The notes beneath the pieces were generated by a model. The model saw only the letters and a list, made by a program, of their open reading frames with translations. It had not been told where the DNA came from and made no database searches. The translations under genes were made by a program, and so were the position numbers. A stretch of 64,000 nucleotides of DNA from Shigella phage SP18: sequence record GQ981382, one strand, 5' to 3'. Positions within the stretch are counted from its first letter, which is position 1; each line of letters starts with the position of its first letter. This document shows, piece by piece, positions 1-64,000 of this stretch.

Positions 1-1
1 A

Positions 2-2236
2 TTATTCCTTATTGGCCGCTTCCACGGCCTTCATGATTTGAGCAACGTTCTGCACTTGTTCAGTTGACATGGCGTTACGGTTATATAAAAAGTGTGAAAC
101 AATTGGGTGATTCTTTTCAAATTCAAAAACCATTTTATCGCTTGTTACCGAAGCGTTTTTGGTCAGGTCGTCATAAATCTTATTACAAAGGACCAGCGTT
201 TCCTGCATGGTCTTATCAACCGTTCCACTGTTATATGCGTTATAAGCAAAGAACTTATTGAACTGCATTAGTTCGGCATAGTCAGTATTCACATCTTTCT
301 GAACATCTTTTGCATAAAAATACTTGAACATAAAATTCAGTTCTGCATATTCAGACAGGATAGGAATATAATAACGCGAACGGCTTGAAGCGGCAATGTA
401 CTGGTCCGCATCAACCGCATCAATCAATTCCACATAACGATTGACTGCAGCTTCAATCAGACAATCATACTGCGCCAGCTTGGTAACCTTTTTCTGAAGC
501 TGTGGACGAATAACACAGAATTCATTGATTTCCAACAGATTCGCCAGTTTGCACAATGTCTGGGTCCCGAAGGTCGTGGTGCCATATTCCTGATTCAACG
601 GGGAAATGCTACTGCGGTTAATGAATACAGCATAACCATCGATTTCCTCTGCATCAGCTGCACATGTAAATTCTTCAACAGACTGCCATTTGCCATTGGT
701 TTTAGTCCAACGAAGCAATGATGGAGTCTTTGACTTAACGCGGGCTTTCGGGTCAGCAACCGGAATCCAGTCTTTTACAAGGGCAGTCAGTTCAGACGTA
801 CGATAGATATTAACCGTATCGCCTTCAAATCGTTCCTGGAGTTGAACCATCAACCGTGTTTGAATTTCGCTGGTTGGGTCAACGAACAATAGACTACTAC
901 CTTGTACAGTCGGAACTTTACCGGATGCTTTGAGCTTTTTGGCTTTCGCGCTGGTGTCATACAGCATTGAACTGATACCACGAATCATCGCAATTCGCCC
1001 TTTAGCATCGTCAATAACAATATTCAAGGTATCATTATGAATACCAAACATGCTTGTCAGGCTTGCAGTATTCGTGTTCGAGCTTGAGTTACGCAGACGT
1101 TTCAGACGGGTGGTGCTATAGATATCATAGACAACCCCGGCATTAATAAGGTCTTTGTCCAGCTCGAACATTTCGTACATCTGATTAAAGGTCAATTGTG
1201 ATTTCGTAAATTTCGTTTCAACATTACGAGCTTTCAGAAAATTACGAGCTTCATAATTCAGATTCTGCAATTCGCGATACGTATGGCGGATACATTCTGA
1301 TTCCTGCCATTTCTTACAATCATCTTCCATGACCTTCTTATCAAGCGATTCAATACGTTCAACGATATTTGCGACCGTACGTTTGTCCAGTGATAATGCT
1401 TCGCGAGAAGGTGCAATATCCAACGAACCCATCGGGAACTTAATAAAGACAACATCATTTTTGGCAGTCATCCAGGTTTTCTTGGTGTAACCATCACCAA
1501 TCGGATAAACAATTCCGCCATAAATTGCATAAAGTCCATAACGTTCTGGACTGCTATAATTAATACGCGCTGGAGCATAGTAATCATCAAATTCCGGGAA
1601 GTATTCAATTTCGCCAGCGCCTTGCACTTCAGCCAGTCCAGCAAATGGACGCATGATATATGCAATCTCGTAGCGGAACTTACCGAAATCATTACTATCG
1701 ACCGGGACAACAACTTCAATCCCTGTGCGGTCACCAGGTTTCATTGGTTCGCTAAAGGTTGGCTTAATCTGTGGACCATCGCCGTCCATATAAGCGACAT
1801 AACCATTAACTTGTCCATCATGATATGAAATCAGGCTAAACGTCTCTGTATAACTGAACGGAGATTTAGAACCCAGACCAAAGCCACCAATAAAATCGTT
1901 GGATTCAGCCTTGGATGATGCAAAGAAACTGTTATACAAACCTGGAGTATTTTCATCACCACGAATCTGGAAATCACTCATACCCGGACCAAAGTCACGA
2001 CATACAAAACGTGGGTCCAGTTCACCAGGAGCTTGCACAATGAATTTATCCTGACAGCCATTGAGCATATGAGCATCAATCATATTGGTAATCAGCTCAC
2101 GAACAACCGCGCGCACCTTGTTTGTATAAAGGTCGCTGGTCAGAATCTTAAACACCTTTGGAGATGCCTGGATTGTGAATGCTGATGCCTTGGCACCATT
2201 ACCAAGGATTGCTTCCTTTTCAGTTTCTAAAATCAT
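2..2236 (-). CDS. rIIA: rIIA membrane-associated protein (protection against prophage-mediated exclusion), complete 744 aa
   Basis: N-terminal GHKL/HATPase-like motifs (ELITNMIDAH, GGFGLGSKSPFSY) and strong resemblance to T4 rIIA; first gene of the T4 map; stop codon at 2-4. Confidence 0.9.
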   Translation of the reverse strand: MILETEKEAILGNGAKASAFTIQASPKVFKILTSDLYTNKVRAVVRELITNMIDAHMLNGCQDKFIVQAPGELDPRFVCRDFGPGMSDFQIRGDENTPGLYNSFFASSKAESNDFIGGFGLGSKSPFSYTETFSLISYHDGQVNGYVAYMDGDGPQIKPTFSEPMKPGDRTGIEVVVPVDSNDFGKFRYEIAYIMRPFAGLAEVQGAGEIEYFPEFDDYYAPARINYSSPERYGLYAIYGGIVYPIGDGYTKKTWMTAKNDVVFIKFPMGSLDIAPSREALSLDKRTVANIVERIESLDKKVMEDDCKKWQESECIRHTYRELQNLNYEARNFLKARNVETKFTKSQLTFNQMYEMFELDKDLINAGVVYDIYSTTRLKRLRNSSSNTNTASLTSMFGIHNDTLNIVIDDAKGRIAMIRGISSMLYDTSAKAKKLKASGKVPTVQGSSLLFVDPTSEIQTRLMVQLQERFEGDTVNIYRTSELTALVKDWIPVADPKARVKSKTPSLLRWTKTNGKWQSVEEFTCAADAEEIDGYAVFINRSSISPLNQEYGTTTFGTQTLCKLANLLEINEFCVIRPQLQKKVTKLAQYDCLIEAAVNRYVELIDAVDADQYIAASSRSRYYIPILSEYAELNFMFKYFYAKDVQKDVNTDYAELMQFNKFFAYNAYNSGTVDKTMQETLVLCNKIYDDLTKNASVTSDKMVFEFEKNHPIVSHFLYNRNAMSTEQVQNVAQIMKAVEAANKE

Positions 2237-2243
2237 GTTTTTC

Positions 2244-2453
2244 TCACTTTATGTTACGTTTGATTAATTCTGCAACTTCAAGAAGTTCATCCTTTGTTGC
2301 GGCGTCTGAAGCTATTTTAATACGGATTTCTTTGAAGCGTTCTTTAAACTCTTCAGCTTCTCTTATATCAAAAAATCGTTGGATAACACGGTACTCTTTA
2401 TGGATAGCTTTATCAAACAGTTCCATATTAACTTTGAAGTTCGTCATTTCCAA
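2244..2453 (-). CDS. small hypothetical protein (rIIA.1 position)
   Basis: 69 aa ORF immediately downstream of rIIA on the same strand; positional analogy to T4 rIIA.1. Confidence 0.5.
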   Translation of the reverse strand: MEMTNFKVNMELFDKAIHKEYRVIQRFFDIREAEEFKERFKEIRIKIASDAATKDELLEVAELIKRNIK

Positions 2454-2712
2454 TCTCCTGTAATATTTTTCTCATACTACGCATGGTAGCTTTATGTTCT
2501 TGGTCATGGTATATCAATGCAAGGAGTGCTTCAATTCGCTCCTCAGGGACCTTCTGGCCAGCCTTAATGCTCATGGCTGTTGTTCTTACAGCTAATAAGT
2601 AACTTCGCTTCCTGTCGCTATCTGGGAGCTCCTGTACCTTCCTCAGGCCTGCTTCCATAATACACCGTGCGACATTTTGCAGATTAACTAAACTTCCGTC
2701 AGACATAATCAT
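2428..2712 (-). CDS. hypothetical protein
   Basis: 94 aa ORF, same strand, compact spacing; start uncertain (MIMSDG). Confidence 0.45.
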   Translation of the reverse strand: MIMSDGSLVNLQNVARCIMEAGLRKVQELPDSDRKRSYLLAVRTTAMSIKAGQKVPEERIEALLALIYHDQEHKATMRSMRKILQEIGNDELQS

Positions 2713-2762
2713 ATTTTCACCTCAAAGACATCTTAACACAATTTTTGTGGCTTGTACATAAT

Positions 2763-2791
2763 AAAAAGGTCTCCCGAAGGAGACCAAATTT
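2763..2791 (-). terminator. CUUCGG-tetraloop hairpin terminator (GGTCTCC-ttcg-GGAGACC plus U-tract)
   Basis: perfect 7-bp inverted repeat with cgaa/ttcg loop flanked by A/T runs. Confidence 0.55.
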
Positions 2792-2943
2792 TATTCTACT
2801 TTATAGACTTGACCATACGCCATGAAAGTTTCACCTTCCCAGGTTTCGCACGTGATTGTTACAAATTCTGCAAACAAAGGCTTTTTCTCTGCCCAGAGAA
2901 AACCATATTCACCGGTAGCGAGTGTAATCCAGTATTTAGTCAT
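2791..2943 (-). CDS. small hypothetical protein (~50 aa, below ORF-track cutoff)
   Basis: ATG preceded by GGAGA Shine-Dalgarno, ends at the terminator hairpin; coordinates hand-derived. Confidence 0.35.
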   Translation of the reverse strand: MTKYWITLATGEYGFLWAEKKPLFAEFVTITCETWEGETFMAYGQVYKVE

Positions 2944-2983
2944 ATTGTCTCCTAGTAGCGGGAGAATATTCTCCCACCTCTAT

Positions 2984-4816
2984 TTATAGCGTCGCATTCA
3001 TCCAATCTTTGCGCTGCTGGGAATCTTTACCGAATAGCATTTCGAACAGTTCTTTCCAGTTGTCGGGCAATTGAACAACTTCGAATACCGGTTCAAGCAA
3101 TACGCGTTTATACTCGGAATCTTCCAGAGAGCCAAGCCCCTTGATATATCGAATGGTATGCTTCGGAAGTTTATCCTTAGCTTCTTCATAGTCAGGAAGA
3201 GAATAGAACCATTCTTGTTTATCTTTGAGCTGCGCAATAATAACAGGAGTTTTCACAAAGCGAATTCGTCCTTCATGGAACAGTTCTGGCCAGTTACTGA
3301 AAAACGCCAATAATGACGGATAGATACTACCGACACCATCCACATCCGCATCTGTCATGATAGCAATGTTTCGGTAATTCATATTCTCGGCCGGTTGTCC
3401 AATCGTTAAACCAGTAATCGCACACACATCAAAGGCTTCAGCGTTCTTCATAACTTCAACAGCTTTCAAACCCCATGTGTTTTTAAACTTACCACGTAAT
3501 GGATAAGCACCTTGCAATTCACGGTCACGAACCTTGATAAATGGACCAGTTGCAGAATCACCTTCGGTCAGGAACAGAGTCGTTTCCAACTTATCATTGC
3601 CCCATTCGTTGGCCTTAATATGCTTCTGTACCTTGGCCTTTGAAGCTTTCTTATTTGCCTTAGTCTCTGCTGCTTTCTCTGCAGCCAATTTACGGGCTAA
3701 TGCAGCTTCAACAATCGGCATAATCAGCGGTTCATTTTTCAGAATAGCTTGCGCGATTTTCTTAGCATCAATCTTAATGTGATTTCGAATTTCACCAGCC
3801 GGAGAAGTCAATCGCTCCTTAGTCTGGGAATCAAATCGCATGTTGCTCATATCGCGGATGAACATAAGCATGGTGAGACATTCTTTAACTCGTGCCTTGG
3901 TCACCTCGATGCCTTTATATTTGCGCTTAATCGCCGGCTGAAGGTGTTCACAGATATCATCCATAACACATTCAACGTGGTGTCCGCCATTCTTTGTATG
4001 AATGTTGTTGACATAAGTCAGCTGACGGAAACCATCTGGGCTGGTCGTAAAGGCCATCGATACTGTATCAGTTTCCTGGATAACAACTTCGGTTCCGAAT
4101 TGCTTGGAGAACTTCTTGAAATTACCATCAACCTTTTTACCATTAAAGGTGAACTGAATATCCGGATAAACAACCGCGAGAGTCTGCAGACGGTCCAATG
4201 TAATATCCAGATAAATCTGGGACAGACTATTTTCTTCAAAGTGACTAAAATCTGGAACAAATATAACAGTTGTACCTTTGCCCTTAGATTTCTTGGTCGA
4301 CCAACCTTTGTTTTCCATACCGTTGGAGCAGTTAACGGTGATTTCATTTGCACCATCAGCGGTAATCCCTGTGAACAATACGGAGAAAATATTGGTCAGA
4401 GAAGACCCGACGCCATTCATCCCGCCAGTTTTACGTTCAGCATCATCGCCGAAGTTACCACCAGCTTTTGGAATAGTCCATGCTGCAACAGGGCCAGGGA
4501 TTTGTTCACCGTTTTGGTCTGTAACCATTGCTTGAGGAATACCACGACCATTATCAGAAACCGAAATCTGATTATCTTTAATTTGAACATCAATTTTATT
4601 GGCAAATTTAAAACTGGTGCGAATTGCTTCATCAACAGAGTTATCGATAATTTCATCAATCAGTTTTACAATACCAGGAACATAGCTTACGGACTTATAT
4701 TCACCAAACAAGAATCGCTCATGCGCTTCATTTGAACTGGAACCAATATACATCCCGGAACGTTTTTTGATATGCTCGACGTCCGAGAGTACTTTAATTT
4801 CATTATTAATCATCAT
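2984..4816 (-). CDS. 39: DNA topoisomerase II large subunit, fused 39+60 form (GyrB-like ATPase plus Toprim)
   Basis: 610 aa; GHKL ATPase motifs (IDNSVDEA, DNGRGIP, GGMNGVGSS), Toprim EGDSA and MTDADVDG; continuous ORF, no gene-60 split. Confidence 0.9.
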   Translation of the reverse strand: MMINNEIKVLSDVEHIKKRSGMYIGSSSNEAHERFLFGEYKSVSYVPGIVKLIDEIIDNSVDEAIRTSFKFANKIDVQIKDNQISVSDNGRGIPQAMVTDQNGEQIPGPVAAWTIPKAGGNFGDDAERKTGGMNGVGSSLTNIFSVLFTGITADGANEITVNCSNGMENKGWSTKKSKGKGTTVIFVPDFSHFEENSLSQIYLDITLDRLQTLAVVYPDIQFTFNGKKVDGNFKKFSKQFGTEVVIQETDTVSMAFTTSPDGFRQLTYVNNIHTKNGGHHVECVMDDICEHLQPAIKRKYKGIEVTKARVKECLTMLMFIRDMSNMRFDSQTKERLTSPAGEIRNHIKIDAKKIAQAILKNEPLIMPIVEAALARKLAAEKAAETKANKKASKAKVQKHIKANEWGNDKLETTLFLTEGDSATGPFIKVRDRELQGAYPLRGKFKNTWGLKAVEVMKNAEAFDVCAITGLTIGQPAENMNYRNIAIMTDADVDGVGSIYPSLLAFFSNWPELFHEGRIRFVKTPVIIAQLKDKQEWFYSLPDYEEAKDKLPKHTIRYIKGLGSLEDSEYKRVLLEPVFEVVQLPDNWKELFEMLFGKDSQQRKDWMNATL

Positions 4817-4838
4817 CTTTCCTCTTGTGTATGGAGGT

Positions 4839-4863
4839 ATTATAAGTCACATATTTTAAAGCA
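4839..4863 (-). promoter_or_regulatory. candidate MotA-dependent middle promoter upstream of gene 39 (MotA box TGCTTTA plus TTATAAT)
   Basis: minus-strand reading tttGCTTtaaaatatgtgacTTATAAT about 25 nt upstream of the gene 39 ATG; spacing slightly short of T4 consensus. Confidence 0.35.
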
Positions 4864-4864
4864 A

Positions 4865-4884
4865 AAAGGCCCGAAGGCCTTTTA
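4865..4884 (-). terminator. hairpin terminator (GGCC-cgaa-GGCC with flanking U/A tracts)
   Basis: inverted repeat aaaGGCCcgaaGGCCttt; between upstream gene stop and gene 39 promoter. Confidence 0.5.
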
Positions 4885-5280
4885 TTTGAATCGAAGCTGC
4901 TCTAACATTTTAATAGCTTGTAGGCGTCCGGCTTCAGTTTTAACCGTAATAATAACATCACCGCCGGTAACAACGATATCCTCTTTTGATTCCTGTTCGG
5001 TTATTTCAGAATCACATTCTGGAACTTCTTCAAAATATTTAAATTCATCACCAAAAATAAGACCGGTTCCATTACGACTATGGAAAGAAAATCCAGTCCC
5101 ATCGATAGTACTAAATTCCGTAACAACATTTGAATCCATCTTAGTGACTGAAAACTCTTTGGTGGTAACCAAATCAATGATAGAGGTTCCTTGTTGGTTC
5201 AAAATACTACCAGGCATACCGACATGTTTAAGGAAGCCATCTAAATCTTTAATGCAATAACTCTTTCCAATTTTAAACAT
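4882..5280 (-). CDS. hypothetical protein (goF/39.x region)
   Basis: ORF track 4882..5295 starts at a TTG; first ATG (MFKIGKSY) preceded by GAGGA gives 132 aa. Confidence 0.5.
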   Translation of the reverse strand: MFKIGKSYCIKDLDGFLKHVGMPGSILNQQGTSIIDLVTTKEFSVTKMDSNVVTEFSTIDGTGFSFHSRNGTGLIFGDEFKYFEEVPECDSEITEQESKEDIVVTGGDVIITVKTEAGRLQAIKMLEQLRFK

Positions 5281-5287
5281 AATATCC

Positions 5288-5548
5288 TCATTCAAATCGG
5301 ATGGTTGAATTTTTAAACAGCAATCCAGAACAAACAGTTCCTTTAACTTTCTTACCGGTTGGGCCTACGGCTGTAAAACCAGTATGCTGAAAATCATCTT
5401 CAGAGCAACCCAACCAGTTATATCCGGTGATTTGGATTTGCTCATAGCCGTTTGCATCTAATACCCGAATGGCATTATCTGCATCAGTACAACCAGCCAA
5501 TGAAACCGCCAGTACCAGTGCTGCAATAGAACGATTAATGTATTTCAT
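5288..5548 (-). CDS. small lipoprotein (signal peptide with lipobox LAGC)
   Basis: MKYINRSIAALVLAVSLAGC N-terminus; ATG with GAGGAA SD. Confidence 0.6.
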   Translation of the reverse strand: MKYINRSIAALVLAVSLAGCTDADNAIRVLDANGYEQIQITGYNWLGCSEDDFQHTGFTAVGPTGKKVKGTVCSGLLFKNSTIRFE

Positions 5549-5732
5549 AATTCCTCACTTAGTCAGCAGGTCGTAAAAACCGCCATTAACATGTTTAGGA
5601 GCCGAGACTAACCGAACAGCCAGCCGATGGCAATCAGGACAAACATCATTATCTCTTTCAGAGATTTTCTTGATTTTTTCGTATTCTTTCGCGCAGTCAT
5701 TGGATTGGCATTTGTAGTCATAAAGTGGCATG

Positions 5733-6107
5733 TTATTCCTTAAAATGTGCTTTCAACATCTGGTAAACGGTCCAGGCTTCAGAGTTATTAGAAATGGTGA
5801 TTTTAGCCAAAGGGAATTCGCTTGGTTCAAATGCTTCATCAGCGTCTTCGCATTCATCTTCAGTATCGTCATCTTTTTCTTCTTCAAAGAAACGACGCTC
5901 ATCTTCCTTTATGAATATTCTCTCCATTCCACCGGTCGAAAATTCTATCCGATATACATCACCACCTTCAATTCCGACTGGTCTAAATCCTTCACCATTG
6001 ATTATAGCATCAGCTATATTATCATTATCAGAGCATAACAAACGGAATCTGCTTTCAGCAACATTATCTTTAAAATAATACCATTTATCAGTTTCAAATT
6101 TCAACAT
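5733..6107 (-). CDS. hypothetical acidic protein
   Basis: track ORF 5733..6248 overlaps upstream gene; internal ATG (MLKFETDKWYYF) with AAGGAGA SD gives 124 aa. Confidence 0.45.
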   Translation of the reverse strand: MLKFETDKWYYFKDNVAESRFRLLCSDNDNIADAIINGEGFRPVGIEGGDVYRIEFSTGGMERIFIKEDERRFFEEEKDDDTEDECEDADEAFEPSEFPLAKITISNNSEAWTVYQMLKAHFKE

Positions 6108-6324
6108 GATAAGTCTCCTTCCAAAAATCTGTACCATCTTCTGATTCTTCGCGGAACAGCGCATAGCTAGGTAGTTCCGCACCTTCATACGCATACACAT
6201 AAATGATATCAGTTGTGCAAAGAAATTCATTGATATTTTTCTTAACAATCACTTTATCACTTTCAGCGGTTTCCCAGAACTCTTCAGCGGTCAGGGAAGT
6301 GGTCACACAATCTTCATTAAACAT
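6094..6324 (-). CDS. hypothetical protein
   Basis: 76 aa, ATG with GAGGAGA SD. Confidence 0.5.
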   Translation of the reverse strand: MFNEDCVTTSLTAEEFWETAESDKVIVKKNINEFLCTTDIIYVYAYEGAELPSYALFREESEDGTDFWKETYHVEI

Positions 6325-6339
6325 AATATTCTCCTCATT

Positions 6340-6359
6340 GATAGGGCAAAAACCCTATC
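6340..6359 (-). terminator. hairpin (ATAGGG-caaaaa-CCCTAT) downstream of motB
   Basis: inverted repeat between motB stop and next gene. Confidence 0.35.
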
Positions 6360-6370
6360 ATTTTTATAAT

Positions 6371-6862
6371 TTAGGCAAAATGAATATCAGCATACTCAAC
6401 GATAAAGCTCTCAGGAACAACCTTAAAGGTTCCAAGGAATACGATATTATACAGTTTGACACCTTCTTCAACCCACTGGTCGGTGATGTAACCAGACATA
6501 CTAGTGGTTTCATAAGTCGGACCGTACTTGCAATTGTATTCAAACGGTTTAGGTGAAACGAAAAAGACACCTTTACCTAATTTCCATTTAAAATCAACCC
6601 CAACATGAGACTGGTCAATGGTTTCAACTTCTTCAACTACTGGAGCGATGTATCCAGTAAATTCAGTTGATTCCAGGAATTTAGGATGTACATAAGCCAA
6701 TTGAGTTTCAGCATGACCATGTTTAGGAATAATACGCACTTTAACTTCTTTAATTCCACCTACTAAATTAGTGCGAAGACTCACAACCTCAACAAAACGA
6801 CCAGCAGCTTTAGAACGAGATTCTTTAGAAACACGTACAATATCACCTTCTTCAACTTTCAT
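6371..6862 (-). CDS. motB: MotB-like modifier of transcription
   Basis: 163 aa, position and size match T4 MotB (162 aa); called from memory of the T4 sequence. Confidence 0.65.
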   Translation of the reverse strand: MKVEEGDIVRVSKESRSKAAGRFVEVVSLRTNLVGGIKEVKVRIIPKHGHAETQLAYVHPKFLESTEFTGYIAPVVEEVETIDQSHVGVDFKWKLGKGVFFVSPKPFEYNCKYGPTYETTSMSGYITDQWVEEGVKLYNIVFLGTFKVVPESFIVEYADIHFA

Positions 6863-6905
6863 AATTTTCTCTCTTGATTAATAAGTTTATTCTCCAGTGG
6901 GGTCA

Positions 6906-6934
6906 TTATACTCTGACCCCAAGAGTTTGTACAC
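6906..6934 (-). promoter_or_regulatory. early promoter (GTGTAC -35, 18-bp spacer, TATAAT -10) driving motB
   Basis: minus-strand GTGTACaaactcttggggtcagagTATAATgacccc; matches the recurrent promoter cassette. Confidence 0.6.
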
Positions 6935-6941
6935 TTTAAAT

Positions 6942-7697
6942 TTAATTAAAAATTTCAACAACCATGGAACGTGGGACAACAGTAAATTCACCAGCATGGA
7001 CAACGTTCAGGAGTTCAACACCATCTTCAATCCACTGGTCTGTTACCCAACCACAAATGGAACTGTTAAATGGGCGTTTGATTTGAACTGGTTTACATAG
7101 CAAGTCAATAGGGTCACCCAGCTCGCTAACTTCTTTTAGCAGTACAGATTCACGCGGATAAAGGATAGCTTCAAGATTGTCACCTGATTCATTGACTGCA
7201 GTAAATTCAAAGATGCTTTGGTGATTGTGGTACTTAACTGTTTTAACGGTAAATGGAGCAAATCCAAAAATACCTTTCAGTACCCGCCAACCAGCATGCA
7301 TTGCGACAGTCTTTCCAAATTGACTATCATCTTCAATAAGCTGATAGGTTTTACCAACTTTGATAGGAGTTTCTTCAACTTCTTTGAAGAGTTCAATCTC
7401 AGCTTCATAAACCATAATTTTTTCTACTTCATTTGTATCAAGGCGACGTGCATGTAGAATATATGCTTTATCAAACCAGTTACTTTTTACAAAAGTTTCA
7501 ACAATAAATTCACCTTCGCCTAAAGCATCAGTCAGAGTATTATACCCAGAAACCATAGCTGCATTTTGAATAATAGGTTCAATCAGTTGATAAGTTTTGT
7601 TAATTTCAATAGTCATATTTTGTTTCTCAAGTTTTAATGGTTTAATTGGGCGAACATACATACTTACAACATCAAAGTCAATAAATTCTGGTTTCAT
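6942..7697 (-). CDS. MotB paralog with N-terminal extension
   Basis: 251 aa; C-terminal ~60 aa (GWVTDQWIEDGVELLNVVHAGEFTVVPRSMVVE) aligns with MotB C-terminus (GYITDQWVEEGVKLYNIVFLGTFKVVPESFIVE). Confidence 0.6.
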   Translation of the reverse strand: MKPEFIDFDVVSMYVRPIKPLKLEKQNMTIEINKTYQLIEPIIQNAAMVSGYNTLTDALGEGEFIVETFVKSNWFDKAYILHARRLDTNEVEKIMVYEAEIELFKEVEETPIKVGKTYQLIEDDSQFGKTVAMHAGWRVLKGIFGFAPFTVKTVKYHNHQSIFEFTAVNESGDNLEAILYPRESVLLKEVSELGDPIDLLCKPVQIKRPFNSSICGWVTDQWIEDGVELLNVVHAGEFTVVPRSMVVEIFN

Positions 7698-7954
7698 TAT
7701 GCAACCTTATTGAACATCGCCAGTTGATTAGGTTGTACAACCATAATTTCACGACGACCTTTTGTATTTGACACGTTCAGGTAGATGCCTTTGTTCATGT
7801 CTGTTTCTTTATCATATACCGCAATTTTATTGACAGTAAAGATTTTACCACGAATATTTGCAAATGCACATTCAAACGCTTTAGTCAGACCTGCTTCAGC
7901 AGCTTGAAGAGCGGACATTTCATATTGTTGGCCAATTTCAAAAGAAGTAATCAT
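7697..7954 (-). CDS. hypothetical protein
   Basis: track ORF extends through promoter leader (translating STTDEDNKM); true ATG after conserved leader gives 85 aa. Confidence 0.5.
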   Translation of the reverse strand: MITSFEIGQQYEMSALQAAEAGLTKAFECAFANIRGKIFTVNKIAVYDKETDMNKGIYLNVSNTKGRREIMVVQPNQLAMFNKVA

Positions 7955-7985
7955 TTTGTTGTCCTCATCAGTAGTTGATGAGATG

Positions 7986-8015
7986 ATTATGTCTCTTTCC
8001 ATTGACCTTGTACAC
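7986..8015 (-). promoter_or_regulatory. early promoter (GTGTAC -35, CATAAT -10) with conserved leader ATCAACTACTGATGAGG
   Basis: recurrent cassette; leader ends in GAGGA SD before ATG at 7954. Confidence 0.6.
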
Positions 8016-8021
8016 TACTTT

Positions 8022-8705
8022 TTATCGTTTTTTCGGTAAAGATAACGGGTCTGCATCTTCTTCGGAAGGAACTTCATCCAAACCAAGGGCATAGCGCTGG
8101 GCATACTTCAACATCAAAATATCTTTCGCGCAGTCATGTACCGAATCGTGCGCCACGAATCCATCTAAAGTCCCCTTTGGTAATGGAGTTTCACACATCT
8201 TACGGACGAGTGACAAGGCTTCGATGGCTGTCCTGATATCTCGCTGGTTCCAGAATACAACCGGCTCCAGGCCATAGGTATTCAATTCACGCTCAGGAAT
8301 CCCCTCATTGCGCTGTAGGTCGCGGATAAGGTCAACAAACAACGGGAAGTCAAAAGACATTCCCCGACACCACATAAGGCTTTCGTATTTGTTAATTCCA
8401 TTACCATTCAGATAGTCAATCGCCTGTTGGATACCGGTCAGAGTATCAACATCATGCGCAGAAGGGACCAGGTTAACACGTGCTTCGGTTGATTGTTTTT
8501 TCCACCAACCCATAGTTGTTGTGTCGAACAGCCGCTTACCTTTTTGATATTCAAGGCTGAACTTAATGCGTTTGCCGCGATTAACCAGAGTTTCGAATGA
8601 TTCTACAATAGCAGGGTCAGATTCAAATGTAATCAGGGCCAGGTCAATAACGGCTCCCTTCGAGCCGTTTCCCAGAGTTTCAAAGTCAATAATAGCATCA
8701 ATCAT
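8022..8705 (-). CDS. dexA: exonuclease A (DnaQ-like 3'-5' exonuclease)
   Basis: 227 aa, same length as T4 DexA; DFETLG exo motif. Confidence 0.8.
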   Translation of the reverse strand: MIDAIIDFETLGNGSKGAVIDLALITFESDPAIVESFETLVNRGKRIKFSLEYQKGKRLFDTTTMGWWKKQSTEARVNLVPSAHDVDTLTGIQQAIDYLNGNGINKYESLMWCRGMSFDFPLFVDLIRDLQRNEGIPERELNTYGLEPVVFWNQRDIRTAIEALSLVRKMCETPLPKGTLDGFVAHDSVHDCAKDILMLKYAQRYALGLDEVPSEEDADPLSLPKKR

Positions 8706-8937
8706 CGCACATCTCTTTTAATTTCTGAATTTCGCCAGCAACATAGTCGGAGATAAAAATCCCTGGCTCTTCATTGTTAAAATATTCAATCGCGGCCATA
8801 CGTTTCCGAATAAGATTCAGTTCCAGTAAAACGTAATTACTCTGCACGACGATAGTCGGATTATCTTCGAAAAATTCAACCGCGTCCTGAATACCATAGA
8901 TGAGATTATCTAAATCTTCTTTATGTACCTTATACAT
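8698..8937 (-). CDS. hypothetical protein (dda.1 position)
   Basis: ATG 2 nt after dda stop; about 79 aa. Confidence 0.45.
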   Translation of the reverse strand: MYKVHKEDLDNLIYGIQDAVEFFEDNPTIVVQSNYVLLELNLIRKRMAAIEYFNNEEPGIFISDYVAGEIQKLKEMCDD

Positions 8938-10258
8938 AATATGCGTCGTACCTCGCTCGTGTGATTCCAACATAAGCCAACTGGCTCGCTAATGAAGCTT
9001 CGGCCATATGGATGCATGGAGTATAGATGAATGCTTTGTCCACTGAAACGCCCTGGGCCTTGTGGATTGTACTAACCGGAAGAGCACGAACTTTCAAGAA
9101 GGTCCGGCGAGCTTTCCAGAAGTCTTTCCACTCTGGACGTTTACCAGCGGCTTTCATCTGTTTGTATGTGTCAGCAACTTTAGCCAGATATGCCTGGAAT
9201 TTCGGTTGCTGGTCTTCTGGTAAAACTTTAATGCGGTCAACCTGATATTCTTCATCTTCATCAATTGACTCAACTTCCAGGTCCCAGTAATTAATCACTA
9301 ACTGGTGCGATTCCCCTTTACAACGGAGAATGGTGGAAGTGTATTTGCAATCCTTGATGCGAACCAACTGACCATTATTAAAAATGGTTTCGCTGAATTT
9401 CTTACCTTCAAATTCCAGCTCTTTCATGTGTGGCTCTTGCATAACCAGGACTTCATACGGTAAAAATGCTTTATCCGTTTCATAGAGCTTGCGACGAATA
9501 ATATTATTCAGTTTTTCAACTGATTTATTCGTGTACGCGTACATCCTGTTTTCCATCAACATATCAGCATCTTTTACAATACCGAAATAGTTTACCATGA
9601 AATCCTTTAAAGCGGTTTGTGAGGTGAAACCCTGTACGCCATGGCCATCATACATACAGTCGCGGAACCAACCCCCATTACGAATTTCTGTCGCCACTTC
9701 AATGATAGGAGCATTGCTTCGCATGACCTCAGTCAGATGAATCTGTTTGAACTTAGGATGCGTAAAGAATGGGCTTATCTTTTGTTGTGTGCTTCCTGGG
9801 TCAACTGGCTGCAGCTGGTGCATATCACCAATCCCAAGAATAGTACACCATTCAGGAACAGAGTTACAAATAATCTTAAACAGAGACCCATCATACATAC
9901 TTGCTTCATCACAAACCAGAACATTACATTTTGACATGTCAGGCATTTCACGCTGTTCAAAAATGTTTTGGTCTTCATATGTGGTCGGGTTAATCTTCAG
10001 GATACTATGGATTGTATTCGCCGTTTGACCAGACAATTTAGATAGAACCTTTTTTGCCTGGTGAGTTGGTGCAGCAAGCACAATTCCCATAACTCCATTA
10101 CGCACTAAATGGTCAATGACAAATTTTGTCAGAGTAGTTTTACCTGTGCCAGCTGGGCCATTCAGAGTGATACATTCCCCCGAACGTCGCTGAATAGCTT
10201 CAGTGATATAATCAAAAGCTTCTTTTTGTCCTGTATTCAAGTCTTCAAATTTAATCAT
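8930..10258 (-). CDS. dda: Dda SF1B DNA helicase
   Basis: 442 aa; Walker A GPAGTGKTT; size and position as T4 Dda. Confidence 0.9.
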   Translation of the reverse strand: MIKFEDLNTGQKEAFDYITEAIQRRSGECITLNGPAGTGKTTLTKFVIDHLVRNGVMGIVLAAPTHQAKKVLSKLSGQTANTIHSILKINPTTYEDQNIFEQREMPDMSKCNVLVCDEASMYDGSLFKIICNSVPEWCTILGIGDMHQLQPVDPGSTQQKISPFFTHPKFKQIHLTEVMRSNAPIIEVATEIRNGGWFRDCMYDGHGVQGFTSQTALKDFMVNYFGIVKDADMLMENRMYAYTNKSVEKLNNIIRRKLYETDKAFLPYEVLVMQEPHMKELEFEGKKFSETIFNNGQLVRIKDCKYTSTILRCKGESHQLVINYWDLEVESIDEDEEYQVDRIKVLPEDQQPKFQAYLAKVADTYKQMKAAGKRPEWKDFWKARRTFLKVRALPVSTIHKAQGVSVDKAFIYTPCIHMAEASLASQLAYVGITRARYDAYYV

Positions 10259-10551
10259 GCCAATTTTACTCGCTTAACATATAAAGTATCTAAAACTAAT
10301 TTCAATTCTCGTGCGTGTTCTTCAGTAGGAAAAACTGTTTTTGTTTCACGCTTATCAAACCACCATTTTCTGGGAATATACCGTGTTTCAATACGTCCCA
10401 TGCGTAAATAGCGGTTTGTAGTATATGAATAGTTGGCAAGTTCATACTCTGCACCCGGTTTTGTGGTGTATAAGGTAACCTTTCCATCATACTCCAATGG
10501 GCGTTCAAAACCATCTTTATCTTTGTGAACTAGCACATATGCGTAGTACAT
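10255..10551 (-). CDS. hypothetical protein
   Basis: about 98 aa ORF overlapping dda start by 4 nt. Confidence 0.5.
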   Translation of the reverse strand: MYYAYVLVHKDKDGFERPLEYDGKVTLYTTKPGAEYELANYSYTTNRYLRMGRIETRYIPRKWWFDKRETKTVFPTEEHARELKLVLDTLYVKRVKLA

Positions 10552-10555
10552 CACA

Positions 10556-11302
10556 TTAACCTCTAATCAGTTTAAAAATTGACGCCTTCAAAGGCAGACC
10601 ACGTTTCAGTTTTAATTTACCAATAAAACCAATCTTCTCAAAACGCTCAAGACCTTGAATGATTTTATCATAGCAATCAAAAAGCGTTTCAGCATCAGTT
10701 AATTTCTTGGTAACTTTCCAGTCATTACCTTTGAGCAGGACGTTCAATTTAGTAAGCTCATGACCTTCCGCAACACGGGAACCATCAATGCGAGCCTTCA
10801 GAGCAACCATTTTTAATTGGTTTTCTTTGGACTGCTCTGATTTACTCATTTGAGCATAATGCTTAACGCGATTATCACGTTTATGCTGGATGTTCTTGAT
10901 ATGAGTATACGACTTTTTAATCTGTTCCCATTTCTCTGCAGTCAGATTTAACTTATCAATCTTCTTGGCGGATGGGCGCGCAATTTTTACAGCAACATCA
11001 TCGCGACGTTGTTTAAGCTCATCCAGGGACCAATCAGAACGCATGGTATTGTATTTCTTTTTAACAGGAATAACATTACCTTTGATATAACCAATATCAT
11101 TGTTAAAACGCTCTAATGATAACTTCTCACCTTCAATAGAGTTATTAAATGTCTCACCAGAATAAGCACAAACTTTTTGGTCAAGAATGTTAACCAGATA
11201 ATTGAAATCCAGGTTAAAGTCCTTACCGCGACGTTTAGCGGAAGCTTGAGTGTGTTCCAGACGACGTTTAACTTTCAGCGTTTTGGTTTTTGATAAAGTC
11301 AT
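10556..11302 (-). CDS. srd: Srd-like protein (T4 srd position)
   Basis: 248 aa basic protein between dda and modA, as T4 srd; assignment positional. Confidence 0.5.
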   Translation of the reverse strand: MTLSKTKTLKVKRRLEHTQASAKRRGKDFNLDFNYLVNILDQKVCAYSGETFNNSIEGEKLSLERFNNDIGYIKGNVIPVKKKYNTMRSDWSLDELKQRRDDVAVKIARPSAKKIDKLNLTAEKWEQIKKSYTHIKNIQHKRDNRVKHYAQMSKSEQSKENQLKMVALKARIDGSRVAEGHELTKLNVLLKGNDWKVTKKLTDAETLFDCYDKIIQGLERFEKIGFIGKLKLKRGLPLKASIFKLIRG

Positions 11303-11349
11303 GATATTTTTCTCATCTTACGGACGATTTGATAACTCAGTATGGATTC

Positions 11350-11378
11350 ATTATACACCATCCATTGGGTGTGTACAC
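11350..11378 (-). promoter_or_regulatory. early promoter (GTGTAC -35, TATAAT -10) upstream of srd
   Basis: GTGTACacacccaatggatggtgTATAATgaatccatactgag. Confidence 0.55.
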
Positions 11379-11458
11379 TACTTTTTGCCTTTAACGCTTT
11401 TATTTTTACTGTGTATAATGGTTCTAAGGTCTTTGGCCTTTTGTCAACCCAGAATACT

Positions 11459-12073
11459 TCAGTAAGAAAGAACGGAAAGATTCCATAATTTATAGTCTTC
11501 CCATCTATAAATGCTCTCAATAGAGTCCACGCGTAGCGTAGTTCCCGCAGGGAACATCATCTCATCTTCATCATTTACTAATTGCAAGTTTGAAGAACGA
11601 GTTATTTCAGGATATAGTCCATTGAACTCTTCAGGAGGTGCCGCACAAATCATTTTAAAAATCGCTTCCTGATAATCAAATGCGAATGGTGCATCATTAA
11701 TACAGAAAATATTTTTGGTTCCATAGAAGCTAAAGGAAGCAAAGTTACGCGCAACACTGAAATCTTTGGAGAAACTCATTACACGGTCAAACTCAATCGT
11801 AGCACCAACACATCCTACGGTTTCAAGATATGCCAAAGTTTTCTTAGAAATCCCGCGATATAACTTACCAGGCACAGCAGAAGTCAAATTCTTACGAATA
11901 ATTTTGTTCAAAGTTTCCTGGATAGTGTCTGGCTTATTTTCCATGCACTGCCAGAGTGTACTCTGTTCCAACTCAGAGTAAATTTCATCAATTTCAATCT
12001 GGGTATTTTCACGAAAATATTCACATTTAACTGCATTGATGTACTCTGCTAATTGGTGACTTGCGTACAGCAT
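11459..12073 (-). CDS. modA: ADP-ribosyltransferase ModA-like
   Basis: about 204 aa after trimming promoter leader; ART motifs (YRG, SFS, downstream acidic residues); A versus B label is positional. Confidence 0.65.
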   Translation of the reverse strand: MLYASHQLAEYINAVKCEYFRENTQIEIDEIYSELEQSTLWQCMENKPDTIQETLNKIIRKNLTSAVPGKLYRGISKKTLAYLETVGCVGATIEFDRVMSFSKDFSVARNFASFSFYGTKNIFCINDAPFAFDYQEAIFKMICAAPPEEFNGLYPEITRSSNLQLVNDEDEMMFPAGTTLRVDSIESIYRWEDYKLWNLSVLSY

Positions 12074-12104
12074 TTTATTATCCTCATCAGTAGTTGATAG
12101 GAAC

Positions 12105-12134
12105 ATATTAACGTGTCTTATTGCTCTTGTACAC
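12105..12134 (-). promoter_or_regulatory. early promoter with conserved leader, driving modA-like gene
   Basis: GTGTAC -35, TTAATAT -10, leader ATCAACTACTGATGAGG. Confidence 0.5.
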
Positions 12135-12678
12135 AGTCAAGAACATAATAATCACCAACAAATCCAGCATCAACTATCACGAATTTCTGGTCAACTGGAA
12201 CAAACCATTCAAGCTCAGAATCAATCATGTCCATGTATTCTTCACGTCTTAACGTTGCTGCCTGTTCGGAACCAGAAGCTGTATTGAAGAATTCCAGTGG
12301 AACATCAAGCGCGAGCTTACGCATTGCATCATGGTAACAAAAAGCTTTGGTCTGATTCAATCTGACGATAGTCCTAGTCACATATTCCATTGCAGCAAAA
12401 TCCCTGGCAATACCATAGTCTTCTGTAAAGGAGGTTATCCTTCCAAATTCAAAAGGTTTCATTGATTCTTTTGCTTCATCTAACAAATCAATCTCTTGCT
12501 GGGTAACCCCACGATACAAGACTGTATCAGGTACAGATAACCTTGACTTGATGATTGAGTTAACGTTTGAATGCAAGGTCTTATCGACTTTTGATGTGCG
12601 GCATTCAAATAATGAAGCTATCTCCATTTCACTAAATTTTAACTGGTTGGGTTCGGTATCAGATTTGATGATGTTCAT
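12118..12678 (-). CDS. modB: ADP-ribosyltransferase ModB-like
   Basis: 186 aa; ART motifs (LYRGV, SFT); paralog of adjacent modA-like gene. Confidence 0.65.
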   Translation of the reverse strand: MNIIKSDTEPNQLKFSEMEIASLFECRTSKVDKTLHSNVNSIIKSRLSVPDTVLYRGVTQQEIDLLDEAKESMKPFEFGRITSFTEDYGIARDFAAMEYVTRTIVRLNQTKAFCYHDAMRKLALDVPLEFFNTASGSEQAATLRREEYMDMIDSELEWFVPVDQKFVIVDAGFVGDYYVLDCVQEQ

Positions 12679-12734
12679 AATGGCCTCTCTGTTGTAAGAA
12701 AGACCATTATGTCATTAGGAGGGGAGTAAGTAAA

Positions 12735-12968
12735 CTACTTAAATACTCCAAGTGGGACGCCAAAGACTGCAATGTCTGCGGCCATGCCAATCGGAGATTG
12801 ATATGATGAGTAAGAACTTTTCGATTCTGTCGGGCGTTCGGCTTTAATTGTCTTGGATTCAGTCTTAATCCTTTGTAAGCGATTAATTTTTTGTTGCTCA
12901 ATTTCCTTATGAGCGTGTTTACGGTCGATATCCAGCGCCGATGTGGGAATATTTGTTAACCAGTTCAT
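12735..12968 (-). CDS. small hypothetical protein with SSYSSY motif
   Basis: start chosen at ATG overlapping upstream stop (ATGA); hydrophobic C-terminus. Confidence 0.4.
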   Translation of the reverse strand: MNWLTNIPTSALDIDRKHAHKEIEQQKINRLQRIKTESKTIKAERPTESKSSYSSYQSPIGMAADIAVFGVPLGVFK

Positions 12969-13144
12969 CGTTTCACCCATGGTGCCCATGGAGGTGGGTC
13001 GTCGTAATATGAGGCCAGGTCGCGCAGAACTTCCATTGGGAGACTAAAACCATGCTTCTGTATAATCGCATCAAGTTCGTCAACTAGGTCCACACGGGCT
13101 TCCGTAGGAGCTTTAGGCTCTTCAAAAAGTTCAAATAAATCCAT
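12965..13144 (-). CDS. small acidic hypothetical protein (~59 aa, below cutoff)
   Basis: hand-derived ORF filling gap between flanking genes with stop/start overlaps; coordinates approximate. Confidence 0.3.
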   Translation of the reverse strand: MDLFELFEEPKAPTEARVDLVDELDAIIQKHGFSLPMEVLRDLASYYDDPPPWAPWVKR

Positions 13145-13626
13145 TAGTAGCCACCGATAGGACCGTAACCATACATACGAGCACGCATTTTAGTATCTTG
13201 AATAGCTTCTTCTGTTAAAGTAAAGCGCAAGCCGATATCAAAGTGTTTCCAAATCTGACGTTCAACTTCAGCAAGGTCGTCGGTAGTGGAAATCAGATAT
13301 GTGCGACCTTTAAGGCGTTCAGTGGCCATTTTATCTCTATCTTTATAGAAAATGATATCTTCGCCATAAAGGTCCGGGTGACGATAGCCTTTGATATGCA
13401 GAGCTTCGGAAACAGTAAACGGACACCCTTCAGCCACATTAACGTTTTTGTTATGAAATACCTTCATCGTGACATTTTCTGGCATCGTCAGGTTCATTAA
13501 TTTTGTTTCCAACTCAGTAACCGAATCCATGCCATTGTAAACCATGATAAGACAAGCTGTAGCATCGTAAAGTCGTGTTTGTCCGGCAGAATCACGGACA
13601 TAGAATTCTAATTCGTATACTTTCAT
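13144..13626 (-). CDS. hypothetical protein (mrh region)
   Basis: 160 aa ORF, ATG start. Confidence 0.55.
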
Positions 13627-13772
13627 AATGATTTCCTCTTACCAACTAATGGACCATCAGGAACTTTATTTTCCTTGATGTACTTTTCATTTTCTTCCAT
13701 CATTTTACTGCCAATTTTCAAAAGCAAATCCAGTGCTTCTTTTGCCCGGCGTTCAGCCTCTTCTTGTGTCAT
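13626..13772 (-). CDS. small hypothetical protein (~48 aa, below cutoff)
   Basis: ATG with GGAGA SD overlapping upstream stop; coordinates approximate. Confidence 0.3.
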
Positions 13773-13963
13773 GATTTATCTCCGTAGATATCACGCATCA
13801 GTTTAAGCACAGCTCGTTCGGTCTTCTTTTCCTGCATAGCTTTAAGCCCTGTAGCAGCCCATTCTTCAGCTTCGCGCTGCATTTCTTCCTCGGCTCTGGC
13901 CACCCAGGAATCATCAATCCCTGGAGTAACCAACCAATCTTTAAGCCAACTTGTAATTCTCAT
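13769..13963 (-). CDS. hypothetical protein
   Basis: 64 aa, adjacent stop/start. Confidence 0.45.
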
Positions 13964-14320
13964 TTAATCACACGAGCTGGAAGACGAATCGCAGCTTCCT
14001 GAATCATAGGAGGAATAAGACGAATCACCAGTCCACGAACTGACGGCAGCAGCGACTACAATCGGAGTCATATCAATATGCGGTGTAGTATCGACATGGC
14101 TTGTAGAACGTCTTGAATCCAGATGCTCTTTTAACTTTTTAGAATTCAATGGTAATGCACCTGGTCCGACATTACCGGCTTTTTCTGGTTGGCGACGAAC
14201 TTCTTCCATCGTGCCATCACCCATGTAAACATATTCTCTTAGCTTGACATCTGGTAGGCTAACAGGAACCACACCTTCATTCGGTTTGGTCTTGAATAAA
14301 TTCTTGAGCCAACTAATCAT
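13964..14320 (-). CDS. hypothetical protein with Ser/Cys-rich C-terminal tail (SSYSSYDSGSCDSSSSSCD)
   Basis: 118 aa, ATG start. Confidence 0.5.
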   Translation of the reverse strand: MISWLKNLFKTKPNEGVVPVSLPDVKLREYVYMGDGTMEEVRRQPEKAGNVGPGALPLNSKKLKEHLDSRRSTSHVDTTPHIDMTPIVVAAAVSSWTGDSSYSSYDSGSCDSSSSSCD

Positions 14321-14514
14321 AGGAAACCTCGTTTAAATTCAACTTTACCATCATCACAACGGATTTCAATATTGAATTCTAAAGAATCATCATCGTGCAT
14401 CATGAACGAGTGCACGACAACCTCGTCAAACACACCCAGACCATACTTAAAATGCACATCATGGGCAATAACTTCATCTAAAGTTTTATTTGGTTTAATC
14501 CAACGGTTTAACAT
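14317..14514 (-). CDS. small hypothetical protein (soc.1 position)
   Basis: track ORF reads through the soc terminator; internal ATG after GGAGA gives 65 aa. Confidence 0.45.
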   Translation of the reverse strand: MLNRWIKPNKTLDEVIAHDVHFKYGLGVFDEVVVHSFMMHDDDSLEFNIEIRCDDGKVEFKRGFL

Positions 14515-14567
14515 AGTATTCTCCTCTGTAATTGAAATAATTATACCGCTTCTATTAAAAGCAAAAA

Positions 14568-14586
14568 GGGAACCCGAAGGTTCCCT
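14568..14586 (-). terminator. CUUCGG hairpin terminator downstream of soc
   Basis: GGGAACC-cgaa-GGTTCCC with flanking A/T runs. Confidence 0.6.
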
Positions 14587-14590
14587 ATAA

Positions 14591-14821
14591 TTAAACTCCT
14601 GGGGTAGGCGCAAACATCGCCGCGTTCTTAGTTCGCCAATCGGCTGCATCAGTCACTACAGTAGTATAGGCTGCAACGGCCGAAGGAAAAGTCTGATAAT
14701 GAGCATCCGCAATACGATGCTCGTTCGAATAGATTTCAAACGGAACTGATACTTCAACACCTTTAACTTCTTTACCTTCACCAGCTGGATGCGTAAAGGT
14801 TTTGATATTAACACCACCCAT
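14591..14821 (-). CDS. soc: small outer capsid protein Soc, copy 1 (76 aa)
   Basis: MGGVNIKTFTHPAGEGKEVKG...HYQTFPS; Soc-family, RB69-like by memory. Confidence 0.8.
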   Translation of the reverse strand: MGGVNIKTFTHPAGEGKEVKGVEVSVPFEIYSNEHRIADAHYQTFPSAVAAYTTVVTDAADWRTKNAAMFAPTPGV

Positions 14822-15056
14822 GATTAACTCCTGGGGTAGGCGCAAACATCGCCGCGTTCTTAGTTCGCCAATCGGCTGCATCAGTCACTACAGTAGTATA
14901 GGCTGCAACGGCCGAAGGAAAAGTCTGATAATGAGCATCCGCAATACGATGCTCGTTCGAATAGATTTCAAACGGAACTGATACTTCAACACCTTTAACT
15001 TCTTTACCTTCACCAGCTGGATGCGTAAAGGTTTTGATATTAACGAAACCACCCAT
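14808..15056 (-). CDS. soc: small outer capsid protein Soc, copy 2 (82 aa, one extra Phe codon, C-terminus reads through the repeat junction)
   Basis: near-identical to copy 1 at DNA level; ends ...PTPGVNHGWC because the junction lacks the copy-1 stop context. Confidence 0.7.
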   Translation of the reverse strand: MGGFVNIKTFTHPAGEGKEVKGVEVSVPFEIYSNEHRIADAHYQTFPSAVAAYTTVVTDAADWRTKNAAMFAPTPGVNHGWC

Positions 15057-15097
15057 GATTAACTCCTTTGTTGTTTAATTACAGGTGTATTTATAAC

Positions 15098-15616
15098 TTA
15101 ATAACCACGGTCCTGACGAGCAAAGTTCTCAGCATTTTTCAGGTAATACAATTTAAAGATTTCTTCTGCAGATAGACCAAGACCCTGGAACATATTCAGA
15201 ACAAAGTGCAGGATATCAATCATCTCGAATTTAATTTCGAGCTGGTCTTCAGGAGATAAATTATTAATCAGGGTTTGCTGCATTTCGCCATGTTGTGCTT
15301 TCCATGGTTTCCATACGGCCGAGGCAGCTTTCTCGCCATTGGACATACCGCCGAGAGAAGTCAGAAGTTCACGGAATTCGTCGTCAACATAATCTTTCTG
15401 GTTGCGAAGCCATGCAACAACATCGCCCGCGGTTGCCAATTCATCTGGATGTGCGTTATATTCTGGTTTTTCTGTAGCCAGACGAACCTGCAAAGATTTC
15501 TGCATATCAAGCATAATCTGCAGAGGGTCATCATTGCCTTTTAGGACATCATTATACGCATCTTGAGCTTTATCAACACCAGCAATCAGTTGAGAACACT
15601 CGTTAAAATGAGCCAT
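15098..15616 (-). CDS. 56: dCTP pyrophosphatase / dUTPase gp56
   Basis: 172 aa from MAHFNECSQL, resembling T4 gp56 N-terminus and length. Confidence 0.8.
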   Translation of the reverse strand: MAHFNECSQLIAGVDKAQDAYNDVLKGNDDPLQIMLDMQKSLQVRLATEKPEYNAHPDELATAGDVVAWLRNQKDYVDDEFRELLTSLGGMSNGEKAASAVWKPWKAQHGEMQQTLINNLSPEDQLEIKFEMIDILHFVLNMFQGLGLSAEEIFKLYYLKNAENFARQDRGY

Positions 15617-15654
15617 TATATTTTTCCTTATCAATTCATGTTGTTTGTATGTTA

Positions 15655-15680
15655 ATTATATCATATTGGTTTAAAGCATA
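15655..15680 (-). promoter_or_regulatory. candidate middle promoter (MotA box TGCTTTA plus TATAAT) upstream of gene 56
   Basis: minus-strand tatGCTTTAaaccaatatgaTATAAT; spacing about 11-12 nt. Confidence 0.3.
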
Positions 15681-15700
15681 AATACAAGAAAGGAGGATGT

Positions 15701-15898
15701 ATGCTCAAACTATCTAGTCTAATTCAAGCCATCAAAGGCAGTCGTAAGCGAACGATTCTGGTCCTTTCGATACTCTGTTTTGTTCTACTCTGGAATTTCA
15801 TTGTTGTCCCTATTGCATTGGCACATGGTGTTATATTGCCAGTCGTCGCGCTCGAATCAGTTGTAGATGTTTCACTAGCATTAATCGGCCTTATATAG
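15701..15898 (+). CDS. small hydrophobic (two-helix membrane) protein on the opposite strand
   Basis: 65 aa ORF with canonical AAGGAGG SD 6 nt upstream of ATG; sits in the 61-56 intergenic gap where T4 has dam. Confidence 0.45.
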   Translation: MLKLSSLIQAIKGSRKRTILVLSILCFVLLWNFIVVPIALAHGVILPVVALESVVDVSLALIGLI

Positions 15899-16006
15899 GT
15901 GGAACTTACTGGTTGTGCCTATCGCTGCAACACAAGGGGTGCACTTACCCCAGGTCACAATGGAACATATTCATTCCATCATCGGTTACTTTACCGGAAT
16001 CCCTTC

Positions 16007-17035
16007 CTAAACTTTTGCGTACTTCGAAAGTCGCATTCTCGCCATCAATCCTTGAGCAACGTTATCGGCCATATATGATTCGATTTGTTCAGGGGTTGCC
16101 CCTTCTGATTTAACCATCTCATTTATGTCTTTCGTATGCCATGGTGCATTGTCCCAGAACATAACAGCTTCGCCAGCTTCAACGAGCTTCTTCATACGTT
16201 TAATCGTATCCGGATGTCTTGGCTCGTTGTCCATTACCCATACTCTTGTTTCAGCATAAGGAACAGCTTCCAATGCCAATGTGCCACCGGTTATCGCAAT
16301 GCTGTTAGGGATAAACAAACTATCAATTGGACCTTCCATTACCCATACGCGTTTACGCTCATCAATCTTGTCTACTCCATAGACTTTGGAAGCTTCTGGG
16401 TGAGCTTTGATTGTGATATATTTTTGTGGTGCATCTTTGCGAAGAGCTCGTCCTTGGAAAGATTCGATTTCTTTTTTGCCGTTGAAGATAGGAATAACCA
16501 AGCGTGGCTCATTCGTTTCATTCTTATACGTCCCGGGATTAACGGAGTTAACTAATGCAGGCCATTTGTTTGTAAACCATAACCGGTTCCAAACATTGCT
16601 AGGAATACACCGACTTTTTACATACTTAATTATCGGATGTGCTTCTGGTAAAGTATCGAGTCTTTCACAAAAAGCAAGCTGCTCGATAACCGGAGTTTTT
16701 TCTGGTTCTTTCGGAGTTTCTGCAACTTCATTGCGCTGTCTGCCAAAGGCATTCTCCTTATACTTCTCAACCATATATTCCCGGTGTAAATCCGGCTCAA
16801 ACTCTTTTATGTATTTGCTTATATGCGTGGAGTAGTCACAGTTAAAACATTTCACGTAAACCGCGCCATCAGACGGATTGGTATACGCCCAGAATCGAGC
16901 TTTATGTGAATCTTTCTGGGAGTCGCCACAAACTTTACATCTGCAGTTTGCCTTAAATGTGCTCCCGGTGACTTCTCTATAACGTGGTTGATACGATAAA
17001 GCTCTGACTGCAAATTCTTTATCAATATATGACAT
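16007..17035 (-). CDS. 61: DNA primase gp61
   Basis: 342 aa, same length as T4 gp61; N-terminal Cys4 zinc ribbon (CRCKVCGD...CFNCDY) and Toprim core. Confidence 0.9.
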   Translation of the reverse strand: MSYIDKEFAVRALSYQPRYREVTGSTFKANCRCKVCGDSQKDSHKARFWAYTNPSDGAVYVKCFNCDYSTHISKYIKEFEPDLHREYMVEKYKENAFGRQRNEVAETPKEPEKTPVIEQLAFCERLDTLPEAHPIIKYVKSRCIPSNVWNRLWFTNKWPALVNSVNPGTYKNETNEPRLVIPIFNGKKEIESFQGRALRKDAPQKYITIKAHPEASKVYGVDKIDERKRVWVMEGPIDSLFIPNSIAITGGTLALEAVPYAETRVWVMDNEPRHPDTIKRMKKLVEAGEAVMFWDNAPWHTKDINEMVKSEGATPEQIESYMADNVAQGLMARMRLSKYAKV

Positions 17036-17067
17036 AGTTTCCTCATTTCAATGGCCCCGAAGGACCA

Positions 17068-17235
17068 TTATACTGTAGGTTTATCGTCTTTGTTCTTACG
17101 CTTTTTTGATGGGATTTGTTCAGGGCCTTTATTGACAACCACCCCGGAAGTGGTACCTGTTGCGGTATTAGTTGGGTTTCCACCTGCATCACCGGCAACC
17201 ATATCTTCGTTTATAAAATCTTTGAATGTTTTCAT
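17068..17235 (-). CDS. small protein (55 aa) with IP-like capsid-targeting N-terminus MKTFKDFINED and basic C-terminus
   Basis: ATG preceded by AGGGGG SD; N-terminus resembles MKTYQEFITE of the IP genes; hand-derived coordinates. Confidence 0.4.
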   Translation of the reverse strand: MKTFKDFINEDMVAGDAGGNPTNTATGTTSGVVVNKGPEQIPSKKRKNKDDKPTV

Positions 17236-17254
17236 AACACCCCCTTTCCGCTAT

Positions 17255-17446
17255 TTATACAACAAAGATAGCTTTATCACCATTTGCATCAGTCACTTCA
17301 TAAGTGTCTTCATGATACAACGGAATAATCCAGGTAACACCATCATCAGCGATAACATGGATTGCTTCTTGGTCTTGCGACACGATTTCATATTCTTCAA
17401 AAAGCTGGAAGACCGAAATCTTAGAGCCCGTACACATTGCACTCAT
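17255..17446 (-). CDS. hypothetical acidic protein
   Basis: 63 aa ORF. Confidence 0.45.
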   Translation of the reverse strand: MSAMCTGSKISVFQLFEEYEIVSQDQEAIHVIADDGVTWIIPLYHEDTYEVTDANGDKAIFVV

Positions 17447-17642
17447 ATTGTTCCCTTCTTTTAATCAATTGACGATGTGCCTTTTTAAGTTTACGAATCT
17501 GACGTTTAGTCGGTCGCGCAACGTAAGCTTGTGTAGTTACTCGTCCAAAAACACCATACTTAGGCGAAGGAGTATCAATAAAGACTTCCCACTGGCAAGA
17601 GTAACTATATATTGCTTTAGAGAATTGGGTCAAAACAAACAT
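17421..17642 (-). CDS. hypothetical basic protein
   Basis: 73 aa ORF. Confidence 0.4.
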   Translation of the reverse strand: MFVLTQFSKAIYSYSCQWEVFIDTPSPKYGVFGRVTTQAYVARPTKRQIRKLKKAHRQLIKRREQYECNVYGL

Positions 17643-17643
17643 A

Positions 17644-18003
17644 TTAACCTCGCTTCATGAAGGCATTAAAAATCTGGTCATCAATATCAGTAGGCGGTTC
17701 TTGAGCTTTGACCCAAGCCCCTTCCAGAATGTCATTTGCTTCAGTAGATATCATGACCCCAATTTCAGGGTTTCCGGTTATCCATACTGCACAATCGCGG
17801 ACATTCTTTTTATCAAATGGATAACCACGATTATCTTCACAAGGCCCATTCATTGTCATAAATGAACGAGCCTTTATGATAACATCATCTTTAACGATAA
17901 TATAACCAATCGCCTGATTATAACGAGGCTCACGAAATTCATAGTGAGCATTACCATTATTATTGCTCACCAGTTCAAAATTCAGAAAATTATAATAACT
18001 CAT
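17644..18003 (-). CDS. hypothetical protein with C-terminal DDQIFNAFMKRG tail
   Basis: 119 aa; shares about 40-bp 3' coding segment with the adjacent upstream gene. Confidence 0.5.
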   Translation of the reverse strand: MSYYNFLNFELVSNNNGNAHYEFREPRYNQAIGYIIVKDDVIIKARSFMTMNGPCEDNRGYPFDKKNVRDCAVWITGNPEIGVMISTEANDILEGAWVKAQEPPTDIDDQIFNAFMKRG

Positions 18004-18004
18004 A

Positions 18005-18445
18005 TTAATCTCGCTTCATGAAGGCATTAAAAATTTGGTCGTCAACTGAATATACAGGGGTTTCCAGAAGTTTCAAAAGACTGTTTTTAATGTACTTACC
18101 CGGGATACCCATATTAACAATACTGTCATTCAATTCATTATCAGGGTTGATGTCTTTAAATTCAAACCCATCAAATTCAACCTTGTCAGGAATACCATCA
18201 GCGAAAAAATAAACCAATTGGTGCATTGTATTGCGCGAAAATAATTTAGACTTGACCGCAATAAGTTCTTGCCAATGGTTTAATTCTTTGTTAAGAAGTT
18301 TATGAGCAAACGTAATTCTATTATCACTATCAACAAGAAAATAACCCAGGTATTGAATGGGTTCGTCGCTCCAAAACATCCTGTATGCTTGTGCATTTTG
18401 ATTTTTACAACGAAGTTTTTTGATAACTAGAGTTCTGTTAATCAT
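18005..18445 (-). CDS. hypothetical protein with C-terminal DDQIFNAFMKRD tail
   Basis: start trimmed to MINRTLVIKK to abut sp; about 146 aa. Confidence 0.5.
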   Translation of the reverse strand: MINRTLVIKKLRCKNQNAQAYRMFWSDEPIQYLGYFLVDSDNRITFAHKLLNKELNHWQELIAVKSKLFSRNTMHQLVYFFADGIPDKVEFDGFEFKDINPDNELNDSIVNMGIPGKYIKNSLLKLLETPVYSVDDQIFNAFMKRD

Positions 18446-18446
18446 T

Positions 18447-18740
18447 TTATTCACCTGTAACCCATTGAACAATCTTGCTGTTGTCAAATGAAGCATCGCA
18501 ATACAGAACATAGTTATACTGCATAACATCACCAGAAGTCAATTGGTCAGATACTTCTTTAACCATATCAGGACGGTCACGTTTAGTAATATTCATGATG
18601 TCAGCATAAATCTGATGTTCAACATCAGCCTGGTCAGCAGTCATGGACCACTCGCAAAGGTCTTTATCAAGTCCAGCAGTAACTGGAGCTGTGCCACATG
18701 ATGCTACGGTAAGAATTGCTGCGATTAATAACTTTTTCAT
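18447..18740 (-). CDS. sp: Spackle periplasmic protein (superinfection exclusion; inhibitor of gp5 lysozyme)
   Basis: 97 aa with signal peptide; DKDLCEWSMTADQ and MQYNYVLYCD motifs as in T4 Sp. Confidence 0.85.
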   Translation of the reverse strand: MKKLLIAAILTVASCGTAPVTAGLDKDLCEWSMTADQADVEHQIYADIMNITKRDRPDMVKEVSDQLTSGDVMQYNYVLYCDASFDNSKIVQWVTGE

Positions 18741-18768
18741 TTCAATCTCCTCAGTAGTTGATAGGGAT

Positions 18769-18798
18769 AATATACTGCATTATCCCTATGTTGTACAC
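18769..18798 (-). promoter_or_regulatory. early promoter (GTGTAC -35, TATATT -10) upstream of sp
   Basis: recurrent cassette with leader ATCAACTACTGAGG. Confidence 0.5.
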
Positions 18799-19002
18799 TT
18801 ATTTTTCGTTAGAACGATAATCATATTCAAAAACTTTATTGTCATTAACAAAGGCTTTAACCAGCGCATTATTCACTTCTGCATACTGCACTGTAACCCA
18901 TTCAATCATATTTTTGTCACTGACATCCAGCGCGGTTTCTTTGGTAAACATATTACCATTTTCAAACCAACCAATAAACACTACGTTCTCTAATTTATAC
19001 AT
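18799..19002 (-). CDS. dmd: Dmd antitoxin-like protein (inhibitor of host RnlA/LsoA toxins)
   Basis: 67 aa; VVFIGWFENGNMFTKE...VQYAEVNNALVKAF closely resembles T4 Dmd. Confidence 0.75.
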   Translation of the reverse strand: MYKLENVVFIGWFENGNMFTKETALDVSDKNMIEWVTVQYAEVNNALVKAFVNDNKVFEYDYRSNEK

Positions 19003-19320
19003 TTAGATTTCCTCACAAAACGCCCATGCGGCGTGATAAACTGTTGCGCCTTTAGTGTCATTTAAACAAACCACGTCAACAGGTGCAATCACACGATAAA
19101 GACGGGGTTCTCCTCCATATGAGCGAGCTGCTCTTCCTGCATAGATACGCGCCAAACCAATATCTTCAGTAAAAAACACACGCCCTAAATTTTTCTTACG
19201 CCCAACTTCTGACAAAACGCCAGTTGCATCAGGAGGACAAAGCATATTTTGGATTCCAGCATTAGAGCTTGACCCATGATAATAAACTTTGTATTCTGCC
19301 TTGCAATCAATGGTTTTCAT
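19003..19320 (-). CDS. hypothetical protein
   Basis: 105 aa ORF, stop/start abutting dmd. Confidence 0.5.
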   Translation of the reverse strand: MKTIDCKAEYKVYYHGSSSNAGIQNMLCPPDATGVLSEVGRKKNLGRVFFTEDIGLARIYAGRAARSYGGEPRLYRVIAPVDVVCLNDTKGATVYHAAWAFCEEI

Positions 19321-19364
19321 TTTATTCTCCAGTAGTTGATAGGGTCATTATAACATAAGAAAAA

Positions 19365-19379
19365 GGGGCTGTAAGCCCC
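19365..19379 (-). terminator. hairpin terminator (GGGGC-tgtaa-GCCCC plus U-tract)
   Basis: inverted repeat with flanking A/T runs. Confidence 0.5.
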
Positions 19380-19388
19380 TTTGTTCAC

Positions 19389-19691
19389 TTACGCCAACTC
19401 ATAGTTGTGCATAGTCAGACAACGAATTTTCCCAGTAGTTGGGTGCATAACAGTCACACTAATTGTGTAATCATCACACACGTTAACAAAAGGTTCGGCG
19501 ATAACATATACTGCCCCACCTGCCAACAGGTATTCACGAAGAGAGCTGCGAACAGATGAAGGTTGAACATCGCTTTTGAGCTTTATTAATTTACCAGTTT
19601 GAATGCCTGATGCGATAAGAGCAGCACAGTTTTCATCACGGCGAGCGAATTGTCCAAAATAGTAACGATTCATGTCGGTTTGATTAAACAT
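19389..19691 (-). CDS. hypothetical protein
   Basis: 100 aa ORF. Confidence 0.5.
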   Translation of the reverse strand: MFNQTDMNRYYFGQFARRDENCAALIASGIQTGKLIKLKSDVQPSSVRSSLREYLLAGGAVYVIAEPFVNVCDDYTISVTVMHPTTGKIRCLTMHNYELA

Positions 19692-19740
19692 ATGGTTTTC
19701 CTTTTAACAGTTGGTTTATTGTGTAACTCAGTATGGAATC

Positions 19741-19770
19741 ATTATGTCCTAAGACAAGGGGCTTGTACAC
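19741..19770 (-). promoter_or_regulatory. early promoter (GTGTAC -35, CATAAT -10) with ATACTGAGTTAC leader
   Basis: second cassette subtype, also seen at 11.35, 47.5, 48.1 and 61.9 kb. Confidence 0.55.
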
Positions 19771-20018
19771 TATTTTAATTCATTAATTAAATGAAAATCT
19801 TGTGCATTGAAAGTAATGAAAAAATAATCATTCCCTTCAACTGAAGCATGACAGGCAACACTACACCAGCGCCTTGCTCTGTTCAAGGAGCAATCCAAAA
19901 TTTTAAAAGGCTTCAGACCAACAATGGCAGCTGTTCTTTTATTATGCTCACAAATATCAGCATACTTTTGGAGAGCTTCTTCAGATTTGAACTGGTAATG
20001 CACATTAACTAATAACAT
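19770..20018 (-). CDS. hypothetical Cys-rich protein
   Basis: 82 aa single-gene unit bounded by promoter-terminator cassettes on both sides. Confidence 0.5.
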   Translation of the reverse strand: MLLVNVHYQFKSEEALQKYADICEHNKRTAAIVGLKPFKILDCSLNRARRWCSVACHASVEGNDYFFITFNAQDFHLINELK

Positions 20019-20049
20019 TTTATTATCCTCATCAGTAGTTGATGGGATA

Positions 20050-20079
20050 ATAGTACACCCTTTTTATGGTGATGTAAAC
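20050..20079 (-). promoter_or_regulatory. early promoter (GTTTAC -35, TACTAT -10); about 55 bp near-identical to the cassette at 51.8 kb
   Basis: GGTTTACatcaccataaaaagggtgTACTATtatcccatcaactactgatgagg. Confidence 0.55.
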
Positions 20080-20092
20080 CTCTAAAATGAAA

Positions 20093-20106
20093 AAGACCCG
20101 AAGGTC
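20093..20106 (-). terminator. CUUCGG hairpin terminator downstream of gene 41
   Basis: AGACC-cgaa-GGTCT with flanking A/T runs. Confidence 0.55.
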
Positions 20107-20107
20107 T

Positions 20108-21547
20108 TTAGAATTTCATTTGAGCAGCAAGGTCGTCCAGGTCGCTCCTGTTGACCCTGGTTTGTCTATTCATTTCAGCCTGGCGATTCATCTCACCGGT
20201 GGCTTCTTTAACCGTAGGGCCTTGTTTAGGAGCTGAATCATCATCAACCTCGTACCAGCGCTGATTGCCTTTCTTAACACCCATCTTGAATTTATTATAG
20301 TAGTTCTTATCGCCATAACGAGACTTAAGCTGTTTGATTAACTGTAGACCCATTTGAGCGAATTCTTCGGTCTCAACAACACCCAACATAAAGTCAGCCG
20401 TGTGAGCAATACCAAAGGATTCTGCGATGTCAGCCATATCAATCTCAGCTGCAACGTTCGCACCCCTGGTTGTCTGCGCTGCAGTCCACAGGACCACATT
20501 TTTCTCAACAGCCAGACCACGAAGTTCTTCTGCAACCATCTTAATCAGGCCGTAACTGTTTTCGGTAAACGTTTTCAGTCTTGAGCTTGCACAGATTGCC
20601 AGGTAGTCAACAATAATCACATCCGGCACAAATCCTTGCTTCAGTTTGTATTCATTCAGCAATGCACGGAAGGTATCCGCATGAGCACCGCCAGTTGGAT
20701 ATTGTTTTATCTTCAGAGTCCCAAGAGTCCCGGAAGCACGCCATTTTTCCATCTTAGCTTTATATTCCGCCCATGATATATGACCTTCATCAATATCATC
20801 CAGAGATACATCCAGCAAGTTGGCATCAATACGTTTGGCACATACTTCTTCAGCCATTTCCATGCTTATATAAAGCACATTATGACCAGTCTGAAGATAG
20901 TCAGCCGCTAACGAACAAAGTCCAAGGGATTTGCCGACGTTCGTCCCGGCCAGTAAAACGTTCTCTGTACCGTACTCAACCCCACCCTTTGTGATTTTAT
21001 TCAGGATGTTAATACGGAACGGAACCTTCTTCGATTTGTTCAGATAAGTCTGGAATCGAGCTTCGTAATCGTTTAACCAGTCATGGCCCAAAGCGGAGTC
21101 AAAACAGATAGACAATGCGTCGCGCATGATGTCGGGGATAGCACCAATATCCGGGATTCGTTTATCACGTTTATCTTTCGGAAGTTCGGCATTACTCTGG
21201 ATTTCGATAATCCTGGATGTGGCATTGAACATCGCAGACTTCTGCACATACTTCTCGGTTTCTTTAACCAACCATTCCTGGTCTTCTGGAGTATCGGCCA
21301 GGACTCCTAAGAGTTTCTTTGTGCCTTCATATTCGACTTCAGAAAGGTCAGAACTGTCGAGCGCGATATCAAGTGCAGTCTTAGTTGGTACCGCTTGATA
21401 TTCTTTTACGTGTTCGTTAATCGTATTAAAAAGAGTCTTCGCGGGACCCTTTTCAAAATATGTGTTATTCAGATACGGCCAGACTTTAACAAAATATTCC
21501 TTGTTAAAGAGTAGCTGGGATAAAATAGTTTCTACCACTTCCACCAC
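20108..21547 (-). CDS. 41: replicative DNA helicase gp41 (DnaB-like)
   Basis: 479 aa; strong identity to T4 gp41 throughout (Walker A GTNVGKS, LYISMEMAEEVCAKRIDAN). Confidence 0.95.
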   Translation of the reverse strand: MVEVVETILSQLLFNKEYFVKVWPYLNNTYFEKGPAKTLFNTINEHVKEYQAVPTKTALDIALDSSDLSEVEYEGTKKLLGVLADTPEDQEWLVKETEKYVQKSAMFNATSRIIEIQSNAELPKDKRDKRIPDIGAIPDIMRDALSICFDSALGHDWLNDYEARFQTYLNKSKKVPFRINILNKITKGGVEYGTENVLLAGTNVGKSLGLCSLAADYLQTGHNVLYISMEMAEEVCAKRIDANLLDVSLDDIDEGHISWAEYKAKMEKWRASGTLGTLKIKQYPTGGAHADTFRALLNEYKLKQGFVPDVIIVDYLAICASSRLKTFTENSYGLIKMVAEELRGLAVEKNVVLWTAAQTTRGANVAAEIDMADIAESFGIAHTADFMLGVVETEEFAQMGLQLIKQLKSRYGDKNYYNKFKMGVKKGNQRWYEVDDDSAPKQGPTVKEATGEMNRQAEMNRQTRVNRSDLDDLAAQMKF

Positions 21548-21876
21548 CTCTTTTTCATTTTAATTTTATCAATTTCATCTTGTATTTGCATTGTAACACA
21601 CTTTTCTACATGCACAGCAAGCTCCGCTTTGCGGTCTTCAGAAGGGGTGCCGAAATCAACTGAAACTTTTCCAGATGGTTCAATTTTAATTCCGGTTACG
21701 TACACAATGTGACTGGACCCATCAGGGAGTGATAACAGAATTTCCTGCCGTACAGTTCCCATGGATTGCCGGATAATCTCCAAACTTTTTTCGTAGTAAG
21801 GTACAGAAGGAGCCTTAGCTCCCTCCGCATCTTTCTCGAAATTATCTAAATCAGATAAATCGATATCATTCATCAA
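21532..21876 (-). CDS. 40: gp40-like protein (head vertex assembly chaperone position)
   Basis: 114 aa between 41 and uvsX as in T4; positional. Confidence 0.5.
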   Translation of the reverse strand: MMNDIDLSDLDNFEKDAEGAKAPSVPYYEKSLEIIRQSMGTVRQEILLSLPDGSSHIVYVTGIKIEPSGKVSVDFGTPSEDRKAELAVHVEKCVTMQIQDEIDKIKMKKRWWKW

Positions 21877-23044
21877 GGTCTTCCATCATATCTAAATCGT
21901 TTTCGATATCTGCCGCAGACGGTTTTGTCTTACCTTCAGGAGCAGTGTATTTTTCAACCTTGGAGGCAATAAGCGCATCAACTTCGGCATCAACAACAGC
22001 ATTGCTATCGATTGCACCCAGTTGGTAATGGCGTTTGATTGCATCACGGAAAGGTTCGTGCTTGAACAGCGGGCCCCAGAATTCGGTGCAGTTAGTATCT
22101 TTTGCGCGCCATGATTTTTCTTCGCGGACCATTTCACCGGTCTCAACATCAAGATATTCACGGTTATACCAACCAACTTTTGGTTTCACCACAAATCCGA
22201 TTTCCATTGCCATATCAAGCAGGCCAGAATACGGGTCAATACCCCCATCGAATTTTACATCAATGAAGAATTTACTTTTCTCTTTGACCATACGAGATTT
22301 TTCGGCGTTCAGAACAAATTGGAAGCCTTCAAGTTCTTTACCAGTTTCTTTAATCTGGCGTTTGCCGATAATGAATACGGTGTCTGCGGAATACATAACA
22401 CCTGTACCACCGGTCATAACGGTTTTGCTATACATCTCAATCGTCTCGATTGTATGGTTAACCGCGACACAAGGAATATCCTTGATGCTAAAATACGGGG
22501 TAACAATACGGAACAGAGATTTCAGGGATTTAGCACGAGTCATATCACCAACAACTTTTTCGTTCATCGCATCTTCTGTTTCTTTTTTCGACGCCATGTT
22601 ACCGATTGAGTCAATAAAGATAATGACTTTTTCACCACGCTCAATTGCTTCAAGCTGGTTAACCATATCAACTTTCAATTGTTCAACCGACTGGATTGGT
22701 GTATGGATAACACGCTCCGGGTCAACTTTCATTGCACGAAGATATGCTTCTGTGATACCAAATTCTGAATCATAGAACAAACAGATTGCATCGGGGTATT
22801 TGTTCATATATGCAGAGACCATCGTTAAACCCATATTGGATTTAAAGTGTTTTGACGGACCAGCAAAAATAGTCAAACCTGACTGCATACCACCATCTAG
22901 TGCACCGCTGATTGCAATGTTCAGCATCGGGATTTTTGTACGAACTACATCTTTATCATTAAAGAACTTGGACTTGGTAAGAGTCGCAGTCATTTTGGAT
23001 GTAGAAGCTTTAATCAAACGGGATTTCAAATCTGCAATAGACAT
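21866..23044 (-). CDS. uvsX: UvsX recombinase (RecA/Rad51 family)
   Basis: 392 aa; near-colinear with T4 UvsX (Walker A GPSKHFKSN). Confidence 0.95.
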   Translation of the reverse strand: MSIADLKSRLIKASTSKMTATLTKSKFFNDKDVVRTKIPMLNIAISGALDGGMQSGLTIFAGPSKHFKSNMGLTMVSAYMNKYPDAICLFYDSEFGITEAYLRAMKVDPERVIHTPIQSVEQLKVDMVNQLEAIERGEKVIIFIDSIGNMASKKETEDAMNEKVVGDMTRAKSLKSLFRIVTPYFSIKDIPCVAVNHTIETIEMYSKTVMTGGTGVMYSADTVFIIGKRQIKETGKELEGFQFVLNAEKSRMVKEKSKFFIDVKFDGGIDPYSGLLDMAMEIGFVVKPKVGWYNREYLDVETGEMVREEKSWRAKDTNCTEFWGPLFKHEPFRDAIKRHYQLGAIDSNAVVDAEVDALIASKVEKYTAPEGKTKPSAADIENDLDMMEDLDE

Positions 23045-23129
23045 TCATTTTTTCCATAGGCACCATTATATTTTTCTCACAGGTTTAAGATAGGATAATT
23101 ATATCACTGTATTTTTAGAGCAATTAATG

Positions 23130-23633
23130 TTAGTTAATACCTTGGCGTGCTTTCTCTTTAGCTATACATTTATTAATATAGCTCAGACGGTTTTGAGCAG
23201 AACGCTGATACATATCGCGGTACTCATTAGCTTTTGGAGAACCCGTCTCCGCCGCCTGATAAGCTTCCGCGCGCATGATGTTTATCTGCATATTGATGTA
23301 TGACATGCAGACCTGCGAAATCTGGTTAACAGTATCCAGGTCATTTTGTCGCTTGGTTTCTGCTTCCAGCTTGGCAATGATTTCGTCATGCTTCGCAGCT
23401 TGCTCGCGTTTGTACTCAATTTCTTGTTGAGCATATTTCGCGCAGTTGTTTCCACATTGATTGTTGTCGCGTTTGTAGATAAGTCCAGTACCACCTTTGA
23501 AATCAAAGGAACCATTATGCACCCGACGGTCGGCAGCAATTCGCGCTTTACCAATCTCGTTGGCATTAACAACATCACCCTGGTAAGCACAACCAGATAG
23601 CAGCATAACAGCTGCGATAGCTAACTTTTTCAT
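23130..23633 (-). CDS. lipoprotein of unknown function, coiled-coil rich
   Basis: signal peptide plus lipobox MKKLAIAAVMLLSGC; track ORF extended upstream. Confidence 0.55.
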   Translation of the reverse strand: MKKLAIAAVMLLSGCAYQGDVVNANEIGKARIAADRRVHNGSFDFKGGTGLIYKRDNNQCGNNCAKYAQQEIEYKREQAAKHDEIIAKLEAETKRQNDLDTVNQISQVCMSYINMQINIMRAEAYQAAETGSPKANEYRDMYQRSAQNRLSYINKCIAKEKARQGIN

Positions 23634-23783
23634 TGTATTTTCCTCAATTAAAACATTCATAGCGGGCTTGGAGCCCCAAAAATACCCAACCCAAAATTAA
23701 AGTTGGAATCATATGTGGAGTCATTATTGCCCAGTAGATTGACATACTAAAAAATGCAATCAGTACAATAATTGTAATTATCT

Positions 23784-24026
23784 TCATTTTGCTTCCTTGA
23801 TGATAATTACTTGTGCGTTTGATTTACGTTCAGCAACGAGTGCCCAGATAAATGCAATAAACCATCCGACCATTGTCCAACCTAACAGGAGGTTAACAAA
23901 GAAGATTCCGCAATTACTTTTGGTTCCACGCAGTAGCGCGATAATCCACGGCAGAAAATATGCCAGTGCAGCCAGGAAGAAAGAACCTGCACCAAGAACA
24001 ACAGTACCCGCAATTAATGTTTCCAT
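23784..24026 (-). CDS. small two-TM membrane protein (possible Imm-like, immediately upstream of gene 43)
   Basis: 80 aa highly hydrophobic; T4 imm occupies this position; assignment tentative. Confidence 0.5.
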   Translation of the reverse strand: METLIAGTVVLGAGSFFLAALAYFLPWIIALLRGTKSNCGIFFVNLLLGWTMVGWFIAFIWALVAERKSNAQVIIIKEAK

Positions 24027-24095
24027 TTTAATATCCTTAAGTTATTCATCAGTTGATGGGGTAATCATACGGCAATCCATTGCCGTTGTAAACAC

Positions 24096-26810
24096 TTAAA
24101 AGTCAAACATATCAAAAAGAGTTGCTTTCTTTTCGTAATCAACCTTAGCTGCTTCAGAGAAACCTGTTAATGGCTTAACAAAAGTCTTCTGGAACAGTGT
24201 GTTGTAGTCCATCCACTGCAAGACTTGGTCACGAATTTCAATCGGGAGTTCAATCCCTGACGGCCATGCAATCACAGTTTCACCAAACGGGTTGCCGACT
24301 TTAAGAGGAAGTACATACACCTTTTCCCCTTCCATGATTTGCGGAACAGTCTTCAGACCTTTAGTTGCACGCATATATGCAAGCACACCTTTGATATGAG
24401 CCGGACACTTAAATCCAGGGAAACCGCCTTCATTATATTTCTGGATGTTGTTAACCGATGATACACCTGCGATGGTCATGTAGTTAAGCTCATTAAATTC
24501 CTTATTGAATTCCTTGAAGTATGTCTGCAGAGATTCTTCACCTTCTTGCAGCATACGGCGGATACATTCTTTCAGAGCTTTCTGACATGCCTTTGGAGTA
24601 CTCGACTTTTGAGTTTCCAGACCCATGATTTTCAGTTTCGGAACCGCATATCGTGTGCCTTCCATATCGTACACGTTCAGCGCATAACGCTTCTTCGCCG
24701 TCCAGAATCCACCCACACCTTTAGAACCCAGCGGAGGACATGCAATCGCCTCACGGTCCATAAACATAAGGTGCTGTTTGTTGTTCATGTATTCAGCCAG
24801 CTCACGGAAAGCTTTATCGATTGCCGGTTCCAGACGGTCTTTCGCAAACTTGTCCATGAAGTCAACCAGGTGGTTTGTATCACGGAATTTAGATTCGCCA
24901 CCAACCTTTTTAATCAGGTTATCGCACTGGATATAAATGGAGTCAGTATCGCCATAGAACACATAAGTTTCACCGCTTGTCCCACAAACACTATCGAAGT
25001 ATTCGTTAACTTTACGCTCAATCCACTGCAATGCAAGTTGTCCGAAAGATGTAATCGCGGTTGCATTTCGCAGGTCAAAGTAACGGAACCAGATATTACC
25101 CAGAGCGCCATAACAACTGTTGATAAGCAGTTTACGGTTAATCTGTGCGGTCATGCCTGCAACTTCTTCCATCTGCGCTTTGTACAACATACCATTCAGA
25201 ACTGTTTGATTCAGACCATGTAAGGTTGTTTTCATATTGTCATCAAAGTCATGACGATAATCAACTTCAGGCTCGGTTGTACCAGTTCCTGGATTACGCA
25301 GAGCTTCCTTAATCAGTTCACCATTACGTTGAGCCGCAAGCATATAGCCTTTGTGCTCTTTACGCTGATTAAACACCTTGGTGACTTCTGTCGGAATAAT
25401 ACCCGCAACATCTTTAAAATACATCATACCATTTGGAGCACAACTAAATGTATCAGATGGACGGTCAGCAGTTCCTGCGATGTATTCGTACATCGGCGCT
25501 GGTGCAAATGACCCGGCAATCGTTTCTGGACTGATGTTAATCTGTCGGATGATGCTCGGATACAGAGATGTTAAGTCACAGCTCATAACGTATTTGTATG
25601 CGTTCGGAATCGGTTCCTTAACAAATGCACCAGGGAACGATTGGCGAACATGTGATTTGGTTTCCGGAATGACTTTGTTTTGAGTCTTCAGGCTGTTAAA
25701 GATAATCGCATCCCAAGTTTTGATTGGGCTGAATACAGACTGAATCTGCATTTTTGCATAATAACCCATTGACTGGCTCAGGTTAATAAACTGCCGCTTA
25801 CGGTCAATCTGCACAACACGATAAACGTCGATGATGTTATAAGAAATATACCGCTGGTGATTTGATTCACGCAGTTTAGAAATCGGGCCATCATACGGGA
25901 GTTTACCAACACCCAGTTCAGATTCCGCAACATAATCCAACGAATAAGACGGTTGGTTTGTGAAGCTGAACTTTTTATACAGGTCCAGATAATCCAGAAC
26001 AGAGATACCCAGAATCTGAATGATTTCTTGTTCTTCACCAAAGCCGTTGTTAATGACTTTAACTTTTGTACGACGATGTGGGCTCAGACGTTTTGCCGTA
26101 GCTTCACCAAATACATTTTTAAGGCGGTTGTAGATATATGGAATATCAAACTTCTCGATGTTCCAACCAGTTAACATAACCGGAGTTTTCTCGTTCCAGA
26201 ATACCAAATACTGCTGGAGCATTTCTTCTTCTGAATCGAAAGCCATATAAACAATTTTTTCCAGGATTTCTTCCGGGACTTCATCACCACCATCTTCCTG
26301 CAGCTTAGCAGCAATATCAATAGACCATTGCTCCACAGTGGCGTATGGTGAGCCCAAAAGGTCAAAGACATAGAATTTATCGTCTACCGAATCATAGTGC
26401 GTCAGGGCATCAATAGGGTGACGTGCTTCAGACGGTTCAGGAAACCCATCAGGAGATGTCACCTCGATATCGAAGTTAGCAACACGGATTTTACTTGAAT
26501 CATATTTGATTTCGTGTGGGTAACGGTCGGACAAGTATGCGAGTTTAAAGTCGTCCATACCCATAGCTTCGAGACCCATGTCATTCATTCGCTTCATCCA
26601 CTGGGATGCATCACGCATGGAATCGAATTCTTTTTTCACACAACCTTTATTATAGATGTCTGTATACTTTGCAGCTTGGTCTTCGCGGGCGTGCATAAAC
26701 AAGCATGGAGCATAAGGGATTTCACGAACACGTTCATGACCATTCTTGTCAATATATCGTTCGAGCAGATTGTCACCGATTTGTTCGATAGTTAAATAAA
26801 ATTCTTGCAT
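24096..26810 (-). CDS. 43: DNA polymerase gp43 (family B, 3'-5' exonuclease plus polymerase)
   Basis: 904 aa; exo motifs FDIEV and YNIIDV, polymerase motifs DLTSLYPSII, KILINSCYG, YGDTDS; RB69-like by memory. Confidence 0.95.
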   Translation of the reverse strand: MQEFYLTIEQIGDNLLERYIDKNGHERVREIPYAPCLFMHAREDQAAKYTDIYNKGCVKKEFDSMRDASQWMKRMNDMGLEAMGMDDFKLAYLSDRYPHEIKYDSSKIRVANFDIEVTSPDGFPEPSEARHPIDALTHYDSVDDKFYVFDLLGSPYATVEQWSIDIAAKLQEDGGDEVPEEILEKIVYMAFDSEEEMLQQYLVFWNEKTPVMLTGWNIEKFDIPYIYNRLKNVFGEATAKRLSPHRRTKVKVINNGFGEEQEIIQILGISVLDYLDLYKKFSFTNQPSYSLDYVAESELGVGKLPYDGPISKLRESNHQRYISYNIIDVYRVVQIDRKRQFINLSQSMGYYAKMQIQSVFSPIKTWDAIIFNSLKTQNKVIPETKSHVRQSFPGAFVKEPIPNAYKYVMSCDLTSLYPSIIRQINISPETIAGSFAPAPMYEYIAGTADRPSDTFSCAPNGMMYFKDVAGIIPTEVTKVFNQRKEHKGYMLAAQRNGELIKEALRNPGTGTTEPEVDYRHDFDDNMKTTLHGLNQTVLNGMLYKAQMEEVAGMTAQINRKLLINSCYGALGNIWFRYFDLRNATAITSFGQLALQWIERKVNEYFDSVCGTSGETYVFYGDTDSIYIQCDNLIKKVGGESKFRDTNHLVDFMDKFAKDRLEPAIDKAFRELAEYMNNKQHLMFMDREAIACPPLGSKGVGGFWTAKKRYALNVYDMEGTRYAVPKLKIMGLETQKSSTPKACQKALKECIRRMLQEGEESLQTYFKEFNKEFNELNYMTIAGVSSVNNIQKYNEGGFPGFKCPAHIKGVLAYMRATKGLKTVPQIMEGEKVYVLPLKVGNPFGETVIAWPSGIELPIEIRDQVLQWMDYNTLFQKTFVKPLTGFSEAAKVDYEKKATLFDMFDF

Positions 26811-26874
26811 TTGGTTTCCTTTATAGTCGAGTGATTGACTTTTGTTTTATGACTTGATGCTATTATACTACAAA

Positions 26875-26889
26875 AGGGACCGAAGTCCC
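26875..26889 (-). terminator. CUUCGG hairpin between regA region and gene 43
   Basis: GGGAC-cgaa-GTCCC followed by U-tract on the minus strand, about 60 nt upstream of the gene 43 ATG. Confidence 0.5.
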
Positions 26890-26895
26890 TTTGCT

Positions 26896-27111
26896 TTAAA
26901 TTTCTATTGTACGACGTTCGATGGTCGGATTACCATTTTCATCTTTAGTTCTAACCATAGCCTGGAAGACTCTCTGCCCAGGATGTAATAATTTATTGAG
27001 TTCCTTTTGAAATTCTATTTGAAGTTCTTCGGAAAGGTCAAAAATAGTTTGAGTTGGGGAAAGTCCGTATACTTCTTTAAGGCGTTCACATGTTTCAATT
27101 TCATGCTTCAT
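26896..27111 (-). CDS. small hypothetical protein
   Basis: about 71 aa from MKHEIETC, start overlapping regA stop. Confidence 0.4.
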   Translation of the reverse strand: MKHEIETCERLKEVYGLSPTQTIFDLSEELQIEFQKELNKLLHPGQRVFQAMVRTKDENGNPTIERRTIEI

Positions 27112-27112
27112 A

Positions 27113-27481
27113 TCAATTACCAATTGTATATTTGGCTACGAGCTTCCAGTCGTCTTTTTGTTTGAAGGAGATAACACGGAAGTTGTTTGTTACTGCGAAC
27201 AATTCATTATGCTCTTCTTCTTTGATAGCAATTAAGCCCCAGTCTTCAAGCAGTTGGGCGATGGAATCACGGCGCTGATAGTCTTCGCCGTCAATATCAA
27301 CCTGACGACCATCCATGCGCAGCATTTCTTTGAAGTGAACAATATAATAATGACCTTGCTTCTGGAGGATGTGGCAGCTCTGGTACAGCACACGGTCTTT
27401 ATTATTTGCGATACCCATACGGGTCAGAGTTTCTTTAACTTTCAGGAAGTCTTCAGGTTGCTTTAATGTAATTTCAATCAT
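27113..27481 (-). CDS. regA: RegA translational repressor
   Basis: 122 aa, same length as T4 RegA and highly similar from memory. Confidence 0.85.
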   Translation of the reverse strand: MIEITLKQPEDFLKVKETLTRMGIANNKDRVLYQSCHILQKQGHYYIVHFKEMLRMDGRQVDIDGEDYQRRDSIAQLLEDWGLIAIKEEEHNELFAVTNNFRVISFKQKDDWKLVAKYTIGN

Positions 27482-27482
27482 T

Positions 27483-28061
27483 TTACCATTCCAATATTTG
27501 TTTTTTAATTTCTTTTTGTTCTTTCACATTACTGGTAACGGTCTTTAAGAATTCATCCGTCACCAGACCTTTTGTCTTTTTCAAAACATCTTTAAGACTA
27601 CCTTTGACTTTCAATGTTTCCATATACATCAAAGCATCATCTGCATTAATTGTATAATATTTCATCAAAAGCTTTAACACAAGCTGGACGTTGACTACAT
27701 CCGGTTCAGCCTTCGCCCATTTGCCATAACGCTTGCCTTGTGGAACCGCATGCAGCAAATAATTATAATGCTGTTGGTCTGTTAATCCAGAACCGATTAA
27801 GTTCATCACGTTCACCTGCATGATGCAATCGACATGTTGACTCAAGGCATTGTCCAGCCAGAATTTATTGTAGTTTTCCGATTGAATCAGGTTCCGTGGT
27901 TTTTTGCTAACGGTTATGTCGTTAAGAATCGCGAACAATTCATTTTCTGCTTTCTCTTTGTATGAATCGGACAATTCCTGAATTTTGTTAAAGTCGCGTG
28001 ATTTCCACGCAACTTCATGTTCGTTTAATTGAACGTCATCATCAAAGAGACTTACAGCCAT
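27483..28061 (-). CDS. 62: clamp loader small subunit gp62
   Basis: 192 aa; ends LKKxxLEW like T4 gp62. Confidence 0.85.
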   Translation of the reverse strand: MAVSLFDDDVQLNEHEVAWKSRDFNKIQELSDSYKEKAENELFAILNDITVSKKPRNLIQSENYNKFWLDNALSQHVDCIMQVNVMNLIGSGLTDQQHYNYLLHAVPQGKRYGKWAKAEPDVVNVQLVLKLLMKYYTINADDALMYMETLKVKGSLKDVLKKTKGLVTDEFLKTVTSNVKEQKEIKKQILEW

Positions 28062-29029
28062 TTCATTTCCCCAGCCAGTTGAGCAAACAGATAAGTCAAG
28101 TGAACTTCGGTATTGGCCGCAATGCCATGGTACTGATTATTCTCACCTACAATCTCATACATGCGGATGATACTTGCACCAGTCAGTTTGCCATACATTT
28201 CATCAGCCAGCTTTGCAATGAAGCTTGAATAATCATTTGCATGCTTAGGAGCCAGACCACGAAGAACTTTAAAGTTACGGTCCTTAAGGGCATCAATCAC
28301 ATCATCAATTGGCGTGCGATTGTTTGTCACGATACTCAGAATACCAGAATCGATAACACCCTTTGCAGAGTAACGGTCAAGCTCGTTAATTGTCTTACGC
28401 AGGTCCGGGAAGTTATGCTTAACCAGAGCAGCAACAACTTTCAGGTCTTCGATTTCAACGCCTTCATTTTTACATATCGCAACTGCACGATGAATCATTT
28501 CTTTCATCATGGTAGTCTGGTCAGCCGGGGTTGATTCGCCGAACTTAATGACACGACAACGAGACTGCAACGGAGTAATGATGCCATCGATATTGTTCGC
28601 GGTCATAATGATTGAACAGTTGCTTGAATAAGCTTCCATAAAGCTACGGAGATGTCGTTGTGATTCAGCCAGACCTGCACGGTCAAACTCATCGATAACG
28701 ATTACCTTGCGGCGACCTTCGATTGATTTGGATGATGCAAAGCGAGTCAATTCATTACGCACAAAGTCAATTCGGCAATCGGAGCCGTTAACAAACAGCA
28801 TATCAGAATTCGTATCTGCGCACATAGCTTTTGCAACTGTTGTCTTACCAGTACCAGGGGAACTACTGACCAGAATCAAGTTAGGAATCAAACCTTTTTT
28901 AACAATCGCCTCTAATGTTTCTTTATCATGAGCCGGGAGAATACACTCTGATAATGTACCTGGGCGGTATTTTTGTTCCCACATGAAGTCGGATTCGTTG
29001 ACTGTCAAACCGTTAATTACTGTTGTCAT
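28052..29029 (-). CDS. 44: clamp loader large subunit gp44 (AAA+)
   Basis: track ORF begins at a TTG; ATG at MTTVINGL gives about 325 aa; Walker A SSSPGTGKTT, box VIVIDEFDR; near-colinear with T4 gp44. Confidence 0.9.
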   Translation of the reverse strand: MTTVINGLTVNESDFMWEQKYRPGTLSECILPAHDKETLEAIVKKGLIPNLILVSSSPGTGKTTVAKAMCADTNSDMLFVNGSDCRIDFVRNELTRFASSKSIEGRRKVIVIDEFDRAGLAESQRHLRSFMEAYSSNCSIIMTANNIDGIITPLQSRCRVIKFGESTPADQTTMMKEMIHRAVAICKNEGVEIEDLKVVAALVKHNFPDLRKTINELDRYSAKGVIDSGILSIVTNNRTPIDDVIDALKDRNFKVLRGLAPKHANDYSSFIAKLADEMYGKLTGASIIRMYEIVGENNQYHGIAANTEVHLTYLFAQLAGEMKWL

Positions 29030-29066
29030 TATTATTTTCCTCATATTAGTTTCTACTTTGTACTCC

Positions 29067-29084
29067 ATGGGGCCGAAGCCCCAT
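29067..29084 (-). promoter_or_regulatory. intercistronic CUUCGG hairpin between genes 45 and 44
   Basis: ATGGGGC-cgaa-GCCCCAT, perfect 7-bp stem; possible attenuator or RNA stability element. Confidence 0.45.
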
Positions 29085-29087
29085 TTA

Positions 29088-29783
29088 TTAATCTTGGAAT
29101 TCGTGGCTAGAGCCTTGTTCCATTGCAATCACATAGCTTGCTTGTGTACCTTCAAACTTCGTAGCAAATTTATCATCTTTCGCCCAAAGCATAACACGGT
29201 AATCAGCCGGAATCATTTTCATATTCAGTTTGTTAATGATAAATTTGAACGCTGCATCGCCTTCGTAATCGCCACACACCAGGGAATACAATGGACGCGC
29301 CAATTCTTTATCTTCGAGCTGGTTATAACCATGGATAACAATCTTACCGTCTTTGTTGGTGATTGCAAAAGTATCCAGAGACAAACCACCAGCCACACGC
29401 AGAAGCTGCTGCAGGTCACTGCCTTTCAGGTCGAAGATAACCTTAGCTACCGGGAAAGGAATCTTCTTAGCAGGGAACACGATAGTGCTCGGGTCAGCCG
29501 CAGGCCAGTGAATCGTTGAACGTTGGTCTTTGATAATGATATTTGATGCGTCTTCAGCCAGAGATACTTCAGCTTGGTCAGTTACCAGGCCCAGGATACT
29601 TAAGAAGCCGTTCAGGTCATAAATCGCAGCTTCAAAGTCAATTGTATCATTGATTTCGGATTCGCCATATGACGCTCCAGTTACAGAACGAGTCAGGATG
29701 GTATTGCCTGGTTTAAGCATAATGCCAGAGTAGATGGAGGTGAAGTTTTTCAAAACTGCGATAGTGTCTTTAGAGAATTTCAT
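29088..29783 (-). CDS. 45: sliding clamp gp45
   Basis: 231 aa; colinear with T4 gp45 (LKNFxxIxSGIMLK, IxWPAADPST). Confidence 0.9.
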   Translation of the reverse strand: MKFSKDTIAVLKNFTSIYSGIMLKPGNTILTRSVTGASYGESEINDTIDFEAAIYDLNGFLSILGLVTDQAEVSLAEDASNIIIKDQRSTIHWPAADPSTIVFPAKKIPFPVAKVIFDLKGSDLQQLLRVAGGLSLDTFAITNKDGKIVIHGYNQLEDKELARPLYSLVCGDYEGDAAFKFIINKLNMKMIPADYRVMLWAKDDKFATKFEGTQASYVIAMEQGSSHEFQD

Positions 29784-29813
29784 TTAATTACCTTTTATTC
29801 AAATCAAAATTAA

Positions 29814-30245
29814 TTAAGCAACAACTGCCATTTGTTTGCGGATAGCTTCTGGAAGAGATTCAATATACTCTGGAAGTTGCGCAGCAATAATAGAACCAGC
29901 TTGCACCAGATGGTCGTCAGAGTTAACACAGTAATCATCTTCAAGACGTTCGGAACCGTCACGGTCGATAACCAGTTTAGCACCAGCAGCCAGTGAATCG
30001 TTGTAATGACGTTGCATCAGTTCAATCCACTTATCAGATACATCAGTATCGATAACACCATACAACATGAATTTAACTTCTTGCGGCAGAGACTGCAGAC
30101 GGGTGGCAGATACTTCATCACACGCCAGGACCCAGGATTTGCGGATGCGGTTTTGGTTATGTGGGTTGGCGTCGGTGCGGATGGTTTTAACTTGGATATC
30201 TTTAGCAGTTACGTTGTTCATAATATTCTCTCTATTCATTATCAA
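29814..30245 (-). CDS. rpbA: RpbA-like RNA polymerase-binding protein (positional)
   Basis: 143 aa immediately upstream of gene 45 as T4 rpbA; start uncertain. Confidence 0.45.
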   Translation of the reverse strand: MIMNRENIMNNVTAKDIQVKTIRTDANPHNQNRIRKSWVLACDEVSATRLQSLPQEVKFMLYGVIDTDVSDKWIELMQRHYNDSLAAGAKLVIDRDGSERLEDDYCVNSDDHLVQAGSIIAAQLPEYIESLPEAIRKQMAVVA

Positions 30246-30437
30246 TTAATCAAAGTATTCATATGCGAACCAGGCTTTGTGTCTGTTCGCGATTATTTTA
30301 ACATATTCTTCACCGAAAGCGTTTTGTAAGTCACGTTCAGTAACAAGGTGTTCATCTTTCGAAAAGGTATTAACTAACACATACCGTTTAATTTCAGGGA
30401 CAGCCAGTAAATGCTGCCCGGTTAAGAAGTCAGCCAT
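30246..30437 (-). CDS. small hypothetical protein (45.2 position)
   Basis: about 63 aa from MADFLTGQ, avoiding overlap with gene 46. Confidence 0.4.
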   Translation of the reverse strand: MADFLTGQHLLAVPEIKRYVLVNTFSKDEHLVTERDLQNAFGEEYVKIIANRHKAWFAYEYFD

Positions 30438-30471
30438 AATAGCCTCTATTATAACATCCTTGTTTAAAGCA

Positions 30472-32166
30472 TTATTCCATAACAGTGAATCGACCAACTT
30501 TTTTCATCTGGAGATGTTGCCCGTATGCTTCCGGGTCATGGTCTCGGTGACTGATAATAAAGATGTTGGTGTCTTCCAATTTGTTCAGGATGGTAGCAAT
30601 TGCTTTAACACCCTCTACATCGGTGGCCGAGTCAAAAACTTCATCCAGAATCAAGGTGTTAATATTAACACCAGATACTTTCGCAGCAATATCACGCCAT
30701 GTAAACAGCAATGCAATATCGATACGAGCTTTTTCACCCTGGCTAAATGATGCATAGCTGAAGTCTTCACGTCCACGAGATTTAATCGTTTCGTTGAACT
30801 CTTCATCTAACGTAAAACTATAATCAGCTTCCATAACTTTAAGGTAAGCGTTTATCTGCTTATTAAAGATAGGAATATATTTCTTAATAATCGCACCTTT
30901 GATACCGGAATCTTTCAACATATCCGTTAGGATGCCACGTTGATATTTTTCCATCACAAGGTCAGATTTCTGTTTGACTATTTTATCAAGCTGGTCTTGA
31001 AGCATTTTAATGTCTGCTGCATGGTCGATGAATTCTGACTTAGCTTGCTCGATTAATGCTTTAACCTTTTTAGCTTTTTCGACAGTCTGGACTAAGGTTT
31101 GTTTCTTAGTTTGAATGTCTTGAGCTATTGTACGTTGTTTTTGTCTTGCAGCAGAATACGCATCAAATTGCTCCTGAACAGCGTTCTGGCGAGCTTTATG
31201 GTTATCAGCTGATACATTACATTCTTCAATCTTTGACTCAATCCTGGCGACAATGGGGTCTCCTGGATGCAACTGACTGGCACAAGTCTGACAGCAACCA
31301 CCTTTCTCGTACAGACCAACAACCTTTCGGTAATCGTCTATCTTCGACTTAATCAGGAATGATTCCTGCTTTAACTTCGTGAGTTCATGCTCAGGGTCTT
31401 CTCCCAAGATTATCTCAGTCAGTCTTGTCGTTGCTTCTTCGATAGTCGTTTTGATTCCACGTGCTTCTGTGGCAAGTTCATCATACATCGTTTGCAGCCG
31501 CAACAGATTATCACCTGATAATTTTCTTTGACGGTCTTCGTTGTCCTGATAGATTTTAATCTGTTGAACAATCCCGTCATGCTGCACATCCATCACCTGG
31601 ATTTGACTATTGACTTCGCGGATAAGAGATTTGTTCAGCTTATCCATATCGGCCAGTACAGAAACCTCTAAAAGGTCTTCGACAAGTTTTCTTCTTGCAG
31701 GAGTGGATAGGCCCATAAAAGGGGTATATCCAGCTGTGCCGAGTACGACAATCTGTTTGAAGCTCGCATAGGACATTCCGATGAGCTGTTCAAATTCCGC
31801 TTGGAAGTCTTTACTGCTGGCAGATTCATCAAGACGTTTACCGCCACAAGAGATTTCAAAAACATTGGGTTTTTGCCCGCGTTTGATATAGTATTCTTTT
31901 CCATCATATTCCATCCACAATTCAACGAGCATATCTTTTTTGTTGCTCGAGTTAATCAGCTGGCCTTTCTTTACATCACGAAAAGGCTTACCGAACATAG
32001 CAAAGGTAACCGCTTCAAGGAACGTAGATTTACCCGCGCCATTCTTACCGGTGACCAGAGTTTTTTGGACTTTATCCAGTTCAACAGTAATCGGTTGAGC
32101 ACCAACCGACATAATATTTTTATAGATAACTTTCTTAAGCTTAAAAGTCTTCATCGTAATAAGCAT
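30472..32166 (-). CDS. 46: recombination/repair ATPase gp46 (Rad50/SbcC-like)
   Basis: 564 aa; Walker A GKNGAGKST, long coiled coil, CxxC zinc hook, C-terminal LILDEVFD. Confidence 0.9.
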   Translation of the reverse strand: MLITMKTFKLKKVIYKNIMSVGAQPITVELDKVQKTLVTGKNGAGKSTFLEAVTFAMFGKPFRDVKKGQLINSSNKKDMLVELWMEYDGKEYYIKRGQKPNVFEISCGGKRLDESASSKDFQAEFEQLIGMSYASFKQIVVLGTAGYTPFMGLSTPARRKLVEDLLEVSVLADMDKLNKSLIREVNSQIQVMDVQHDGIVQQIKIYQDNEDRQRKLSGDNLLRLQTMYDELATEARGIKTTIEEATTRLTEIILGEDPEHELTKLKQESFLIKSKIDDYRKVVGLYEKGGCCQTCASQLHPGDPIVARIESKIEECNVSADNHKARQNAVQEQFDAYSAARQKQRTIAQDIQTKKQTLVQTVEKAKKVKALIEQAKSEFIDHAADIKMLQDQLDKIVKQKSDLVMEKYQRGILTDMLKDSGIKGAIIKKYIPIFNKQINAYLKVMEADYSFTLDEEFNETIKSRGREDFSYASFSQGEKARIDIALLFTWRDIAAKVSGVNINTLILDEVFDSATDVEGVKAIATILNKLEDTNIFIISHRDHDPEAYGQHLQMKKVGRFTVME

Positions 32167-32404
32167 CCTTGATACATGATTCAGCCATATGGATTAATGT
32201 CTCTGGAGTATCATCTTCCATTACATTAAAGCTAAATTCCACGGCCCAATCGGTGACTACATAGACTTTGATAAGTTGACCAGTTTCCCGGTCAGTGATA
32301 GCTTCAAACCAATACTTAATAGTATTCGGTTGATTATCGTCGTCAACCACATCACATTCGCGGATATGCTCAAGCCCCGCTTCATTAAAATCATAAAGTC
32401 TCAT
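32141..32404 (-). CDS. hypothetical acidic protein between genes 47 and 46
   Basis: 87 aa ORF with overlapping stop/start. Confidence 0.5.
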   Translation of the reverse strand: MRLYDFNEAGLEHIRECDVVDDDNQPNTIKYWFEAITDRETGQLIKVYVVTDWAVEFSFNVMEDDTPETLIHMAESCIKDAYYDEDF

Positions 32405-33420
32405 GGTTGCACCTCAAGATATAATTTGTTGGCCAATGCTTTGAGAGCTTTTGATTCTTTCTCATTGGCGTCAGGTAATGCATCGATATATTCTGCCATC
32501 ATATCTGTTAAGCGTTTTATGTCTAACTCTTCATCAGAGTCTGACGTATCAACACTGTTATCAACCTTATTGACAACACGCAATTCGTGCACACGCTTTT
32601 CTAATTCAGATTCGAACTTGGTCAGGTCTTTATCGACTTTTTCTACAATAACACGGACCGATAAGTCTTTGAAGTCGTCGTAGTTAATAGTTTCGTTTGG
32701 ATAGAAAATCTTCCGATGCCAGGTGGTTTCATTCGGAATAAATTTCATCTCTTCGGTTTCGGTATCAAATTCCCAGAACCCGCGTGGGTCGTTCTCATCA
32801 CCTGCTGTTAATGTCCATGGTGTTCCTATGTACTTAACGTTTGCAGCTTCTGAAATGGTATGGAAGTGACCAGACCAAACTTGCTTGTACTTCTTAAGGA
32901 AATCAGGCTCAAGTCCGTGGGATTTCAATCCTTTATAGAAATAAAACCCGGTTAATTCCCAGTGACCGATGCAATATTCAGCACCAGAAGTTTTGATATG
33001 TTGGTGAATGTCAGTTGCGTTCTCGTCACACATCCATGGAATCATATCAATCTGACAACCGTCAAAATCAACAGTCGTTGGCTTATCGTAGATTTTAACA
33101 TGGTCATACTTATTCAGGAGTTCAGTGATAGCATTAGGATGAATCTTATTCTTCAGATTCATGTCATGGTTCCCGACTATCGTGTGCATAGTAATTCCTG
33201 CTTCACGAAGGAGTTCCATAATCTCACGGCTGAATTCCATCGTCTTATGCGTTACGGCCTTACGGACGTCAAAAATATCGCCATATTGAATCCAGACTTT
33301 AATCCCATTCGCTTTGGAATATGCAATCGCCTGTAAAATACCATCGCGTTGAATGTTTTGAGCCCATGGGTCGTCAGCTTTGACACCTAAGTGCCAATCA
33401 CCTAAATTTAAAATTTTCAT
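32401..33420 (-). CDS. 47: recombination nuclease gp47 (Mre11/SbcD-like phosphoesterase)
   Basis: 339 aa from MKILNLGDWHLG; phosphoesterase motifs GDxHxG, GDIFD, GNHD. Confidence 0.9.
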   Translation of the reverse strand: MKILNLGDWHLGVKADDPWAQNIQRDGILQAIAYSKANGIKVWIQYGDIFDVRKAVTHKTMEFSREIMELLREAGITMHTIVGNHDMNLKNKIHPNAITELLNKYDHVKIYDKPTTVDFDGCQIDMIPWMCDENATDIHQHIKTSGAEYCIGHWELTGFYFYKGLKSHGLEPDFLKKYKQVWSGHFHTISEAANVKYIGTPWTLTAGDENDPRGFWEFDTETEEMKFIPNETTWHRKIFYPNETINYDDFKDLSVRVIVEKVDKDLTKFESELEKRVHELRVVNKVDNSVDTSDSDEELDIKRLTDMMAEYIDALPDANEKESKALKALANKLYLEVQP

Positions 33421-33563
33421 AAGCCAAGCACCGTTATCGCAATGCAAAATAAAATTATTGAAATGAACCCGTCAGGAGTGGAAAAGAATCCTATCCAACA
33501 AGCTCGTGTGAATGTATAGAATGCCATGAATAGCACGACATATCCTAAAAATAATTCCATATG
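33417..33563 (-). CDS. small hydrophobic membrane peptide (~48 aa, below cutoff)
   Basis: ATG after GAGGAGAAC SD; TGA overlaps gene 47 ATG; coordinates approximate. Confidence 0.35.
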   Translation of the reverse strand, partial: HMELFLGYVVLFMAFYTFTRACWIGFFSTPDGFISIILFCIAITVLGL

Positions 33564-33610
33564 TTCTCCTCAGTTGGTTCATTTTATCATCCCGAATATA
33601 AAGCAAAAAA

Positions 33611-33627
33611 GGAAGCACTAGGCTTCC
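33611..33627 (-). terminator. hairpin (GGAAGC-actag-GCTTCC) with flanking A/T runs
   Basis: inverted repeat in the 47-upstream region. Confidence 0.4.
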
Positions 33628-33947
33628 TTTCCAATTAATACACCGTACAGAGGTTCGTGAGAAGACCTGAACTTGATAGGCTTATAGGTAATAGTACCTT
33701 CATTTTCTGCTTTAATGCGAGCGGCTTCAAATTGAAGTATCATCTCATTTTTGTCAGATTTAATCTTATCAAAATCCGTCGAATTCGTCATTCATACAGC
33801 CTCTTAAAAATCAGGATGTTCGTCTTGAAATATATTACCCAATCGTTTTAATTCATCAGAAGTAAGAATATCTACATCATCAATAGCCATAATATGCCTC
33901 TTAAACTTTTTCGTATTCGTCTTTCATTAGCCAACCTGTCCATGTTA

Positions 33948-34148
33948 TCATCTCTGCCACCACTTCTTAAGTTGATGAGAATCAACCCAAACCTTGGCTA
34001 CAGGCTCAATCTTAAAAATACCATCAGAATATTGGCCCATCATTTTGTATTCGGTTTCGGTCTGCTTAATACAGATATTACCGTATGAGCGAAGTCTGAA
34101 AGCGGCTCCAATAAGAAGCCGTTTAAAAGGTTTATTTACTAATGCCAT
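33948..34148 (-). CDS. hypothetical protein
   Basis: 66 aa ORF. Confidence 0.4.
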   Translation of the reverse strand: MALVNKPFKRLLIGAAFRLRSYGNICIKQTETEYKMMGQYSDGIFKIEPVAKVWVDSHQLKKWWQR

Positions 34149-34443
34149 TTACGATTTCCCAAATTTGTTTGCGAGTAGAATCCCACATCAACTTAATCAG
34201 GTCTTCCGTAACGGGTTGGCGGTAAATCCCACGCAGTTTAACTAAAGCGTATTTGTATGCTTCAAAATTGTTTTCCAGCACTGCGCCTTGAGCATGCTTA
34301 TTCAGTCGTGCAATTTCACGAGCATTCTTTTTCAGAATCTTCGCTGCTTGACTGGTTGCTTCAAGTGCGTTCGCTTCTTCGAGACGTTCCTGTGCTTCTT
34401 CAATCTGCTTATCGGTCAGTTGAGAAATATCTGGAGCTTGCAT
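34132..34443 (-). CDS. hypothetical protein
   Basis: 103 aa ORF. Confidence 0.5.
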   Translation of the reverse strand: MQAPDISQLTDKQIEEAQERLEEANALEATSQAAKILKKNAREIARLNKHAQGAVLENNFEAYKYALVKLRGIYRQPVTEDLIKLMWDSTRKQIWEIVNGISK

Positions 34444-34444
34444 A

Positions 34445-34696
34445 TTAATCCTTGGGAGTTAACTCAATTGTAAAATATAGATTAGCATTATCCACATGAT
34501 AACGGTAATCAACGTTATTATCCGGTGAAGTAAATTCCAGATTCCGGACGTTTAAAGGGTCGATATCAATTGGAAGACCTTTTATGTCTCGCAGATAAAG
34601 TTTAATGAAATATGGGAGCGCAGTAAAGTCTTCCTCGATTTTATCTAAAAAATCGGTAATATCAAATTGATGTTTCATATAAAAAATCCAAATCAC
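34445..34696 (-). CDS. hypothetical protein
   Basis: 83 aa ORF abutting gene 55. Confidence 0.45.
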
Positions 34697-35219
34697 CTTC
34701 TTTATCTTTGGCGCTCTTATCAGACCCTGGCGCTTTAACTAAAGAGGATTCGTACTGTGTCATTTTGTCATAGATGTCCTGGATAAATGTTTCATCAGCC
34801 AGAGCCACCATATCGTCATCACGTGAATCGTATACGTTATGGACGAAGTAGCTATATTTCTTTGCCATTTCTTTACGTTCTTTTTTGATACGCTGAACGA
34901 AAGCATTGAAGCAAGCCATTGTTATGTAAGCATGTGGATTATCGTATTTTGTTTCGTCGAAGTTGTGAAGACCTTTTATTGCGGCCTCAATTCCGTCTGC
35001 TATCATTTCTTGCTTCCAGGATTGGGTATATCCGGAGAAGTTGAAACGTTTGCTAAGACCTTCGGCTATAAGCATAATCGCCAGACCAATAACATCGTTC
35101 TGGCGAATAATTTTGTTCGGGTCGGTGTTCGCATTCAGCTTCTGTTTCCACTCCGAAATAGCTTTCAAAAGCTCTTTATTATTTACATAGTTATTCTTGG
35201 TTAATTTAATTTCGTTCAT
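34662..35219 (-). CDS. 55: late-transcription sigma factor gp55
   Basis: 185 aa, same length as T4 gp55; position downstream of 47 region. Confidence 0.8.
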
Positions 35220-35267
35220 ATCGCCTCACTTAGTATATGAATATTATATCATCCTTAATACAAAGCA

Positions 35268-35534
35268 TTAGCGAAGTAAACAGTACGCCTGAAAGACCTT
35301 CTCCATAATTGCCTTAAATTCATGGATGTCAATATAAGGGATAACCTCGGCATCACTAATGAATTCCATCAGACGGTCATGCTCGTTGCGGTATTGTCCT
35401 TCATTCAACATGCCGATATGGGACTCCCACGAGCCATACCCTTCTACGTGTGGGAAGAATGTTATTTTCATGAATTCATCCACCCAAAACGTTCCCAGGT
35501 CCTGGATGGATATCATTGTATGATTGATGTGCAT
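35268..35534 (-). CDS. hypothetical protein
   Basis: 88 aa ORF. Confidence 0.45.
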   Translation of the reverse strand: MHINHTMISIQDLGTFWVDEFMKITFFPHVEGYGSWESHIGMLNEGQYRNEHDRLMEFISDAEVIPYIDIHEFKAIMEKVFQAYCLLR

Positions 35535-35821
35535 CAGTACACCAATTGAGCAGCTTCTAAAACATCATCAAGCTTATCAAACTGGTCAATATAATCAATC
35601 CCACCAACTTCATCTTTAGCATACAACCAATATTGGTGGAATTCATATTCAATAATAAAGTGGTCACCTTCAATCTGGAGAACCCCATCACCATTAAATT
35701 GAACTGCATAACCCGTAAAGCGGACATCATTCAGGAGTTCTTCTTTCATAGTAATCATTTCCAAGTTTTTATCGTAATTAGAGAGTTTTATTTTAATCAT
35801 TAAGATAATCCTCAAATTCAT
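35534..35821 (-). CDS. hypothetical protein
   Basis: 95 aa ORF. Confidence 0.45.
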   Translation of the reverse strand: MNLRIILMIKIKLSNYDKNLEMITMKEELLNDVRFTGYAVQFNGDGVLQIEGDHFIIEYEFHQYWLYAKDEVGGIDYIDQFDKLDDVLEAAQLVY

Positions 35822-36047
35822 TTAATGTCATACCTTCGTTCCATGCTGTTTTCAGGTGCGGCATTCTGTTATACGTCGGCTCCGAGCTTATAGGAAATAT
35901 CCTGAAATCGCGATTACTTCCACCAAGCATATTGGCAGCTTTTATAATAGTTTCACTTTTATTCATTATAGTTGTACGTTGAACACCATGAATAAATGGA
36001 CCTTTAAAAACAATTATGGCTGATACACCTTCTGGTAAATTATTCAT
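35793..36047 (-). CDS. hypothetical protein
   Basis: 84 aa ORF. Confidence 0.45.
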   Translation of the reverse strand: MNNLPEGVSAIIVFKGPFIHGVQRTTIMNKSETIIKAANMLGGSNRDFRIFPISSEPTYNRMPHLKTAWNEGMTLNEFEDYLND

Positions 36048-36370
36048 TTCGCACCCTTAATAATTTTCAGGTCAACAAAACCTTTCTTGCGCTGGGAATT
36101 CATACGCTTGATAGCTTTATCAGAAACTTCTTTGTTTTCACGCGGAAGCGGCAGACCAAACGCTACTACATCAAATTCATTCAGGATATACTGGACAAGG
36201 CTTTCACGAATACGCGCTTTACCCATTGTCTGACCTTCTGCAATAATCAACTTCTGTACATCGCCTTCCCACTGGTCCAGAATCTCAGGGGTAACGAAAC
36301 CAGATTTCATCAGAGTGTTAACTTTAGCAAATGCGAAATTAGTGATGATGTTAGTGATAGATGCAGTCAT
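36044..36370 (-). CDS. hypothetical protein
   Basis: 108 aa ORF. Confidence 0.5.
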   Translation of the reverse strand: MTASITNIITNFAFAKVNTLMKSGFVTPEILDQWEGDVQKLIIAEGQTMGKARIRESLVQYILNEFDVVAFGLPLPRENKEVSDKAIKRMNSQRKKGFVDLKIIKGAK

Positions 36371-36442
36371 GATATATTCCTCAGTCTCATTAAATTAAAA
36401 TTTTATTATCCTAGGGTCATTATACCATGACCCCGTTGGTTT

Positions 36443-36688
36443 TTACTGCGCTTTAGCGCCTTTCCAGCCTTCGTACATCATTGCAACGGATAAAAGCAAT
36501 GCGCCTTCGCATGCAGCATACTTATTATTCCAAAACCAGTTCAGAAAAACTTCATCCTCAATGCCAGAGTGTTTCATGTTCTGGAAAAATTTGGCACGTT
36601 CTTCTGCAATACGTTGTGACAATTTAGATTGTGGATTCATTTTAAATTTTCCAGTTACCGTTTTCATCAATAAATTCAATCCAGTCAT
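36443..36688 (-). CDS. hypothetical protein
   Basis: 81 aa ORF. Confidence 0.45.
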   Translation of the reverse strand: MTGLNLLMKTVTGKFKMNPQSKLSQRIAEERAKFFQNMKHSGIEDEVFLNWFWNNKYAACEGALLLSVAMMYEGWKGAKAQ

Positions 36689-36773
36689 TTACTGACCACT
36701 TGGTTGTATCGCCTTTTGGAGCAGAATTTAAAGCGTATAATCCTTGTTTAAAAAGCATTCGTTTGATATTCAT
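36642..36773 (-). CDS. small hypothetical protein
   Basis: track ORF extends upstream into neighbour; ATG at MNIKRMLFKQ gives about 43 aa. Confidence 0.3.
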   Translation of the reverse strand: MNIKRMLFKQGLYALNSAPKGDTTKWSVNDWIEFIDENGNWKI

Positions 36774-36780
36774 GTTTTCC

Positions 36781-37074
36781 TCAGCTGTAACGATAGCACT
36801 CGTTTGATTTACGTTTTGCAACACGGTGAGAAGTATTATAATCAAAATCATCCTCAACGTATACATCTTTTTTCAACTGACGAACTTCTTTACGCAGTTG
36901 ACGATTCATCTCATTCTTGACTTCTGAATCAACGCCACGCATACGCTTCCATTTGTCTGAACGGAAGATATTTTCTTCAACTTGTTCCTGACTTACACCA
37001 TCAGGCGCCTGACGACGCCCTGAATAATAAAAATCTTTTACAGACAATTCTTTGCGACGAATAGTTTTACCCAT
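36781..37074 (-). CDS. hypothetical basic protein
   Basis: 97 aa ORF. Confidence 0.45.
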   Translation of the reverse strand: MGKTIRRKELSVKDFYYSGRRQAPDGVSQEQVEENIFRSDKWKRMRGVDSEVKNEMNRQLRKEVRQLKKDVYVEDDFDYNTSHRVAKRKSNECYRYS

Positions 37075-37076
37075 AG

Positions 37077-37331
37077 TTACCTCAGCAGTTTGTATCCAAT
37101 AAGCTTTTTAATGTACTGGATATCTTTGACATCCAAATCCAACTTAAGGTCTTTCAGACGGTCACCCAGGGTCAAAAAGGTTACATGTTTCCAATTCTTC
37201 ACTGAGCAACAATAAGTCTTAGGCCCATTTGCAATTTCAATATTTTTATCTGTGACGGTGATAAAAATCAAACGTTCATCATCAAGATTAAGGGTGGCGA
37301 CATTTTTCATTGAATGTAATTTCAGGCTCAT
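37077..37331 (-). CDS. hypothetical protein
   Basis: 84 aa ORF. Confidence 0.45.
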   Translation of the reverse strand: MSLKLHSMKNVATLNLDDERLIFITVTDKNIEIANGPKTYCCSVKNWKHVTFLTLGDRLKDLKLDLDVKDIQYIKKLIGYKLLR

Positions 37332-37510
37332 AATTTAGGTCCTTTTGCAACTGTATTGAACAAGCTACGGTCACACACCATCAACGGAGCATCAGGCCAT
37401 TTCAAAGGACGATACCATACATCTTGGTCCGTCACTTTGGTTACTTGCACAGGATAGCCATTTACTGAATAATACTGGTCGGCTTTAATTTCTTTATCTT
37501 CAATAACCAT
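37328..37510 (-). CDS. small hypothetical protein
   Basis: about 60 aa after trimming promoter leader (STTDEENKM). Confidence 0.45.
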   Translation of the reverse strand: MVIEDKEIKADQYYSVNGYPVQVTKVTDQDVWYRPLKWPDAPLMVCDRSLFNTVAKGPKL

Positions 37511-37541
37511 TTTGTTTTCCTCATCAGTAGTTGATGGGATA

Positions 37542-37571
37542 ATGATACACCGTTCAAAGGGGCTTGTACAC
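37542..37571 (-). promoter_or_regulatory. early promoter (GTGTAC -35, TATCAT -10) with ATCAACTACTGATGAGG leader
   Basis: recurrent cassette immediately downstream of nrdH. Confidence 0.5.
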
Positions 37572-37577
37572 CCCTTT

Positions 37578-37895
37578 TTAATCTTCAATTAAGTCCTGGT
37601 CATACCCCAGGGATATCAGTTTTGTTTTAAAGGCAGGAATATTTGTCATTTTTTCATCATTGACAAAAATCACTGGGTAACGAATGTTAAGGGTAGGATA
37701 TCCAGCACGCTTAGCCAAAGACACGATTAATGGCCTGTCATAAGCGATTTCAGAGCCTTGTTTGTTAAGGACTGAATAGAATGTATAAGGAAGGTTTAAG
37801 GAGCCCAGAAGGCTCCTGACGTGCATACAACCTGGGCATCGACCGACTTCTTCGGGGATACCATAGATTTCAATCTTAGTCGAGTTTTGGTCCAC
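37578..37895 (-). CDS. nrdH: glutaredoxin-like protein NrdH
   Basis: 105 aa; CPGC redox motif; adjacent to nrdG/nrdD as in T4. Confidence 0.7.
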   Translation of the reverse strand: MDQNSTKIEIYGIPEEVGRCPGCMHVRSLLGSLNLPYTFYSVLNKQGSEIAYDRPLIVSLAKRAGYPTLNIRYPVIFVNDEKMTNIPAFKTKLISLGYDQDLIED

Positions 37896-38175
37896 AGGAA
37901 ATCACTCCTTGGTAGTTCCAGGTTTTAATAACTTCTTCATCGCTGGCAGTTGCGTACGGGACATAAACCTGAATAAGGAAACCCGTGTCATCGAAAGAGA
38001 AATAAACCGTCGGTTTGATTCCATGAATCTCAGACAATGCATAGATGTCTTTAAGGTCTTCTTCCTTACCGACAAAGAATTCCGGGTCCAGGTCACAGTC
38101 GTGGAAGTACCATTCATCACCGAACTTGTCCCATGCGGTCCAATTAGTAGCTACATATTCTTCAAAACGTTTCAT
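37876..38175 (-). CDS. hypothetical acidic protein
   Basis: 99 aa ORF. Confidence 0.5.
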   Translation of the reverse strand: MKRFEEYVATNWTAWDKFGDEWYFHDCDLDPEFFVGKEEDLKDIYALSEIHGIKPTVYFSFDDTGFLIQVYVPYATASDEEVIKTWNYQGVISCGPKLD

Positions 38176-38411
38176 TCTTTCACCTTCAGCATTTTTGCAA
38201 TGGTACTATGAATAGTCTGGATTCTTTTGTTGAATTCAGAGCTTTCGAGGCCAGGATTGGTGCTTAACCAACCGATAATAACAAACAGCAAACCAAACGG
38301 GATAGCCAGAATAAGCAGACAAACGATGAACAACACAAGCGTTATGTTTGCCAGAATATCTGCTGTAGCATTACGAAATTTATTCATATTTACCCTTAAT
38401 TGATTAACCAA
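38172..38411 (-). CDS. small membrane protein
   Basis: 79 aa with one strongly hydrophobic segment. Confidence 0.5.
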   Translation of the reverse strand: MVNQLRVNMNKFRNATADILANITLVLFIVCLLILAIPFGLLFVIIGWLSTNPGLESSEFNKRIQTIHSTIAKMLKVKE

Positions 38412-38501
38412 GCATTGATAAACACTAAACTATACTGCGAATAAAATTCTGGACCAAAACGAAAAATCATATCATTTATAGTATCCATAATGTAATTCAA
38501 T

Positions 38502-38972
38502 TTAATCATGTTTCCACACCCCATCGGTATTTGACCAAAGTCGCTGATTATCTGACCCTCGCCACAGTTTTTTGGTCGGAAGATTTTTCTCATACTTCCC
38601 ATCAATAATAACATCAACATATTTAAGCATTTCTAGTTGTTTAATATCTTCAAACTTATATCCCGTCCACATCCAAATGCTTTTATTGGGATAAAGATTT
38701 TTAATAGTTTGAACCACAGAGTGAATAACATCTCGGTTATCAGGATAGAGAGGGTCTCCTCCGGTTATAGTTAATCCTTCTATATAATCATTATTCAAAC
38801 ATTCAATTAATTGTTCTAGTGTTTTACCAGTAAATGGAACACCATTTCTAGCATTCCATGTTGATTTATTATAACACCCTTCGCATTTATGCAAACAACC
38901 TGTAACGAAAAGAACGACCCTACAACCAGGGCCATTCACAAAATCACAAGGATAAATTCTATCATAATTCAT
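38502..38972 (-). CDS. nrdG: anaerobic ribonucleotide reductase activating protein NrdG (radical SAM)
   Basis: 156 aa as T4 NrdG; CxxxCxxC radical-SAM cluster motif (CLHKCEGC). Confidence 0.85.
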   Translation of the reverse strand: MNYDRIYPCDFVNGPGCRVVLFVTGCLHKCEGCYNKSTWNARNGVPFTGKTLEQLIECLNNDYIEGLTITGGDPLYPDNRDVIHSVVQTIKNLYPNKSIWMWTGYKFEDIKQLEMLKYVDVIIDGKYEKNLPTKKLWRGSDNQRLWSNTDGVWKHD

Positions 38973-40786
38973 TGATGTTTAACCCTATGCATGATTTCTT
39001 TATTTTTGCCGAGATTAAATCCACGTTCGTTCGGATTCCCCAAATAGCCGCATGTTCTTCTTATTGTGTTCATCTTTTTAGGGTCAGTTTCTCCACAAAT
39101 AGAACAAACAAATCCGTTTTCAGTAGGAGTCATTTCATGGGTACTTCCACACGTAAAACATTTATCTACTGGCATATTAACACCAAAATAATCTAAATGT
39201 TGTGCAGCATAATCCCATACAGCCTCAAGACCTTTTAAGTTATTTTTCATATCAGGAAGTTCAACATAAGAAATGTGACCACCTGTTGCAATGAAATGAT
39301 ACGGTGCTTCGCGAGAAATCTTTTCAAACGGAGTAATATTTTCTTCTACTGAAACGTGGAAACTATTAGTGTACCAGCCTTTATCAGTAACATCTTTTAC
39401 ACTTCCATATTTTTCGGTATCAAGTTTACAGAAGCGATAGCACAGGTTTTCAGCAGGAGTAGAATACAAACTAAAAGCAAATCCGGTTCTTTCAGTCCAC
39501 TGCTTAAGACGAGCATTCATTTTAGTCAAAATTTCTTGTCCAATATCACGACCGACAAGAATATTCAATTCGTGAATACCAATGTATCCTAAGGACACTG
39601 AACTTCTACCGTTTTTAAATAACTCAATTATATCGTCATCGGGTTTAAGACGAACCCCGAATGCACCTTCTTGATAAAGAATAGGAGCAACAGTCGCTTT
39701 AACTCCTTTTAAGGAACTAATTCTACACATCAAAGCTTCAAAACATAAATCCATTCGCTCATTGAACAATTCAGTAAATTTCTGTTCATTGAACTGTGTT
39801 CCAATATAAGAATCTAATGCAATGCGAGGAAGATTCAGTGTTACAACACCAAGATTATTACGTCCATCAAGAATTTCATTACCAGTCGAATCTTTCCATA
39901 CGCCCAAGAAACTACGACAACCCATTGGAGAAACAGGAATAGATGAACCAGTGATAGCTTTGTTATTCTTAGCTGAAATGATATCAGGATACATTCTTTT
40001 GCTTGCACACTCTAAAGCAAGCTGCTTAATATCATAGTTTGGGTCGTCTTTATAAAGATTAACACCTTCTTCAACGAACATAACAAGTTTAGGGAAAATA
40101 GGAGTTATCCCATCACGACCAAGACCTTTAATACGATTTTTCAGAATTGCTTTCTGAATCATTCGTTCGGTCCAGTCAGTTCCGGTACCAAATGTAATTG
40201 TCACAAAAGGAGTCTGACCATTTGAGCTAAAGAGAGTATTTACTTCATATTCATAAGCTTGGAATGCATCGTATACGTCTTTTTCTGTTTTAGATTGGGC
40301 ATAATTCAACGCATCAGTGATTTGCCATTTTTCCGCGTCCTCAATATGTTTCGCATAGGTACGTTTAACATAAGGAGAAAGTACTTTATCTACATTCGCA
40401 AAAGTCGTTCCGCCATATTGATGGGAAGCAACCTGCGCAGTAATTTGTGCCATAATTGCAGTAGCAACACTGATTGATTTAGGAGTTTCAATCTGTGCAT
40501 TACCGAGTTTAAATCCGTTCTCAAGCATTCCTTTTAAATCTACTAAACAGCAATTAGTAAATGGAAGAGCAGGGGAATAATCAATATCATGGAAATGAAT
40601 AATTCCGCTTTCATGTGCTTTCATAATAAAAGACGCGACCATATTTTTGGCAATATGTTTAGATACAATACCAGCCATAAGGTCACGTTGAGTTGGAAAA
40701 ACACGAGAATCTTTATTAGCATTCTCGTTTAAAAGGTCTTTATTAGTTTTATGAATCAATCCTTCAATTTCGTTTTCAATTGTCAT
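38969..40786 (-). CDS. nrdD: anaerobic ribonucleoside-triphosphate reductase NrdD, uninterrupted
   Basis: 605 aa as T4 NrdD; C-terminal glycyl-radical region and CxxC zinc motifs; no intron. Confidence 0.9.
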   Translation of the reverse strand: MTIENEIEGLIHKTNKDLLNENANKDSRVFPTQRDLMAGIVSKHIAKNMVASFIMKAHESGIIHFHDIDYSPALPFTNCCLVDLKGMLENGFKLGNAQIETPKSISVATAIMAQITAQVASHQYGGTTFANVDKVLSPYVKRTYAKHIEDAEKWQITDALNYAQSKTEKDVYDAFQAYEYEVNTLFSSNGQTPFVTITFGTGTDWTERMIQKAILKNRIKGLGRDGITPIFPKLVMFVEEGVNLYKDDPNYDIKQLALECASKRMYPDIISAKNNKAITGSSIPVSPMGCRSFLGVWKDSTGNEILDGRNNLGVVTLNLPRIALDSYIGTQFNEQKFTELFNERMDLCFEALMCRISSLKGVKATVAPILYQEGAFGVRLKPDDDIIELFKNGRSSVSLGYIGIHELNILVGRDIGQEILTKMNARLKQWTERTGFAFSLYSTPAENLCYRFCKLDTEKYGSVKDVTDKGWYTNSFHVSVEENITPFEKISREAPYHFIATGGHISYVELPDMKNNLKGLEAVWDYAAQHLDYFGVNMPVDKCFTCGSTHEMTPTENGFVCSICGETDPKKMNTIRRTCGYLGNPNERGFNLGKNKEIMHRVKHQ

Positions 40787-41256
40787 TTTAAACTCTTTCT
40801 AAGCTGCTTCTTAAATGAAGCCATTAATTGTGTTTTGGTGTCAGATTCATTATAAGTCATACCATTCAAAAGCATTTCCCGAATCATTTCTTCTTTTCCC
40901 AGGCGACCGAACTCTTTGGCTTTGTCTGTTACAAAATTGGGGTGAATATTGTTTTCGGTATAATCAGATTTCAGATAGACAAGCAAACTCTCTAACCATT
41001 CCAGGTAGTCAACATCGCGACTTTTTAGACCCGAACGGCTGAACTTATGCTTCATTTGTCCTTCTGTTCCATTGCACAGATTGCATAGTAACCCGCGAAC
41101 CTTACCGGCTTTTGGTCCGTTCAATTCGTGGTCATGGTCAAGATGGTTGGCCTGAACATCAGAGTCCAAATCACGGTGGCAAATTGGACACTTACCAGCT
41201 TGTGCATCATAAAGTTTTTGTTTTTCTTCTTTGTATAATTTGCCAGTCAACAACAT
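40783..41256 (-). CDS. 49: endonuclease VII (Holliday junction resolvase) gp49
   Basis: 157 aa as T4 endo VII; N-terminal Cys zinc site and His-rich nuclease motif (HLDHDHELNG). Confidence 0.85.
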   Translation of the reverse strand: MLLTGKLYKEEKQKLYDAQAGKCPICHRDLDSDVQANHLDHDHELNGPKAGKVRGLLCNLCNGTEGQMKHKFSRSGLKSRDVDYLEWLESLLVYLKSDYTENNIHPNFVTDKAKEFGRLGKEEMIREMLLNGMTYNESDTKTQLMASFKKQLRKSLK

Positions 41257-41261
41257 AATAA

Positions 41262-41290
41262 AACCCTTACCATTATTAGATAAGGGTATT
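41262..41290 (-). promoter_or_regulatory. hairpin sequestering the gene 49 Shine-Dalgarno (ACCCTTA-loop-TAAGGGT)
   Basis: 7-bp perfect inverted repeat whose 3' arm (TAAGGGT) lies 6-12 nt upstream of the gene 49 ATG. Confidence 0.5.
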
Positions 41291-41386
41291 TATTAATATC
41301 CTAATAGTTTAGCAGTGCAACTTAGCACTAACAACAATCCGAATAAAGCAACTCCGGCCCAAAATACCGTAATAAGAGCATCCATA

Positions 41387-41563
41387 TCAGACCCCGTAGA
41401 ACGAGCGATGCAAACGTTTAAATTGACGAATCATCTTTTTAGTAGGACGGGTATATAATCCTACACAGGTGGCCATAAACTGGTCAGTAGGGCTTCCTTT
41501 GATAAGAAGTTTCCAGACCTTGTCACCGTTTAACTTTTCGGTATAGACTAATGCAGTTTTCAT
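41387..41563 (-). CDS. small basic hypothetical protein (~58 aa, below cutoff)
   Basis: ATG overlapping upstream stop (TAATG); hand-derived. Confidence 0.35.
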   Translation of the reverse strand: MKTALVYTEKLNGDKVWKLLIKGSPTDQFMATCVGLYTRPTKKMIRQFKRLHRSFYGV

Positions 41564-41832
41564 TAAACAATCCTAAAACAAGGATAATGGCATTCAACGT
41601 TACCATTATCAATTATCATATACTCAGTGATACAGGTCCATGACCCTTCAATTTCTATGGTATCAAAAAGGTATTCATCTGTTTCAACAACGTCCCAAAC
41701 ATTACATTCAACGTCAGGGTCAAAACGTTGTCTTAACGCATGGATAACATCACCATTTTTAAATCCTGCGTCTTGAAGCTCTTTCATAAAACCTGATTGA
41801 GCAGCATGAATATTAACAATTTCTAAAAACAT
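41563..41832 (-). CDS. hypothetical protein
   Basis: 89 aa ORF. Confidence 0.5.
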   Translation of the reverse strand: MFLEIVNIHAAQSGFMKELQDAGFKNGDVIHALRQRFDPDVECNVWDVVETDEYLFDTIEIEGSWTCITEYMIIDNGNVECHYPCFRIV

Positions 41833-42005
41833 TAAAAGACCTCATCAGAAAAGCGGAGTTGGGCTTCAAGCCAATGAATGTAGTCAGCTGCAGCAAAAAT
41901 TAAAGCAGATTCTTCATCGGGTAACTTACGAGAATCTGACAATTCGTAAAGCGAATGCTCAATCAGACGGCCTTTATGGCGGCCAACTTCAATTTTGGTA
42001 CTCAT
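41832..42005 (-). CDS. small hypothetical protein (~57 aa, below cutoff)
   Basis: stop overlaps downstream ATG (TAATG); hand-derived. Confidence 0.3.
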   Translation of the reverse strand: MSTKIEVGRHKGRLIEHSLYELSDSRKLPDEESALIFAAADYIHWLEAQLRFSDEVF

Positions 42006-42122
42006 ATCCAAACCCCATATCGATTAAATCATTGTTTGAAGGTTCATTATAATCTATTTCGGAATCGTTGTAAACAGGTTCCTCTGGCTCGACAGTTTCC
42101 CATCGAGCGGTATACCATGGTT

Positions 42123-42443
42123 TTATAGCGTAATCCATTCTCTGATAGTTTGGGTTACGACACGTTCTTGGAGCTTAACCAGTTCAACAGTCGGGACCAT
42201 ATGGTCCCAGTCAGTATGATAAGAGCCGGTACGAGTTTCGTTTACAGCCACATGCACATTATGTTTTTTGCTGAAATAAATTGCCTGGCGATATTGGTAT
42301 TTGCCGGTTTGTGTCCATTCGCCTAATTCAACCGGAACCAGGTAGTCCGAAAATTCAAACTCGTATGATTCAGTAAACGCATCATGGTCTTCAATGATTT
42401 CGCTTAAAACAGCATCAACATCTAATTCATTTTCAATAGTCAT
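42123..42443 (-). CDS. hypothetical protein
   Basis: 106 aa ORF. Confidence 0.5.
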   Translation of the reverse strand: MTIENELDVDAVLSEIIEDHDAFTESYEFEFSDYLVPVELGEWTQTGKYQYRQAIYFSKKHNVHVAVNETRTGSYHTDWDHMVPTVELVKLQERVVTQTIREWITL

Positions 42444-42748
42444 TGGTCACTCCAATAGCTTGATACTTCAAAATCAGGCTCGCCGTTTTCCCAGTACCAA
42501 GGACCAACCGGATGCCAATCACCATGCTTATCTTCTTCATATTCTTCAGATTCAAGCCCAACGTATTGCCATTGGACTTCATAAGCAGTGCCGCCGATTA
42601 CAACAGTGTTCTCACCATATGGATTAGCCACAGCAAAGTCAATACCTTCTGCTTTAGCCAGCCAAACCATATATTCGTATAGCTTATATTCCAGGTCATC
42701 TTCGGTACCATCACCTAGAAAAATGGTTTGTTCGTTTAATTCAATCAT
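42440..42748 (-). CDS. hypothetical acidic protein
   Basis: 102 aa ORF. Confidence 0.5.
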   Translation of the reverse strand: MIELNEQTIFLGDGTEDDLEYKLYEYMVWLAKAEGIDFAVANPYGENTVVIGGTAYEVQWQYVGLESEEYEEDKHGDWHPVGPWYWENGEPDFEVSSYWSDQ

Positions 42749-43081
42749 AATTCCACCATAAATTCAAATAGCTGGTCACGTACACAAGTATCAGTCCAAC
42801 CCCATTCGTTGGCTTCTTCTTTTAACCAATCCGGGAGATTTGCCAATACGGTTTCTTTACTAGGCGCAGGAGTATCAAACTCTCTTGCGCAGGTTTCATA
42901 AGCTTTATCAAATTCGGTCATTTAAAGTTCCAGAATGAAGCACCAACCAGAAATAAAGGCCAACAAATCATAGACGTCAGCCACCAGCAAAAGTCACCTG
43001 CACCGAAATCATCTAATTTAGCTAGGGTCTTAGCATAACCAATACCGATGATAAGATACAAAACACCCAACAATAATTCAA

Positions 43082-43345
43082 TCATTTAAAATAAGCTCGC
43101 AGTTGGTCGAAGCCACCAATATGACTTCCATCAGGGGCAAATACCTGTGGCATGGTCAAACCAATTTGAGATTCACGACCAAGCGCAACCAGGAGTTGAG
43201 CAATCTTCTCATCATCAAACACACCTTTTTCAGGCATAACGTTAATGAATTCGTAAGGTTGTTTTTTAACGTCAAGTAAACGTTTTGCATTGTCACAGAA
43301 AACGCAACGATGAATGTTTGAATCGTAGCCATATACTTTAAACAT
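43082..43345 (-). CDS. nrdC: thioredoxin/glutaredoxin NrdC
   Basis: 87 aa as T4 NrdC; CVFC redox motif. Confidence 0.8.
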   Translation of the reverse strand: MFKVYGYDSNIHRCVFCDNAKRLLDVKKQPYEFINVMPEKGVFDDEKIAQLLVALGRESQIGLTMPQVFAPDGSHIGGFDQLRAYFK

Positions 43346-43346
43346 A

Positions 43347-43604
43347 TTATTCCTTAATTCCTAATACTTGTTTGAAGGTCTCAGTATAATCGGAGTATTG
43401 ACCGGTTTGTTCTTTATGTTTGACCATAATACCATAAACTTCTGAACGCATATTATTATATGAACGAGTTAAAGCAGATTTCAATACTGAATAACTATCC
43501 GGAAGTTTACCGTGTTCTTTATAATAGGCCAGAGTTAATTCACGGACCGCCTTATCAGCAGTCTCAAGATATTCTTTACGCTTTGCCATTTTCTTCTCGC
43601 TCAA
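43347..43604 (-). CDS. hypothetical protein
   Basis: 85 aa ORF. Confidence 0.5.
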
Positions 43605-43869
43605 ATTTGTGTTTGCAATGTCTGCATTTATAACGAAGATTACTAGTCTGCCAATGGACTAACTGGACCTGTTCAGTTCCACATTCTGGACAGTTTGGAA
43701 CGCTCTTAGAAGCACGTTCCCGGCGGCGAACCATAGCCATTACCATATCCCAATCAGGAACCTGACTATAATCATCAGTCCAGTTTATAAGACCTTTATT
43801 AACCCCCGCTGCGGGGGTCCATTCTGGAAATGCAGTTTCTGCAATATCTTCAGCTAAACGTTGTTTCAT
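43576..43869 (-). CDS. hypothetical zinc-ribbon protein
   Basis: 97 aa; CPECG...CRHCKHK Cys4 motif. Confidence 0.5.
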
Positions 43870-44855
43870 TTCAGCAGCTCCAGAGCCTGTTCCAGTTTAT
43901 CCAGACGATTAGTTGATTCTTCCCAAAGTCGCTTGGCTTTGGTATAGTCTTCAGTTGCCTTTTTATTAACAGCAAGAGCTTCATTATACGCCGTTTCCAG
44001 GGCAACAATTTCAGGCGCTTTTTGTTTCACCGGCTCGTTGTTCAGATTATCAATCAGGTCTTCAAGGGTGGTTTCTTGTGGTGCATTCATAATTTCCTCA
44101 CTTTTCTTTTTATAAATTTCTGCAACAGTTGGTTGTTTTGCACATTTAACTTCGTGTAATGTCACCACAATTTTCCAACCTTTCCAACCATGAGCACTGG
44201 TGATAGGGTCTACTTTAATTTTTTCAACAGTGCGCATATAGTTAAGGGCACACTGCATCTGTGAAGTAAGCGTGCTCGCAGCATCAAGATACTTTTTGAC
44301 ATTTTCTGGAGTAGCTACTGGAGTAAAGAACTCATGCTTAACTGTAATAATTACCTGGTTTTCCCCAGACTCTTTAACCTTGACCATGTGCTCAGCCAAA
44401 TGGGAGATAGTGCGATAATCACCATCCATCAATTTTGTCGCTGATTTTATGATAGACATTTTGTTATCTCTGAATTCACGCGCCCAGCGATGGGCGAATT
44501 CAGAAACAGTATAGCCTTGTTTATCAAGGTAGTATTTTTCAACGTCACCAAACCAATGATAGCCAATTGTACCTTTGCCGCGGTTGGATTCAACACCAAA
44601 CTTATGAAGAAGGTCTTTATTAACCAGGTATGACAGGACTCGGGAACCTTTAAAAGTTTTCTTGATATCATCGTTACCTGCACGACTCGCAATAGTTGCA
44701 ATGTCTTTCTTGAAGCGACCAGATGCAACAATCGTCGAGTCAATCTGATTTAACCAGAAATTGATAATCGAAAGGATAGACAATTCACCTGTTAATGGTT
44801 TTACTTTTGCGTCGATAGTGGTGTTAAAGGCCTGGATATATTCGTTACGTGTCAT
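43866..44855 (-). CDS. hypothetical protein (329 aa)
   Basis: long ORF with coiled-coil C-terminus; no recognised motif. Confidence 0.55.
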   Translation of the reverse strand: MTRNEYIQAFNTTIDAKVKPLTGELSILSIINFWLNQIDSTIVASGRFKKDIATIASRAGNDDIKKTFKGSRVLSYLVNKDLLHKFGVESNRGKGTIGYHWFGDVEKYYLDKQGYTVSEFAHRWAREFRDNKMSIIKSATKLMDGDYRTISHLAEHMVKVKESGENQVIITVKHEFFTPVATPENVKKYLDAASTLTSQMQCALNYMRTVEKIKVDPITSAHGWKGWKIVVTLHEVKCAKQPTVAEIYKKKSEEIMNAPQETTLEDLIDNLNNEPVKQKAPEIVALETAYNEALAVNKKATEDYTKAKRLWEESTNRLDKLEQALELLK

Positions 44856-44913
44856 AGTGTTCTCCTCATAAAGTAGGAATTCATTATACTCCCTCCATCC
44901 TTGGAAGTAAACA

Positions 44914-45291
44914 TTATTTTAATGCTAAAATCGCCGCCTGCAATTTATTGCGTTGTGTTTCCATGTTCTTGATGCGATTCAGAACATCCTGGATACCCTT
45001 TTTCTCATCTTCAATCAGACCATTTAAGCGGTTGACTGATTCCTGGATAGCATCAGCATGATGTTTCTCAATAGGCTTCATTGATGGGTTAAAGATTCCA
45101 AGAGAGCTAGCCGGTTTGACTTTCCATTGGTACATATTTTTAACGTCCAGCGGTGAAATAGGCTGTGTTTTATATTGACCTGCAAATGCTGGACCATATG
45201 ATGCGGATGATGCGATAGGGGTACGTTCTGTCATTTCTGGTTCCTTTTTCTCCTGATAAGGAGCGTAAGACAAAAGATATTCTTTAGTCAA
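44914..45291 (-). CDS. hypothetical coiled-coil protein
   Basis: 125 aa ORF. Confidence 0.5.
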   Translation of the reverse strand: MTKEYLLSYAPYQEKKEPEMTERTPIASSASYGPAFAGQYKTQPISPLDVKNMYQWKVKPASSLGIFNPSMKPIEKHHADAIQESVNRLNGLIEDEKKGIQDVLNRIKNMETQRNKLQAAILALK

Positions 45292-45305
45292 TTTAATATC
45301 AATGG

Positions 45306-45818
45306 TTATAGTTTTAAGGAATTTTCCGTTTGGTGGATATAATTTGTATCTTCTTCAAACGTGTATGCTTCAACAGCATGGCGCATATAAAACAGCGCAA
45401 TACCCATAACCTCTTTAAAGGTATCACAAAGAGCAACATCACCCTTGGTGGTTGGCTTGAACTTAATCTGCACACCATCATTCTTGATATTGATAATCAA
45501 GTTACTGGAGGTAAAATTATAGTTCTTGATGTTAACTGGAGCTTTACGAATACGAAGTCCAGCTGCCAGGATTTCCTTGATACTCTTACGAACTGTGACA
45601 CCAAACAAAAACGCAGGGCGGCGGCAGTAATCATTCAGAGAGTTAATTCTTACAATACGTTGACCATACCCCTGGGTGGCAGAACCAGATTTGATTTTGC
45701 CAAAGTTAACCAGAGAATTCATCGCAATAAGACGGGTTGCACGTCCTTCACGCTGTTCAAATCGAGAATATTCTTTACGTGTTTTAATGTTCATATCAGA
45801 GTCCAAATAATTTTTCAT
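45306..45818 (-). CDS. hypothetical protein
   Basis: 170 aa ORF. Confidence 0.5.
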   Translation of the reverse strand: MKNYLDSDMNIKTRKEYSRFEQREGRATRLIAMNSLVNFGKIKSGSATQGYGQRIVRINSLNDYCRRPAFLFGVTVRKSIKEILAAGLRIRKAPVNIKNYNFTSSNLIINIKNDGVQIKFKPTTKGDVALCDTFKEVMGIALFYMRHAVEAYTFEEDTNYIHQTENSLKL

Positions 45819-46011
45819 AGAGTTTAGCGATAGGCCACAGAATTAGCATACATAACCAGGCAAAGCAAAATACTGGCCATACAAATGTAATGAATACCGC
45901 ATCATAGCTTGATTCAATTTTAACCGGGTTCCATGCGCCTGTTTTATGCGCAATCAAAGCAGTAATAAATCCTATCACAAGATAAGCAAGAATAAAACCA
46001 ATAATTTCCAT
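45796..46011 (-). CDS. small two-TM membrane protein
   Basis: 71 aa, hydrophobic. Confidence 0.5.
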   Translation of the reverse strand: MEIIGFILAYLVIGFITALIAHKTGAWNPVKIESSYDAVFITFVWPVFCFAWLCMLILWPIAKLYEKLFGL

Positions 46012-46013
46012 AA

Positions 46014-46859
46014 TTAATCCTTAAGAAGATTTAGGATATCGATATATTTCTGACGTTCAGCCTTGGCTTTAGCATTCAGACCGGAGAGTCGGAAAATCTC
46101 ATCATCTTGTTGTTGAATTGTAACATTCAAGCAAGTAAGCAAATTGCTAAAATACTCAATCTGGACTTGATGCTTCTCATTGCTTCGCACTGGAACAGGT
46201 TCCATTTTAGGAGCTTGTTCTGAAGAGTCTTCAGCCAGGTCTTTAATTTTATAAAGTTTAATACGCTGACCTGCTCCAGTTTCGGCATCACCAAAACTAA
46301 GAACACCGTGCTGTTCTAATTCAGACAAGGCCAATCGGAGATGGAACTTCCAGTTGTCGTATTGACATCCACTGTAATGGGAAATGGTATACTCATTTTC
46401 ATTTCTGGGGTGGTTAACAATACTAAAGATAATCCAATCACCCGAACCATTGGTCTTAAAGGTCATTTGTTTATCTTGACCTTTTGCAAGGCGAGCACCA
46501 AGAGCCAGTAAACGTCGTTGGTTGGCATGAAGGTCTTTAACCACTTCATCAAACGTCATGGTGCTAATCGCACGACCATAAAGGTCGTAACCTTTGTTAT
46601 AATTTTTAAGAATAATTCTGGCATTAGCACGAGACAACATACCTGTTTTACGAAGAGTTTTCATGACTCGGTCTTCTAACGTAAACGAACCTTTAGTCTT
46701 GTCAAAGATTTTAGTGAAGTCATTTTTAACAGTACAAACATTGAACTTGTCCCACATCATATATAGAACCTTTTCAACCACATCTTTAGTGCTTGGAATA
46801 CTGTTAAATTTAACAACTTTTTTAACTTCAGAACGAATTTCATTAATTGCTTGTGACAT
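46014..46859 (-). CDS. hypothetical protein (281 aa)
   Basis: long ORF, no recognised motif. Confidence 0.55.
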   Translation of the reverse strand: MSQAINEIRSEVKKVVKFNSIPSTKDVVEKVLYMMWDKFNVCTVKNDFTKIFDKTKGSFTLEDRVMKTLRKTGMLSRANARIILKNYNKGYDLYGRAISTMTFDEVVKDLHANQRRLLALGARLAKGQDKQMTFKTNGSGDWIIFSIVNHPRNENEYTISHYSGCQYDNWKFHLRLALSELEQHGVLSFGDAETGAGQRIKLYKIKDLAEDSSEQAPKMEPVPVRSNEKHQVQIEYFSNLLTCLNVTIQQQDDEIFRLSGLNAKAKAERQKYIDILNLLKD

Positions 46860-46922
46860 AATAATTTCCTCAATAGATTAATCAAAGGTCAGAACCATTA
46901 TACCATCCTTGGTATAAAGCGT

Positions 46923-47447
46923 TTATGCGAGAACCGTCTTTAAACGCTCTTCAAACTTCTGAAGGAGTACCTGGCGCTCTGCTCTTTGTTTGGTATAGGT
47001 TTCAATACGCTCTGAAGTGAGATTGTATTGTTCATTAACTGATTCCCTCATGAATTCAGGAATCTCTTTACACGCCTTGATTTCATTGAACTTATCAAGC
47101 ACCGCTTGTTGTTCAGCAATCAGACCATCATAATATTGGATATCTGATTTGATGTTTTGTACATCAGATTCAGTAGGCATATTTTTCTTTGCTCTTGTCG
47201 CTTGATATTCTGCATTAGTCTCTCTTGACCAGAACAAAGAACGGTTTTTGTTGGTGTTTTTATACACATCAACAATACCAACTGAATCAACAGTCACAAT
47301 CCAGTTCCAGGCGTTTTTATAAGTCTGACCACCTGATACTGTAATCTCACCTGCACAAGCAACATCATTAAAGAACTTACTTTGTGCTTCTGATTTAAAA
47401 TTACCATTATTGTAATTAATCAGATTAAAGATTGATTTGGCTTCCAT
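46923..47447 (-). CDS. hypothetical protein
   Basis: 174 aa ORF downstream of promoter cassette. Confidence 0.55.
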   Translation of the reverse strand: MEAKSIFNLINYNNGNFKSEAQSKFFNDVACAGEITVSGGQTYKNAWNWIVTVDSVGIVDVYKNTNKNRSLFWSRETNAEYQATRAKKNMPTESDVQNIKSDIQYYDGLIAEQQAVLDKFNEIKACKEIPEFMRESVNEQYNLTSERIETYTKQRAERQVLLQKFEERLKTVLA

Positions 47448-47483
47448 TTTATTCTCCAGTATTTGGTAACTCAGTATGGGAAC

Positions 47484-47513
47484 ATTATACGTTTATCCCC
47501 ATACTATGTACAC
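47484..47513 (-). promoter_or_regulatory. early promoter (GTGTAC -35, TATAAT -10); near-identical copy at 48.06 kb
   Basis: GTGTACatagtatggggataaacgTATAATgttcccatactgagttacc. Confidence 0.6.
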
Positions 47514-47515
47514 AT

Positions 47516-47818
47516 TTAATTAAAAGTTCTTTCAGTATTTTCACCGCTGAACCAGACGCTCTTAACGGCTTGCTGTGCGCGATGGAGCTGCTCTGCCATA
47601 TAAACACCAAGGGCCTCAGCTTTACGCGTCCTGTGGGCTTCTGCGGCGACCATTTGCAGCTTATCCATCATGATAAGAGCTTTACATTTCTCCTTCAGAG
47701 CATATCGCTTCTTCTCTTCTGGAGTTTTGACCATTCCTCTTAACTTGTGCATTTTCAGCTTAAAATGGTCAGCAGATTTCAGACATGCCTCAATCATGTC
47801 AAGTTCATACTTTTTCAT
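47516..47818 (-). CDS. hypothetical basic protein
   Basis: 100 aa ORF. Confidence 0.5.
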   Translation of the reverse strand: MKKYELDMIEACLKSADHFKLKMHKLRGMVKTPEEKKRYALKEKCKALIMMDKLQMVAAEAHRTRKAEALGVYMAEQLHRAQQAVKSVWFSGENTERTFN

Positions 47819-47824
47819 AATTCC

Positions 47825-48019
47825 TCACTTGCGACGACGTTTTGGTAATGGCATTGCTTTACCTGCAGGGGTCAAAGTCACACGCAAAGCATTACCAATA
47901 CCAAGGGATGCTTTAACCAGACCTTTGGCTTTTAACTCACCAAATGCTTGACGTTGTTCAGGGTCACGAGTGTTAACCATCAGACCTTTTTCACCAGCAG
48001 CTTTGATTAATTCTAACAT
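47825..48019 (-). CDS. small hypothetical protein
   Basis: 64 aa ORF between two promoter cassettes. Confidence 0.45.
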   Translation of the reverse strand: MLELIKAAGEKGLMVNTRDPEQRQAFGELKAKGLVKASLGIGNALRVTLTPAGKAMPLPKRRRK

Positions 48020-48060
48020 TTTATTCTCCGTTTGTTTATTTGGTAACTCAGTATGGGAAC

Positions 48061-48090
48061 ATTATACGTCTATCCCCATACTATGTACAC
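48061..48090 (-). promoter_or_regulatory. early promoter (GTGTAC -35, TATAAT -10), paralogous cassette
   Basis: GTGTACatagtatggggatagacgTATAATgttcccatactgagttacc. Confidence 0.6.
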
Positions 48091-48333
48091 TACTTTATAT
48101 AATTTTTAATATCAATCCTGCCCTGGTAGTGCTTGGCAGTTTCCTTCATCTTTTCTATGTCGATACCAACAATCACCTCACATGATTGACTTCCATGATG
48201 GCGTTTAAAATGTTCAATCGCTTCTTCTCGCGTTTGTTTGGATACGCGAGGTCTCATATGATTCATAATGGCTCCTTAGTAAAAATTCATTATGCATCAA
48301 CAGAGACAAGTTTGTACACCTTTAAAATAAAAA

Positions 48334-48349
48334 GGACCCCGAGGGGTCC
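48334..48349 (-). terminator. hairpin (GGACCCC-gag-GGGTCC) with flanking A/T runs
   Basis: inverted repeat downstream of the nucleotidyltransferase region. Confidence 0.45.
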
Positions 48350-48592
48350 TTAGATTGCACTCCAAAAATTATGGAATCTTATAGTATTGATAGCCCAGTT
48401 AACAAACCTGCGAGTTTGCTTGGAAGTTGGTTTACATGTGTACTTGATATTGACCCGACGCCCAGTTTCCCGACAGACCGCTTCGAGATACCAGCGCCGA
48501 CCTTTATTGGGTCTTCCATATGATAAGAAGACCTTGATTTCCTGGTTATCGATAATAGGAATTGTGGTTGTCAAGATATACCTCTTCAACAA
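48350..48592 (-). CDS. small basic hypothetical protein
   Basis: 80 aa ORF overlapping 3' end of upstream gene by 47 nt. Confidence 0.4.
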   Translation of the reverse strand: MLKRYILTTTIPIIDNQEIKVFLSYGRPNKGRRWYLEAVCRETGRRVNIKYTCKPTSKQTRRFVNWAINTIRFHNFWSAI

Positions 48593-49556
48593 ACTTGTCC
48601 CAGAACTTCATGTCCACCTTCTCAGGCATACCATTCTTAGCGGCCCAGATAGCATTAGTTTCGACTTCATCAACGATAGCTTCAAGTTCGGCCTGCACAT
48701 CTTTAAAAGCATGAAGCCCTTGTTTGATTTCAAGGATAAATGGTGCTGTACGTAAAGGATATTGGAGGTCGCCAGTCATATAGATTTCCTTCAACTGGTA
48801 TCCAGCCCGATAAGCATGGCTCAGAGCTTTCCAGTCGATACCTTCATTAGCTTCAGCCTTACGAGCGCGCTCGCCATATTCCGCATCGAGCTTATTCAGA
48901 GATTGCTTGAGCTCGATTAAAGACAAGGTGGTTTGGTACTTACGTCCAAGAACAGTATAGAACGTTTGAGGACCAGTTTTCTCGTGGTTATGGAATACCC
49001 ATTCACAAAACTCGTTTTCAGGGAGTCTGTGTTTGATATCTTCTACCTTAGTTCGACGTTGCTTAGTCGAACCGTCTTCTTGATAATCGACCCACTGTTC
49101 AGGAATCTGGTTAACGATTGCCAGTACACCACGTAGAGCGGCCAGTCGAGAACCTTTAACACCATATTTGGAAGCTTGCTTACGGACATACCCCAAATAG
49201 GCTTTCATGTTGGTTGTATAGAACCGCGAACGGTTATCCTGAATAAACTTCCATACATCTGGTAAATCGGATTTGACAACCAGGTCAGCCGGTGTGTGAA
49301 TCATGTCCAGGGCAACGGTTTCGCCATCGGCTGCCAGTTTAAAGAAATATTTCAGACTATAAAGTTCATGGTCAACATCATCTTTTGTATTTTTGGTAGC
49401 CGTGTTATTCGTGTTCAGGTTTGTATGGTTCATCGCGGTTCCGAGCAGGATATCTCGCGGATGAGGAACGAAGATTTCTTTAAAATCAACATCAGATTCC
49501 GGAGTACTTGTTCCATAAAGGTGGGAGCCAAAATATCCCTTCATAACAGTTCTCAT
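48546..49556 (-). CDS. predicted nucleotidyltransferase (Pol-beta-like NTase fold)
   Basis: N-terminal YFGSHLYGTSTPESDVDF fits the NTase motif hG[GS]x9-13DhD; start chosen at MRTVMKGY (about 336 aa). Confidence 0.55.
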   Translation of the reverse strand: MRTVMKGYFGSHLYGTSTPESDVDFKEIFVPHPRDILLGTAMNHTNLNTNNTATKNTKDDVDHELYSLKYFFKLAADGETVALDMIHTPADLVVKSDLPDVWKFIQDNRSRFYTTNMKAYLGYVRKQASKYGVKGSRLAALRGVLAIVNQIPEQWVDYQEDGSTKQRRTKVEDIKHRLPENEFCEWVFHNHEKTGPQTFYTVLGRKYQTTLSLIELKQSLNKLDAEYGERARKAEANEGIDWKALSHAYRAGYQLKEIYMTGDLQYPLRTAPFILEIKQGLHAFKDVQAELEAIVDEVETNAIWAAKNGMPEKVDMKFWDKFVEEVYLDNHNSYYR

Positions 49557-50005
49557 TTTTTGTCCTCGAAGTGGATTACAGGGCACATCTTAGATTTACG
49601 AGCTTTAATGTATTGAATAACGATGTTTTCTTTAGTTTCCTTTCCTTCACGTTTGGCTAGAATACGTTGCCATTCCTTTTCTTCTTTACGTAAATCATAC
49701 CAGGACCATAAATTCATTAGACCATACATTAAACCAAATGCTACCGCCAGAATAAGAGCCAGTGTAGCTAGTCCTAAAATAAACCCTAAACCTAAACCAA
49801 CCGGGGTACTTAATACAAAGAAATGCTCTAATACACCAGCCCCCGCGACAGTGAATCCAAAAACCACACTACCGATAAAAATGGCACAAACAAAACAGGC
49901 CCAAACCATTTTCCAAAAGTAAGCACACAATGAGTGTGGACGAGAATGGCGGTCATAAAATTTATCGTGGAAACGAGCATGCCAAGAGTTTGCATTGATA
50001 ATCAT
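49553..50005 (-). CDS. membrane protein (multiple TM helices)
   Basis: 150 aa with long hydrophobic stretches. Confidence 0.55.
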   Translation of the reverse strand: MIINANSWHARFHDKFYDRHSRPHSLCAYFWKMVWACFVCAIFIGSVVFGFTVAGAGVLEHFFVLSTPVGLGLGFILGLATLALILAVAFGLMYGLMNLWSWYDLRKEEKEWQRILAKREGKETKENIVIQYIKARKSKMCPVIHFEDKK

Positions 50006-50015
50006 AATATTTTCC

Positions 50016-50576
50016 TTAAGAGTTCATAGTTGGGATAACCGAGTTCAGATAAGAGACTAAAACTTTTAGCTCGTCTTTAGTAAATACAACTTCACTTTCA
50101 CCGTCATGTCTTTGGACAATGGACAACAAGTCACGGCCGTTATGTTGATACACAGTCAGTTCAGTATTATAATCTAATTCCTCTTCATCGCCTTCAAACG
50201 TTTCGCTAGATCGAATCAGTGCGTCTTGACCAGGGACTTTCCATTCAACTTCTGGCTTGCATTCTTCCTGGAACAGTTTGAAAATACAATCAAAGAATTT
50301 ATCAGAATCGCTGATGCTCAGACATTTTTCATCTGTTTCAATATTAAACCCAGCGTCGTGCTTATAAATGCGAGCACATACATCGTCGGTAATATCAAAT
50401 ACACCACTAAAACTACCGTTAAGATATTCATCTTTATCCAAAACCATTAAATCATAAAGTGGTTTAATATCAGCGATAGTCAGTACGATTTTATCGTCTT
50501 CTTGACAAAGCTCAATTGCGTTATTAACTACTTCAGCGGTCAGTTCGCCAAACAATTCAGTTGTTTCAATAATCAT
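50016..50576 (-). CDS. hypothetical acidic protein
   Basis: 186 aa ORF. Confidence 0.55.
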   Translation of the reverse strand: MIIETTELFGELTAEVVNNAIELCQEDDKIVLTIADIKPLYDLMVLDKDEYLNGSFSGVFDITDDVCARIYKHDAGFNIETDEKCLSISDSDKFFDCIFKLFQEECKPEVEWKVPGQDALIRSSETFEGDEEELDYNTELTVYQHNGRDLLSIVQRHDGESEVVFTKDELKVLVSYLNSVIPTMNS

Positions 50577-50586
50577 TTTCTGTTCC

Positions 50587-50877
50587 TCAACGGTTATGTT
50601 TTAAAATACTATAAAGCGCTTCTACTTGGCTTGCATCCAGGTAAATAACATCATCATCTTGCTCAATGGAAATCCCGCCAGTATTACCTTTAACAAAATT
50701 ACATTCGCACACTTCAACTGGGCGGTATACGTCACCAACTGGATGCTCAGGCTCCAGAACAATCACACCATTTTCAGAATTACCACTTGGGTCATATAAC
50801 ATTACAGTTTCCTCGCTAACCATGAAAAGAATAAACCAATTAAAACAGGCCCTACAGCCATTGTTAACCAAGCCCAA
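50587..50877 (-). CDS. hypothetical protein
   Basis: 96 aa ORF. Confidence 0.45.
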   Translation of the reverse strand: MGLVNNGCRACFNWFILFMVSEETVMLYDPSGNSENGVIVLEPEHPVGDVYRPVEVCECNFVKGNTGGISIEQDDDVIYLDASQVEALYSILKHNR

Positions 50878-50893
50878 GGTTCAAGATAGTAAA

Positions 50894-51151
50894 TCATCTC
50901 ATGCTCCTGTGCCAGCAATTTCGTGGCTCACGTTTAAAAATTTTGTCGTGCATTGATTGACAACCAACACAATATATCACACCTTTAATCGCTTGTCTCC
51001 GCGCTTCAGGAATTTTTTCGTCGCAGTCAAAACAGAATTCAGCAGACTCCCTTTCAACTGCAACTTGCGCTCTCGCATGGGTGATAGCGGCTTGGACAAC
51101 CGCTTCCATCTCTAACTGTTCAGCACCATCTTTTGCAAATCCAACAGCCAT
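50894..51151 (-). CDS. DksA/TraR-family C4 zinc-finger protein
   Basis: 85 aa; CFDCDEKIP...CVGC C4 motif typical of TraR/DksA. Confidence 0.55.
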   Translation of the reverse strand: MAVGFAKDGAEQLEMEAVVQAAITHARAQVAVERESAEFCFDCDEKIPEARRQAIKGVIYCVGCQSMHDKIFKREPRNCWHRSMR

Positions 51152-51333
51152 TATTCTTTCAACTCATTCAGATACTCAACCAAGGCTGCTTTAGAGTTAG
51201 CCAAATCTCGTTTACACTGTTCTATTCCAGAATATGAATAACCTTCACAATATTCAACAGCCAGGTCATTGGATGCATTTTCAATGTGCCAGGCGAGTTT
51301 GATAATTTTTTCAATCTGTTCAGTAGTTAACAT
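51151..51333 (-). CDS. small hypothetical protein
   Basis: 60 aa ORF. Confidence 0.4.
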   Translation of the reverse strand: MLTTEQIEKIIKLAWHIENASNDLAVEYCEGYSYSGIEQCKRDLANSKAALVEYLNELKE

Positions 51334-51337
51334 AATA

Positions 51338-51574
51338 TCACCAGTATTTTTTGATGGTAGAAATTAATTCTTGGACTTGAGTGTTCTTCAGCTTGCACCC
51401 ACAACCTTTTAAGGTGTCTTTAAGGAGCCATGGTTCCTTGAGCTCGTCCTTTTCCAGGCGGATTCTATATCCTCTGTAATCAGCAAATATGCTTCCGTCA
51501 TCAAATATCTTAATTTCAAGAATATGATTATTGGTTTCATATTCCAATGAAACCATGGTATTTGTAAGTTTCAT
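51338..51574 (-). CDS. hypothetical protein
   Basis: 78 aa ORF. Confidence 0.45.
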   Translation of the reverse strand: MKLTNTMVSLEYETNNHILEIKIFDDGSIFADYRGYRIRLEKDELKEPWLLKDTLKGCGCKLKNTQVQELISTIKKYW

Positions 51575-51777
51575 TATTCCACCACATATGATAATGAGAA
51601 AATTGCTGATGAAAGATGGGTAGCATCTTCTTCACACAGTTCAAATGGAGCTTTCTGTAAGAGTTCAACCACTTCTTCATCAGTGGCACTGTCCATAAAG
51701 ATTGCATAATCATTAAGATAGATAACAACCTCATCACCAGTATTAACTGCATCAATCTTGATATTTTTAATTCTCAT
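51574..51777 (-). CDS. small hypothetical acidic protein
   Basis: 67 aa immediately downstream of promoter cassette. Confidence 0.5.
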   Translation of the reverse strand: MRIKNIKIDAVNTGDEVVIYLNDYAIFMDSATDEEVVELLQKAPFELCEEDATHLSSAIFSLSYVVE

Positions 51778-51805
51778 TGTGTTCTCCTCAGTAGTTGATG
51801 GGATA

Positions 51806-51835
51806 ATAGTACACCCTTTTTATGGTGTTGTAAAC
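51806..51835 (-). promoter_or_regulatory. early promoter (GTTTAC -35, TACTAT -10), near-identical to cassette at 20.05 kb
   Basis: GGTTTACaacaccataaaaagggtgTACTATtatcccatcaactactgaggag. Confidence 0.55.
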
Positions 51836-51878
51836 CCCCTAAATGAAAAAAGGTCCACCCGAAGGCAGACCTTTTGAA

Positions 51879-52262
51879 TTACTCTAATGTTAACAGATAC
51901 TTAGTCTGAAAGAAAACTCCAACGATATCGTCCAGGGTCGATTGAATAGCCTTGGGTACAACTTTATAGACTCTTTCCGAGCTTTTAATCATTTCATCTA
52001 AAAACAAAATTGTATCTTTCGGCAAGTCCGAGGCGGACGGTAATGCAGCTTTGTATTGTTTCCCGCTGTAACCTAACCATTGCTCACTGAACTGGTCGAG
52101 TGGACCTTGGATTTCTGTGAAGTAGAAATCATAAGCTTTATGGCGGGCGTAACTTTTGGTTTCAAGATGGGCGGACTTAAAATAAGCCAAAGAGACTAAC
52201 AACCACCCAATATATGAATCCACCTCAGACCCACGACCCGTTACGAAATCATCAAATTTCAT
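51879..52262 (-). CDS. hypothetical protein
   Basis: 127 aa ORF. Confidence 0.5.
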   Translation of the reverse strand: MKFDDFVTGRGSEVDSYIGWLLVSLAYFKSAHLETKSYARHKAYDFYFTEIQGPLDQFSEQWLGYSGKQYKAALPSASDLPKDTILFLDEMIKSSERVYKVVPKAIQSTLDDIVGVFFQTKYLLTLE

Positions 52263-52545
52263 CTTCCAATTTTACCTTCATTAATTTAGCGTACTCTCTC
52301 GCCGCAGCTTTACCATCGCTTTTGCAGGTAATTTCAGTTTCGCATTGGCTTTTGTTGTTCCATTCAGTCTTGATAAACGCCCAGAACTGTTCGGATTGGT
52401 GTACGCTTGGTTCTTTGAATTGCGAATAAATCTTCATCGCACTATCTGCATATTGGGTAAACTTCCCATCTGTTGCAGAGGACAGATTTGGACCTAAACA
52501 GCCCAGGATTATTAGACTTAATGAAAGTCCTCGAATAAGGTCCAT
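52252..52545 (-). CDS. lipoprotein of unknown function
   Basis: 97 aa; signal peptide with lipobox LGC. Confidence 0.5.
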   Translation of the reverse strand: MDLIRGLSLSLIILGCLGPNLSSATDGKFTQYADSAMKIYSQFKEPSVHQSEQFWAFIKTEWNNKSQCETEITCKSDGKAAAREYAKLMKVKLEDEI

Positions 52546-52617
52546 AAGGACTCCTATTGTTGGTCATGATTACGCTTTGCAGCCTTAACATAGCGGAATA
52601 CTAGTTAGTAACTGTAT

Positions 52618-52893
52618 TTATAGACGTTTAAAATTAAAGCAGTACTCTGAAAATAAACCTGCAAAATTACGTTCAACCCAGACCCGTTGTTTTGGACTGG
52701 TGACCGTTGACAAATAGTATGCTTGTTGCAGGCTTATTCCGTTTTTATTGGGGCACTCTTTGTTGAACGAGTGATAGGTACTTGCAACGATTTCGACTTC
52801 GCGCTCATACCTTTCCTGGTCCTGTTGCATAGGAACAAAAACCAAAACCAGGAATATCAAAATAGAGATATACGTCCAAACCTTGTATACCAT
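52618..52893 (-). CDS. membrane-anchored hypothetical protein
   Basis: 91 aa with N-terminal TM helix. Confidence 0.5.
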   Translation of the reverse strand: MVYKVWTYISILIFLVLVFVPMQQDQERYEREVEIVASTYHSFNKECPNKNGISLQQAYYLSTVTSPKQRVWVERNFAGLFSEYCFNFKRL

Positions 52894-52900
52894 GTGAACC

Positions 52901-53473
52901 TCAGCTTGTTAATTCGAGCCAATGTTTTCTGCACAAAGATACGTACGATTCATTCCCACCGACCAATACTTGCTCGCCGTCCTTTACAGCAGCACCGTCG
53001 ATTACTCGAGCGGTCATGGTTGCTTTCCGGCCGCAATGGCAGACGCCCTTTAATTCAACCAGTTTATCCGAAATAGCCAGAAGTCTGGCCGAACCGGGAA
53101 ATAATTGACCCCGAAAATCTGTTCTTAACCCGTAACACATAACGGGGATATTGTAATTATCAACCACTTGAGCTAACTGGTCAATTTGCTCTGGTAACAA
53201 AAATTGAGCTTCATCGACCAGGACACAATGGATATCCTTTTGAGACTCGGCCCATTTATAGAATTCAAACAGGTTCATGTCGGCCGTTACCAGGTTTGCT
53301 TCCTGGCTAATACCGATGCGTGATTTAATTTCGCCTTCCGAGTCCCGATTATCAATAACAGGTTTTAGCAAAAGCACACTCATTCCACGCTCTTTATAGG
53401 AATAAGCTGCAGTCAGCAATGAAGCTGTTTTGCCTGCATTCATTGCTGCGTAATGATAAATTAAACTCGCCAT
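52901..53473 (-). CDS. tk: thymidine kinase
   Basis: 190 aa; P-loop MNAGKT, VDEAQF box and C-terminal zinc-ribbon cysteines. Confidence 0.9.
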   Translation of the reverse strand: MASLIYHYAAMNAGKTASLLTAAYSYKERGMSVLLLKPVIDNRDSEGEIKSRIGISQEANLVTADMNLFEFYKWAESQKDIHCVLVDEAQFLLPEQIDQLAQVVDNYNIPVMCYGLRTDFRGQLFPGSARLLAISDKLVELKGVCHCGRKATMTARVIDGAAVKDGEQVLVGGNESYVSLCRKHWLELTS

Positions 53474-53482
53474 ATCACCTTC

Positions 53483-53668
53483 TTAAAGCGTATTCACATA
53501 AGCTATTAATTCGTTTTCTTTCGCATCAAATCGATTAGCAAATTCTTCCTGATGTTCGGCATCTATTGGACCGTATTCATCATAAAAGGCGTTTGCTTCT
53601 GTATGCTCATCCAAAAGCTCATGGATAAGCTCAAATAATCTACTTTTCTGACTAATGCTTAAACTCAT
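53483..53668 (-). CDS. small hypothetical acidic protein
   Basis: 61 aa ORF. Confidence 0.4.
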   Translation of the reverse strand: MSLSISQKSRLFELIHELLDEHTEANAFYDEYGPIDAEHQEEFANRFDAKENELIAYVNTL

Positions 53669-53892
53669 TTCGGTTCCCCATATCGCACAAATTTAGGATG
53701 TTCGCAATAACCAGAATGAAAACCTTCACCCTTATGATTGGAACACCCTTTATTGGAACAGTACCACCAGTAATCATATTCGCAATTCATTTCATCGTTG
53801 CATAAAGCTGCGATTACTGGCCATTCACATTTTTCACATTTGGCCGTTTTAAGAATTCGGGCTTGGCTCATAACCATTGCACCTTTAAGCAA
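53665..53892 (-). CDS. small Cys-rich zinc-binding-like protein
   Basis: 75 aa with about 9 cysteines (CEKCEW...CSNKGCSNH...CEHP). Confidence 0.45.
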   Translation of the reverse strand: MLKGAMVMSQARILKTAKCEKCEWPVIAALCNDEMNCEYDYWWYCSNKGCSNHKGEGFHSGYCEHPKFVRYGEPK

Positions 53893-54080
53893 TATTCTTC
53901 TACGTGCTGTTTACGTTTATTTTTATCTATAAAAGTATATTCAACATATTCACCGATATACCATTTATCAGTGTTGTGTTGACTTTTTATAGGACATTTG
54001 GTTACTCGAGTTTCGGTCCAGCGTCGAATAATTTCCGCTTTGTTTTTAGGGTCAAACGGATGTGGGTAATGTGCTTTCAT
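53868..54080 (-). CDS. small hypothetical protein
   Basis: 70 aa ORF. Confidence 0.4.
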   Translation of the reverse strand: MKAHYPHPFDPKNKAEIIRRWTETRVTKCPIKSQHNTDKWYIGEYVEYTFIDKNKRKQHVEEYCLKVQWL

Positions 54081-54531
54081 AATCCACCACTATTAAATCA
54101 ATGTCAGGAGTAAACATATCAATTAATTGAGATACCTTATCCCAATCACCACCAGCAATACCACAACCAATACGTGGAATATAAATTACCGGTTTAAACA
54201 AAAGGGTTTCTGCTTGTAGATTTAATTCTATCATACAATTTACTAAAGCGCCATAATCAAGATTAGGGCCTGGTTCGTATTGCGTATACAAGTTATAGCA
54301 CATGCCAAAACCTGTAGGCTTATGTTTAAAAACAATAGACATATCGCCTAATTTATCACGAGAACCGTATTCAGTAGTGGTTTTATCTATTTCTAAAACT
54401 TTTGGATAAGCCTTCGCCAACTGTCCAGCTACACCGGAACCCATTGTATGAAAGCAGTTGCAACCATGTGCAATAATATTGCCTTGAAGAAAGAGGGCGA
54501 CGATATCGCCCTTAATATACTGGGTAATCAT
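54052..54531 (-). CDS. macro-domain protein (ADP-ribose binding/processing fold)
   Basis: 159 aa; glycine-rich signatures (HGCNCFHTMGSGVAGQL; IGCGIAGGDW) typical of macro domains; called by eye. Confidence 0.55.
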   Translation of the reverse strand: MITQYIKGDIVALFLQGNIIAHGCNCFHTMGSGVAGQLAKAYPKVLEIDKTTTEYGSRDKLGDMSIVFKHKPTGFGMCYNLYTQYEPGPNLDYGALVNCMIELNLQAETLLFKPVIYIPRIGCGIAGGDWDKVSQLIDMFTPDIDLIVVDYESTLPTSV

Positions 54532-54887
54532 TTAGAGTTCAATCCTCTATTATATGAATCCACTAACCTGTCAACCATACTGGTGCAGGCCGCCTTGTAT
54601 TTTGCACTTGATAGAATGCAATCCATTTCAAATAATTTCTTTTCATATTTGTTGGATAATACATTCTTTTTCAAAAGCGTATGTTCAACATCATTTTGAC
54701 CATCTTTATAGGCTGCGGTGAGCTTGGCACTGAACTGGATTATACAATCCACATTGCTTGCTGCGCAATAATCTTTAGCCGTCCTCGTTGCATATTCTAT
54801 GATGCTGTTGTTGTCGTCGCTCTGTACTGAAGCTATTCCTCCCATGCTGAATACTAACCCTATGACTAAAGTGATAACTCTTACCAT
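54528..54887 (-). CDS. secreted/periplasmic protein (Vs position)
   Basis: 119 aa with cleavable signal peptide. Confidence 0.5.
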   Translation of the reverse strand: MVRVITLVIGLVFSMGGIASVQSDDNNSIIEYATRTAKDYCAASNVDCIIQFSAKLTAAYKDGQNDVEHTLLKKNVLSNKYEKKLFEMDCILSSAKYKAACTSMVDRLVDSYNRGLNSK

Positions 54888-54889
54888 TT

Positions 54890-55432
54890 TTAATCCACCG
54901 TTTTTAATAGGCCTCGTGATTTTAAGTAGTTAGCTTTTTCTAGGACCTGTGAAGCATACTTATTACCAGCTTTCACATTCCATCCTGCGTTATATGATGA
55001 TAGCGTTTTTCTTATATCCCCCTTATGAATATTCAACCAGTATGAAAGCTCAATATAAGCCCAGCGTGCACTGTTCTCTCTCTTGCTTATCATCTTGATT
55101 ATTTCTTTATCTGTCATTGTCCACCCAACCTGTTTCACTCGTTCGCGTACGGTTGGAAGATAATTTTGGAATATACCATATGCATGATGCTTATCTTTAT
55201 TTAATCCAGTATTAACCCCAGCAGAACTTTCCTGCCAGGTTAAACCAGCCATGATATATCCCAAACCATTACGTTGGTGTGGATTTTCTTTGTACTTGCC
55301 ATTTTTCTGGAACTGTTCTCCAAACGCATAAGCATATTGAAGGTTCTCCATTTGTTCATTACTGAAAGTAGGCTCTACGCTATGGGCAGACATACTAACT
55401 GTCAATAGTAAGGTGGCGATTACTTTTTTCAT
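54890..55432 (-). CDS. secreted lysozyme-like / lytic transglycosylase-like protein (tentative)
   Basis: 180 aa with signal peptide; weak SLT-like E-S ... GIFQ motifs. Confidence 0.45.
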   Translation of the reverse strand: MKKVIATLLLTVSMSAHSVEPTFSNEQMENLQYAYAFGEQFQKNGKYKENPHQRNGLGYIMAGLTWQESSAGVNTGLNKDKHHAYGIFQNYLPTVRERVKQVGWTMTDKEIIKMISKRENSARWAYIELSYWLNIHKGDIRKTLSSYNAGWNVKAGNKYASQVLEKANYLKSRGLLKTVD

Positions 55433-55442
55433 GAATTCCCCA

Positions 55443-55901
55443 TTAGATATAAATCACTTTTGTGCTAATTTTTCCTTCCAGACGATTAGAGTTAACAAAC
55501 GCCATACGACAACACATGGTTGGAGACTTCCCAGGAATAGCTGGATTAACTGTCATTCCTAACCATAGGTTCTTGTCTGTGATTTCCAGACGAAGTGGAC
55601 GGTAGTTCACATTCGGGTCAATTTGTGCTTCAACTTCCGGGAGTGGTTTCATCTCCAGGAATTCAACGATTTCTTTTACATGTGGTGTGATTTTTCCAAA
55701 CAAGTCAAAAACATATTGTTCATCAATTTCACGTTGGATTGCACGGTCCAATAGGTGTGGACTGTACTTAATGAAGAATACTTCAAGGCCTGCTTCTTTA
55801 CAAGCCTTGTTGATAGCATTATTAATTTTGAGGAACTCCGTTTCAAAAATGCGACGAAGTTTATTGCGGCGAATGTAAACACTTGAATCGATAGTAGTCA
55901 T
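55443..55901 (-). CDS. regB: RegB sequence-specific endoribonuclease
   Basis: about 152 aa from MTTIDSSVYIRRNKLRR; HLLDRAIQREIDE and YRPLRLEITDKNLWLG match T4 RegB. Confidence 0.85.
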   Translation of the reverse strand: MTTIDSSVYIRRNKLRRIFETEFLKINNAINKACKEAGLEVFFIKYSPHLLDRAIQREIDEQYVFDLFGKITPHVKEIVEFLEMKPLPEVEAQIDPNVNYRPLRLEITDKNLWLGMTVNPAIPGKSPTMCCRMAFVNSNRLEGKISTKVIYI

Positions 55902-55928
55902 GATTATCTCCTTTTGTTTGATGGGATA

Positions 55929-56537
<609 letters not shown>

Positions 56538-56541
<4 letters not shown>

Positions 56542-56771
56542 TTCACTTCCTCGCCAGTTGCGATATCATATTCTACCAAACGAAGGCCTTCAGTCCAACC
56601 TTGCACGGAGATATAGGTAGACGGGTAAATCATTTCTTTACCATTCCACCGACCGCCATCCCAGACTTCCAGAAAGTCTTGTTCACCTGGTCCATTAAAC
56701 CATTCAACAAATCTTTTCAGAGCTTCATCAGAGCCTTCAATTGTCAATTTAGACATATTTTTTCCAGTCAC
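56538..56771 (-). CDS. hypothetical protein
   Basis: 77 aa ORF. Confidence 0.45.
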
Positions 56772-57045
56772 TAATTAATCGCACATCCTGGTCATAGGTC
56801 AGGAGGCTACGAGTGATAATACCCTTACACGGTCCAGAAATAAATTCCAGAGTAAAGTAAGGAACCTGTTTCATTAATCGGATACTTGGAGCATGACATC
56901 TAAAACGAGAGCCCTTAAAGGGCCCTGACATGAATACATATTCTAATGGATAGAAATAAGCATATTCAAAATTTGTAGTAAGGTCCTCTCTTCGGACCTT
57001 ACGTGAGAAATAACAGAACTCAAAAAGTTCTTCATCAGTCATCAT
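56749..57045 (-). CDS. hypothetical protein
   Basis: 98 aa ORF. Confidence 0.45.
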   Translation of the reverse strand: MMTDEELFEFCYFSRKVRREDLTTNFEYAYFYPLEYVFMSGPFKGSRFRCHAPSIRLMKQVPYFTLEFISGPCKGIITRSLLTYDQDVRLISDWKKYV

Positions 57046-57569
57046 TGCATTCCTATCACAAAGAACAGTGGCAGAGGTTTAGAACCTTGGCACATAAATT
57101 TATTCATCATTGTCTGATAAGCTTCATAGAACTTATCCATCGCTGGTAGGCGAATAGGCTCTTCAATAATAATCAATAATCGGGTAACAGACAGTCCACG
57201 ATATTTGTGAAAATGATCTTCATCTAAAAATGAACGAACAGTATCATATACAACAAAACCAGGTCGTTCAACATTAAGATGTGGCTGTGCTTTAGAAACC
57301 CGCTTTATTATATCACAGATTTCTCGTGAGCGATGCGAAGAACTCGACATAACAATCACATCATTACCTTTGGAAACCCAATCCGCAGCAAACTGTGCAA
57401 TGGCACTTGTTTTACCTGTTTGTCGCCCACCGTCAAGTCTCAGAGTGCCAAACTCTTGCATTCTTGAAGCGGGTTCATACCAGGTGTATTGGTCTGAATC
57501 TAAACGTTCAATGGCGCGTTCAGCGAAGGCGTGCATTAAGGTTAGATAAATGGGAGTTAAAAATTTCAT
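57042..57569 (-). CDS. P-loop NTPase of unknown function
   Basis: 175 aa; Walker A GGRQTGKTS and Walker B-like LLIIIEEP. Confidence 0.55.
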   Translation of the reverse strand: MKFLTPIYLTLMHAFAERAIERLDSDQYTWYEPASRMQEFGTLRLDGGRQTGKTSAIAQFAADWVSKGNDVIVMSSSSHRSREICDIIKRVSKAQPHLNVERPGFVVYDTVRSFLDEDHFHKYRGLSVTRLLIIIEEPIRLPAMDKFYEAYQTMMNKFMCQGSKPLPLFFVIGMQ

Positions 57570-57730
57570 AATTGTCTCTTAGTTGGTGGGGCCGTTCCTT
57601 GGCACATAATTCATCCATGTATCCGTATGTAAACCCTTTACCGCACTTGGGCTCGACCTTATTACAGGTAGGGAAAGGTCCATCACTCAGAGGACGCGAC
57701 GTTCATGAGGAGAGGGCCGGCTTGCCTTTA

Positions 57731-58030
57731 TTAGAAAGAACCAGAGCCTTTAATTGTGTTCTGGCGACCTTTATTTTCTAATTCAGAATGGTCAATTTCA
57801 TATGCTTGTGCTACACCAAAAGCCTTTTTAACTTTAGCTAAAGAACCTTTAGATGTAACAATATTAAAAGTATTACCTTTGGTAAAATCAACCAAATCCA
57901 CTTGTACACCTTGTTTACCGAGGCTTGCGACAATAGCATCAACATATTGTTGGTCTAAATTGCCCTGGACTCCAATTTGGAATGCTTTAGGAGCTTTAGC
58001 TTCTGTGATAAATTCTTGATAAGTTTTCAT
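57731..58030 (-). CDS. internal protein (IP) with capsid-targeting sequence, cargo of unknown function
   Basis: 99 aa; N-terminus MKTYQEFITEA matches the T4 IP capsid-targeting/cleavage motif; own early promoter. Confidence 0.7.
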   Translation of the reverse strand: MKTYQEFITEAKAPKAFQIGVQGNLDQQYVDAIVASLGKQGVQVDLVDFTKGNTFNIVTSKGSLAKVKKAFGVAQAYEIDHSELENKGRQNTIKGSGSF

Positions 58031-58055
58031 TTATTCTCTCCAAGTTGATGGGATA

Positions 58056-58084
58056 ATTATGCACTATCCCATCAAAAAGTAAAC
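58056..58084 (-). promoter_or_regulatory. early promoter (GTTTAC -35, CATAAT -10) for the first IP gene
   Basis: GTTTACtttttgatgggatagtgCATAATtatcccatcaacttggagagaataa-ATG. Confidence 0.55.
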
Positions 58085-58086
58085 AG

Positions 58087-58350
58087 TTATGCTTTACCGC
58101 CAGAAACAATACCAAAGGTCTCAAAGTCCCATTCAATATCGTCAACATCAACTTTCTTACCAGCAACCACGAATGCGATTTCGCGACGTTTTGCATAGGT
58201 GACAATTTCTTTACCGTCACCACCAAAGAAAGAATAACCATTGCGCTTCATGGTGCCAAAGTCTTCAGCATCACCAGCAAACGCGCGGACTTTAAAGGAA
58301 CCGGCAGGAGCTTTAGTAGATTCAGTAATAAATTCTTGATAAGTTTTCAT
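58087..58350 (-). CDS. internal protein (IP) with capsid-targeting sequence, cargo of unknown function
   Basis: 87 aa; N-terminus MKTYQEFITES; 13 nt downstream of the preceding IP gene. Confidence 0.7.
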   Translation of the reverse strand: MKTYQEFITESTKAPAGSFKVRAFAGDAEDFGTMKRNGYSFFGGDGKEIVTYAKRREIAFVVAGKKVDVDDIEWDFETFGIVSGGKA

Positions 58351-58363
58351 AATGTCTCTTTAA

Positions 58364-58678
58364 TTACTCTTTAGGGAAATCGCGCAAAAACGCATCATAA
58401 AGTTTATTACCAATGCGACGGAATGCTTTTGCCGCATGAACGTTATCCGGATTTGCAATTTTAATTTGCATTACATGACTACCGGCCCATGATTTGGCTT
58501 CATCATAATAGCCTTTAATTTCTTTAATAGTCTTACGTTTTCCGCCAGGACCATCAACAGTAATTTTCCACGAACCGGTGCTTGTTTCACTTGGTGGGGT
58601 TAATTGTTCAATCCAGACATAACCGCCTTCAACACGTTTTTGGGTAGATTCAGTAATAAATTCTTGATAAGTTTTCAT
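58364..58678 (-). CDS. internal protein (IP) with capsid-targeting sequence, cargo of unknown function
   Basis: about 104 aa from MKTYQEFITEST; track ORF extends through promoter leader. Confidence 0.7.
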   Translation of the reverse strand: MKTYQEFITESTQKRVEGGYVWIEQLTPPSETSTGSWKITVDGPGGKRKTIKEIKGYYDEAKSWAGSHVMQIKIANPDNVHAAKAFRRIGNKLYDAFLRDFPKE

Positions 58679-58708
58679 TTTATATTCCATTGTTTGGTTG
58701 ATAAAATC

Positions 58709-58738
58709 ATTATACAACCTTTTTAGTTAAGCGTACAC
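58709..58738 (-). promoter_or_regulatory. early promoter for the IP operon; -35 GTGTAC lies inside the denV C-terminal codons
   Basis: GTGTACgcttaactaaaaaggttgTATAATgattttatcaacc. Confidence 0.5.
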
Positions 58739-59143
58739 AGCTTTCCCATAGTATTTGTACCAGGTAGGCTTTTGAGAAATTTTCTCATTCAGTCTGGCTT
58801 GACTGATTTTAATTGACCAGATTGATGGTTGATAATCATTCTTCCATTCATCAGGAATATCATTTAAATCTTGGGTAGAAATATCTTTTATGTTAAACCC
58901 TCGCTTTAAACATTCCGCAATAAGTTCTTGATGACGGTTTTTAAGGAACAAAAGTTTATCATAAAAGAAGGTGACATGACCAGTCCCTAGAAGAAAAGAT
59001 GATGGGATTTTAAAGTCAGAAACCTTTTTACCATTTTGTACATGCTTACGAACAGCACCAAAAACGCGAGGAAGCTCACGATATTCAGCCATAAGATGTT
59101 GGTCAGCAAGTTCAGATACCAGAGTTAAATTAATGCGAGTCAT
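58727..59143 (-). CDS. denV: endonuclease V (pyrimidine-dimer DNA glycosylase)
   Basis: 138 aa; [35 protein letters not shown] near-identical to T4 DenV N-terminus. Confidence 0.95.
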
Positions 59144-59169
59144 GTTTGTTCTCCGTAGTTGATAGGGTC

Positions 59170-59199
59170 ATTATAACCCTACCATTTGGAGATGTACAC
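59170..59199 (-). promoter_or_regulatory. early promoter (GTGTAC -35, TATAAT -10) upstream of denV
   Basis: GTGTACatctccaaatggtagggtTATAATgaccctatcaactacggaga. Confidence 0.55.
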
Positions 59200-59687
59200 T
59201 AATATGCGTCAAAAGTTCCAGTACGGAAAGTTTCGATAACTCGTTTGGCTCGGTTCGGAGTCTGGACTTTATACCATCTCGAGTCGGCCAGTTCCTTAGC
59301 GGCGGCTTCCCATGATTTAGCCTTCAGCAATCGCATACCCTTAGGAAAACCAGCAACACCAGCAACACCCATCTGGAATACCATATTAATGAGCGCACAC
59401 CGACGGACTTCATCCAGTACATCATAAACAGGTTTTAAGACAGGATGCCTCAAGATTCCAGCTTTAGCCTTTTCGACCGAACGGTTAAACAGTGTTTCAG
59501 CTTCGTGCTGGGTTATACGGCCATTACAGACACGACCCATGAGCTTGTCGAGCTCGGCACGAGCAACATCTTTTGATGGGTTCTTAGTTATCAGTTGCCC
59601 GATACCAATGGTCCAAAAGCCTTCGGTATCTTTATACAAATCCAACTTACAACCTTCATCTATGCGTAACATTTCGAATATATTCAT
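59199..59687 (-). CDS. e: lysozyme (endolysin) e
   Basis: 162 aa; [12 protein letters not shown] and catalytic region [13 protein letters not shown] as in T4 lysozyme. Confidence 0.95.
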
Positions 59688-59713
59688 AATACCCCCTTAT
59701 ATAGGGGTATTTA

Positions 59714-60172
59714 TTATCCGAAAATTTGAGTCAGTACCTTATACATCGATTTGCCCATCACGTACTGCCATTGGCTCGGTTTAATCAGAGCAAACGCATC
59801 AAACTCTGGGACCGAACTGCCATCCGGGAAGGTATGATAGGCAGAGCATTTACTATGTCTGAACTGCTCATGCTCGACCGGAACCGTGTACAAAAACAGG
59901 TGAAGGTTTTTATTATCTGAATAACGGAACTCACCGAGGTCTTTTAAGAATGCTGGGTCATATTGGGTAAACCCGGTTTCTTCTTCGGTTTCACGGATAG
60001 CAGCTTCAATCGGGGATTCATCAGCTTCAACATGACCCTTAGGGATGTCCCATTTGTGCGCAGGCATACCTGGTTTACGAGAACCGGTCACACGACCCAT
60101 GAATAACTCTTTATCTTCAGTCATGAAAATAATGCCAGCAGATAATTCTTTCACCTTGTTTTTCTTACTCAT
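59714..60172 (-). CDS. nudE: Nudix hydrolase NudE
   Basis: 152 aa; Nudix box GHVEADESPIEAAIRETEEETG; position after e. Confidence 0.85.
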   Translation of the reverse strand: MSKKNKVKELSAGIIFMTEDKELFMGRVTGSRKPGMPAHKWDIPKGHVEADESPIEAAIRETEEETGFTQYDPAFLKDLGEFRYSDNKNLHLFLYTVPVEHEQFRHSKCSAYHTFPDGSSVPEFDAFALIKPSQWQYVMGKSMYKVLTQIFG

Positions 60173-60401
60173 CGTCTCGTTTCCATGATTGGTTAAAAAT
60201 ATCGCTCATTAAAAATTCAAGTCTATTTTCCAATGAAGGGCTTTCACTATCAGAAACTTGAATCATATAATCAGAAATAGGTCGGAACATATCCAAGTCG
60301 CTTTCTAAATCTTCTTTGATTTTCTCTTCTGATGTTCCGGTGTCATAGGAATACAGATAAGAATCACACGACTCAGATTTAATATAAATTGCAATACTCA
60401 T
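60165..60401 (-). CDS. small acidic hypothetical protein
   Basis: 78 aa ORF. Confidence 0.45.
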   Translation of the reverse strand: MSIAIYIKSESCDSYLYSYDTGTSEEKIKEDLESDLDMFRPISDYMIQVSDSESPSLENRLEFLMSDIFNQSWKRDDE

Positions 60402-60982
60402 TTACGGCATTCCTCAATAAAAGAATTTAATGTATTTTTCTTAGCGATATCGTCGTATACCTTTTTAACTTTAGAAATACGAAAAGGTACTTCAATAGTC
60501 ATAGTCCATAAAAATGATGCAATAAGTCCAACAGCAGCAGAAGAAATGCACGCGCCCATTACAGCCACAGGCGCTTCATTTTTACCTGTCAGGAAAAACC
60601 ACAGGATTGGTAAAAATAAGATTCCAGACCAAGCATAAAACCTGGAACAAATTAACTTATCAAATTCATCTTTCCAGGTACGAAATCCATATTTCTTGCT
60701 ATAAGAAATTAATGGGTCGGGCGTCTGTTCTTTGAGTGGTTCTGGTTGATACCCATTAATGATGTATCCCATTTTATATTCCTTAATTAAAAGCTCTTTC
60801 ACATGACGATTGCATCGCGACCAATCAACATTTTCCACCTTGATTCCTTCATCACCATCATCAAGGTTCGCCCAATATTTTTTGGTAATCATAAATTCAT
60901 CTCTTGATACAATTATACCTGCATTTTCTGCCCGACGGATGAAGTTTACATCAACACCCATACAACCAGGTTCATACAGCAT
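60398..60982 (-). CDS. membrane protein (soluble N-domain plus two TM helices)
   Basis: 194 aa ORF. Confidence 0.55.
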   Translation of the reverse strand: MLYEPGCMGVDVNFIRRAENAGIIVSRDEFMITKKYWANLDDGDEGIKVENVDWSRCNRHVKELLIKEYKMGYIINGYQPEPLKEQTPDPLISYSKKYGFRTWKDEFDKLICSRFYAWSGILFLPILWFFLTGKNEAPVAVMGACISSAAVGLIASFLWTMTIEVPFRISKVKKVYDDIAKKNTLNSFIEECRK

Positions 60983-61668
60983 TACCAGCCCTCCATAGGA
61001 AATTCCAGATATACTTGAGCATTAACGCGGATTTCATTGGTGATTTTATTAACGCGGTCAGTTTTACGAGATACACGACCAAACCAGCGCCAACCATTAC
61101 CAACTGTTTTTGTTCCAGTATGCCAGGTCTGCCAGTTGAATTCACACAACGTGCGGTCAGGAGCTTCTTGAACTAAAAGTTCACCCGCCTTGATTTTTTC
61201 CAGAACTTCCTGGTGCCACTGGCGATAGATAAGTTCGCCATCAGGAATCTGACTGAATTCTGAAGTTCCCAGAGCAAAATGAGTAGGGCAAACAGAAGCG
61301 TTAACCAGACCCAGGATGTGTTCAGAATGGTAACGAGGGTTATCATAATCAGGTTGTCCTGCTGTAATAAAATGTTGTCCTGCTGGAATATCTGGACGTG
61401 GTACATCATCATGGTGATACCCAGGGATAGCAGGATACCAACCAGGCATCAACATATGGACGCGAGAGTCAAATACAACATCACGATTGGTCCAGTCCAG
61501 TGGTAATGCAGCAATAAAGCTACGGGTAATTAAACCGCCTTTATCCCAGGCAAAACTTAAATCACAATTAAAGAACATCGGTTCATTTTTGATTTCGTCA
61601 TTACTGACATATTGAGCAAATTGACCAACTTCACGCATTTGACTATTAAAAGTTTTTGAGCTATTCAT
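60982..61668 (-). CDS. hypothetical protein, His/Asp-rich (possible metal-dependent enzyme)
   Basis: track ORF 274 aa overlaps upstream gene; ATG at MNSSKTFNSQ gives about 228 aa; HHDD...H cluster. Confidence 0.45.
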   Translation of the reverse strand: MNSSKTFNSQMREVGQFAQYVSNDEIKNEPMFFNCDLSFAWDKGGLITRSFIAALPLDWTNRDVVFDSRVHMLMPGWYPAIPGYHHDDVPRPDIPAGQHFITAGQPDYDNPRYHSEHILGLVNASVCPTHFALGTSEFSQIPDGELIYRQWHQEVLEKIKAGELLVQEAPDRTLCEFNWQTWHTGTKTVGNGWRWFGRVSRKTDRVNKITNEIRVNAQVYLEFPMEGW

Positions 61669-61678
61669 GATATTTTCC

Positions 61679-61903
61679 TCAGTATTCTTCATCATATTCA
61701 AAGTCTTCATCAAACTCGGGTTCCAGAGAAATTTCTTCTTCTGGGTGGAATTCACAAGGGAAATATTCCACTTCACCACAATCGGCGTCATAGGACTGGA
61801 AATCAATTTGGATTACGGTTTCGGATACAACAATAACTTCAGCAACCAAGTCACCTGCAATTTCCATTCCAACTTTAACATCTTTAGCTTTGATAGTATT
61901 CAT
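61679..61903 (-). CDS. small acidic hypothetical protein
   Basis: about 74 aa from MNTIKAKD following GGAGAATAAA leader. Confidence 0.5.
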   Translation of the reverse strand: MNTIKAKDVKVGMEIAGDLVAEVIVVSETVIQIDFQSYDADCGEVEYFPCEFHPEEEISLEPEFDEDFEYDEEY

Positions 61904-61937
61904 TTTATTCTCCAATTTGGTAACTCAGTATGGAATC

Positions 61938-61967
61938 ATTATGCACTGACTCCATACTGATGTACAC
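61938..61967 (-). promoter_or_regulatory. early promoter (GTGTAC -35, CATAAT -10) with ATACTGAGTTACC leader
   Basis: recurrent cassette. Confidence 0.55.
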
Positions 61968-61969
61968 AC

Positions 61970-62929
61970 TTATTTTGTGAAAGGACGAATTAAATGTTGG
62001 TTAGCCTTAAAGCGTTTAACATAGTCTTCGCGCCCCAGGGTGTTGTACATATTAACCACTTCCTGGTAATGTTCCCAGGCATACTCACGGAACCATCCAG
62101 ACGTAATGGAGGTGCAGACTTTTTCCAGCGCAATATGGAAGCTCACAGATGGAGAGATATTGAACTCATTAGGAACCTGCGAACGCTCCAGAGCGAGCAC
62201 ACATGCTTCTTCATAAACCCCTGCCAGTTTAATAACATCAGGGAGCGCTTCAAATTTTTCACGCGAGGTCATGACTTCTGAATCATCCTTCATATAGAAC
62301 TTATATGCAGGCTTATCAGCAAGCGCCACGGCCTCGTGGATGGAGTCATGGTCAAGGGTATAGATTGTATCATTAAAGAAAGTTTTCTTGCCCACGTCTA
62401 GTTTAGGGTGACTGTATGACAGTGTTTCTGTCTGACGATGCAGCATGATTTTCTGCAGTTCATCATTAAGAACAATACCCTTATTGCGAAGGTAATTAAT
62501 ATGACTCATGGTCTTCAGGAAGAATGGATTGTTCTTCAGGTAACGATGAGACAATTTGATTGCCAAACAAATATCAGGGGTCGCCCAGTAAAAACCAGAT
62601 AGACGGTCTCTCTGAATATTTGCCTTCGCATATTTGAGCAGACGATAACTGGAGGTAAAATCTTCGTCTTGAAGCTCATCAGTCAACTCACGAACACTTG
62701 TCAGTGCGCGGACGATGTACGCTTCAAAATAGGTTTCTTTACCATTGTGCATACATTTAAAAGCTTGAACATCTGGGTTATCCACATGCACGTGCTGCCC
62801 CATCATCTGGGTTTTAAAACTGTTCCAAGAACCCTGGTCAGCGATAAAGTCCCAATCAGAGTTTTCAATTTTCTGACTTTCAATCAGACCAGCGTTATGT
62901 AATGCACGAGAACCAATAACTAACATCAT
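61970..62929 (-). CDS. hypothetical protein (319 aa)
   Basis: long ORF; no confidently recognised motif. Confidence 0.55.
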   Translation of the reverse strand: MMLVIGSRALHNAGLIESQKIENSDWDFIADQGSWNSFKTQMMGQHVHVDNPDVQAFKCMHNGKETYFEAYIVRALTSVRELTDELQDEDFTSSYRLLKYAKANIQRDRLSGFYWATPDICLAIKLSHRYLKNNPFFLKTMSHINYLRNKGIVLNDELQKIMLHRQTETLSYSHPKLDVGKKTFFNDTIYTLDHDSIHEAVALADKPAYKFYMKDDSEVMTSREKFEALPDVIKLAGVYEEACVLALERSQVPNEFNISPSVSFHIALEKVCTSITSGWFREYAWEHYQEVVNMYNTLGREDYVKRFKANQHLIRPFTK

Positions 62930-62942
62930 AATATTTTCCTCA

Positions 62943-63110
62943 TTAGTAAAGACGAGTTACTTCATATTTTCCAAGTGCCGATTTTTTCGCTTCAATTCGT
63001 GAGGCAGCAAGATTGGCGGCCTCTAGTGAAGAAAATTGAACCACTTGAGAAGTATTCTGTCTTACTCCGCCTTGCGGGTGAGTGACAAAAACAATAAGAA
63101 CATTATACAT
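62943..63110 (-). CDS. small hypothetical protein (~55 aa, below cutoff)
   Basis: ATG after GAGGA SD; stop abuts next gene SD; hand-derived. Confidence 0.4.
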   Translation of the reverse strand: MYNVLIVFVTHPQGGVRQNTSQVVQFSSLEAANLAASRIEAKKSALGKYEVTRLY

Positions 63111-63120
63111 AATATTTTCC

Positions 63121-63321
63121 TCAAATAATACCGTATGCGTAAATATCTTTTTTAATGCAGGAAACTACTTCTTCCAGAGAATCACAAACACGTTCTGTGA
63201 CGCCTGCGTAATCACCACTGATGGTTACTTTAATGCCATCAGAAACTTCCTGGAGATTAACCTCCAGTTGGTTGACTTTGGCTTCGTTCAGAACTTTGAT
63301 TAATTCGTTTGCGATAGACAT
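63121..63321 (-). CDS. small acidic hypothetical protein
   Basis: 66 aa ORF. Confidence 0.45.
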   Translation of the reverse strand: MSIANELIKVLNEAKVNQLEVNLQEVSDGIKVTISGDYAGVTERVCDSLEEVVSCIKKDIYAYGII

Positions 63322-63385
63322 TTTTATTCTCCTGTTCTGATAACGTGATTGTCATCAGTTGATAGGAGTATAGTAACACAGTTTT

Positions 63386-63730
63386 TTAGACTTGTATACT
63401 GCTTCTACAATATTCTAAAAATAATTTATCGTTGTCTACCTTATCCCAACGACGACAAGATGGATTCCAGACCAGAGCGTTGTCACCACAACCATTGAGT
63501 TTAAAATGGTCGTAGTACATAACTATATGCCTGGTTTCGTCACTGGAGAACCCCGGTATAGGTTCTCCGTGGGTGTGATACCTATGATGATGCATTGAGA
63601 GGTCGCATTTGTAAAACATCTCACGTTTACCGCGAACGAACAAGAAAGCTTGCCCATTCATATAGAATTCTTTATCTGTTTTCAAAAGATATTTGAATAC
63701 CGAATCTTTATGCATAATTCCTCCTACCAC
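63386..63730 (-). CDS. hypothetical His/Cys-rich protein
   Basis: 114 aa; HHHRYHTH and Cys cluster; start uncertain. Confidence 0.45.
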   Translation of the reverse strand: MVGGIMHKDSVFKYLLKTDKEFYMNGQAFLFVRGKREMFYKCDLSMHHHRYHTHGEPIPGFSSDETRHIVMYYDHFKLNGCGDNALVWNPSCRRWDKVDNDKLFLEYCRSSIQV

Positions 63731-63745
63731 ATCCTTGTGATTAAA

Positions 63746-63973
63746 TTATTTTCCTAACGAAATGCGAGTAGGTTTTTTACCGAAATATTCTTCATAGGAA
63801 CCATCTAAACGACCCGCTTTAGACCGACAATACGAATCATACTTTTTGTAATAAGTCAACTCGGTATTGTAACGTGGATGTCTATCAGCCATAATAATAC
63901 TTAACGGCCAACCTTTGGCGTAATCACGAAGACCATTTATTTTACGAATATATCTTTTCTTTAATTTTAACAT
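63746..63973 (-). CDS. small basic hypothetical protein
   Basis: 75 aa ORF. Confidence 0.4.
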   Translation of the reverse strand: MLKLKKRYIRKINGLRDYAKGWPLSIIMADRHPRYNTELTYYKKYDSYCRSKAGRLDGSYEEYFGKKPTRISLGK

Positions 63974-64000
63974 GAACTTGGGTACCAGATTTTACCATCG

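Follow-up and report, generated by a model that had tools for sequence, protein, structure and literature searches.

The small genes of phage T4 are among the closest described counterparts of the ORFs considered here. In the T4 annotation, gene 47.1 (36444..36584), a predicted membrane protein, precedes gene 47 (35428..36447), and the P47 start site is at position 36576 (PMC2988021). Middle promoters activated through MotA have a box, (a/t)(a/t)(a/t)TGCTTtA, and a -10 element, TAtaaT, separated by 12 +/- 1 bp (PMC2988021). A GGAG motif at T4 ORF 47.1 is cleaved by RegB in vivo (PMC1702504), and the region is therefore transcribed in infected cells. According to T4 omics data (PMC9697503 supplement), 47.1 is in an early RNA class and gp47.1 has no protein-level class; a-gt.2 and 49.1 have a proteome-based class, which is 'early-RNA_late-Protein' for a-gt.2. 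No functional study of gp47.1 was found in the literature, nor, among the 15 top-ranked matches, any T4 paper that profiled ribosomes with regard to small or unannotated proteins. Shuffling of PeSL (promoter-early stem-loop) cassettes has been described for hyperplastic regions of T4-type phages (PMC2839356, PMC4122927).

The window, a stretch of 64,000 nucleotides from Shigella phage SP18 (GQ981382), covers the arm of early and middle genes between rIIA and the e region; the phage is a T4-like coliphage of the genus Gaprivervirus. The window is 96-98% identical to the Gaprivervirus genomes EAWsc9, VR20 and DK-13. Almost all of its genes are on the minus strand, where they follow each other head to tail in operon-like strings, most with their own Shine-Dalgarno (SD) sequence and many joined by ATGA or TAATG. 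A preliminary description had proposed seven small ORFs in gaps of the 60-aa ORF track. All seven were present, on the minus strand, with translations that agreed with those reported (Table 1). The reported gaps very probably consist of short protein-coding genes, ordinary for a T4-like phage of the genus Gaprivervirus and hidden only by the 60-aa limit of the track: family matches, T4 and VR7 annotation and intact frames agree on this point. These genes are real but already known, nearly all being catalogued in T4 and its relatives. That they were "missed" is a property of the track threshold, not of the state of knowledge.

Table 1. Position and description of the small genes and neighbouring elements in the SP18 window.
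Feature	Position	Strand	Description
50-aa gene	2791..2943	-	Between rIIA.1 and gene 39; equivalent of VR7ORF004c (VR7 2797..2949)
Gene 47	32401..33420	-	Mre11/SbcD-like nuclease subunit, 339 aa from ATG at 33420; in ORF list, VR7 and T4 annotation
Reported span, 5' to 3'	33417-33950	-	a-gt.3, 28-aa ORF (status uncertain), a-gt.2, terminator hairpin, MotA-type promoter, SD GAGGAG, 47.1, gene 47
47.1 ortholog	33417..33560	-	47 aa, two hydrophobic helices; TGA stop overlaps gene 47 ATG (ATGA, 33417-33420)
Shine-Dalgarno GAGGAG	33566..33571	-	5 nt upstream of 47.1 ATG; read from sequence
Predicted MotA-box middle promoter	33581..33607	-	TTTGCTTTA-12 nt-TAAAAT; positional counterpart of T4 P47
Intrinsic-terminator-like hairpin	33606..33632	-	11 bp stem and T run; a-gt.2 stop codon in loop
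a-gt.2 ortholog	33618..33791	-	57 aa
28-aa ORF	33804..33890	-	Acidic; AAGAGG SD; coding status uncertain; absent from the preliminary description
Gene 49 start hairpin core	41263..41287	-	Gene 49 SD and AUG paired with end of upstream ORF
30-aa hydrophobic ORF	41293..41385	-	Single helix; inside 94-nt indel
DUF7279 gene	41387..41563	-	58 aa; equivalent of VR7ORF082c
PinA-like protein	41832..42005	-	57 aa; C-terminal part of PinA only; equivalent of VR7ORF084c
55-aa gene	62943..63110	-	Equivalent of VR7ORF137c (VR7 62309..62476)

Some details required correction. The ORF reported as 48 aa at 33417-33563 exists but was taken one codon too far; it ends at 33560, because the codon at 33563..33561, which reads CAT, precedes the ATG. 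The one placed at ~33620-33790, with about 57 aa, was found with the exact span given in Table 1. SD sequences had been claimed throughout. Canonical cores precede 47.1 (GAGGAG), a-gt.2 (AAGAGG), 2791..2943 (AGGAG), 41387..41563 (AGGA) and 62943..63110 (GAGGA), whereas the 41293..41385 and 41832..42005 ORFs have only a weak G-rich stretch. The stop-start overlaps were seen as described, with ATGA at 47.1/gene 47 and TAATG at both orf89/41387..41563 and 41832..42005/orf89; the junction of the 41387..41563 and 41293..41385 ORFs reads TGAtATG. Strong hydrophobicity was also borne out, by GRAVY values of 1.63 for 47.1 and 1.72 for the 41293..41385 ORF. The assertion that every gap contains small ORFs holds only for the gaps that had been translated, and several others have no small minus-strand ORF: no credible one was found in gaps 6249-6370, 11303-11458, 51756-51878, 57570-57730 and 61807-61969. 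Gap 15635-16006 contains a plus-strand gene. Within the reported span, positions 33561-33617 are regulatory (terminator hairpin and MotA-type promoter), not coding. Scanning the entire window for Rfam families and tRNAs gave no match, and catalogued RNA genes are accordingly absent from the gaps.

A PHROG search yielded full-length matches for six of the seven ORFs, with E-values from 1e-29 to 1e-43: phrog_4369 for 2791..2943 (4e-29), phrog_6693 for 47.1 (3.5e-31, positions 1-47 of 47), phrog_2140 for a-gt.2 (8e-32), phrog_3272 for 41387..41563 (1e-33), phrog_9092 for 41832..42005 (6e-43) and phrog_20278 for 62943..63110 (3e-43). Ten further gap ORFs also had full-length matches. Pfam gathering scores were passed by three ORFs, a-gt.2 (PF17588, DUF5486; 71.3 bits, cut-off 27, profile positions 2-53 of 53), 41387..41563 (PF23945, DUF7279; 60.2 bits, cut-off 24.5, positions 1-53 of 53) and, marginally, 41832..42005 (PF10465, Inhibitor_I24; 28.0 bits, cut-off 27). 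In IMG/VR, only 2-9 loci matched each ORF, and most of these belonged to the same isolate genomes.

Conservation of reading frames in related phages had been proposed as a check. Frames were intact in the relatives of the 47.1, a-gt.2, 41387..41563 and 41832..42005 ORFs. The substitution test (Nei-Gojobori counts) covered these four and the 30-aa and 28-aa ORFs. In the four, synonymous changes exceeded non-synonymous ones in most comparisons, and purifying selection was detected in all four where substitutions suffice; the synonymous excess was missing in some of the closest comparisons, with very few changes. A codon-usage log-odds model, trained on long genes, separated soluble small genes from controls and was unusable for hydrophobic peptides. 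Scores of the a-gt.2, 2791..2943, 41387..41563, 41832..42005 and 62943..63110 ORFs fell within the true-gene range, and those of the hydrophobic 47.1, 42.1 and 41293..41385 ORFs were no better than non-coding controls. Given this codon score, the coding status of 47.1, as read from its sequence, is saved only by conservation. Homology and sequence signals together suggest that the small ORFs of SP18 are translated.

By tblastn, 47.1 was found in 600 phage records, including T4 (82% identity, adjoining gene 47), and the homolog of JS10 carries the name gp47.1. The SP18 and T4 genes are alike in size (46-47 aa) and in their two hydrophobic helices, with residues 17-39 identical. Both directly adjoin gene 47 on its upstream side, overlap it by 4 nt (ATGA) and have a terminator hairpin and a MotA-box promoter in front of them. 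Divergence between them was mostly synonymous (pS 0.60, pN 0.15). Hydrophobic stretches at residues 1-18 and 26-47 predict a membrane protein, and the AF2 model is a helical hairpin (helices 2-24 and 29-44, pLDDT 73). In contrast, the start region has been replaced in SP18: it is longer by about 21 nt, which contain a stronger SD (GAGGAG), and the protein begins with MEL instead of MI. Because of this replacement, the SP18 ATG is downstream of the predicted middle-promoter start, near 33574, whereas the T4 P47 start is inside 47.1. The genes a-gt and mobB of T4 are also absent upstream in SP18.

Gene 47 has no canonical SD of its own, the upstream ACGGTGCTTGGCTT-ATG being devoid of an AGGAG-type core, and may be translated largely by coupling to 47.1. 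With the P47 start site inside 47.1, gene 47 is translatable in T4 without 47.1, which weakens the case for coupling. In VR7, the precise deletion of 47.1 brings the same GAGGAG SD directly before gene 47.

The a-gt.2 gene is annotated in VR7 and T4, and its frame is intact in 15 relatives. It shares with T4 a-gt.2 the sequence family and the place between a-gt.3 and gene 47, but the T4 protein is longer (63 aa versus 57 aa), and its N-terminal extension (..KDEHP..) is detached in SP18 and encoded upstream, by a mini-ORF of its own or by the 28-aa ORF. A terminator scan, complemented by a computed RNA fold, found one site, the 33606..33632 hairpin, for 0.3 expected; this hairpin is conserved in VR7, EAWsc9 and pEC-M719-6WT.2. 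Scanning for the MotA motif gave six matches on the minus strand and none on the plus strand. At 33607..33581 the box, the 12-nt spacing and the -10 element are all present, and the site probably acts as a middle promoter in SP18. A sigma-70 promoter scan of 33300-34200 revealed no excess of sites and no minus-strand early-type match.

With tblastn, 2791..2943 was matched in 275 records, at identities falling to about 40%; those of the listed matches that give a genome position were about 2.5-3.7 kb from the genome start. The 62943..63110 ORF was found in 31 phage records. In vB_EcoM-VR7 (HM563683), ORF004c, ORF082c, ORF084c and ORF137c (50, 58, 57 and 55 aa) occur in the same order as their SP18 equivalents, with near-identical sequences; unlike in SP18, 47.1 and both the 30-aa and 28-aa ORFs are missing from VR7, owing to precise indels.

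One alternative is that the AT-rich spacers really serve regulation, through promoters, terminators and RNA structures, and that the small ORFs in them are open by chance. Part of the reported span is indeed regulatory, several other gaps have only promoter-like motifs, and at 39% GC open frames of 30 codons are not uncommon. The 60-aa track leaves 18 gaps that are 100 nt or longer, and these were compared with 300 first-order Markov simulations. On the minus strand they contain nine ORFs, counted from the first ATG, that reach 45 aa and have an SD core, versus 0.21 expected (simulation maximum, two); the plus strand gave a single one, itself an annotated gene. Together with the full-length family matches for six ORFs out of seven, the purifying selection in four and the annotation in T4 and VR7, this excess makes chance frames improbable. 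As a general explanation they were rejected, and they survive only for the 30-aa and 28-aa ORFs, which have no family and few substitutions, the former also overlapping a structured region (fold z-score -2.6).

Alternatively, the 41832..42005, 41387..41563 and 28-aa ORFs could be decaying pseudogene fragments of larger genes (pin, a longer a-gt.2) split by insertions. T4 PinA, a 161-aa inhibitor of the host Lon protease, is encoded in the same neighbourhood as the 41832..42005 protein, between 49.1 and gene 49. The SP18 protein is a short form of 57 aa without the N-terminal ~100 residues. It aligns, at 41% identity, only to PinA residues 102-145, and its Pfam match spans only profile positions 88-136 of 136, so that the PinA domain is incomplete. 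The last 17 residues of PinA (144-160) are matched by the C-terminal 17 aa of the separate 41387..41563 protein, as if pin had been interrupted. Likewise, the 28-aa ORF ends in DEHPDF, a match to the N-terminal extension found in T4 a-gt.2, and in most relatives only an 8-codon remnant, MKDEHPDF, is found. Against decay, 41832..42005 forms its own 57-aa PHROG family, matched at full length, and is under strong purifying selection, with 15-18 synonymous versus 0-2 non-synonymous changes in four comparisons. The 41387..41563 ORF is a full-length DUF7279 member with a pN/pS of about 0.1-0.2, and both ORFs have start signals and frames intact across two genera. A fragment origin for the group is thus extremely unlikely; for the 28-aa ORF alone, the remnant reading stays plausible.

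The reading of the gaps as ordinary genes is least secure for the two shortest ORFs. The 28-aa ORF is within an indel of ~98 nt flanked by AAGACGAA repeats; it was found in only seven phage records and is absent from nine IMG/VR relatives. Its codon log-odds, 0.42 per codon, is above that of all 373 negative-control ORFs. It had no PHROG or Pfam match, the peptide was not found in an exact protein-cluster look-up, and its Nei-Gojobori counts (2 synonymous, 1 non-synonymous) comprise too few changes. The 30-aa ORF was found in 19 phage records, is a CDS in UPEC01 and vB_YenM_P8, and had an intact frame in 13 of the 13 related sequences read. Its distribution was taken from DNA searches, tblastn of the peptide against the phage collection having returned nothing, probably through length and the low-complexity filter. 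The exact cluster look-up placed this peptide in only two NCBI records, and no PHROG or Pfam family matched. Substitutions were again too few (1 synonymous, 2-4 non-synonymous), and third codon positions made up five of the nine variable sites among the 13 sequences, which is only suggestive. That the two are genuine lineage-restricted micro-protein genes is possible, though somewhat doubtful. Each is carried on a cassette of ~95 nt (in 19 and 7 sequenced phages, respectively), and in most of those records it is unannotated.

The TAATAA stop of the 30-aa ORF is in the 5' arm of a hairpin covering the gene 49 start. The core of this hairpin (Table 1) was a terminator-like scan match, has a fold z-score of -2.6 and is conserved in T4. 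Translation termination at this stop could open the hairpin, coupling the ORF to endonuclease VII synthesis.

Among genomes otherwise 95-98% identical, 47.1, the 30-aa ORF, the 28-aa ORF and orf89 are each either present or absent, and small genes may be gained and lost as cassettes through recombination at short repeats. This resembles PeSL systems, in which small genes of unknown function come and go as cassettes beside composite terminator/promoter motifs. However, in the SP18 stem-loop and promoter pair (33632..33581) the promoter is a middle one of the MotA type and not an early one, and the indel junctions are very short repeats (TATG, AAGACGAA), not PeSL copies; a PeSL cassette boundary at this site was accordingly rejected. 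The small ORFs would be translated in the early and middle stages of infection, on read-through transcripts and on middle ones. Their products may have accessory roles, or serve in host takeover or at the membrane, which is also the assumption made for unnamed T4 early ORFs, and one of them, as seen above, resembles part of the Lon inhibitor PinA.

The value of these observations is mainly one of annotation hygiene, since a 60-aa ORF filter makes many T4-like genes of less than 60 aa look like intergenic DNA. The small membrane peptides (47.1, 42.1 and the 30-aa ORF) are reasonable targets for small-protein studies, although their existence will not surprise a specialist. Public annotation of small T4-like genes is uneven: of the records sampled, only about one in three lists a separate 47.1 CDS, and in one record gene 47 has been extended spuriously by 54 aa at its N-terminus, overprinting 47.1.

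The preliminary description had held that intergenic gaps in the window are filled with sub-60-aa ORFs bearing SD sequences and stop-start overlaps, and its seven listed ORFs were all found on the minus strand with the translations it gave (see table). The first, 47.1, is real and 47 aa long, but the end reported for it lay one codon too far, before the ATG; the second is the 57-aa a-gt.2. Stop-start junctions were as claimed: ATGA (47.1/gene 47), TAATG (F/orf89 and orf89/D, orf89 being an 89-aa ORF between F and D) and TGAtATG (D/E). A canonical SD core precedes 47.1, a-gt.2, C, D and G, whereas E and F have a weak G-rich stretch only.

Features of the 33417-33950 region, in 5' to 3' order, and the other listed small ORFs
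Feature	Coordinates	Strand	Remark
a-gt.3	34148..33948	minus	first in order
Spacer, 57 nt		minus	between a-gt.3 and the 28-aa ORF
28-aa ORF	33890..33804	minus	AAGAGG in front; acidic
a-gt.2	33791..33618	minus	Pfam DUF5486, 71 bits; named a-gt.2 in VR7
Terminator-like hairpin	33632..33606	minus	a-gt.2 stop codon in loop
MotA-box motif, TTTGCTTTA-12 nt-TAAAAT	33607..33581	minus	counterpart in position of T4 P47
SD GAGGAG	33571..33566	minus	followed by 47.1, then gene 47
47.1	33417..33560	minus	ortholog of T4 gene 47.1
C	2791..2943	minus	VR7ORF004c
D	41387..41563	minus	DUF7279; equivalent to VR7ORF082c
E	41293..41385	minus	30 aa, hydrophobic
F	41832..42005	minus	VR7ORF084c; PinA-like
G	62943..63110	minus	VR7ORF137c

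Gaps were listed from a rebuilt minus-strand ORF track with a 60-aa threshold. Of the 18 true gaps measuring 100 nt or more, 12 held at least one well-formed minus-strand ORF, but six of the 18 did not (6249-6370, 11303-11458, 15635-16006, 51756-51878, 57570-57730 and 61807-61969), so that not every gap is filled in this way. One of the six, 15635-16006, contains a plus-strand gene. Three others, each longer than 150 nt (11303-11458, 57570-57730 and 61807-61969), are probably early-promoter regions, because each has a sigma-70-like promoter motif in coding-strand orientation (TGTACA-16 nt-TATAAT at 11377..11350 in the first).

A strict count, limited to ORFs of 45 aa or more that start at the first ATG and have a 4-mer SD core 3-12 nt before it, gave nine in the gaps on the minus strand versus 0.21 expected (300 Markov simulations, maximum 2). 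The small gap ORFs are correctly observed and well beyond chance. The plus strand gave a single such ORF, a member of phrog_2024 annotated in VR7, and all ORFs taken as genes lie on the minus strand except one. No other plus-strand gap gene was convincing; this one (15701-15898, between genes 56 and 61, equivalent to VR7ORF033w) encodes a strongly hydrophobic 65-aa product behind an AGGAGG SD.

Family membership and conservation support the reading of these ORFs as real small genes. Full-length PHROG matches were obtained for six of the seven (E-values 1e-29 to 1e-43), and ten further gap ORFs, unlisted in the preliminary description, all match PHROG families; orthologs of 39.2, modA.2, modA.4, 61.1, 42.1 and 49.1 are among them. 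C occurs in 275 records, with identity down to ~40%, and lies ~2.5-3.7 kb from the genome start among the listed matches that give a genome position; G was found in 31 records. Reading frames were intact in relatives. For 47.1, a-gt.2, D and F, synonymous changes exceeded non-synonymous ones in most comparisons, the exceptions being some closest pairs with very few changes; F was the clearest, with 15-18 synonymous versus 0-2 non-synonymous changes in four comparisons. The soluble small ORFs had codon log-odds inside the span seen for true 60-100-aa genes and higher than those of almost all 373 control ORFs; the hydrophobic ORFs scored like non-coding sequence, a limitation of the model. The length threshold did hide these ORFs from the ORF track, but they were not missed by the field, being annotated in T4 and VR7 and contained in PHROGs and Pfam. 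Between 49.3 and a 55-aa membrane ORF, a 58-aa ORF (42745-42921) that has no counterpart in VR7 matches the much longer family phrog_9444 at its C-terminal part only (positions 240-295 of 310).

The gene order of the window (rIIA, 39, dda, modA/B, 61, 41, uvsX, 43, 45, 46, 47, 55, nrdD, 49, nrdC, tk, regB, e) is that of phages vB_EcoM-VR7 and T4. By megablast, 608 phage records match 32400-35300, the top ones being the Gaprivervirus genomes EAWsc9, VR20, DK-13 and TH44 (96-98% identity). Homologues of 47.1 adjoin gene 47 in 600 phage records (tblastn), including T4 at 82% identity, where 47.1 (36444..36584) is annotated as 'hypothetical predicted membrane protein'; the JS10 homologue has the same name. 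Against T4, pS was 0.60 and pN 0.15, and residues 17-39 are identical. A two-helix hairpin is predicted from hydropathy and an AF2 model of moderate confidence. In T4-infected cells RegB moderately cleaves a GGAG motif at ORF 47.1, and therefore the region is transcribed (PMC1702504). A multi-omics supplement places T4 47.1 in an early RNA class with no protein class, and a-gt.2, a-gt.3 and 49.1 in the class 'early-RNA_late-Protein' (PMC9697503).

In the window as in T4, 47.1 overlaps gene 47 by 4 nt, and gene 47 has no canonical SD, as in the genomes retaining 47.1. A deletion running exactly from one TATG repeat to another has removed 47.1 in VR7, VR25 and VR26 (window 33417-33571; VR7 extract 1519-1551) and places the strong 47.1 SD, GAGGAG, directly before the gene 47 ATG. 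Because gene 47 lacks its own canonical SD and receives that of 47.1 where 47.1 is deleted, we infer that its translation would normally proceed, at least in part, through coupling to 47.1. Such coupling cannot be obligatory, given the position of the T4 P47 start site (36576), inside T4 47.1. The window differs from T4 here, since ~21 extra nt put the start of 47.1 downstream of the site where transcription is predicted to begin. The MotA-box motif agrees with the published consensus and spacing, and its six matches in the window all fall on the coding strand. The window lacks a-gt (alpha-glucosyltransferase) and mobB, the T4 genes located between a-gt.2 and 47.1 (33561-33800 versus T4 36585-38730); here the terminator/promoter module and then 47.1 come directly after a-gt.2. 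In pEC-M719-6WT.2 (extract positions 501-1682), gene 47 has an annotated length of 393 aa; its frame is opened upstream by a TGA-to-CGA change, and the gene caller's 54-aa N-terminal extension, which overprints 47.1, is probably an annotation artefact.

Two ORFs, both candidate genes, are without a family. E lies inside a 94-nt indel found in 19 Gaprivervirus and Dhakavirus records and missing from VR7-type genomes. UPEC01 and vB_YenM_P8 annotate it, and none of nine other records opened does. Its frame was unbroken in each of 13 related sequences; substitutions in the hydrophobic core were conservative (A to V, C to Y), in counts too low for a test of selection. Its TAATAA stop, at which the preceding ORF D ends in VR7, is within the 5' arm of a hairpin (fold z-score -2.6), also conserved in T4, that pairs with the gene 49 SD and AUG. 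In this long hairpin (41250-41300, minus strand) the start of gene 49, which encodes endonuclease VII, is paired with the final codons and TAATAA of the upstream ORF; within its 5' arm, TAATAAATA is similar to the late-promoter motif of T4, TATAAATA.

The 28-aa ORF, in a ~98-nt indel between AAGACGAA repeats, was found in only seven other records and in none of nine IMG/VR relatives; most relatives have only an 8-codon version in its place. The six residues at its end, DEHPDF, have their counterpart in the N-terminal extension of T4 a-gt.2. Rearrangement may have produced this ORF as a by-product, although its codon score resembles that of genes. Three related ~27-30-nt units (ATGAAAGACGAATACGAAAAAGTTTAAGAGG, ..AAGACGAACATCCTGATTTTTAAGAGG and ATGAATGACGAATTCGACGGATTTTGATAAG; 33785-33960, minus strand) are found ahead of the a-gt.2 start and across it, and give rise to the 8-codon mini-ORFs MKDEYEKV and MNDEFDGF, whose stops overlap SD-like AAGAGG motifs.

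The similarity of F to PinA is confined to the C-terminal part (profile positions 88-136 in Pfam; 41% identity to T4 PinA residues 102-145), and the end of T4 PinA (residues 144-160) matches the last 17 residues of the 58-aa D. Judged from these alignments, T4 PinA looks like a mosaic of F and D (window 41387-42005; T4 extract 598-1083). In IME08, F is joined directly to D without orf89. This pattern is evidence of cassette shuffling, in line with the plasticity described for T4-type hyperplastic regions (PMC4122927), although very short repeats form the junctions here and the local pair of terminator and promoter belongs to the middle, not the early, type.

Follow-up and report, generated by a model that had tools for sequence, protein, structure and literature searches.

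By its sequence similarity, the 64-kb window (the whole stretch of DNA analysed here, 64,000 nt) is assigned to a T4-like Tevenvirinae genome. Over the 3-kb stretch around the gene described below, identity to T4-like phages of E. coli (P479, PSD2001, VR20, VR7 and others) is 90–97%, and VR7 is classified in Tevenvirinae, Gaprivervirus. The window carries all of its large ORFs on the minus strand, an orientation also seen in the early/middle region of T4. The gene is part of the mobD hyperplastic segment and is found between rI/tk and nrdC.11. No RNA element was detected at the locus, since Rfam and tRNA scans over the entire window gave nothing.

On the minus strand, the locus begins with the rI antiholin gene (52252–52545) and a gene for an rI.-1-like DUF5856 protein (51879–52262). 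A terminator scan identified an intrinsic-terminator-like hairpin with a 12-bp stem and a T run (51848–51875, minus strand), which would close this upstream rI/rI.-1 unit. A run of small ORFs follows, headed by a putative sigma-70/T4-early-like promoter site, GTTTACA-17-TACTAT, found in a promoter scan (51806–51834, minus strand). T4 has a counterpart of this arrangement upstream of mobD.5, where a hairpin precedes a promoter-like site of similar type. After the promoter site come a mobD.5-like ORF, a 78-aa ORF, a mobD.3-like DUF7438 ORF and the gene for a small C4 zinc-finger protein. The gene is followed by a 31-aa hydrophobic ORF, a DUF7189 ORF, mobD.1 (whose product matches the Pfam "y05I-like putative transcription factor"), a membrane protein gene and the nrdC.11 nucleotidyltransferase gene. 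A second terminator-like hairpin (48351–48332, minus strand, terminator scan) is located after nrdC.11.

The zinc-finger gene is tightly packed between its neighbours. The stop codon of the mobD.3-like ORF, identified as DUF7438 by Pfam, overlaps the zinc-finger ATG in the sequence TAATG (51149–51153, minus strand, from the sequence and ORF coordinates), an overlap that suggests translational coupling of the two. At the other end, the ATG of the 31-aa hydrophobic ORF (50802–50897, minus strand; PHROG 12165), which is also annotated in relatives, overlaps the zinc-finger TGA as ATGA, and its Shine-Dalgarno sequence AGGAG falls within zinc-finger codons 82–83. In a search of 50500–52700 (minus strand), neither T4 late (TATAAATA) nor MotA-box middle promoter motifs were found within the operon; the sole late-type motif in this interval, at 52622, is upstream of rI. 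Since a T4-early-like promoter site stands upstream and late and MotA motifs are absent within the run, early expression by the host sigma-70 polymerase can reasonably be expected.

The zinc-finger ORF (50894–51151, minus strand, stop included) begins in the ORF list with ATG and, after 85 codons, stops at TGA; it encodes the product MAVGFAKDGAEQLEMEAVVQAAITHARAQVAVERESAEFCFDCDEKIPEARRQAIKGVIYCVGCQSMHDKIFKREPRNCWHRSMR. An earlier note on this DNA had reported an 85-aa ORF with the C4 pattern CFDC...CVGC, and both are present at exactly these coordinates, on the minus strand. The pattern reads C40-F-D-C43, 17 residues including IPEARR, and C61-V-G-C64. The C4 zinc ribbon formed around I47-P48-E49-A50-R51-R52 corresponds to nt 50960–51034 (minus strand) and is marked by invariant columns in the alignment: C40, C43, C61 and C64 are identical in all 49 aligned relatives, in the CxxC-(17)-CxxC arrangement of PF01258.

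The DksA/TraR-family assignment, likewise proposed in the earlier note, is borne out by PF01258, PHROG 54, NCBIfam, PDB, Foldseek and hhalign. Pfam PF01258 (zf-dskA_traR) matches residues 38–66 with 36.5 bits, above its gathering score of 24.9 (E = 4.9e-9). PHROG 54, "DksA-like zinc-finger protein", is a significant match at E = 1.1e-20, with residues 12–77 aligned to profile positions 9–73 of 75. The C4 and family match is far beyond chance, given the PF01258 score above gathering, the PHROG 54 match and more than 400 phage records with full-length relatives. An exhaustive profile search retrieved 2827 cluster representatives at E ≤ 1e-3, of which 360 reached E ≤ 1e-10. It is secure that the 85-aa product is a phage-encoded C4 zinc-finger protein of the DksA/TraR superfamily with a TraR-like size; the ORF list, PF01258, PHROG 54 and dN/dS identify its gene. 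A defence or anti-defence role was considered and set aside, PADLOC defence models giving no match.

Within the superfamily the models separate clearly. The top NCBIfam model is the YbiI-type equivalog NF008243/PRK11019, with 77 bits over residues 1–72, below its cut-off of 96. The TraR-family subfamily model TIGR02419 (phage/conjugal plasmid C4 zinc finger) is a near miss, with 52.9 bits against 59.7. The equivalog for conjugal transfer protein TraR, NF010268, gives 31.1 bits against a cut-off of 108, and NF033459, the model for DksA proper, 13.9 bits against 105; neither cut-off is reached. In a PDB sequence search the top match is E. coli YbiI (2KGO, E = 1e-9), aligned from residue 1, and TraR (5W1S, 6N57) is next at 5e-5; these two are the only significant matches. 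Because NF008243 scores 77 bits against 31 for NF010268 and 2KGO is the best PDB match, the protein is placed by its sequence in a YbiI-like branch, not with TraR proper.

The fold was predicted with AlphaFold2 from a 49-sequence alignment (mean pLDDT 72). In the model, residues 1–8 are non-helical and of low confidence and residues 9–30 form a helix, followed by the zinc knuckles, a short helix (49–54), a further helix (62–71) and a low-confidence tail. There is a single N-terminal helix and no coiled coil of the type found in DksA proper. The predicted acidic helix 9–30 (nt 51062–51127, minus strand) is, from the model, hhalign and its charge, a candidate counterpart of the channel-entering N-helix of TraR; the net charge of residues 1–24 is −3, equal to that of TraR. 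The predicted C-terminal helix 62–71 (nt 50939–50968, minus strand) aligns to TraR 59–68 and would correspond to the start of the TraR C-helix. It is shorter than TraR 58–73, and a proline and an unrelated tail come next, where pLDDT falls to 53–64.

Foldseek ranked YbiI first (E = 4e-6), with DksA-RNAP complexes lower in the list. Against RNAP-bound TraR, the model superimposes on 5W1S_M with TM-scores of 0.60/0.71 and an rmsd of 2.8 Å over 67 columns, and on 6N57_M with 0.59/0.68. An hhalign comparison with a profile of TraR and lambda Orf73 gave a probability of 99.2% and an ungapped alignment of residues 18–73 with TraR 15–70; the TraR side of this comparison is a shallow profile, since the homologs found for it were all close orthologs with at least 66% identity. 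The fold is, as modelled, TraR-like.

The features by which TraR acts on RNAP have been described. The N-terminal helix with its DxxDxA motif extends to the active site; in the globular C4 domain, P43 and P45 serve in binding, R48 contacts the rim helices and E46, R49 and K50 contact beta-prime Si3; the C-terminal helix touches beta lobe-Si1 (PMC9239242, PMC6970531). The segment I47-P48-E49-A50-R51-R52 is equivalent to TraR I44, P45, E46, A47, R48 and R49, so that counterparts of P45, E46, R48 and R49 are all present. P48, R51 and R52 do not vary among the aligned relatives, and E49 is nearly invariant (at least 90% conserved). TraR P43 and K50 are not conserved, being replaced by K46 and Q53.

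The N-terminal tip departs from TraR. Alignments show that codons 1–12 (nt 51116–51151, minus strand) encode MAVGFAKDGAEQ, a clade-invariant tip in place of the DxxDxA of TraR and DksA. The segment is identical in every intact copy at 60–99% identity, one of which starts with GTG. The YbiI-like branch, which was defined empirically, is characterised by the N-terminal motif MAxG[FWY]AxDGA, present here as MAVGFAKDGA. A MAxG[FWY] start occurs in 127 of the 150 top family representatives, and DxxDxA upstream of the zinc finger in only 4 of the 150. The functional TraR-like class carries DxxDxA (PMC9239242); here the tip is M-A-V-G-F-A-K-D8-G-A10-E-Q, which keeps only the D-x-A half and has no counterpart of TraR D3. 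The first Asp of the motif is replaced by G4-F5, position 5 being F or W across the branch, and the tip is about 3 residues longer.

Residues 1–17 are themselves unaligned by hhalign, and extending its ungapped register would place D8, G9, A10 and E11 opposite TraR A5, D6, E7 and A8. The spacing to the first cysteine is similar (D8–C40, 32 residues; TraR D6–C37, 31; YbiI D8–C39, 31), which makes D8 and A10 the likely counterparts of TraR D6 and A8. An exact pairing of D8 with D6 was not retained, the MAFFT registers differing between two alignments; the defensible statement from the sequences is that D8-G9-A10, which is nearly invariant, is no more than one residue away from TraR D6-E7-A8. The local D-x-A-x-Q arrangement D8-G-A10-E-Q12 also resembles DksA D74-R-A76-A-Q78. 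DksA D74 and A76 are functionally critical tip residues (PMC4010833) and the D6N substitution abolishes TraR function (PMC2613031), so the retention of D8 and A10 is meaningful. An intact DxxDxA was proposed as the indicator of DksA-like function, and some C4 family members without it do not work like DksA (PMC9239242, PMC4010833). The earlier note had made the conserved acidic tip its refuting check, and the outcome is divided: D8 and A10 stand near the positions of D6 and A8, whereas the full DxxDxA and a D3 counterpart are absent. With such a non-canonical tip, the strength or even the nature of any effect at the active site may differ from that of TraR.

The other departure is at the C terminus. 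Codons 77–85 (nt 50897–50923, minus strand) encode RNCWHRSMR, a basic tail that contains Cys, Trp and His, is invariant in this clade and specific to it, and was recognised from alignments and synonymous changes. In YbiI-type proteins its place is taken by the tail NRRGSKDSQLR; the ending ...NRRGSKDSQL[RK] typical of the YbiI-like branch is absent from this protein. Among the top 150 representatives a ...RRGSKDS... tail is found in 46, and the NCWHRS tail in only one 50%-identity cluster. We take the C-terminal tail of E. coli YbiI to be ...YNRRGSKDSQLR, and a tail of this sequence is directly visible in the bacterial homologs P0043–P0060. The phage clade has ...PRNCWHRSMR in its place.

Selection on the gene was estimated against 20 relatives of the same length. 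The dN/dS ratio is 0.02–0.15 in the 11 pairs whose dS is estimable (unsaturated), and pN is far below pS in 20 of 20 pairs. In 33 aligned members of the phage clade the invariant or almost invariant positions are residues 1–12, H25-A26-R27, the four cysteines, I47-P48-E49, R51-R52, G57, Q65, D69 and residues 77–85. The invariant columns over all 49 relatives are C40, C43, I47, P48, R51, R52, G57, C61, C64 and Q65. Many synonymous changes occur within the protein-invariant segments; Ser83, for instance, is encoded by AGC, AGT, TCT or TCC. Since the codons of the invariant termini differ synonymously, the constraint is on the peptide and not on overlapping signals, and overlapping neighbours or an embedded Shine-Dalgarno sequence are ruled out as its cause. 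A DNA-level constraint on the tail was also rejected, as a jumbo-phage copy keeps the tail though its next gene starts 65 nt away. The gene is thus under strong purifying selection that includes both termini.

Relatives of the protein were found by tblastn in 709 phage records, of which 435 have at least 80% of the protein covered. The phage clade is distributed among T4-like phages of E. coli, Citrobacter, Klebsiella, Enterobacter and Yersinia, and intact copies also occur in the Asteriusvirus jumbo phages of about 350 kb. Phages UPEC07, vB_YenM_P8 and EAWsc9 have genes 92–98% identical to the present one that already bear TraR or DksA zinc-finger annotations; the GenBank labels for such genes are "TraR family C-4 type zinc finger protein" and "DksA C4-type domain-containing protein". 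DksA/TraR zinc-finger ORFs had been listed for T4-like phages by 2006, as ORF130c of Aeromonas phage 44RR (PMC1524935). In the literature searched, experimental work on a T4-like copy was not found. In this T4-like phage the ORF is a real accessory gene that is under selection.

Not every phage of the group keeps the gene. Searched with tblastn, the T4 mobD region showed no match to the protein even at E = 10, leaving T4 without a detectable homolog there; T4 mobD.2 and mobD.2a, considered as possible remnants of the gene, are not detectable as such in the same search. Yersinia phage phiR1-RT has a copy that reads as frameshifted, and in Mosigviruses all that is left is a 55-aa chimeric remnant. 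The last explains a second PHROG match of the protein, phrog_25948 on residues 57–85. Because T4 lacks the gene, the phiR1-RT copy is apparently frameshifted and the Mosigvirus remnant is chimeric, the function is dispensable at the family level.

E. coli YbiI (2KGO; NF008243/PRK11019) is the closest known protein by both sequence and fold. It has 88 residues against 85 here, and the two share the N-terminal MAxG[FW]AxD.A, an A-R helix signature and a C4 finger with IPxARR. They differ in that identity is about 35%, the score falls below the equivalog cut-off of 96 bits and the tails are unlike; moreover the ybiI gene is chromosomal, while the present gene is phage-borne and probably early. 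Overexpressed YbiI was reported to rescue the amino-acid auxotrophy of a dksA-null strain, with data not shown in the source, but not that of a relA spoT strain (PMC2613031). A literature search on YbiI and DksA gave no functional statement beyond the dksA-null rescue.

F-plasmid TraR (5W1S, 6N57), a ppGpp-independent regulator acting at the RNAP secondary channel, has the same N-helix, C4 globular domain and C-helix, but possesses DxxDxA and ends about 9–12 residues earlier, without the C-terminal tail. Lambda Orf73, P2 Orf82, VHML Orf8, VP882 Orf61 and X. bovienii Gp34 are likewise small phage-encoded PF01258 proteins. All five of these TraR homologs were active: they bind RNAP, complement a dksA-null mutant and inhibit promoters for rRNA and ribosomal proteins, and the two among them with an incomplete DxxDxA still work, though more weakly (PMC9239242). 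They belong to temperate phages or prophages and to the TraR-like branch, whereas the present phage is virulent and T4-like, and its gene falls in the YbiI-like branch; lambda Orf73, for example, has D3xxD6xA8, unlike the zinc-finger protein. E. coli DksA shares the C4 zinc-finger superfamily, but the present protein is half its size and has neither the coiled coil nor the ppGpp-binding region.

The fold, the conserved contact residues, the charge and the precedent of the phage TraR homologs lead us to favour, with moderate confidence, a reading in which the protein binds to the rim helices and secondary channel of host RNAP and does not need ppGpp to modulate initiation. The binding to RNA polymerase would be direct and would not involve DNA binding. 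The zinc-ribbon domain would dock on the beta-prime rim helices via the conserved I-P-E-A-R-R, the acidic N-terminal helix would enter the secondary channel, with the C-terminal helix and tail pointing toward the beta lobe. Open-complex kinetics would then be altered with no need for ppGpp. Analogy with TraR and lambda Orf73 suggests that short-lived host promoters, among them those for rRNA and ribosomal proteins, might be transcribed less; DksA and the Gre factors might be excluded, and phage transcription favoured early in infection. The earlier note had suggested that a phage copy could reprogramme host rRNA promoters early in infection, and such an effect is plausible. For RNAP binding itself, as for the direction of the effect and its timing, we infer from such analogy.

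Several points count against binding to RNAP. The full DxxDxA is absent, and the cut-offs of NF008243, TIGR02419 and NF010268 are all missed. The dksA rescue by YbiI needed high expression and the data were not shown, and the phage gene is dispensable. T4-like phages also shut off host transcription by other means, so that inhibiting rRNA promoters may bring little benefit.

The strongest constraint on the protein lies exactly where it departs from TraR, in the MAVGFAKDGAEQ tip and the RNCWHRSMR tail. This would fit a YbiI-type function other than TraR-like initiation control, in which the invariant termini bind a different partner (nucleic acid, ribosome or a host protein) and the zinc ribbon is only a scaffold. 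We regard such a role as possible but rather unlikely. It agrees with the non-TraR N-terminal motif in 127 of the 150 top relatives, many of which have a conserved basic tail absent from TraR, and with the C4 members that lack both DxxDxA and DksA-like function (PMC9239242). However, the IPEARR segment is conserved, its E49 being nearly invariant, the fold matches RNAP-bound TraR, and YbiI itself reportedly rescues dksA-null auxotrophy (PMC2613031). Searches with Pfam and PADLOC found no other domain or partner signature.

The same termini can be read in another manner. The YbiI-like branch, with its MAxG[FW]AxDGA tip and basic tail, would constitute a mechanistically distinct class of RNAP effectors, recruited from bacteria by virulent T4-like and jumbo phages. 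This proposal is speculative, and we consider it unlikely. A hook-shaped tip might act at the active site or trigger loop, or the tail might act on DNA or sigma region 1.1, with an outcome unlike the DksA+ppGpp mimicry of TraR. If it is true, the private Cys/Trp/His tail would set the phage clade apart as a variant not described before, and work on this clade could also illuminate what E. coli YbiI does.

It is quite improbable, in our estimate, that the protein only blocks the secondary channel, excluding DksA/ppGpp and GreA/GreB as an anti-stringent or anti-host-factor agent with no DksA+ppGpp mimicry of its own. The binding determinants are kept while the effector tip is altered (no D3 equivalent, F/W at position 5, G at 4 and 9), and there is a precedent in Rnk, which binds the channel but acts only by competition (PMC9239242). 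Yet D8 and A10, the likely equivalents of D74 and A76, are nearly invariant, and the reported dksA-null rescue by YbiI argues for some positive DksA-like activity. Finally, a decaying remnant or chance ORF in a hyperplastic region, with no function of its own, is what the variable mobD region, the lack of the gene in T4, the apparent frameshift in phiR1-RT and the chimeric Mosigvirus fragment might suggest, but the low dN/dS and pN values, the protein-invariant termini with abundant synonymous variation and the intact copies in T4-like and Asteriusvirus phages effectively refute it.

As genome annotation the result is routine, since the zinc-finger label is already known from related phages. 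TraR-family proteins enable mobile elements to reprogram host RNA polymerase without ppGpp. Virulent T4-like phages already modify RNA polymerase in many ways, and why such a phage would use a secondary-channel protein is a modest question. The more useful point is that the gene and its T4-like and jumbo-phage relatives sit in the uncharacterised YbiI branch, with the tip and tail as the most constrained parts. The functional data on the family were all obtained with F TraR or with homologs of temperate phages or prophages that have at least part of DxxDxA, and the protein bears on whether the YbiI branch also obeys the DxxDxA rule for DksA-like function.

Other T4-like genera also harbor copies, in Slopekvirus KP27 (gp032) and Hadassahvirus AbTZA1 (gp238), which already carry a DksA-like zinc-finger annotation. 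Both are about 40% identical to the present protein and retain the bacterial, YbiI-type tail YNRRGSKDSQLR. KP27 gp032 adjoins the primase gp61, and the AbTZA1 gene is located, as here, between rI and the membrane-protein/nrdC.11 genes.

A copy of the zinc-finger gene is also found in jumbo phages of E. coli, represented by Escherichia phage ph0011, an Asteriusvirus of 348 kb (comparison locus L008, nt 1501–1758). The encoded protein exhibits 65% identity to that of SP18, and both invariant termini, MAVGFAKDGAEQ at the beginning and RNCWHRSMR at the end, are unchanged. The neighbourhood of the gene is unrelated. Because a copy of 65% identity with the same termini sits in an unrelated neighbourhood, the sequences point to a horizontal exchange of the SP18-type clade between T4-like and jumbo phages.

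YbiI-like genes also occur in other T4-like genera. The bacterial C-terminal tail YNRRGSKDSQLR, which is basic and extremely conserved, is kept almost letter-perfect in Klebsiella phage KP27 (locus L006, nt 1501–1761) and Acinetobacter phage AbTZA1 (locus L007, nt 1459–1725). The KP27 gene lies downstream of an annotated promoter and immediately upstream of the gene for DNA primase gp61. The AbTZA1 gene adjoins rI, the same as in the SP18 window.

Broken and partial copies were observed as well. Gp010 of Escherichia phage ST0, a Mosigvirus (locus L003, nt 1459–1626), is a 55-residue chimera, also found in JS09. Its N-terminus, MLYDYTGKSEDGVLELLPE..., is similar to the beginning of the DUF7189 ORF of the SP18 window (MLYDPSGNSENG..., nt 50587–50802), and the zinc-finger protein's C-terminal part supplies the final 30 residues, VIYCVGCQSMHDEIFKREPRNCWHRSMR, in which only the second CxxC is present. 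Remnants of this type constitute the family phrog_25948, and the C-terminal part shared with this family accounts for the second PHROG match of the zinc-finger protein.

The T4-like contig IMG/VR UViG_2706796257 (locus L021) harbors a short second ORF at nt 2188–2268, about 250 nt upstream of an intact zinc-finger gene. The first 17–20 residues are identical to those of the intact gene (MAVGFAKDGAEQLEVEAL...), after which the sequence diverges (...IEKLVEKL*). The short ORF is a duplicated N-terminal fragment, suggesting recombination at the ends of the zinc-finger gene. Four other IMG/VR contigs (L034–L037; for example L034 nt 2501–2542) contain a segment of roughly 30 nt that specifies ...PRNCWHRSMR; its reading frame lacks a start codon and continues into unrelated sequence. 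In these other viral contigs, the segment has the appearance of leftover DNA from the zinc-finger gene's 3′ end. The ortholog of Yersinia phage phiR1-RT (locus L009, nt 1501–1753) is split between two reading frames, which encode residues 1–39 and 36–85, and the annotation of the locus lists only the 43-residue g033. The split is due either to an error in sequencing or to a frameshift that has turned the ortholog into a pseudogene; fHe-Yen9-01, a relative of phiR1-RT, carries an intact copy of 84 residues.

In the SP18 window, an ATGA overlap couples translation of a 31-residue hydrophobic ORF, MIYYLEPWAWLTMAVGPVLIGLFFSWLARKL (PHROG 12165; nt 50802–50897, minus strand), to that of the zinc-finger gene, and the Shine-Dalgarno sequence of the hydrophobic ORF, AGGAG, is located inside the zinc-finger codons for R82 and S83. 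At nt 51806–51875 (minus strand) a strong terminator-like hairpin, AAAAGGTCTGCCTTCGGGTGGACCTTTT, with a T run is followed at once by a promoter-like site, GTTTACA...TACTAT. T4 displays a hairpin and then a comparable promoter-like site upstream of mobD.5 (locus L004, nt 4723–4820). A search of the minus strand between nt 50500 and 52700 for the T4 late-promoter motif identified TATAAATA at nt 52622, upstream of the rI antiholin gene, and none besides.

Two neighbours bear transcription-related labels, by annotation only. The rI.-1-like gene directly upstream of the terminator/promoter pair (nt 51879–52262, minus strand) is assigned to PHROG 858, 'starvation-inducible transcriptional regulator', and Pfam DUF5856. 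The mobD.1 gene (nt 50016–50576, minus strand), a member of the run of small ORFs that includes the zinc-finger gene, matches the N and C domains of the Pfam 'y05I-like putative transcription factor'.

Follow-up and report, generated by a model that had tools for sequence, protein, structure and literature searches.

Two adjacent genes of Shigella phage SP18, vs.1 and vs, are the sole conserved functional unit among six genes that a first-pass annotation had flagged as encoding early secreted or envelope-targeted proteins, and we favor, with modest confidence, the reading that their products form a periplasmic murein-remodeling pair, the rest of the flagged set being ordinary. The window analyzed here, a stretch of 64,000 nucleotides (GQ981382), belongs to a Gaprivervirus (T4-like) and shows 98.8% identity to phage P479. 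All six open reading frames were recovered where they had been placed, all on the minus strand and each with a Shine-Dalgarno site 5 to 9 nt upstream of its ATG, and N-terminal export signals on all six bear out the idea that they are targeted to the envelope. The export calls are heuristic, with a false positive on a macro-domain protein, and their support is the conservation of the signals, not a predictor. Judged in this way, the six are indeed exported proteins of this Gaprivervirus, with several unrelated functions. The significance of the pair rests on a clash between the annotation of vs and its predicted topology.

The gene vs.1 (positions 54890 to 55432, minus strand) encodes 180 amino acids. 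Its N terminus is a canonical n-h-c signal peptide (MKKVIATLLLTVSMSAHS, followed by VE; residues 1 to 18, predicted cut between AHS and V), with the positive n-region, the uncharged hydrophobic core of 7 to 15 residues, and the small residues at -3 and -1 that our heuristic takes to mark a type I signal; these features are kept in 85 to 86 of 87 homologues, the residues themselves varying. The protein has the all-helical catalytic fold of lysozyme-like enzymes and the motifs of SLT/GH23 family 1, namely, the catalytic Glu in an E-S motif, G-L/M-x-Q, and A/S-Y-N-x-G. Within the Vs.1 family the W-x-E-S-S motif with the catalytic Glu68 is invariant, as are E68-S69, G86..Q89, and S146-Y147-N148-x-G150 (34 sequences, 42 to 98% identity). 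The window protein itself scores below the gathering threshold of Pfam PF01464 (SLT; 14.9 bits against a cutoff of 21.3, E of 0.02); its homologues match at E ≤ 0.05 in 33 of 33 cases (best, 1.3e-7), many of them also with a precomputed PF01464 match. Among the top structural matches are Tse3 (from the Tse3-Tsi3 complex) and g-type lysozyme (from the lysozyme-PliG complex). What had been described as a weak likeness to transglycosylases is borne out and strengthened by the invariant motifs, the Pfam matches of homologues, and the structural matches, and envelope remodeling is the best reading for this gene. By its fold and motifs, Vs.1 is a putative family-1 SLT/GH23 lytic transglycosylase; the corresponding activity we infer.

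The closest known proteins are family-1 SLT/GH23 lytic transglycosylases, among them Slt70, MltC, and MltE of E. coli, Slt and MltF of P. aeruginosa, and the T3SS-associated EtgA, although identity to any solved SLT/GH23 enzyme is only 13 to 16%. Unlike these relatives, vs.1 is a gene of a lytic phage, lies in a pre-replicative block, and encodes a protein with predicted export by its own Sec signal; unlike the known SLT/GH23 enzymes, it always comes with a small exported partner. T7 gp16 and phiKZ gp144 are carried in the virion, whereas Vs.1 is neither virion carried nor released by a holin.

The partner gene, vs (54528 to 54887, minus strand), encodes 119 amino acids annotated as a "valyl-tRNA synthetase modifier." It is the orthologue of T4 vs, as indicated by sequence (45% identity over the full length, with the same overall length) and by the shared position between vs.1 and tk.4, and it matches phrog_1256 at 5e-33. 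Classical work reportedly described the vs product as a peptide of ~10 kDa that binds host valyl-tRNA synthetase. The N terminus is nevertheless at odds with that cytoplasmic role: it is a canonical n-h-c signal peptide (MVRVITLVIGLVFSMGGIAS, followed by VQ; residues ~1 to 20), with the positive n-region, uncharged core, and small -3/-1 residues of a type I signal by our heuristic, which also finds these features in 25 to 26 of 26 homologues despite residue drift. The mature protein (~11.1 kDa) would retain four conserved cysteines (C41, C48, C90, and C101), in fixed spacings of CX6-7C and CX9-11C, and a conserved C-terminal SMVDRLVDSYNRGL; an AF2 model has four helices (pLDDT 79). In the orthologues of five loci (four distinct sequences), the lipobox MKKLFVLLVVFALSGC replaces the type I signal, and because orthologues with a lipoprotein signal make sense only for an extracytoplasmic protein, Vs is predicted to lie outside the cytoplasm.

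The secretion that had been proposed for both products thus agrees with canonical signal peptides that are conserved across homologues of each. The conserved signal peptide, the lipobox variants, and the four conserved cysteines contradict a cytoplasmic location of Vs, which is predicted to be periplasmic by every hallmark of its sequence, against the textbook role. The contradiction extends to T4 Vs (the tau peptide), whose named function is cytoplasmic, whereas signal peptides of cleavable type, the four cysteines, and lipoprotein variants mark the family as a whole, including T4 Vs. Full-length His-tagged T4 Vs made in the cytoplasm was insoluble (PMC8076793), which fits, as weak evidence, an exported disulfide protein. 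A search for relatives of Vs outside phages found none, and the family occurs only in T4-like phages.

The two genes are adjacent, both products carry export signals, and the vs.1 stop is followed 2 nt later by the vs ATG. In 59 of the 70 viral loci compared, the start of a Vs-like ORF falls between -8 and +7 nt relative to the vs.1 stop, and many relatives have overlaps of 1 to 8 nt; under a stricter filter, a Vs-like ORF is kept in 61 of 70 vs.1 loci, and in most noncoupled loci it is found within 1.2 kb. Coupling is maintained in different genera, even where Vs.1 identity is as low as 40%. The fitness data come from transposon and knockout mutants of T4 and Bas37, and so concern orthologues, not the window phage. 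Of the T4 genes, vs is the most depleted in M9 relative to LB (log2FC -2.19, padj 0), and vs.1 changes in the same direction (-0.87, p 0.0055, padj 0.16) (HIDEN-SEQ preprint, 10.1101/2025.11.20.689424). According to the same preprint, T4 vs and vs.1 mutants are 5- to 40-fold below their neighbors in LB liquid controls (vs, 26.6 and 33.9; vs.1, 22.6 and 15.0; regB, 179; tk.4, 290; vs.3, 650), the M9 values for T4 are 5.0 for vs and 11.9 for vs.1, those for the independent phage Bas37 are 23.5 for vs, 73.8 for vs.1, and ~325 for neighbors, and T4 delta-vs has a plaque defect specific to M9 glucose medium (10.1101/2025.11.20.689424).

In the mechanism that we propose, vs.1 and vs would be translated as a coupled pair, as the spacing of stop and start indicates, and both products would be exported by Sec and lose their signal peptides, as sequence and conservation suggest. 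Mature Vs.1 (18.7 kDa, pI 9.5) would cut the glycan strands of murein by means of Glu68, and in the oxidizing periplasm mature Vs (11.1 kDa) may fold into a four-helix bundle held by two local disulfides, C41-C48 and C90-C101. Vs would then function in the Vs.1 pathway, most probably by binding Vs.1 and restraining or directing it; that the two act together is suggested by their coupling, by their conservation as a pair, and by fitness defects that run in parallel in mutants of T4 and Bas37. Together they would remodel the host sacculus in a controlled way, to the benefit of phage yield and most clearly so in minimal medium.

Such an arrangement has partial precedents. Spackle restrains gp5 lysozyme and Tsi3 restrains Tse3; both are small exported partners, helical or lipoprotein, that share a compartment with a muramidase or transglycosylase, as proposed for Vs. 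The Tse3 and Tsi3 genes are adjacent, as are vs.1 and vs. In contrast to both systems, enzyme and partner here are products of a single phage within one cell, and mutants of either gene are less fit.

It is possible, if doubtful, that Vs is more narrowly a dedicated periplasmic inhibitor of Vs.1, in an enzyme-inhibitor relation resembling that of effector and immunity protein, and that its loss does harm through unrestrained Vs.1. A gene order in which a hydrolase gene is followed by, and translationally coupled to, that of a small partner, exported or a lipoprotein, would suit this, as would the change of signal from one Vs orthologue to another, type I in some and a lipobox in others, which is common for immunity proteins, and the presence of Tse3 and g-type lysozyme among the structural matches of Vs.1. 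The stronger depletion of vs than of vs.1 in M9 and in Bas37 points the same way. However, vs.1 insertions are clearly depleted in LB, which argues that Vs.1 is not a mere liability, unless the vs.1 defect reflects polarity on vs, as it could; and Vs does not resemble RI or, in sequence or fold, Spackle, nor does it resemble any known lysozyme inhibitor fold.

The classical function provides another explanation, namely, that Vs is a cytoplasmic tau peptide modifying host valyl-tRNA synthetase, its N terminus being unused for export or exporting it only partially, its adjacency to vs.1 being incidental, and the vs.1 phenotypes being polar. The valyl-tRNA synthetase literature on Vs is summarized in PMC8076793, which cites Muller and Marchin 1975 and 1977, and the modifier label stands on all related records and on PHROG 1256. 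That the T4 delta-vs defect is specific to M9 is likewise compatible with a role in aminoacylation, which amino acid limitation would make rate limiting in that medium, and partial polarity predicts the lesser depletion of vs.1 insertions in M9 and Bas37. We nonetheless regard this explanation as unlikely. An n-h-c signal peptide is kept in 26 of 26 Vs homologues while the sequence drifts, a lipoprotein signal takes its place in four distinct orthologues, the cysteines sit at helix-helix turns with a spacing that is usual for periplasmic disulfides but not for cytoplasmic metal sites, and coupling to the exported Vs.1 persists across genera. Moreover, the calculated mature mass of T4 Vs (11.0 kDa) is closer than that of the precursor (13.1 kDa) to the ~10 kDa said to characterize tau, so that tau would be the processed, that is, exported, form.

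Apart from vs.1 and vs, the best reading of the flagged set is that it is ordinary, most of its members being known orthologues such as the RI antiholin and Spackle. The view that most of these proteins have no assigned function was overstated, as RI and Spackle are characterized both structurally and functionally and 54528 to 54887 is the orthologue of T4 vs, with its long-standing cytoplasmic assignment. The notion of a cluster at 52252 to 55432 holds in part: N-terminal targeting signals are enriched there (4 of 9 genes, as compared with 11 of ~120 over the whole window; post hoc hypergeometric test, p = 0.004), but the six genes are spread over 50 kb and are not one functional cluster. Even the targeted genes of this interval are two separate adjacent pairs, rI with a transmembrane (TM) protein gene and vs.1 with vs, and five cytoplasmic genes (tk, three small ORFs, and the macro-domain gene) lie between them. 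A scan for sigma-70 promoters gave no more matches (17) than expected (17.6). The macro-domain protein, an orthologue of Tk.4 (54052 to 54531, minus strand; Pfam Macro, 5.4e-8), is cytoplasmic and not a member of the exported set. Its gene, immediately downstream of vs, is a conserved synteny anchor, with a vs-like gene directly upstream even where that gene is parted from vs.1.

Three of the flagged proteins had been called lipoproteins, and for two of them this stands: on the evidence of canonical lipoboxes that close the h-region and precede a polar mature N terminus, the products of 5288 to 5548 and 23130 to 23633 (both minus strand) are true conserved lipoproteins. The former (86 amino acids; lipobox LAGC, then TDADN; Cys20, Thr at +2) is a full-length orthologue of T4 gp39.1 that matches phrog_902 at 1.5e-36 and has relatives in 1061 phage records; homologues in many genera align from residue 1, and laboratory T4 gp39.1 has lost the signal peptide. 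The latter (167 amino acids; lipobox LSGC, then AYQGD; Cys15, Ala at +2) has four cysteines that are invariant in its mature part, its C-terminal half is helical, and the position of the Shine-Dalgarno site supports a start at 23633. It matches phrog_1754, its L[ST]GC lipobox does not vary across the four genera compared (29 to 49% identity), and its relatives occur in 113 phage records and are absent from T4; the gene lies downstream of imm and a 47-amino-acid TM ORF, in synteny with gene 43 and imm. Because neither protein has Asp at +2, both are probably sorted to the outer membrane.

It had also been suggested that such proteins mediate superinfection exclusion. That vs, vs.1, and these two lipoproteins block DNA entry or adsorption of related phages appears to us quite improbable, as PADLOC and NCBIfam searches with nine proteins returned no matches and nothing else came out in support. 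The appeal of the idea lies in context: the known T4 exclusion proteins Imm and Spackle are envelope proteins of the same type of genome region, the 23130 gene is directly downstream of imm, and a homologue of gp39.1 is labeled "Cor superinfection exclusion protein" in one database record. Yet a Pfam search assigns gp39.1 to no Cor family, insertions in T4 39.1 have a neutral effect in the reference library, and the signal peptide of gp39.1 is the one lost in laboratory T4. A fitness loss in single infection like that of vs and vs.1 would be unexpected as well, a weak point given that liquid competitions involve superinfection.

The identification of 18447 to 18740 (minus strand) as spackle is secure (PF25676, 2.4e-43; 65% identity to T4 Sp; PDB matches to 6x6o at 1.8e-37 and to 7cn6); its product acts in the periplasm to inhibit the gp5 tail lysozyme. 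The third supposed lipoprotein, encoded at 52252 to 52545 (minus strand; 97 amino acids), is the RI antiholin, and we reject its listing as an unassigned lipoprotein. RI is a periplasmic antiholin that binds holin T and thereby causes lysis inhibition. The window protein matches PF24205 at 2.2e-30 (104.8 bits, cutoff 27), phrog_1246 ("lysis inhibition"), and the PDB antiholin 6psk (1.2e-9), with C68, C74, G78, and Y85 invariant in the alignment. It can be aligned with T4 RI along the entire periplasmic domain and at both of its cysteines, with 30 to 33% identity, and differs from it in having a lipobox-like motif (ILGC, Cys16) in the signal peptide. T4 RI is cleaved after Ala24, as proven experimentally (PMC8385771), and the window site, between SSA and T (residues 24 and 25), aligns with that signal peptidase I site and follows ILGC.

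Lipoprotein status of RI is accordingly not established. A tentative alternative, to which we give a minor share of belief, is a lipoprotein antiholin with diacylglyceryl at Cys16, cut by signal peptidase II and membrane tethered instead of free in the periplasm. A lipobox-like [LMF][ILMT][GA]C does recur at this position in Gaprivervirus (ILGC, LMGC), Dhakavirus (MIGC, MAGC), phage PM2 (FTAC), and others (IGAC, LVGC, IIAC). The Cys, however, lies inside the hydrophobic core and not at its end, a good signal peptidase I site, aligned with that of T4, is present in every sequence 7 to 9 residues downstream, and Cys is common at varying positions of RI signal peptides outside a lipobox context; Spackle, crystallized as a soluble 23-97 domain, has the same kind of embedded motif ([LV]ASC).

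As in T4, rI has rI.-1 and tk as neighbors and a late promoter: the motif TATAAATA (52615 to 52622, minus strand; pattern search), 70 nt upstream of rI, is the only late-promoter match in 51500 to 57500 and one of four on the minus strand across the window. The T4 gene rI.1 is replaced here by a nonhomologous one (52618 to 52893, minus strand) at the same position, which encodes a protein of 91 amino acids with an N-terminal TM anchor and two Cys in its C-terminal part (phrog_6298) and has relatives in 91 phage records, mostly of Gaprivervirus and Dhakavirus.

We conclude that the point worth pursuing in this part of the genome is the annotation of vs, which conflicts with the exported, Vs.1-coupled nature of its product. 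Otherwise, the genes are those expected of a T4-like phage, and their annotation is mostly routine. Compared over its whole length, the 4-kb interval 52000-56000 shares 98.8% identity with Escherichia phages P479 and 212 and 90 to 94% with VR20, VR25, VR26, and UPEC07 (Straboviridae, Tevenvirinae, Gaprivervirus). The G+C content of the window is ~40%, and its long open reading frames (ORFs) lie nearly all on the minus strand. Assigned against the annotated T4 record and read from high to low coordinates, the gene order is regB (55443-55958, the longest ORF, with a GTG start; relatives are annotated with a shorter one that begins near 55940), vs.1 (54890-55432), vs (54528-54887), the macro-domain gene tk.4 (54052-54531), three small ORFs (53483-54080), tk (52901-53473), a gene for a 91-aa membrane-anchored protein (52618-52893), rI (52252-52545), and rI.-1 (51879-52262). 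A strong intrinsic-terminator-like hairpin on the minus strand (51848-51875; 12 bp stem, GC-rich, T-run) directly follows rI.-1 and closes the tk-rI transcription unit.

Vs.1 is 66% identical to its T4 counterpart and belongs to a family confined to T4-like phages. The first-pass annotation had called it secreted and weakly transglycosylase-like. By itself the window protein scores 14.9 bits against Pfam SLT, below the threshold of 21.3; all 33 aligned homologues match SLT (best, 1.3e-7). The invariant columns W66-x-E68-S69-S70, G86-x-x-Q89-N90, and S146-Y147-N148-x-G150, and Y159 as well, are exactly the motifs of family-1 lytic transglycosylases. Fold and active-site motifs are thus documented and bear out the description as transglycosylase-like; we infer the enzymatic activity itself. 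The signal peptides of both Vs and Vs.1 have Lys/Arg at positions 2 to 3, an uncharged core of 10 to 12 residues, and small residues at -3/-1, and these features, rather than the residues themselves, are kept in 26/26 Vs and 85 to 86 of 87 Vs.1 homologues, which supports the claim of secretion for both. We base the export calls on conservation across homologues, and the rule-based signal-peptide classifier served as a descriptor only, because it falsely called the macro-domain protein secreted. It is very probable that Vs.1 is an exported protein with an SLT fold. We found no report on Vs.1 in the literature.

The neighboring vs gene is orthologous to its T4 namesake (45% identity) and carries the database label "valyl-tRNA synthetase modifier." T4 Vs begins with MTKILVLCIGLISFSASASA↓DTSY (the arrow marks the predicted cleavage site). 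Throughout the family, C41, C48, C90, and C101 are conserved and the C-terminal SMVDRLVDSYNRGL is nearly invariant. Structure prediction yields a four-helix bundle (pLDDT 79), with each cysteine pair bracketing a helix-helix turn, an arrangement that suggests two stapling disulfides. A periplasmic location for Vs is probable. A profile search for relatives outside phages, among 1.84 billion representatives, returned 8 matches; all of the clear ones were phage Vs, and one of the 8 was a repetitive 3694-aa protein. A relationship of Vs to RI or Spackle was rejected, as profile comparison aligned the signal peptides only (probabilities of 0.8% and 8%). Likewise, an internal start yielding a signal-less cytoplasmic Vs is not a conserved mechanism: Met15, present here, is without counterpart in T4 Vs.

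The two genes travel together. Among 70 viral contigs encoding a Vs.1 relative, 59 have an ORF of ~100 to 120 aa whose start lies -8 to +7 nt from the end of vs.1 and whose product combines a signal peptide with four cysteines and, at the C terminus, a Y-x-x-G-L motif. With more stringent criteria, but with copies up to 1.3 kb away included, a Vs-like gene occurs in 61/70 loci. Cysteine spacing in these proteins is 6 to 7 for C1-C2 (11 in six sequences) and 9 to 11 for C3-C4. The Vs orthologue of five loci (four distinct sequences) begins MKKLFVLLVVFALSGC, a lipoprotein signal in place of the type I signal. Such an exchange makes sense only for a protein working outside the cytoplasm. Moon-like phages have one to three genes between vs.1 and the Vs-like gene, which is still followed closely by the macro-domain gene. 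The Vs slot of Aeromonas-type loci (L064, L066, L067, and L079, at ~3850-4550) holds a nonhomologous secreted protein or lipoprotein of 140 to 146 aa, encoded shortly before the macro gene; three of these loci show a lipobox (YGC) and the fourth a type I signal.

The macro-domain gene stays directly downstream of the vs-like gene even in very divergent phages. Its product here (54052-54531, minus strand) is the orthologue of T4 Tk.4. The gene is named tk.4/adfM in the strain table of the HIDEN-SEQ preprint, which also describes the enzymatic removal of ADP-ribose from DNA, apparently in relation to DarTG defence (10.1101/2025.11.20.689424).

All transposon figures come from that preprint and concern the relatives T4 and Bas37, not SP18. 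In T4, vs is the gene most depleted in M9 relative to LB, a result confirmed with a vs deletion; the log2 fold change in M9 glucose versus LB is -2.19 for vs (padj 0) and -0.87 for vs.1 (p 0.0055, padj 0.16) (10.1101/2025.11.20.689424). Mean counts in the T4 LB liquid controls were 26.6 and 33.9 for vs and 22.6 and 15.0 for vs.1, next to ~179 for regB, ~290 for tk.4, and ~650 for vs.3; the plate-made reference library gave 103 for vs and 76 for vs.1 (10.1101/2025.11.20.689424). In the Bas37 LB liquid control, the values were 23.5 for vs, 73.8 for vs.1, and ~325 for neighbors (10.1101/2025.11.20.689424). Both genes thus matter for fitness in two phages. The depletion of vs.1 fits either a shared pathway or polarity of vs.1 insertions on vs.

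We lean, with modest confidence, toward reading vs.1-vs as a cotranslated and coexported periplasmic pair, in which an SLT-type enzyme that cuts murein glycan and a small disulfide-stabilized partner serve the same pathway; whether the two proteins are functional partners we consider about an even question. Its chief competitor is the classical view of Vs as tau, a cytoplasmic modifier peptide of valyl-tRNA synthetase. This view also accommodates the M9 phenotype, but the topology predicted for Vs from its sequence contradicts it. The tau peptide is ~10 kDa, closer to the calculated mass of mature Vs (11.0 kDa) than to that of the precursor (13.1 kDa). Full-length T4 Vs expressed in the cytoplasm forms inclusion bodies (PMC8076793).

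As to what the partner in such a periplasmic pair might do, restraint of Vs.1 by Vs is a tentative proposal, the alternative being that Vs assists Vs.1. That vs is depleted more strongly than vs.1, both in M9 and in Bas37, leans toward restraint, whereas the clear depletion of vs.1 in LB leans toward a positive role for the enzyme. In its most far-reaching form, which we regard as possible but rather unlikely, Vs would have no in vivo action on valyl-tRNA synthetase and would be a Sec-exported, disulfide-bonded periplasmic regulator or inhibitor of the early lytic transglycosylase Vs.1; the need for it in M9 would then reflect murein remodelling, not aminoacylation, and the "modification" of the synthetase would arise through association once cells are broken open, or else represent a secondary activity. 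The vs label is ~50 years old and sits, in hundreds of phage genomes, on a protein whose sequence indicates export and whose gene is translationally coupled to that of an unstudied exported transglycosylase conserved across Straboviridae. Should the two prove to be a periplasmic pair for murein remodelling, early modification of the wall would be an added function in T-even host takeover, and the widespread vs annotation would need correcting. Since no T4 gene was needed more than vs in minimal medium in the recent screen, the roles of vs and vs.1 are now experimentally tractable.

The first-pass annotation had grouped several genes, in 52252-55432 and elsewhere in the window, as a cluster of early secreted and envelope-targeted proteins, mostly of no assigned function and of a kind that in T4-like phages typically mediates superinfection exclusion or envelope remodelling. 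Every ORF that it named is present on the minus strand with a Shine-Dalgarno sequence, and N-terminal targeting signals are in excess in 52252-55432 (4/9 genes, against 11 of ~120 in the window; p = 0.004, post hoc), but these four genes form two separate adjacent pairs and no single block. On the whole, the observation is borne out, and its interpretation holds in part, for envelope targeting and remodelling; the treatment of RI, the description "no assigned function," and the reading of the genes as one cluster are wrong. Superinfection exclusion by the unassigned genes found no backing, as searches of nine envelope proteins for defence or exclusion families in PADLOC and NCBIfam gave no meaningful match (for the lipoprotein at 23130-23633, a subthreshold signal-peptide match only). 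Regarding "early" expression, a sigma-70 promoter scan gave matches at the shuffled expectation, and regular-expression searches for the MotA box and early consensus were uninformative.

The ORF at 52252-52545, previously listed as a lipoprotein, encodes the RI antiholin (Pfam PF24205, 2.2e-30; PHROG "lysis inhibition"; PDB antiholin 6psk, 1.2e-9), with a T4 late-promoter motif, TATAAATA, upstream at 52622-52615. As a string, its ILGC (Cys16) resembles a lipobox, and a similar motif occurs in Gaprivervirus, Dhakavirus, PM2, and a few others. Cys16 lies inside the hydrophobic core. Downstream comes SSA↓T, in alignment with the IEA↓N site of T4 RI, where cleavage after IEA is experimentally established (PMC8385771). 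In a wider sample, taken from the flanks of vs.1 loci, RI signal peptides of other genera have cysteines at varying positions without lipobox context. Spackle, crystallized as a soluble 23-97 domain, has an embedded [LV]ASC motif of the same kind. A lipid anchor on RI is therefore possible but doubtful. Spackle itself (18447-18740) was correctly recognized (PF25676, 2.4e-43; 65% identity to T4 Sp). The lipobox-like motif occupies signal-peptide residues 12 to 15 in Spackle (in T4 too, locus L085, 759-1052) and 13 to 16 in RI, and in both cases a good signal peptidase I site follows 7 to 9 residues later; this dual motif may have a function, e.g., transient lipid anchoring.

Next to rI, the 91-aa protein (52618-52893, minus strand) is unrelated to T4 rI.1, yet occupies the rI.1 slot. 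A transmembrane anchor occupies its N terminus, and its predicted periplasmic part contains two cysteines. The protein is known from 91 phage records, for the most part of Gaprivervirus and Dhakavirus; given its place beside rI, it could be a lysis-inhibition accessory. Deposited records of close relatives (phage P8, L001; UPEC07, L002) give small genes here plainly wrong transferred names, for example, "head assembly GroEL cochaperone" or "endoribonuclease" for this protein, "valyl-tRNA synthetase" for vs, and [quoted passage not shown] for mobD.x ORFs.

The other two proposed lipoproteins were upheld. The lipoboxes at 5288-5548 (LAGC) and 23130-23633 (LSGC) are canonical, placed at the end of the hydrophobic core with polar sequence after them. 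Lipoproteins without Asp at +2 are sorted to the outer membrane by default; neither protein has Asp there, so outer-membrane sorting would be the default expectation for both. The protein at 5288-5548 is a full-length orthologue of T4 gp39.1, found in 1061 phage records from many genera. T4 39.1 (65 aa; locus L010, 2399-2716) is N-terminally truncated, with stop codons upstream of the annotated Met and a broken signal peptide/lipobox region, while most T4-like phages keep the full 86-aa lipoprotein. Insertions in T4 39.1 are neutral (10.1101/2025.11.20.689424). Between topoisomerase gene 39 and this lipoprotein gene, overlapping the latter by 8 nt, lies a 137-aa ORF with a TTG start (4882-5295, minus strand); it is without T4 counterpart at that position and has a weak FRD2 match only (E = 0.011).

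The lipoprotein at 23130-23633 is absent from T4, and a homologue search recovered close relatives only. Its lipobox and four mature cysteines are invariant across four genera at 29 to 49% identity. Together with the gp39.1 orthologue, this family offers further candidates for envelope functions. In relatives, DNA polymerase gene 43 immediately precedes the gene, whether or not imm is present. Here it lies directly downstream of imm (superinfection immunity; 23784-24026, minus strand; PF14373) and of a 47-aa ORF with a hydrophobic, transmembrane-type N terminus (23644-23787, minus strand), making three consecutive membrane or envelope genes. These three lie between DNA polymerase and uvsX, at the place of gene 42, beta-gt, and segA in T4.
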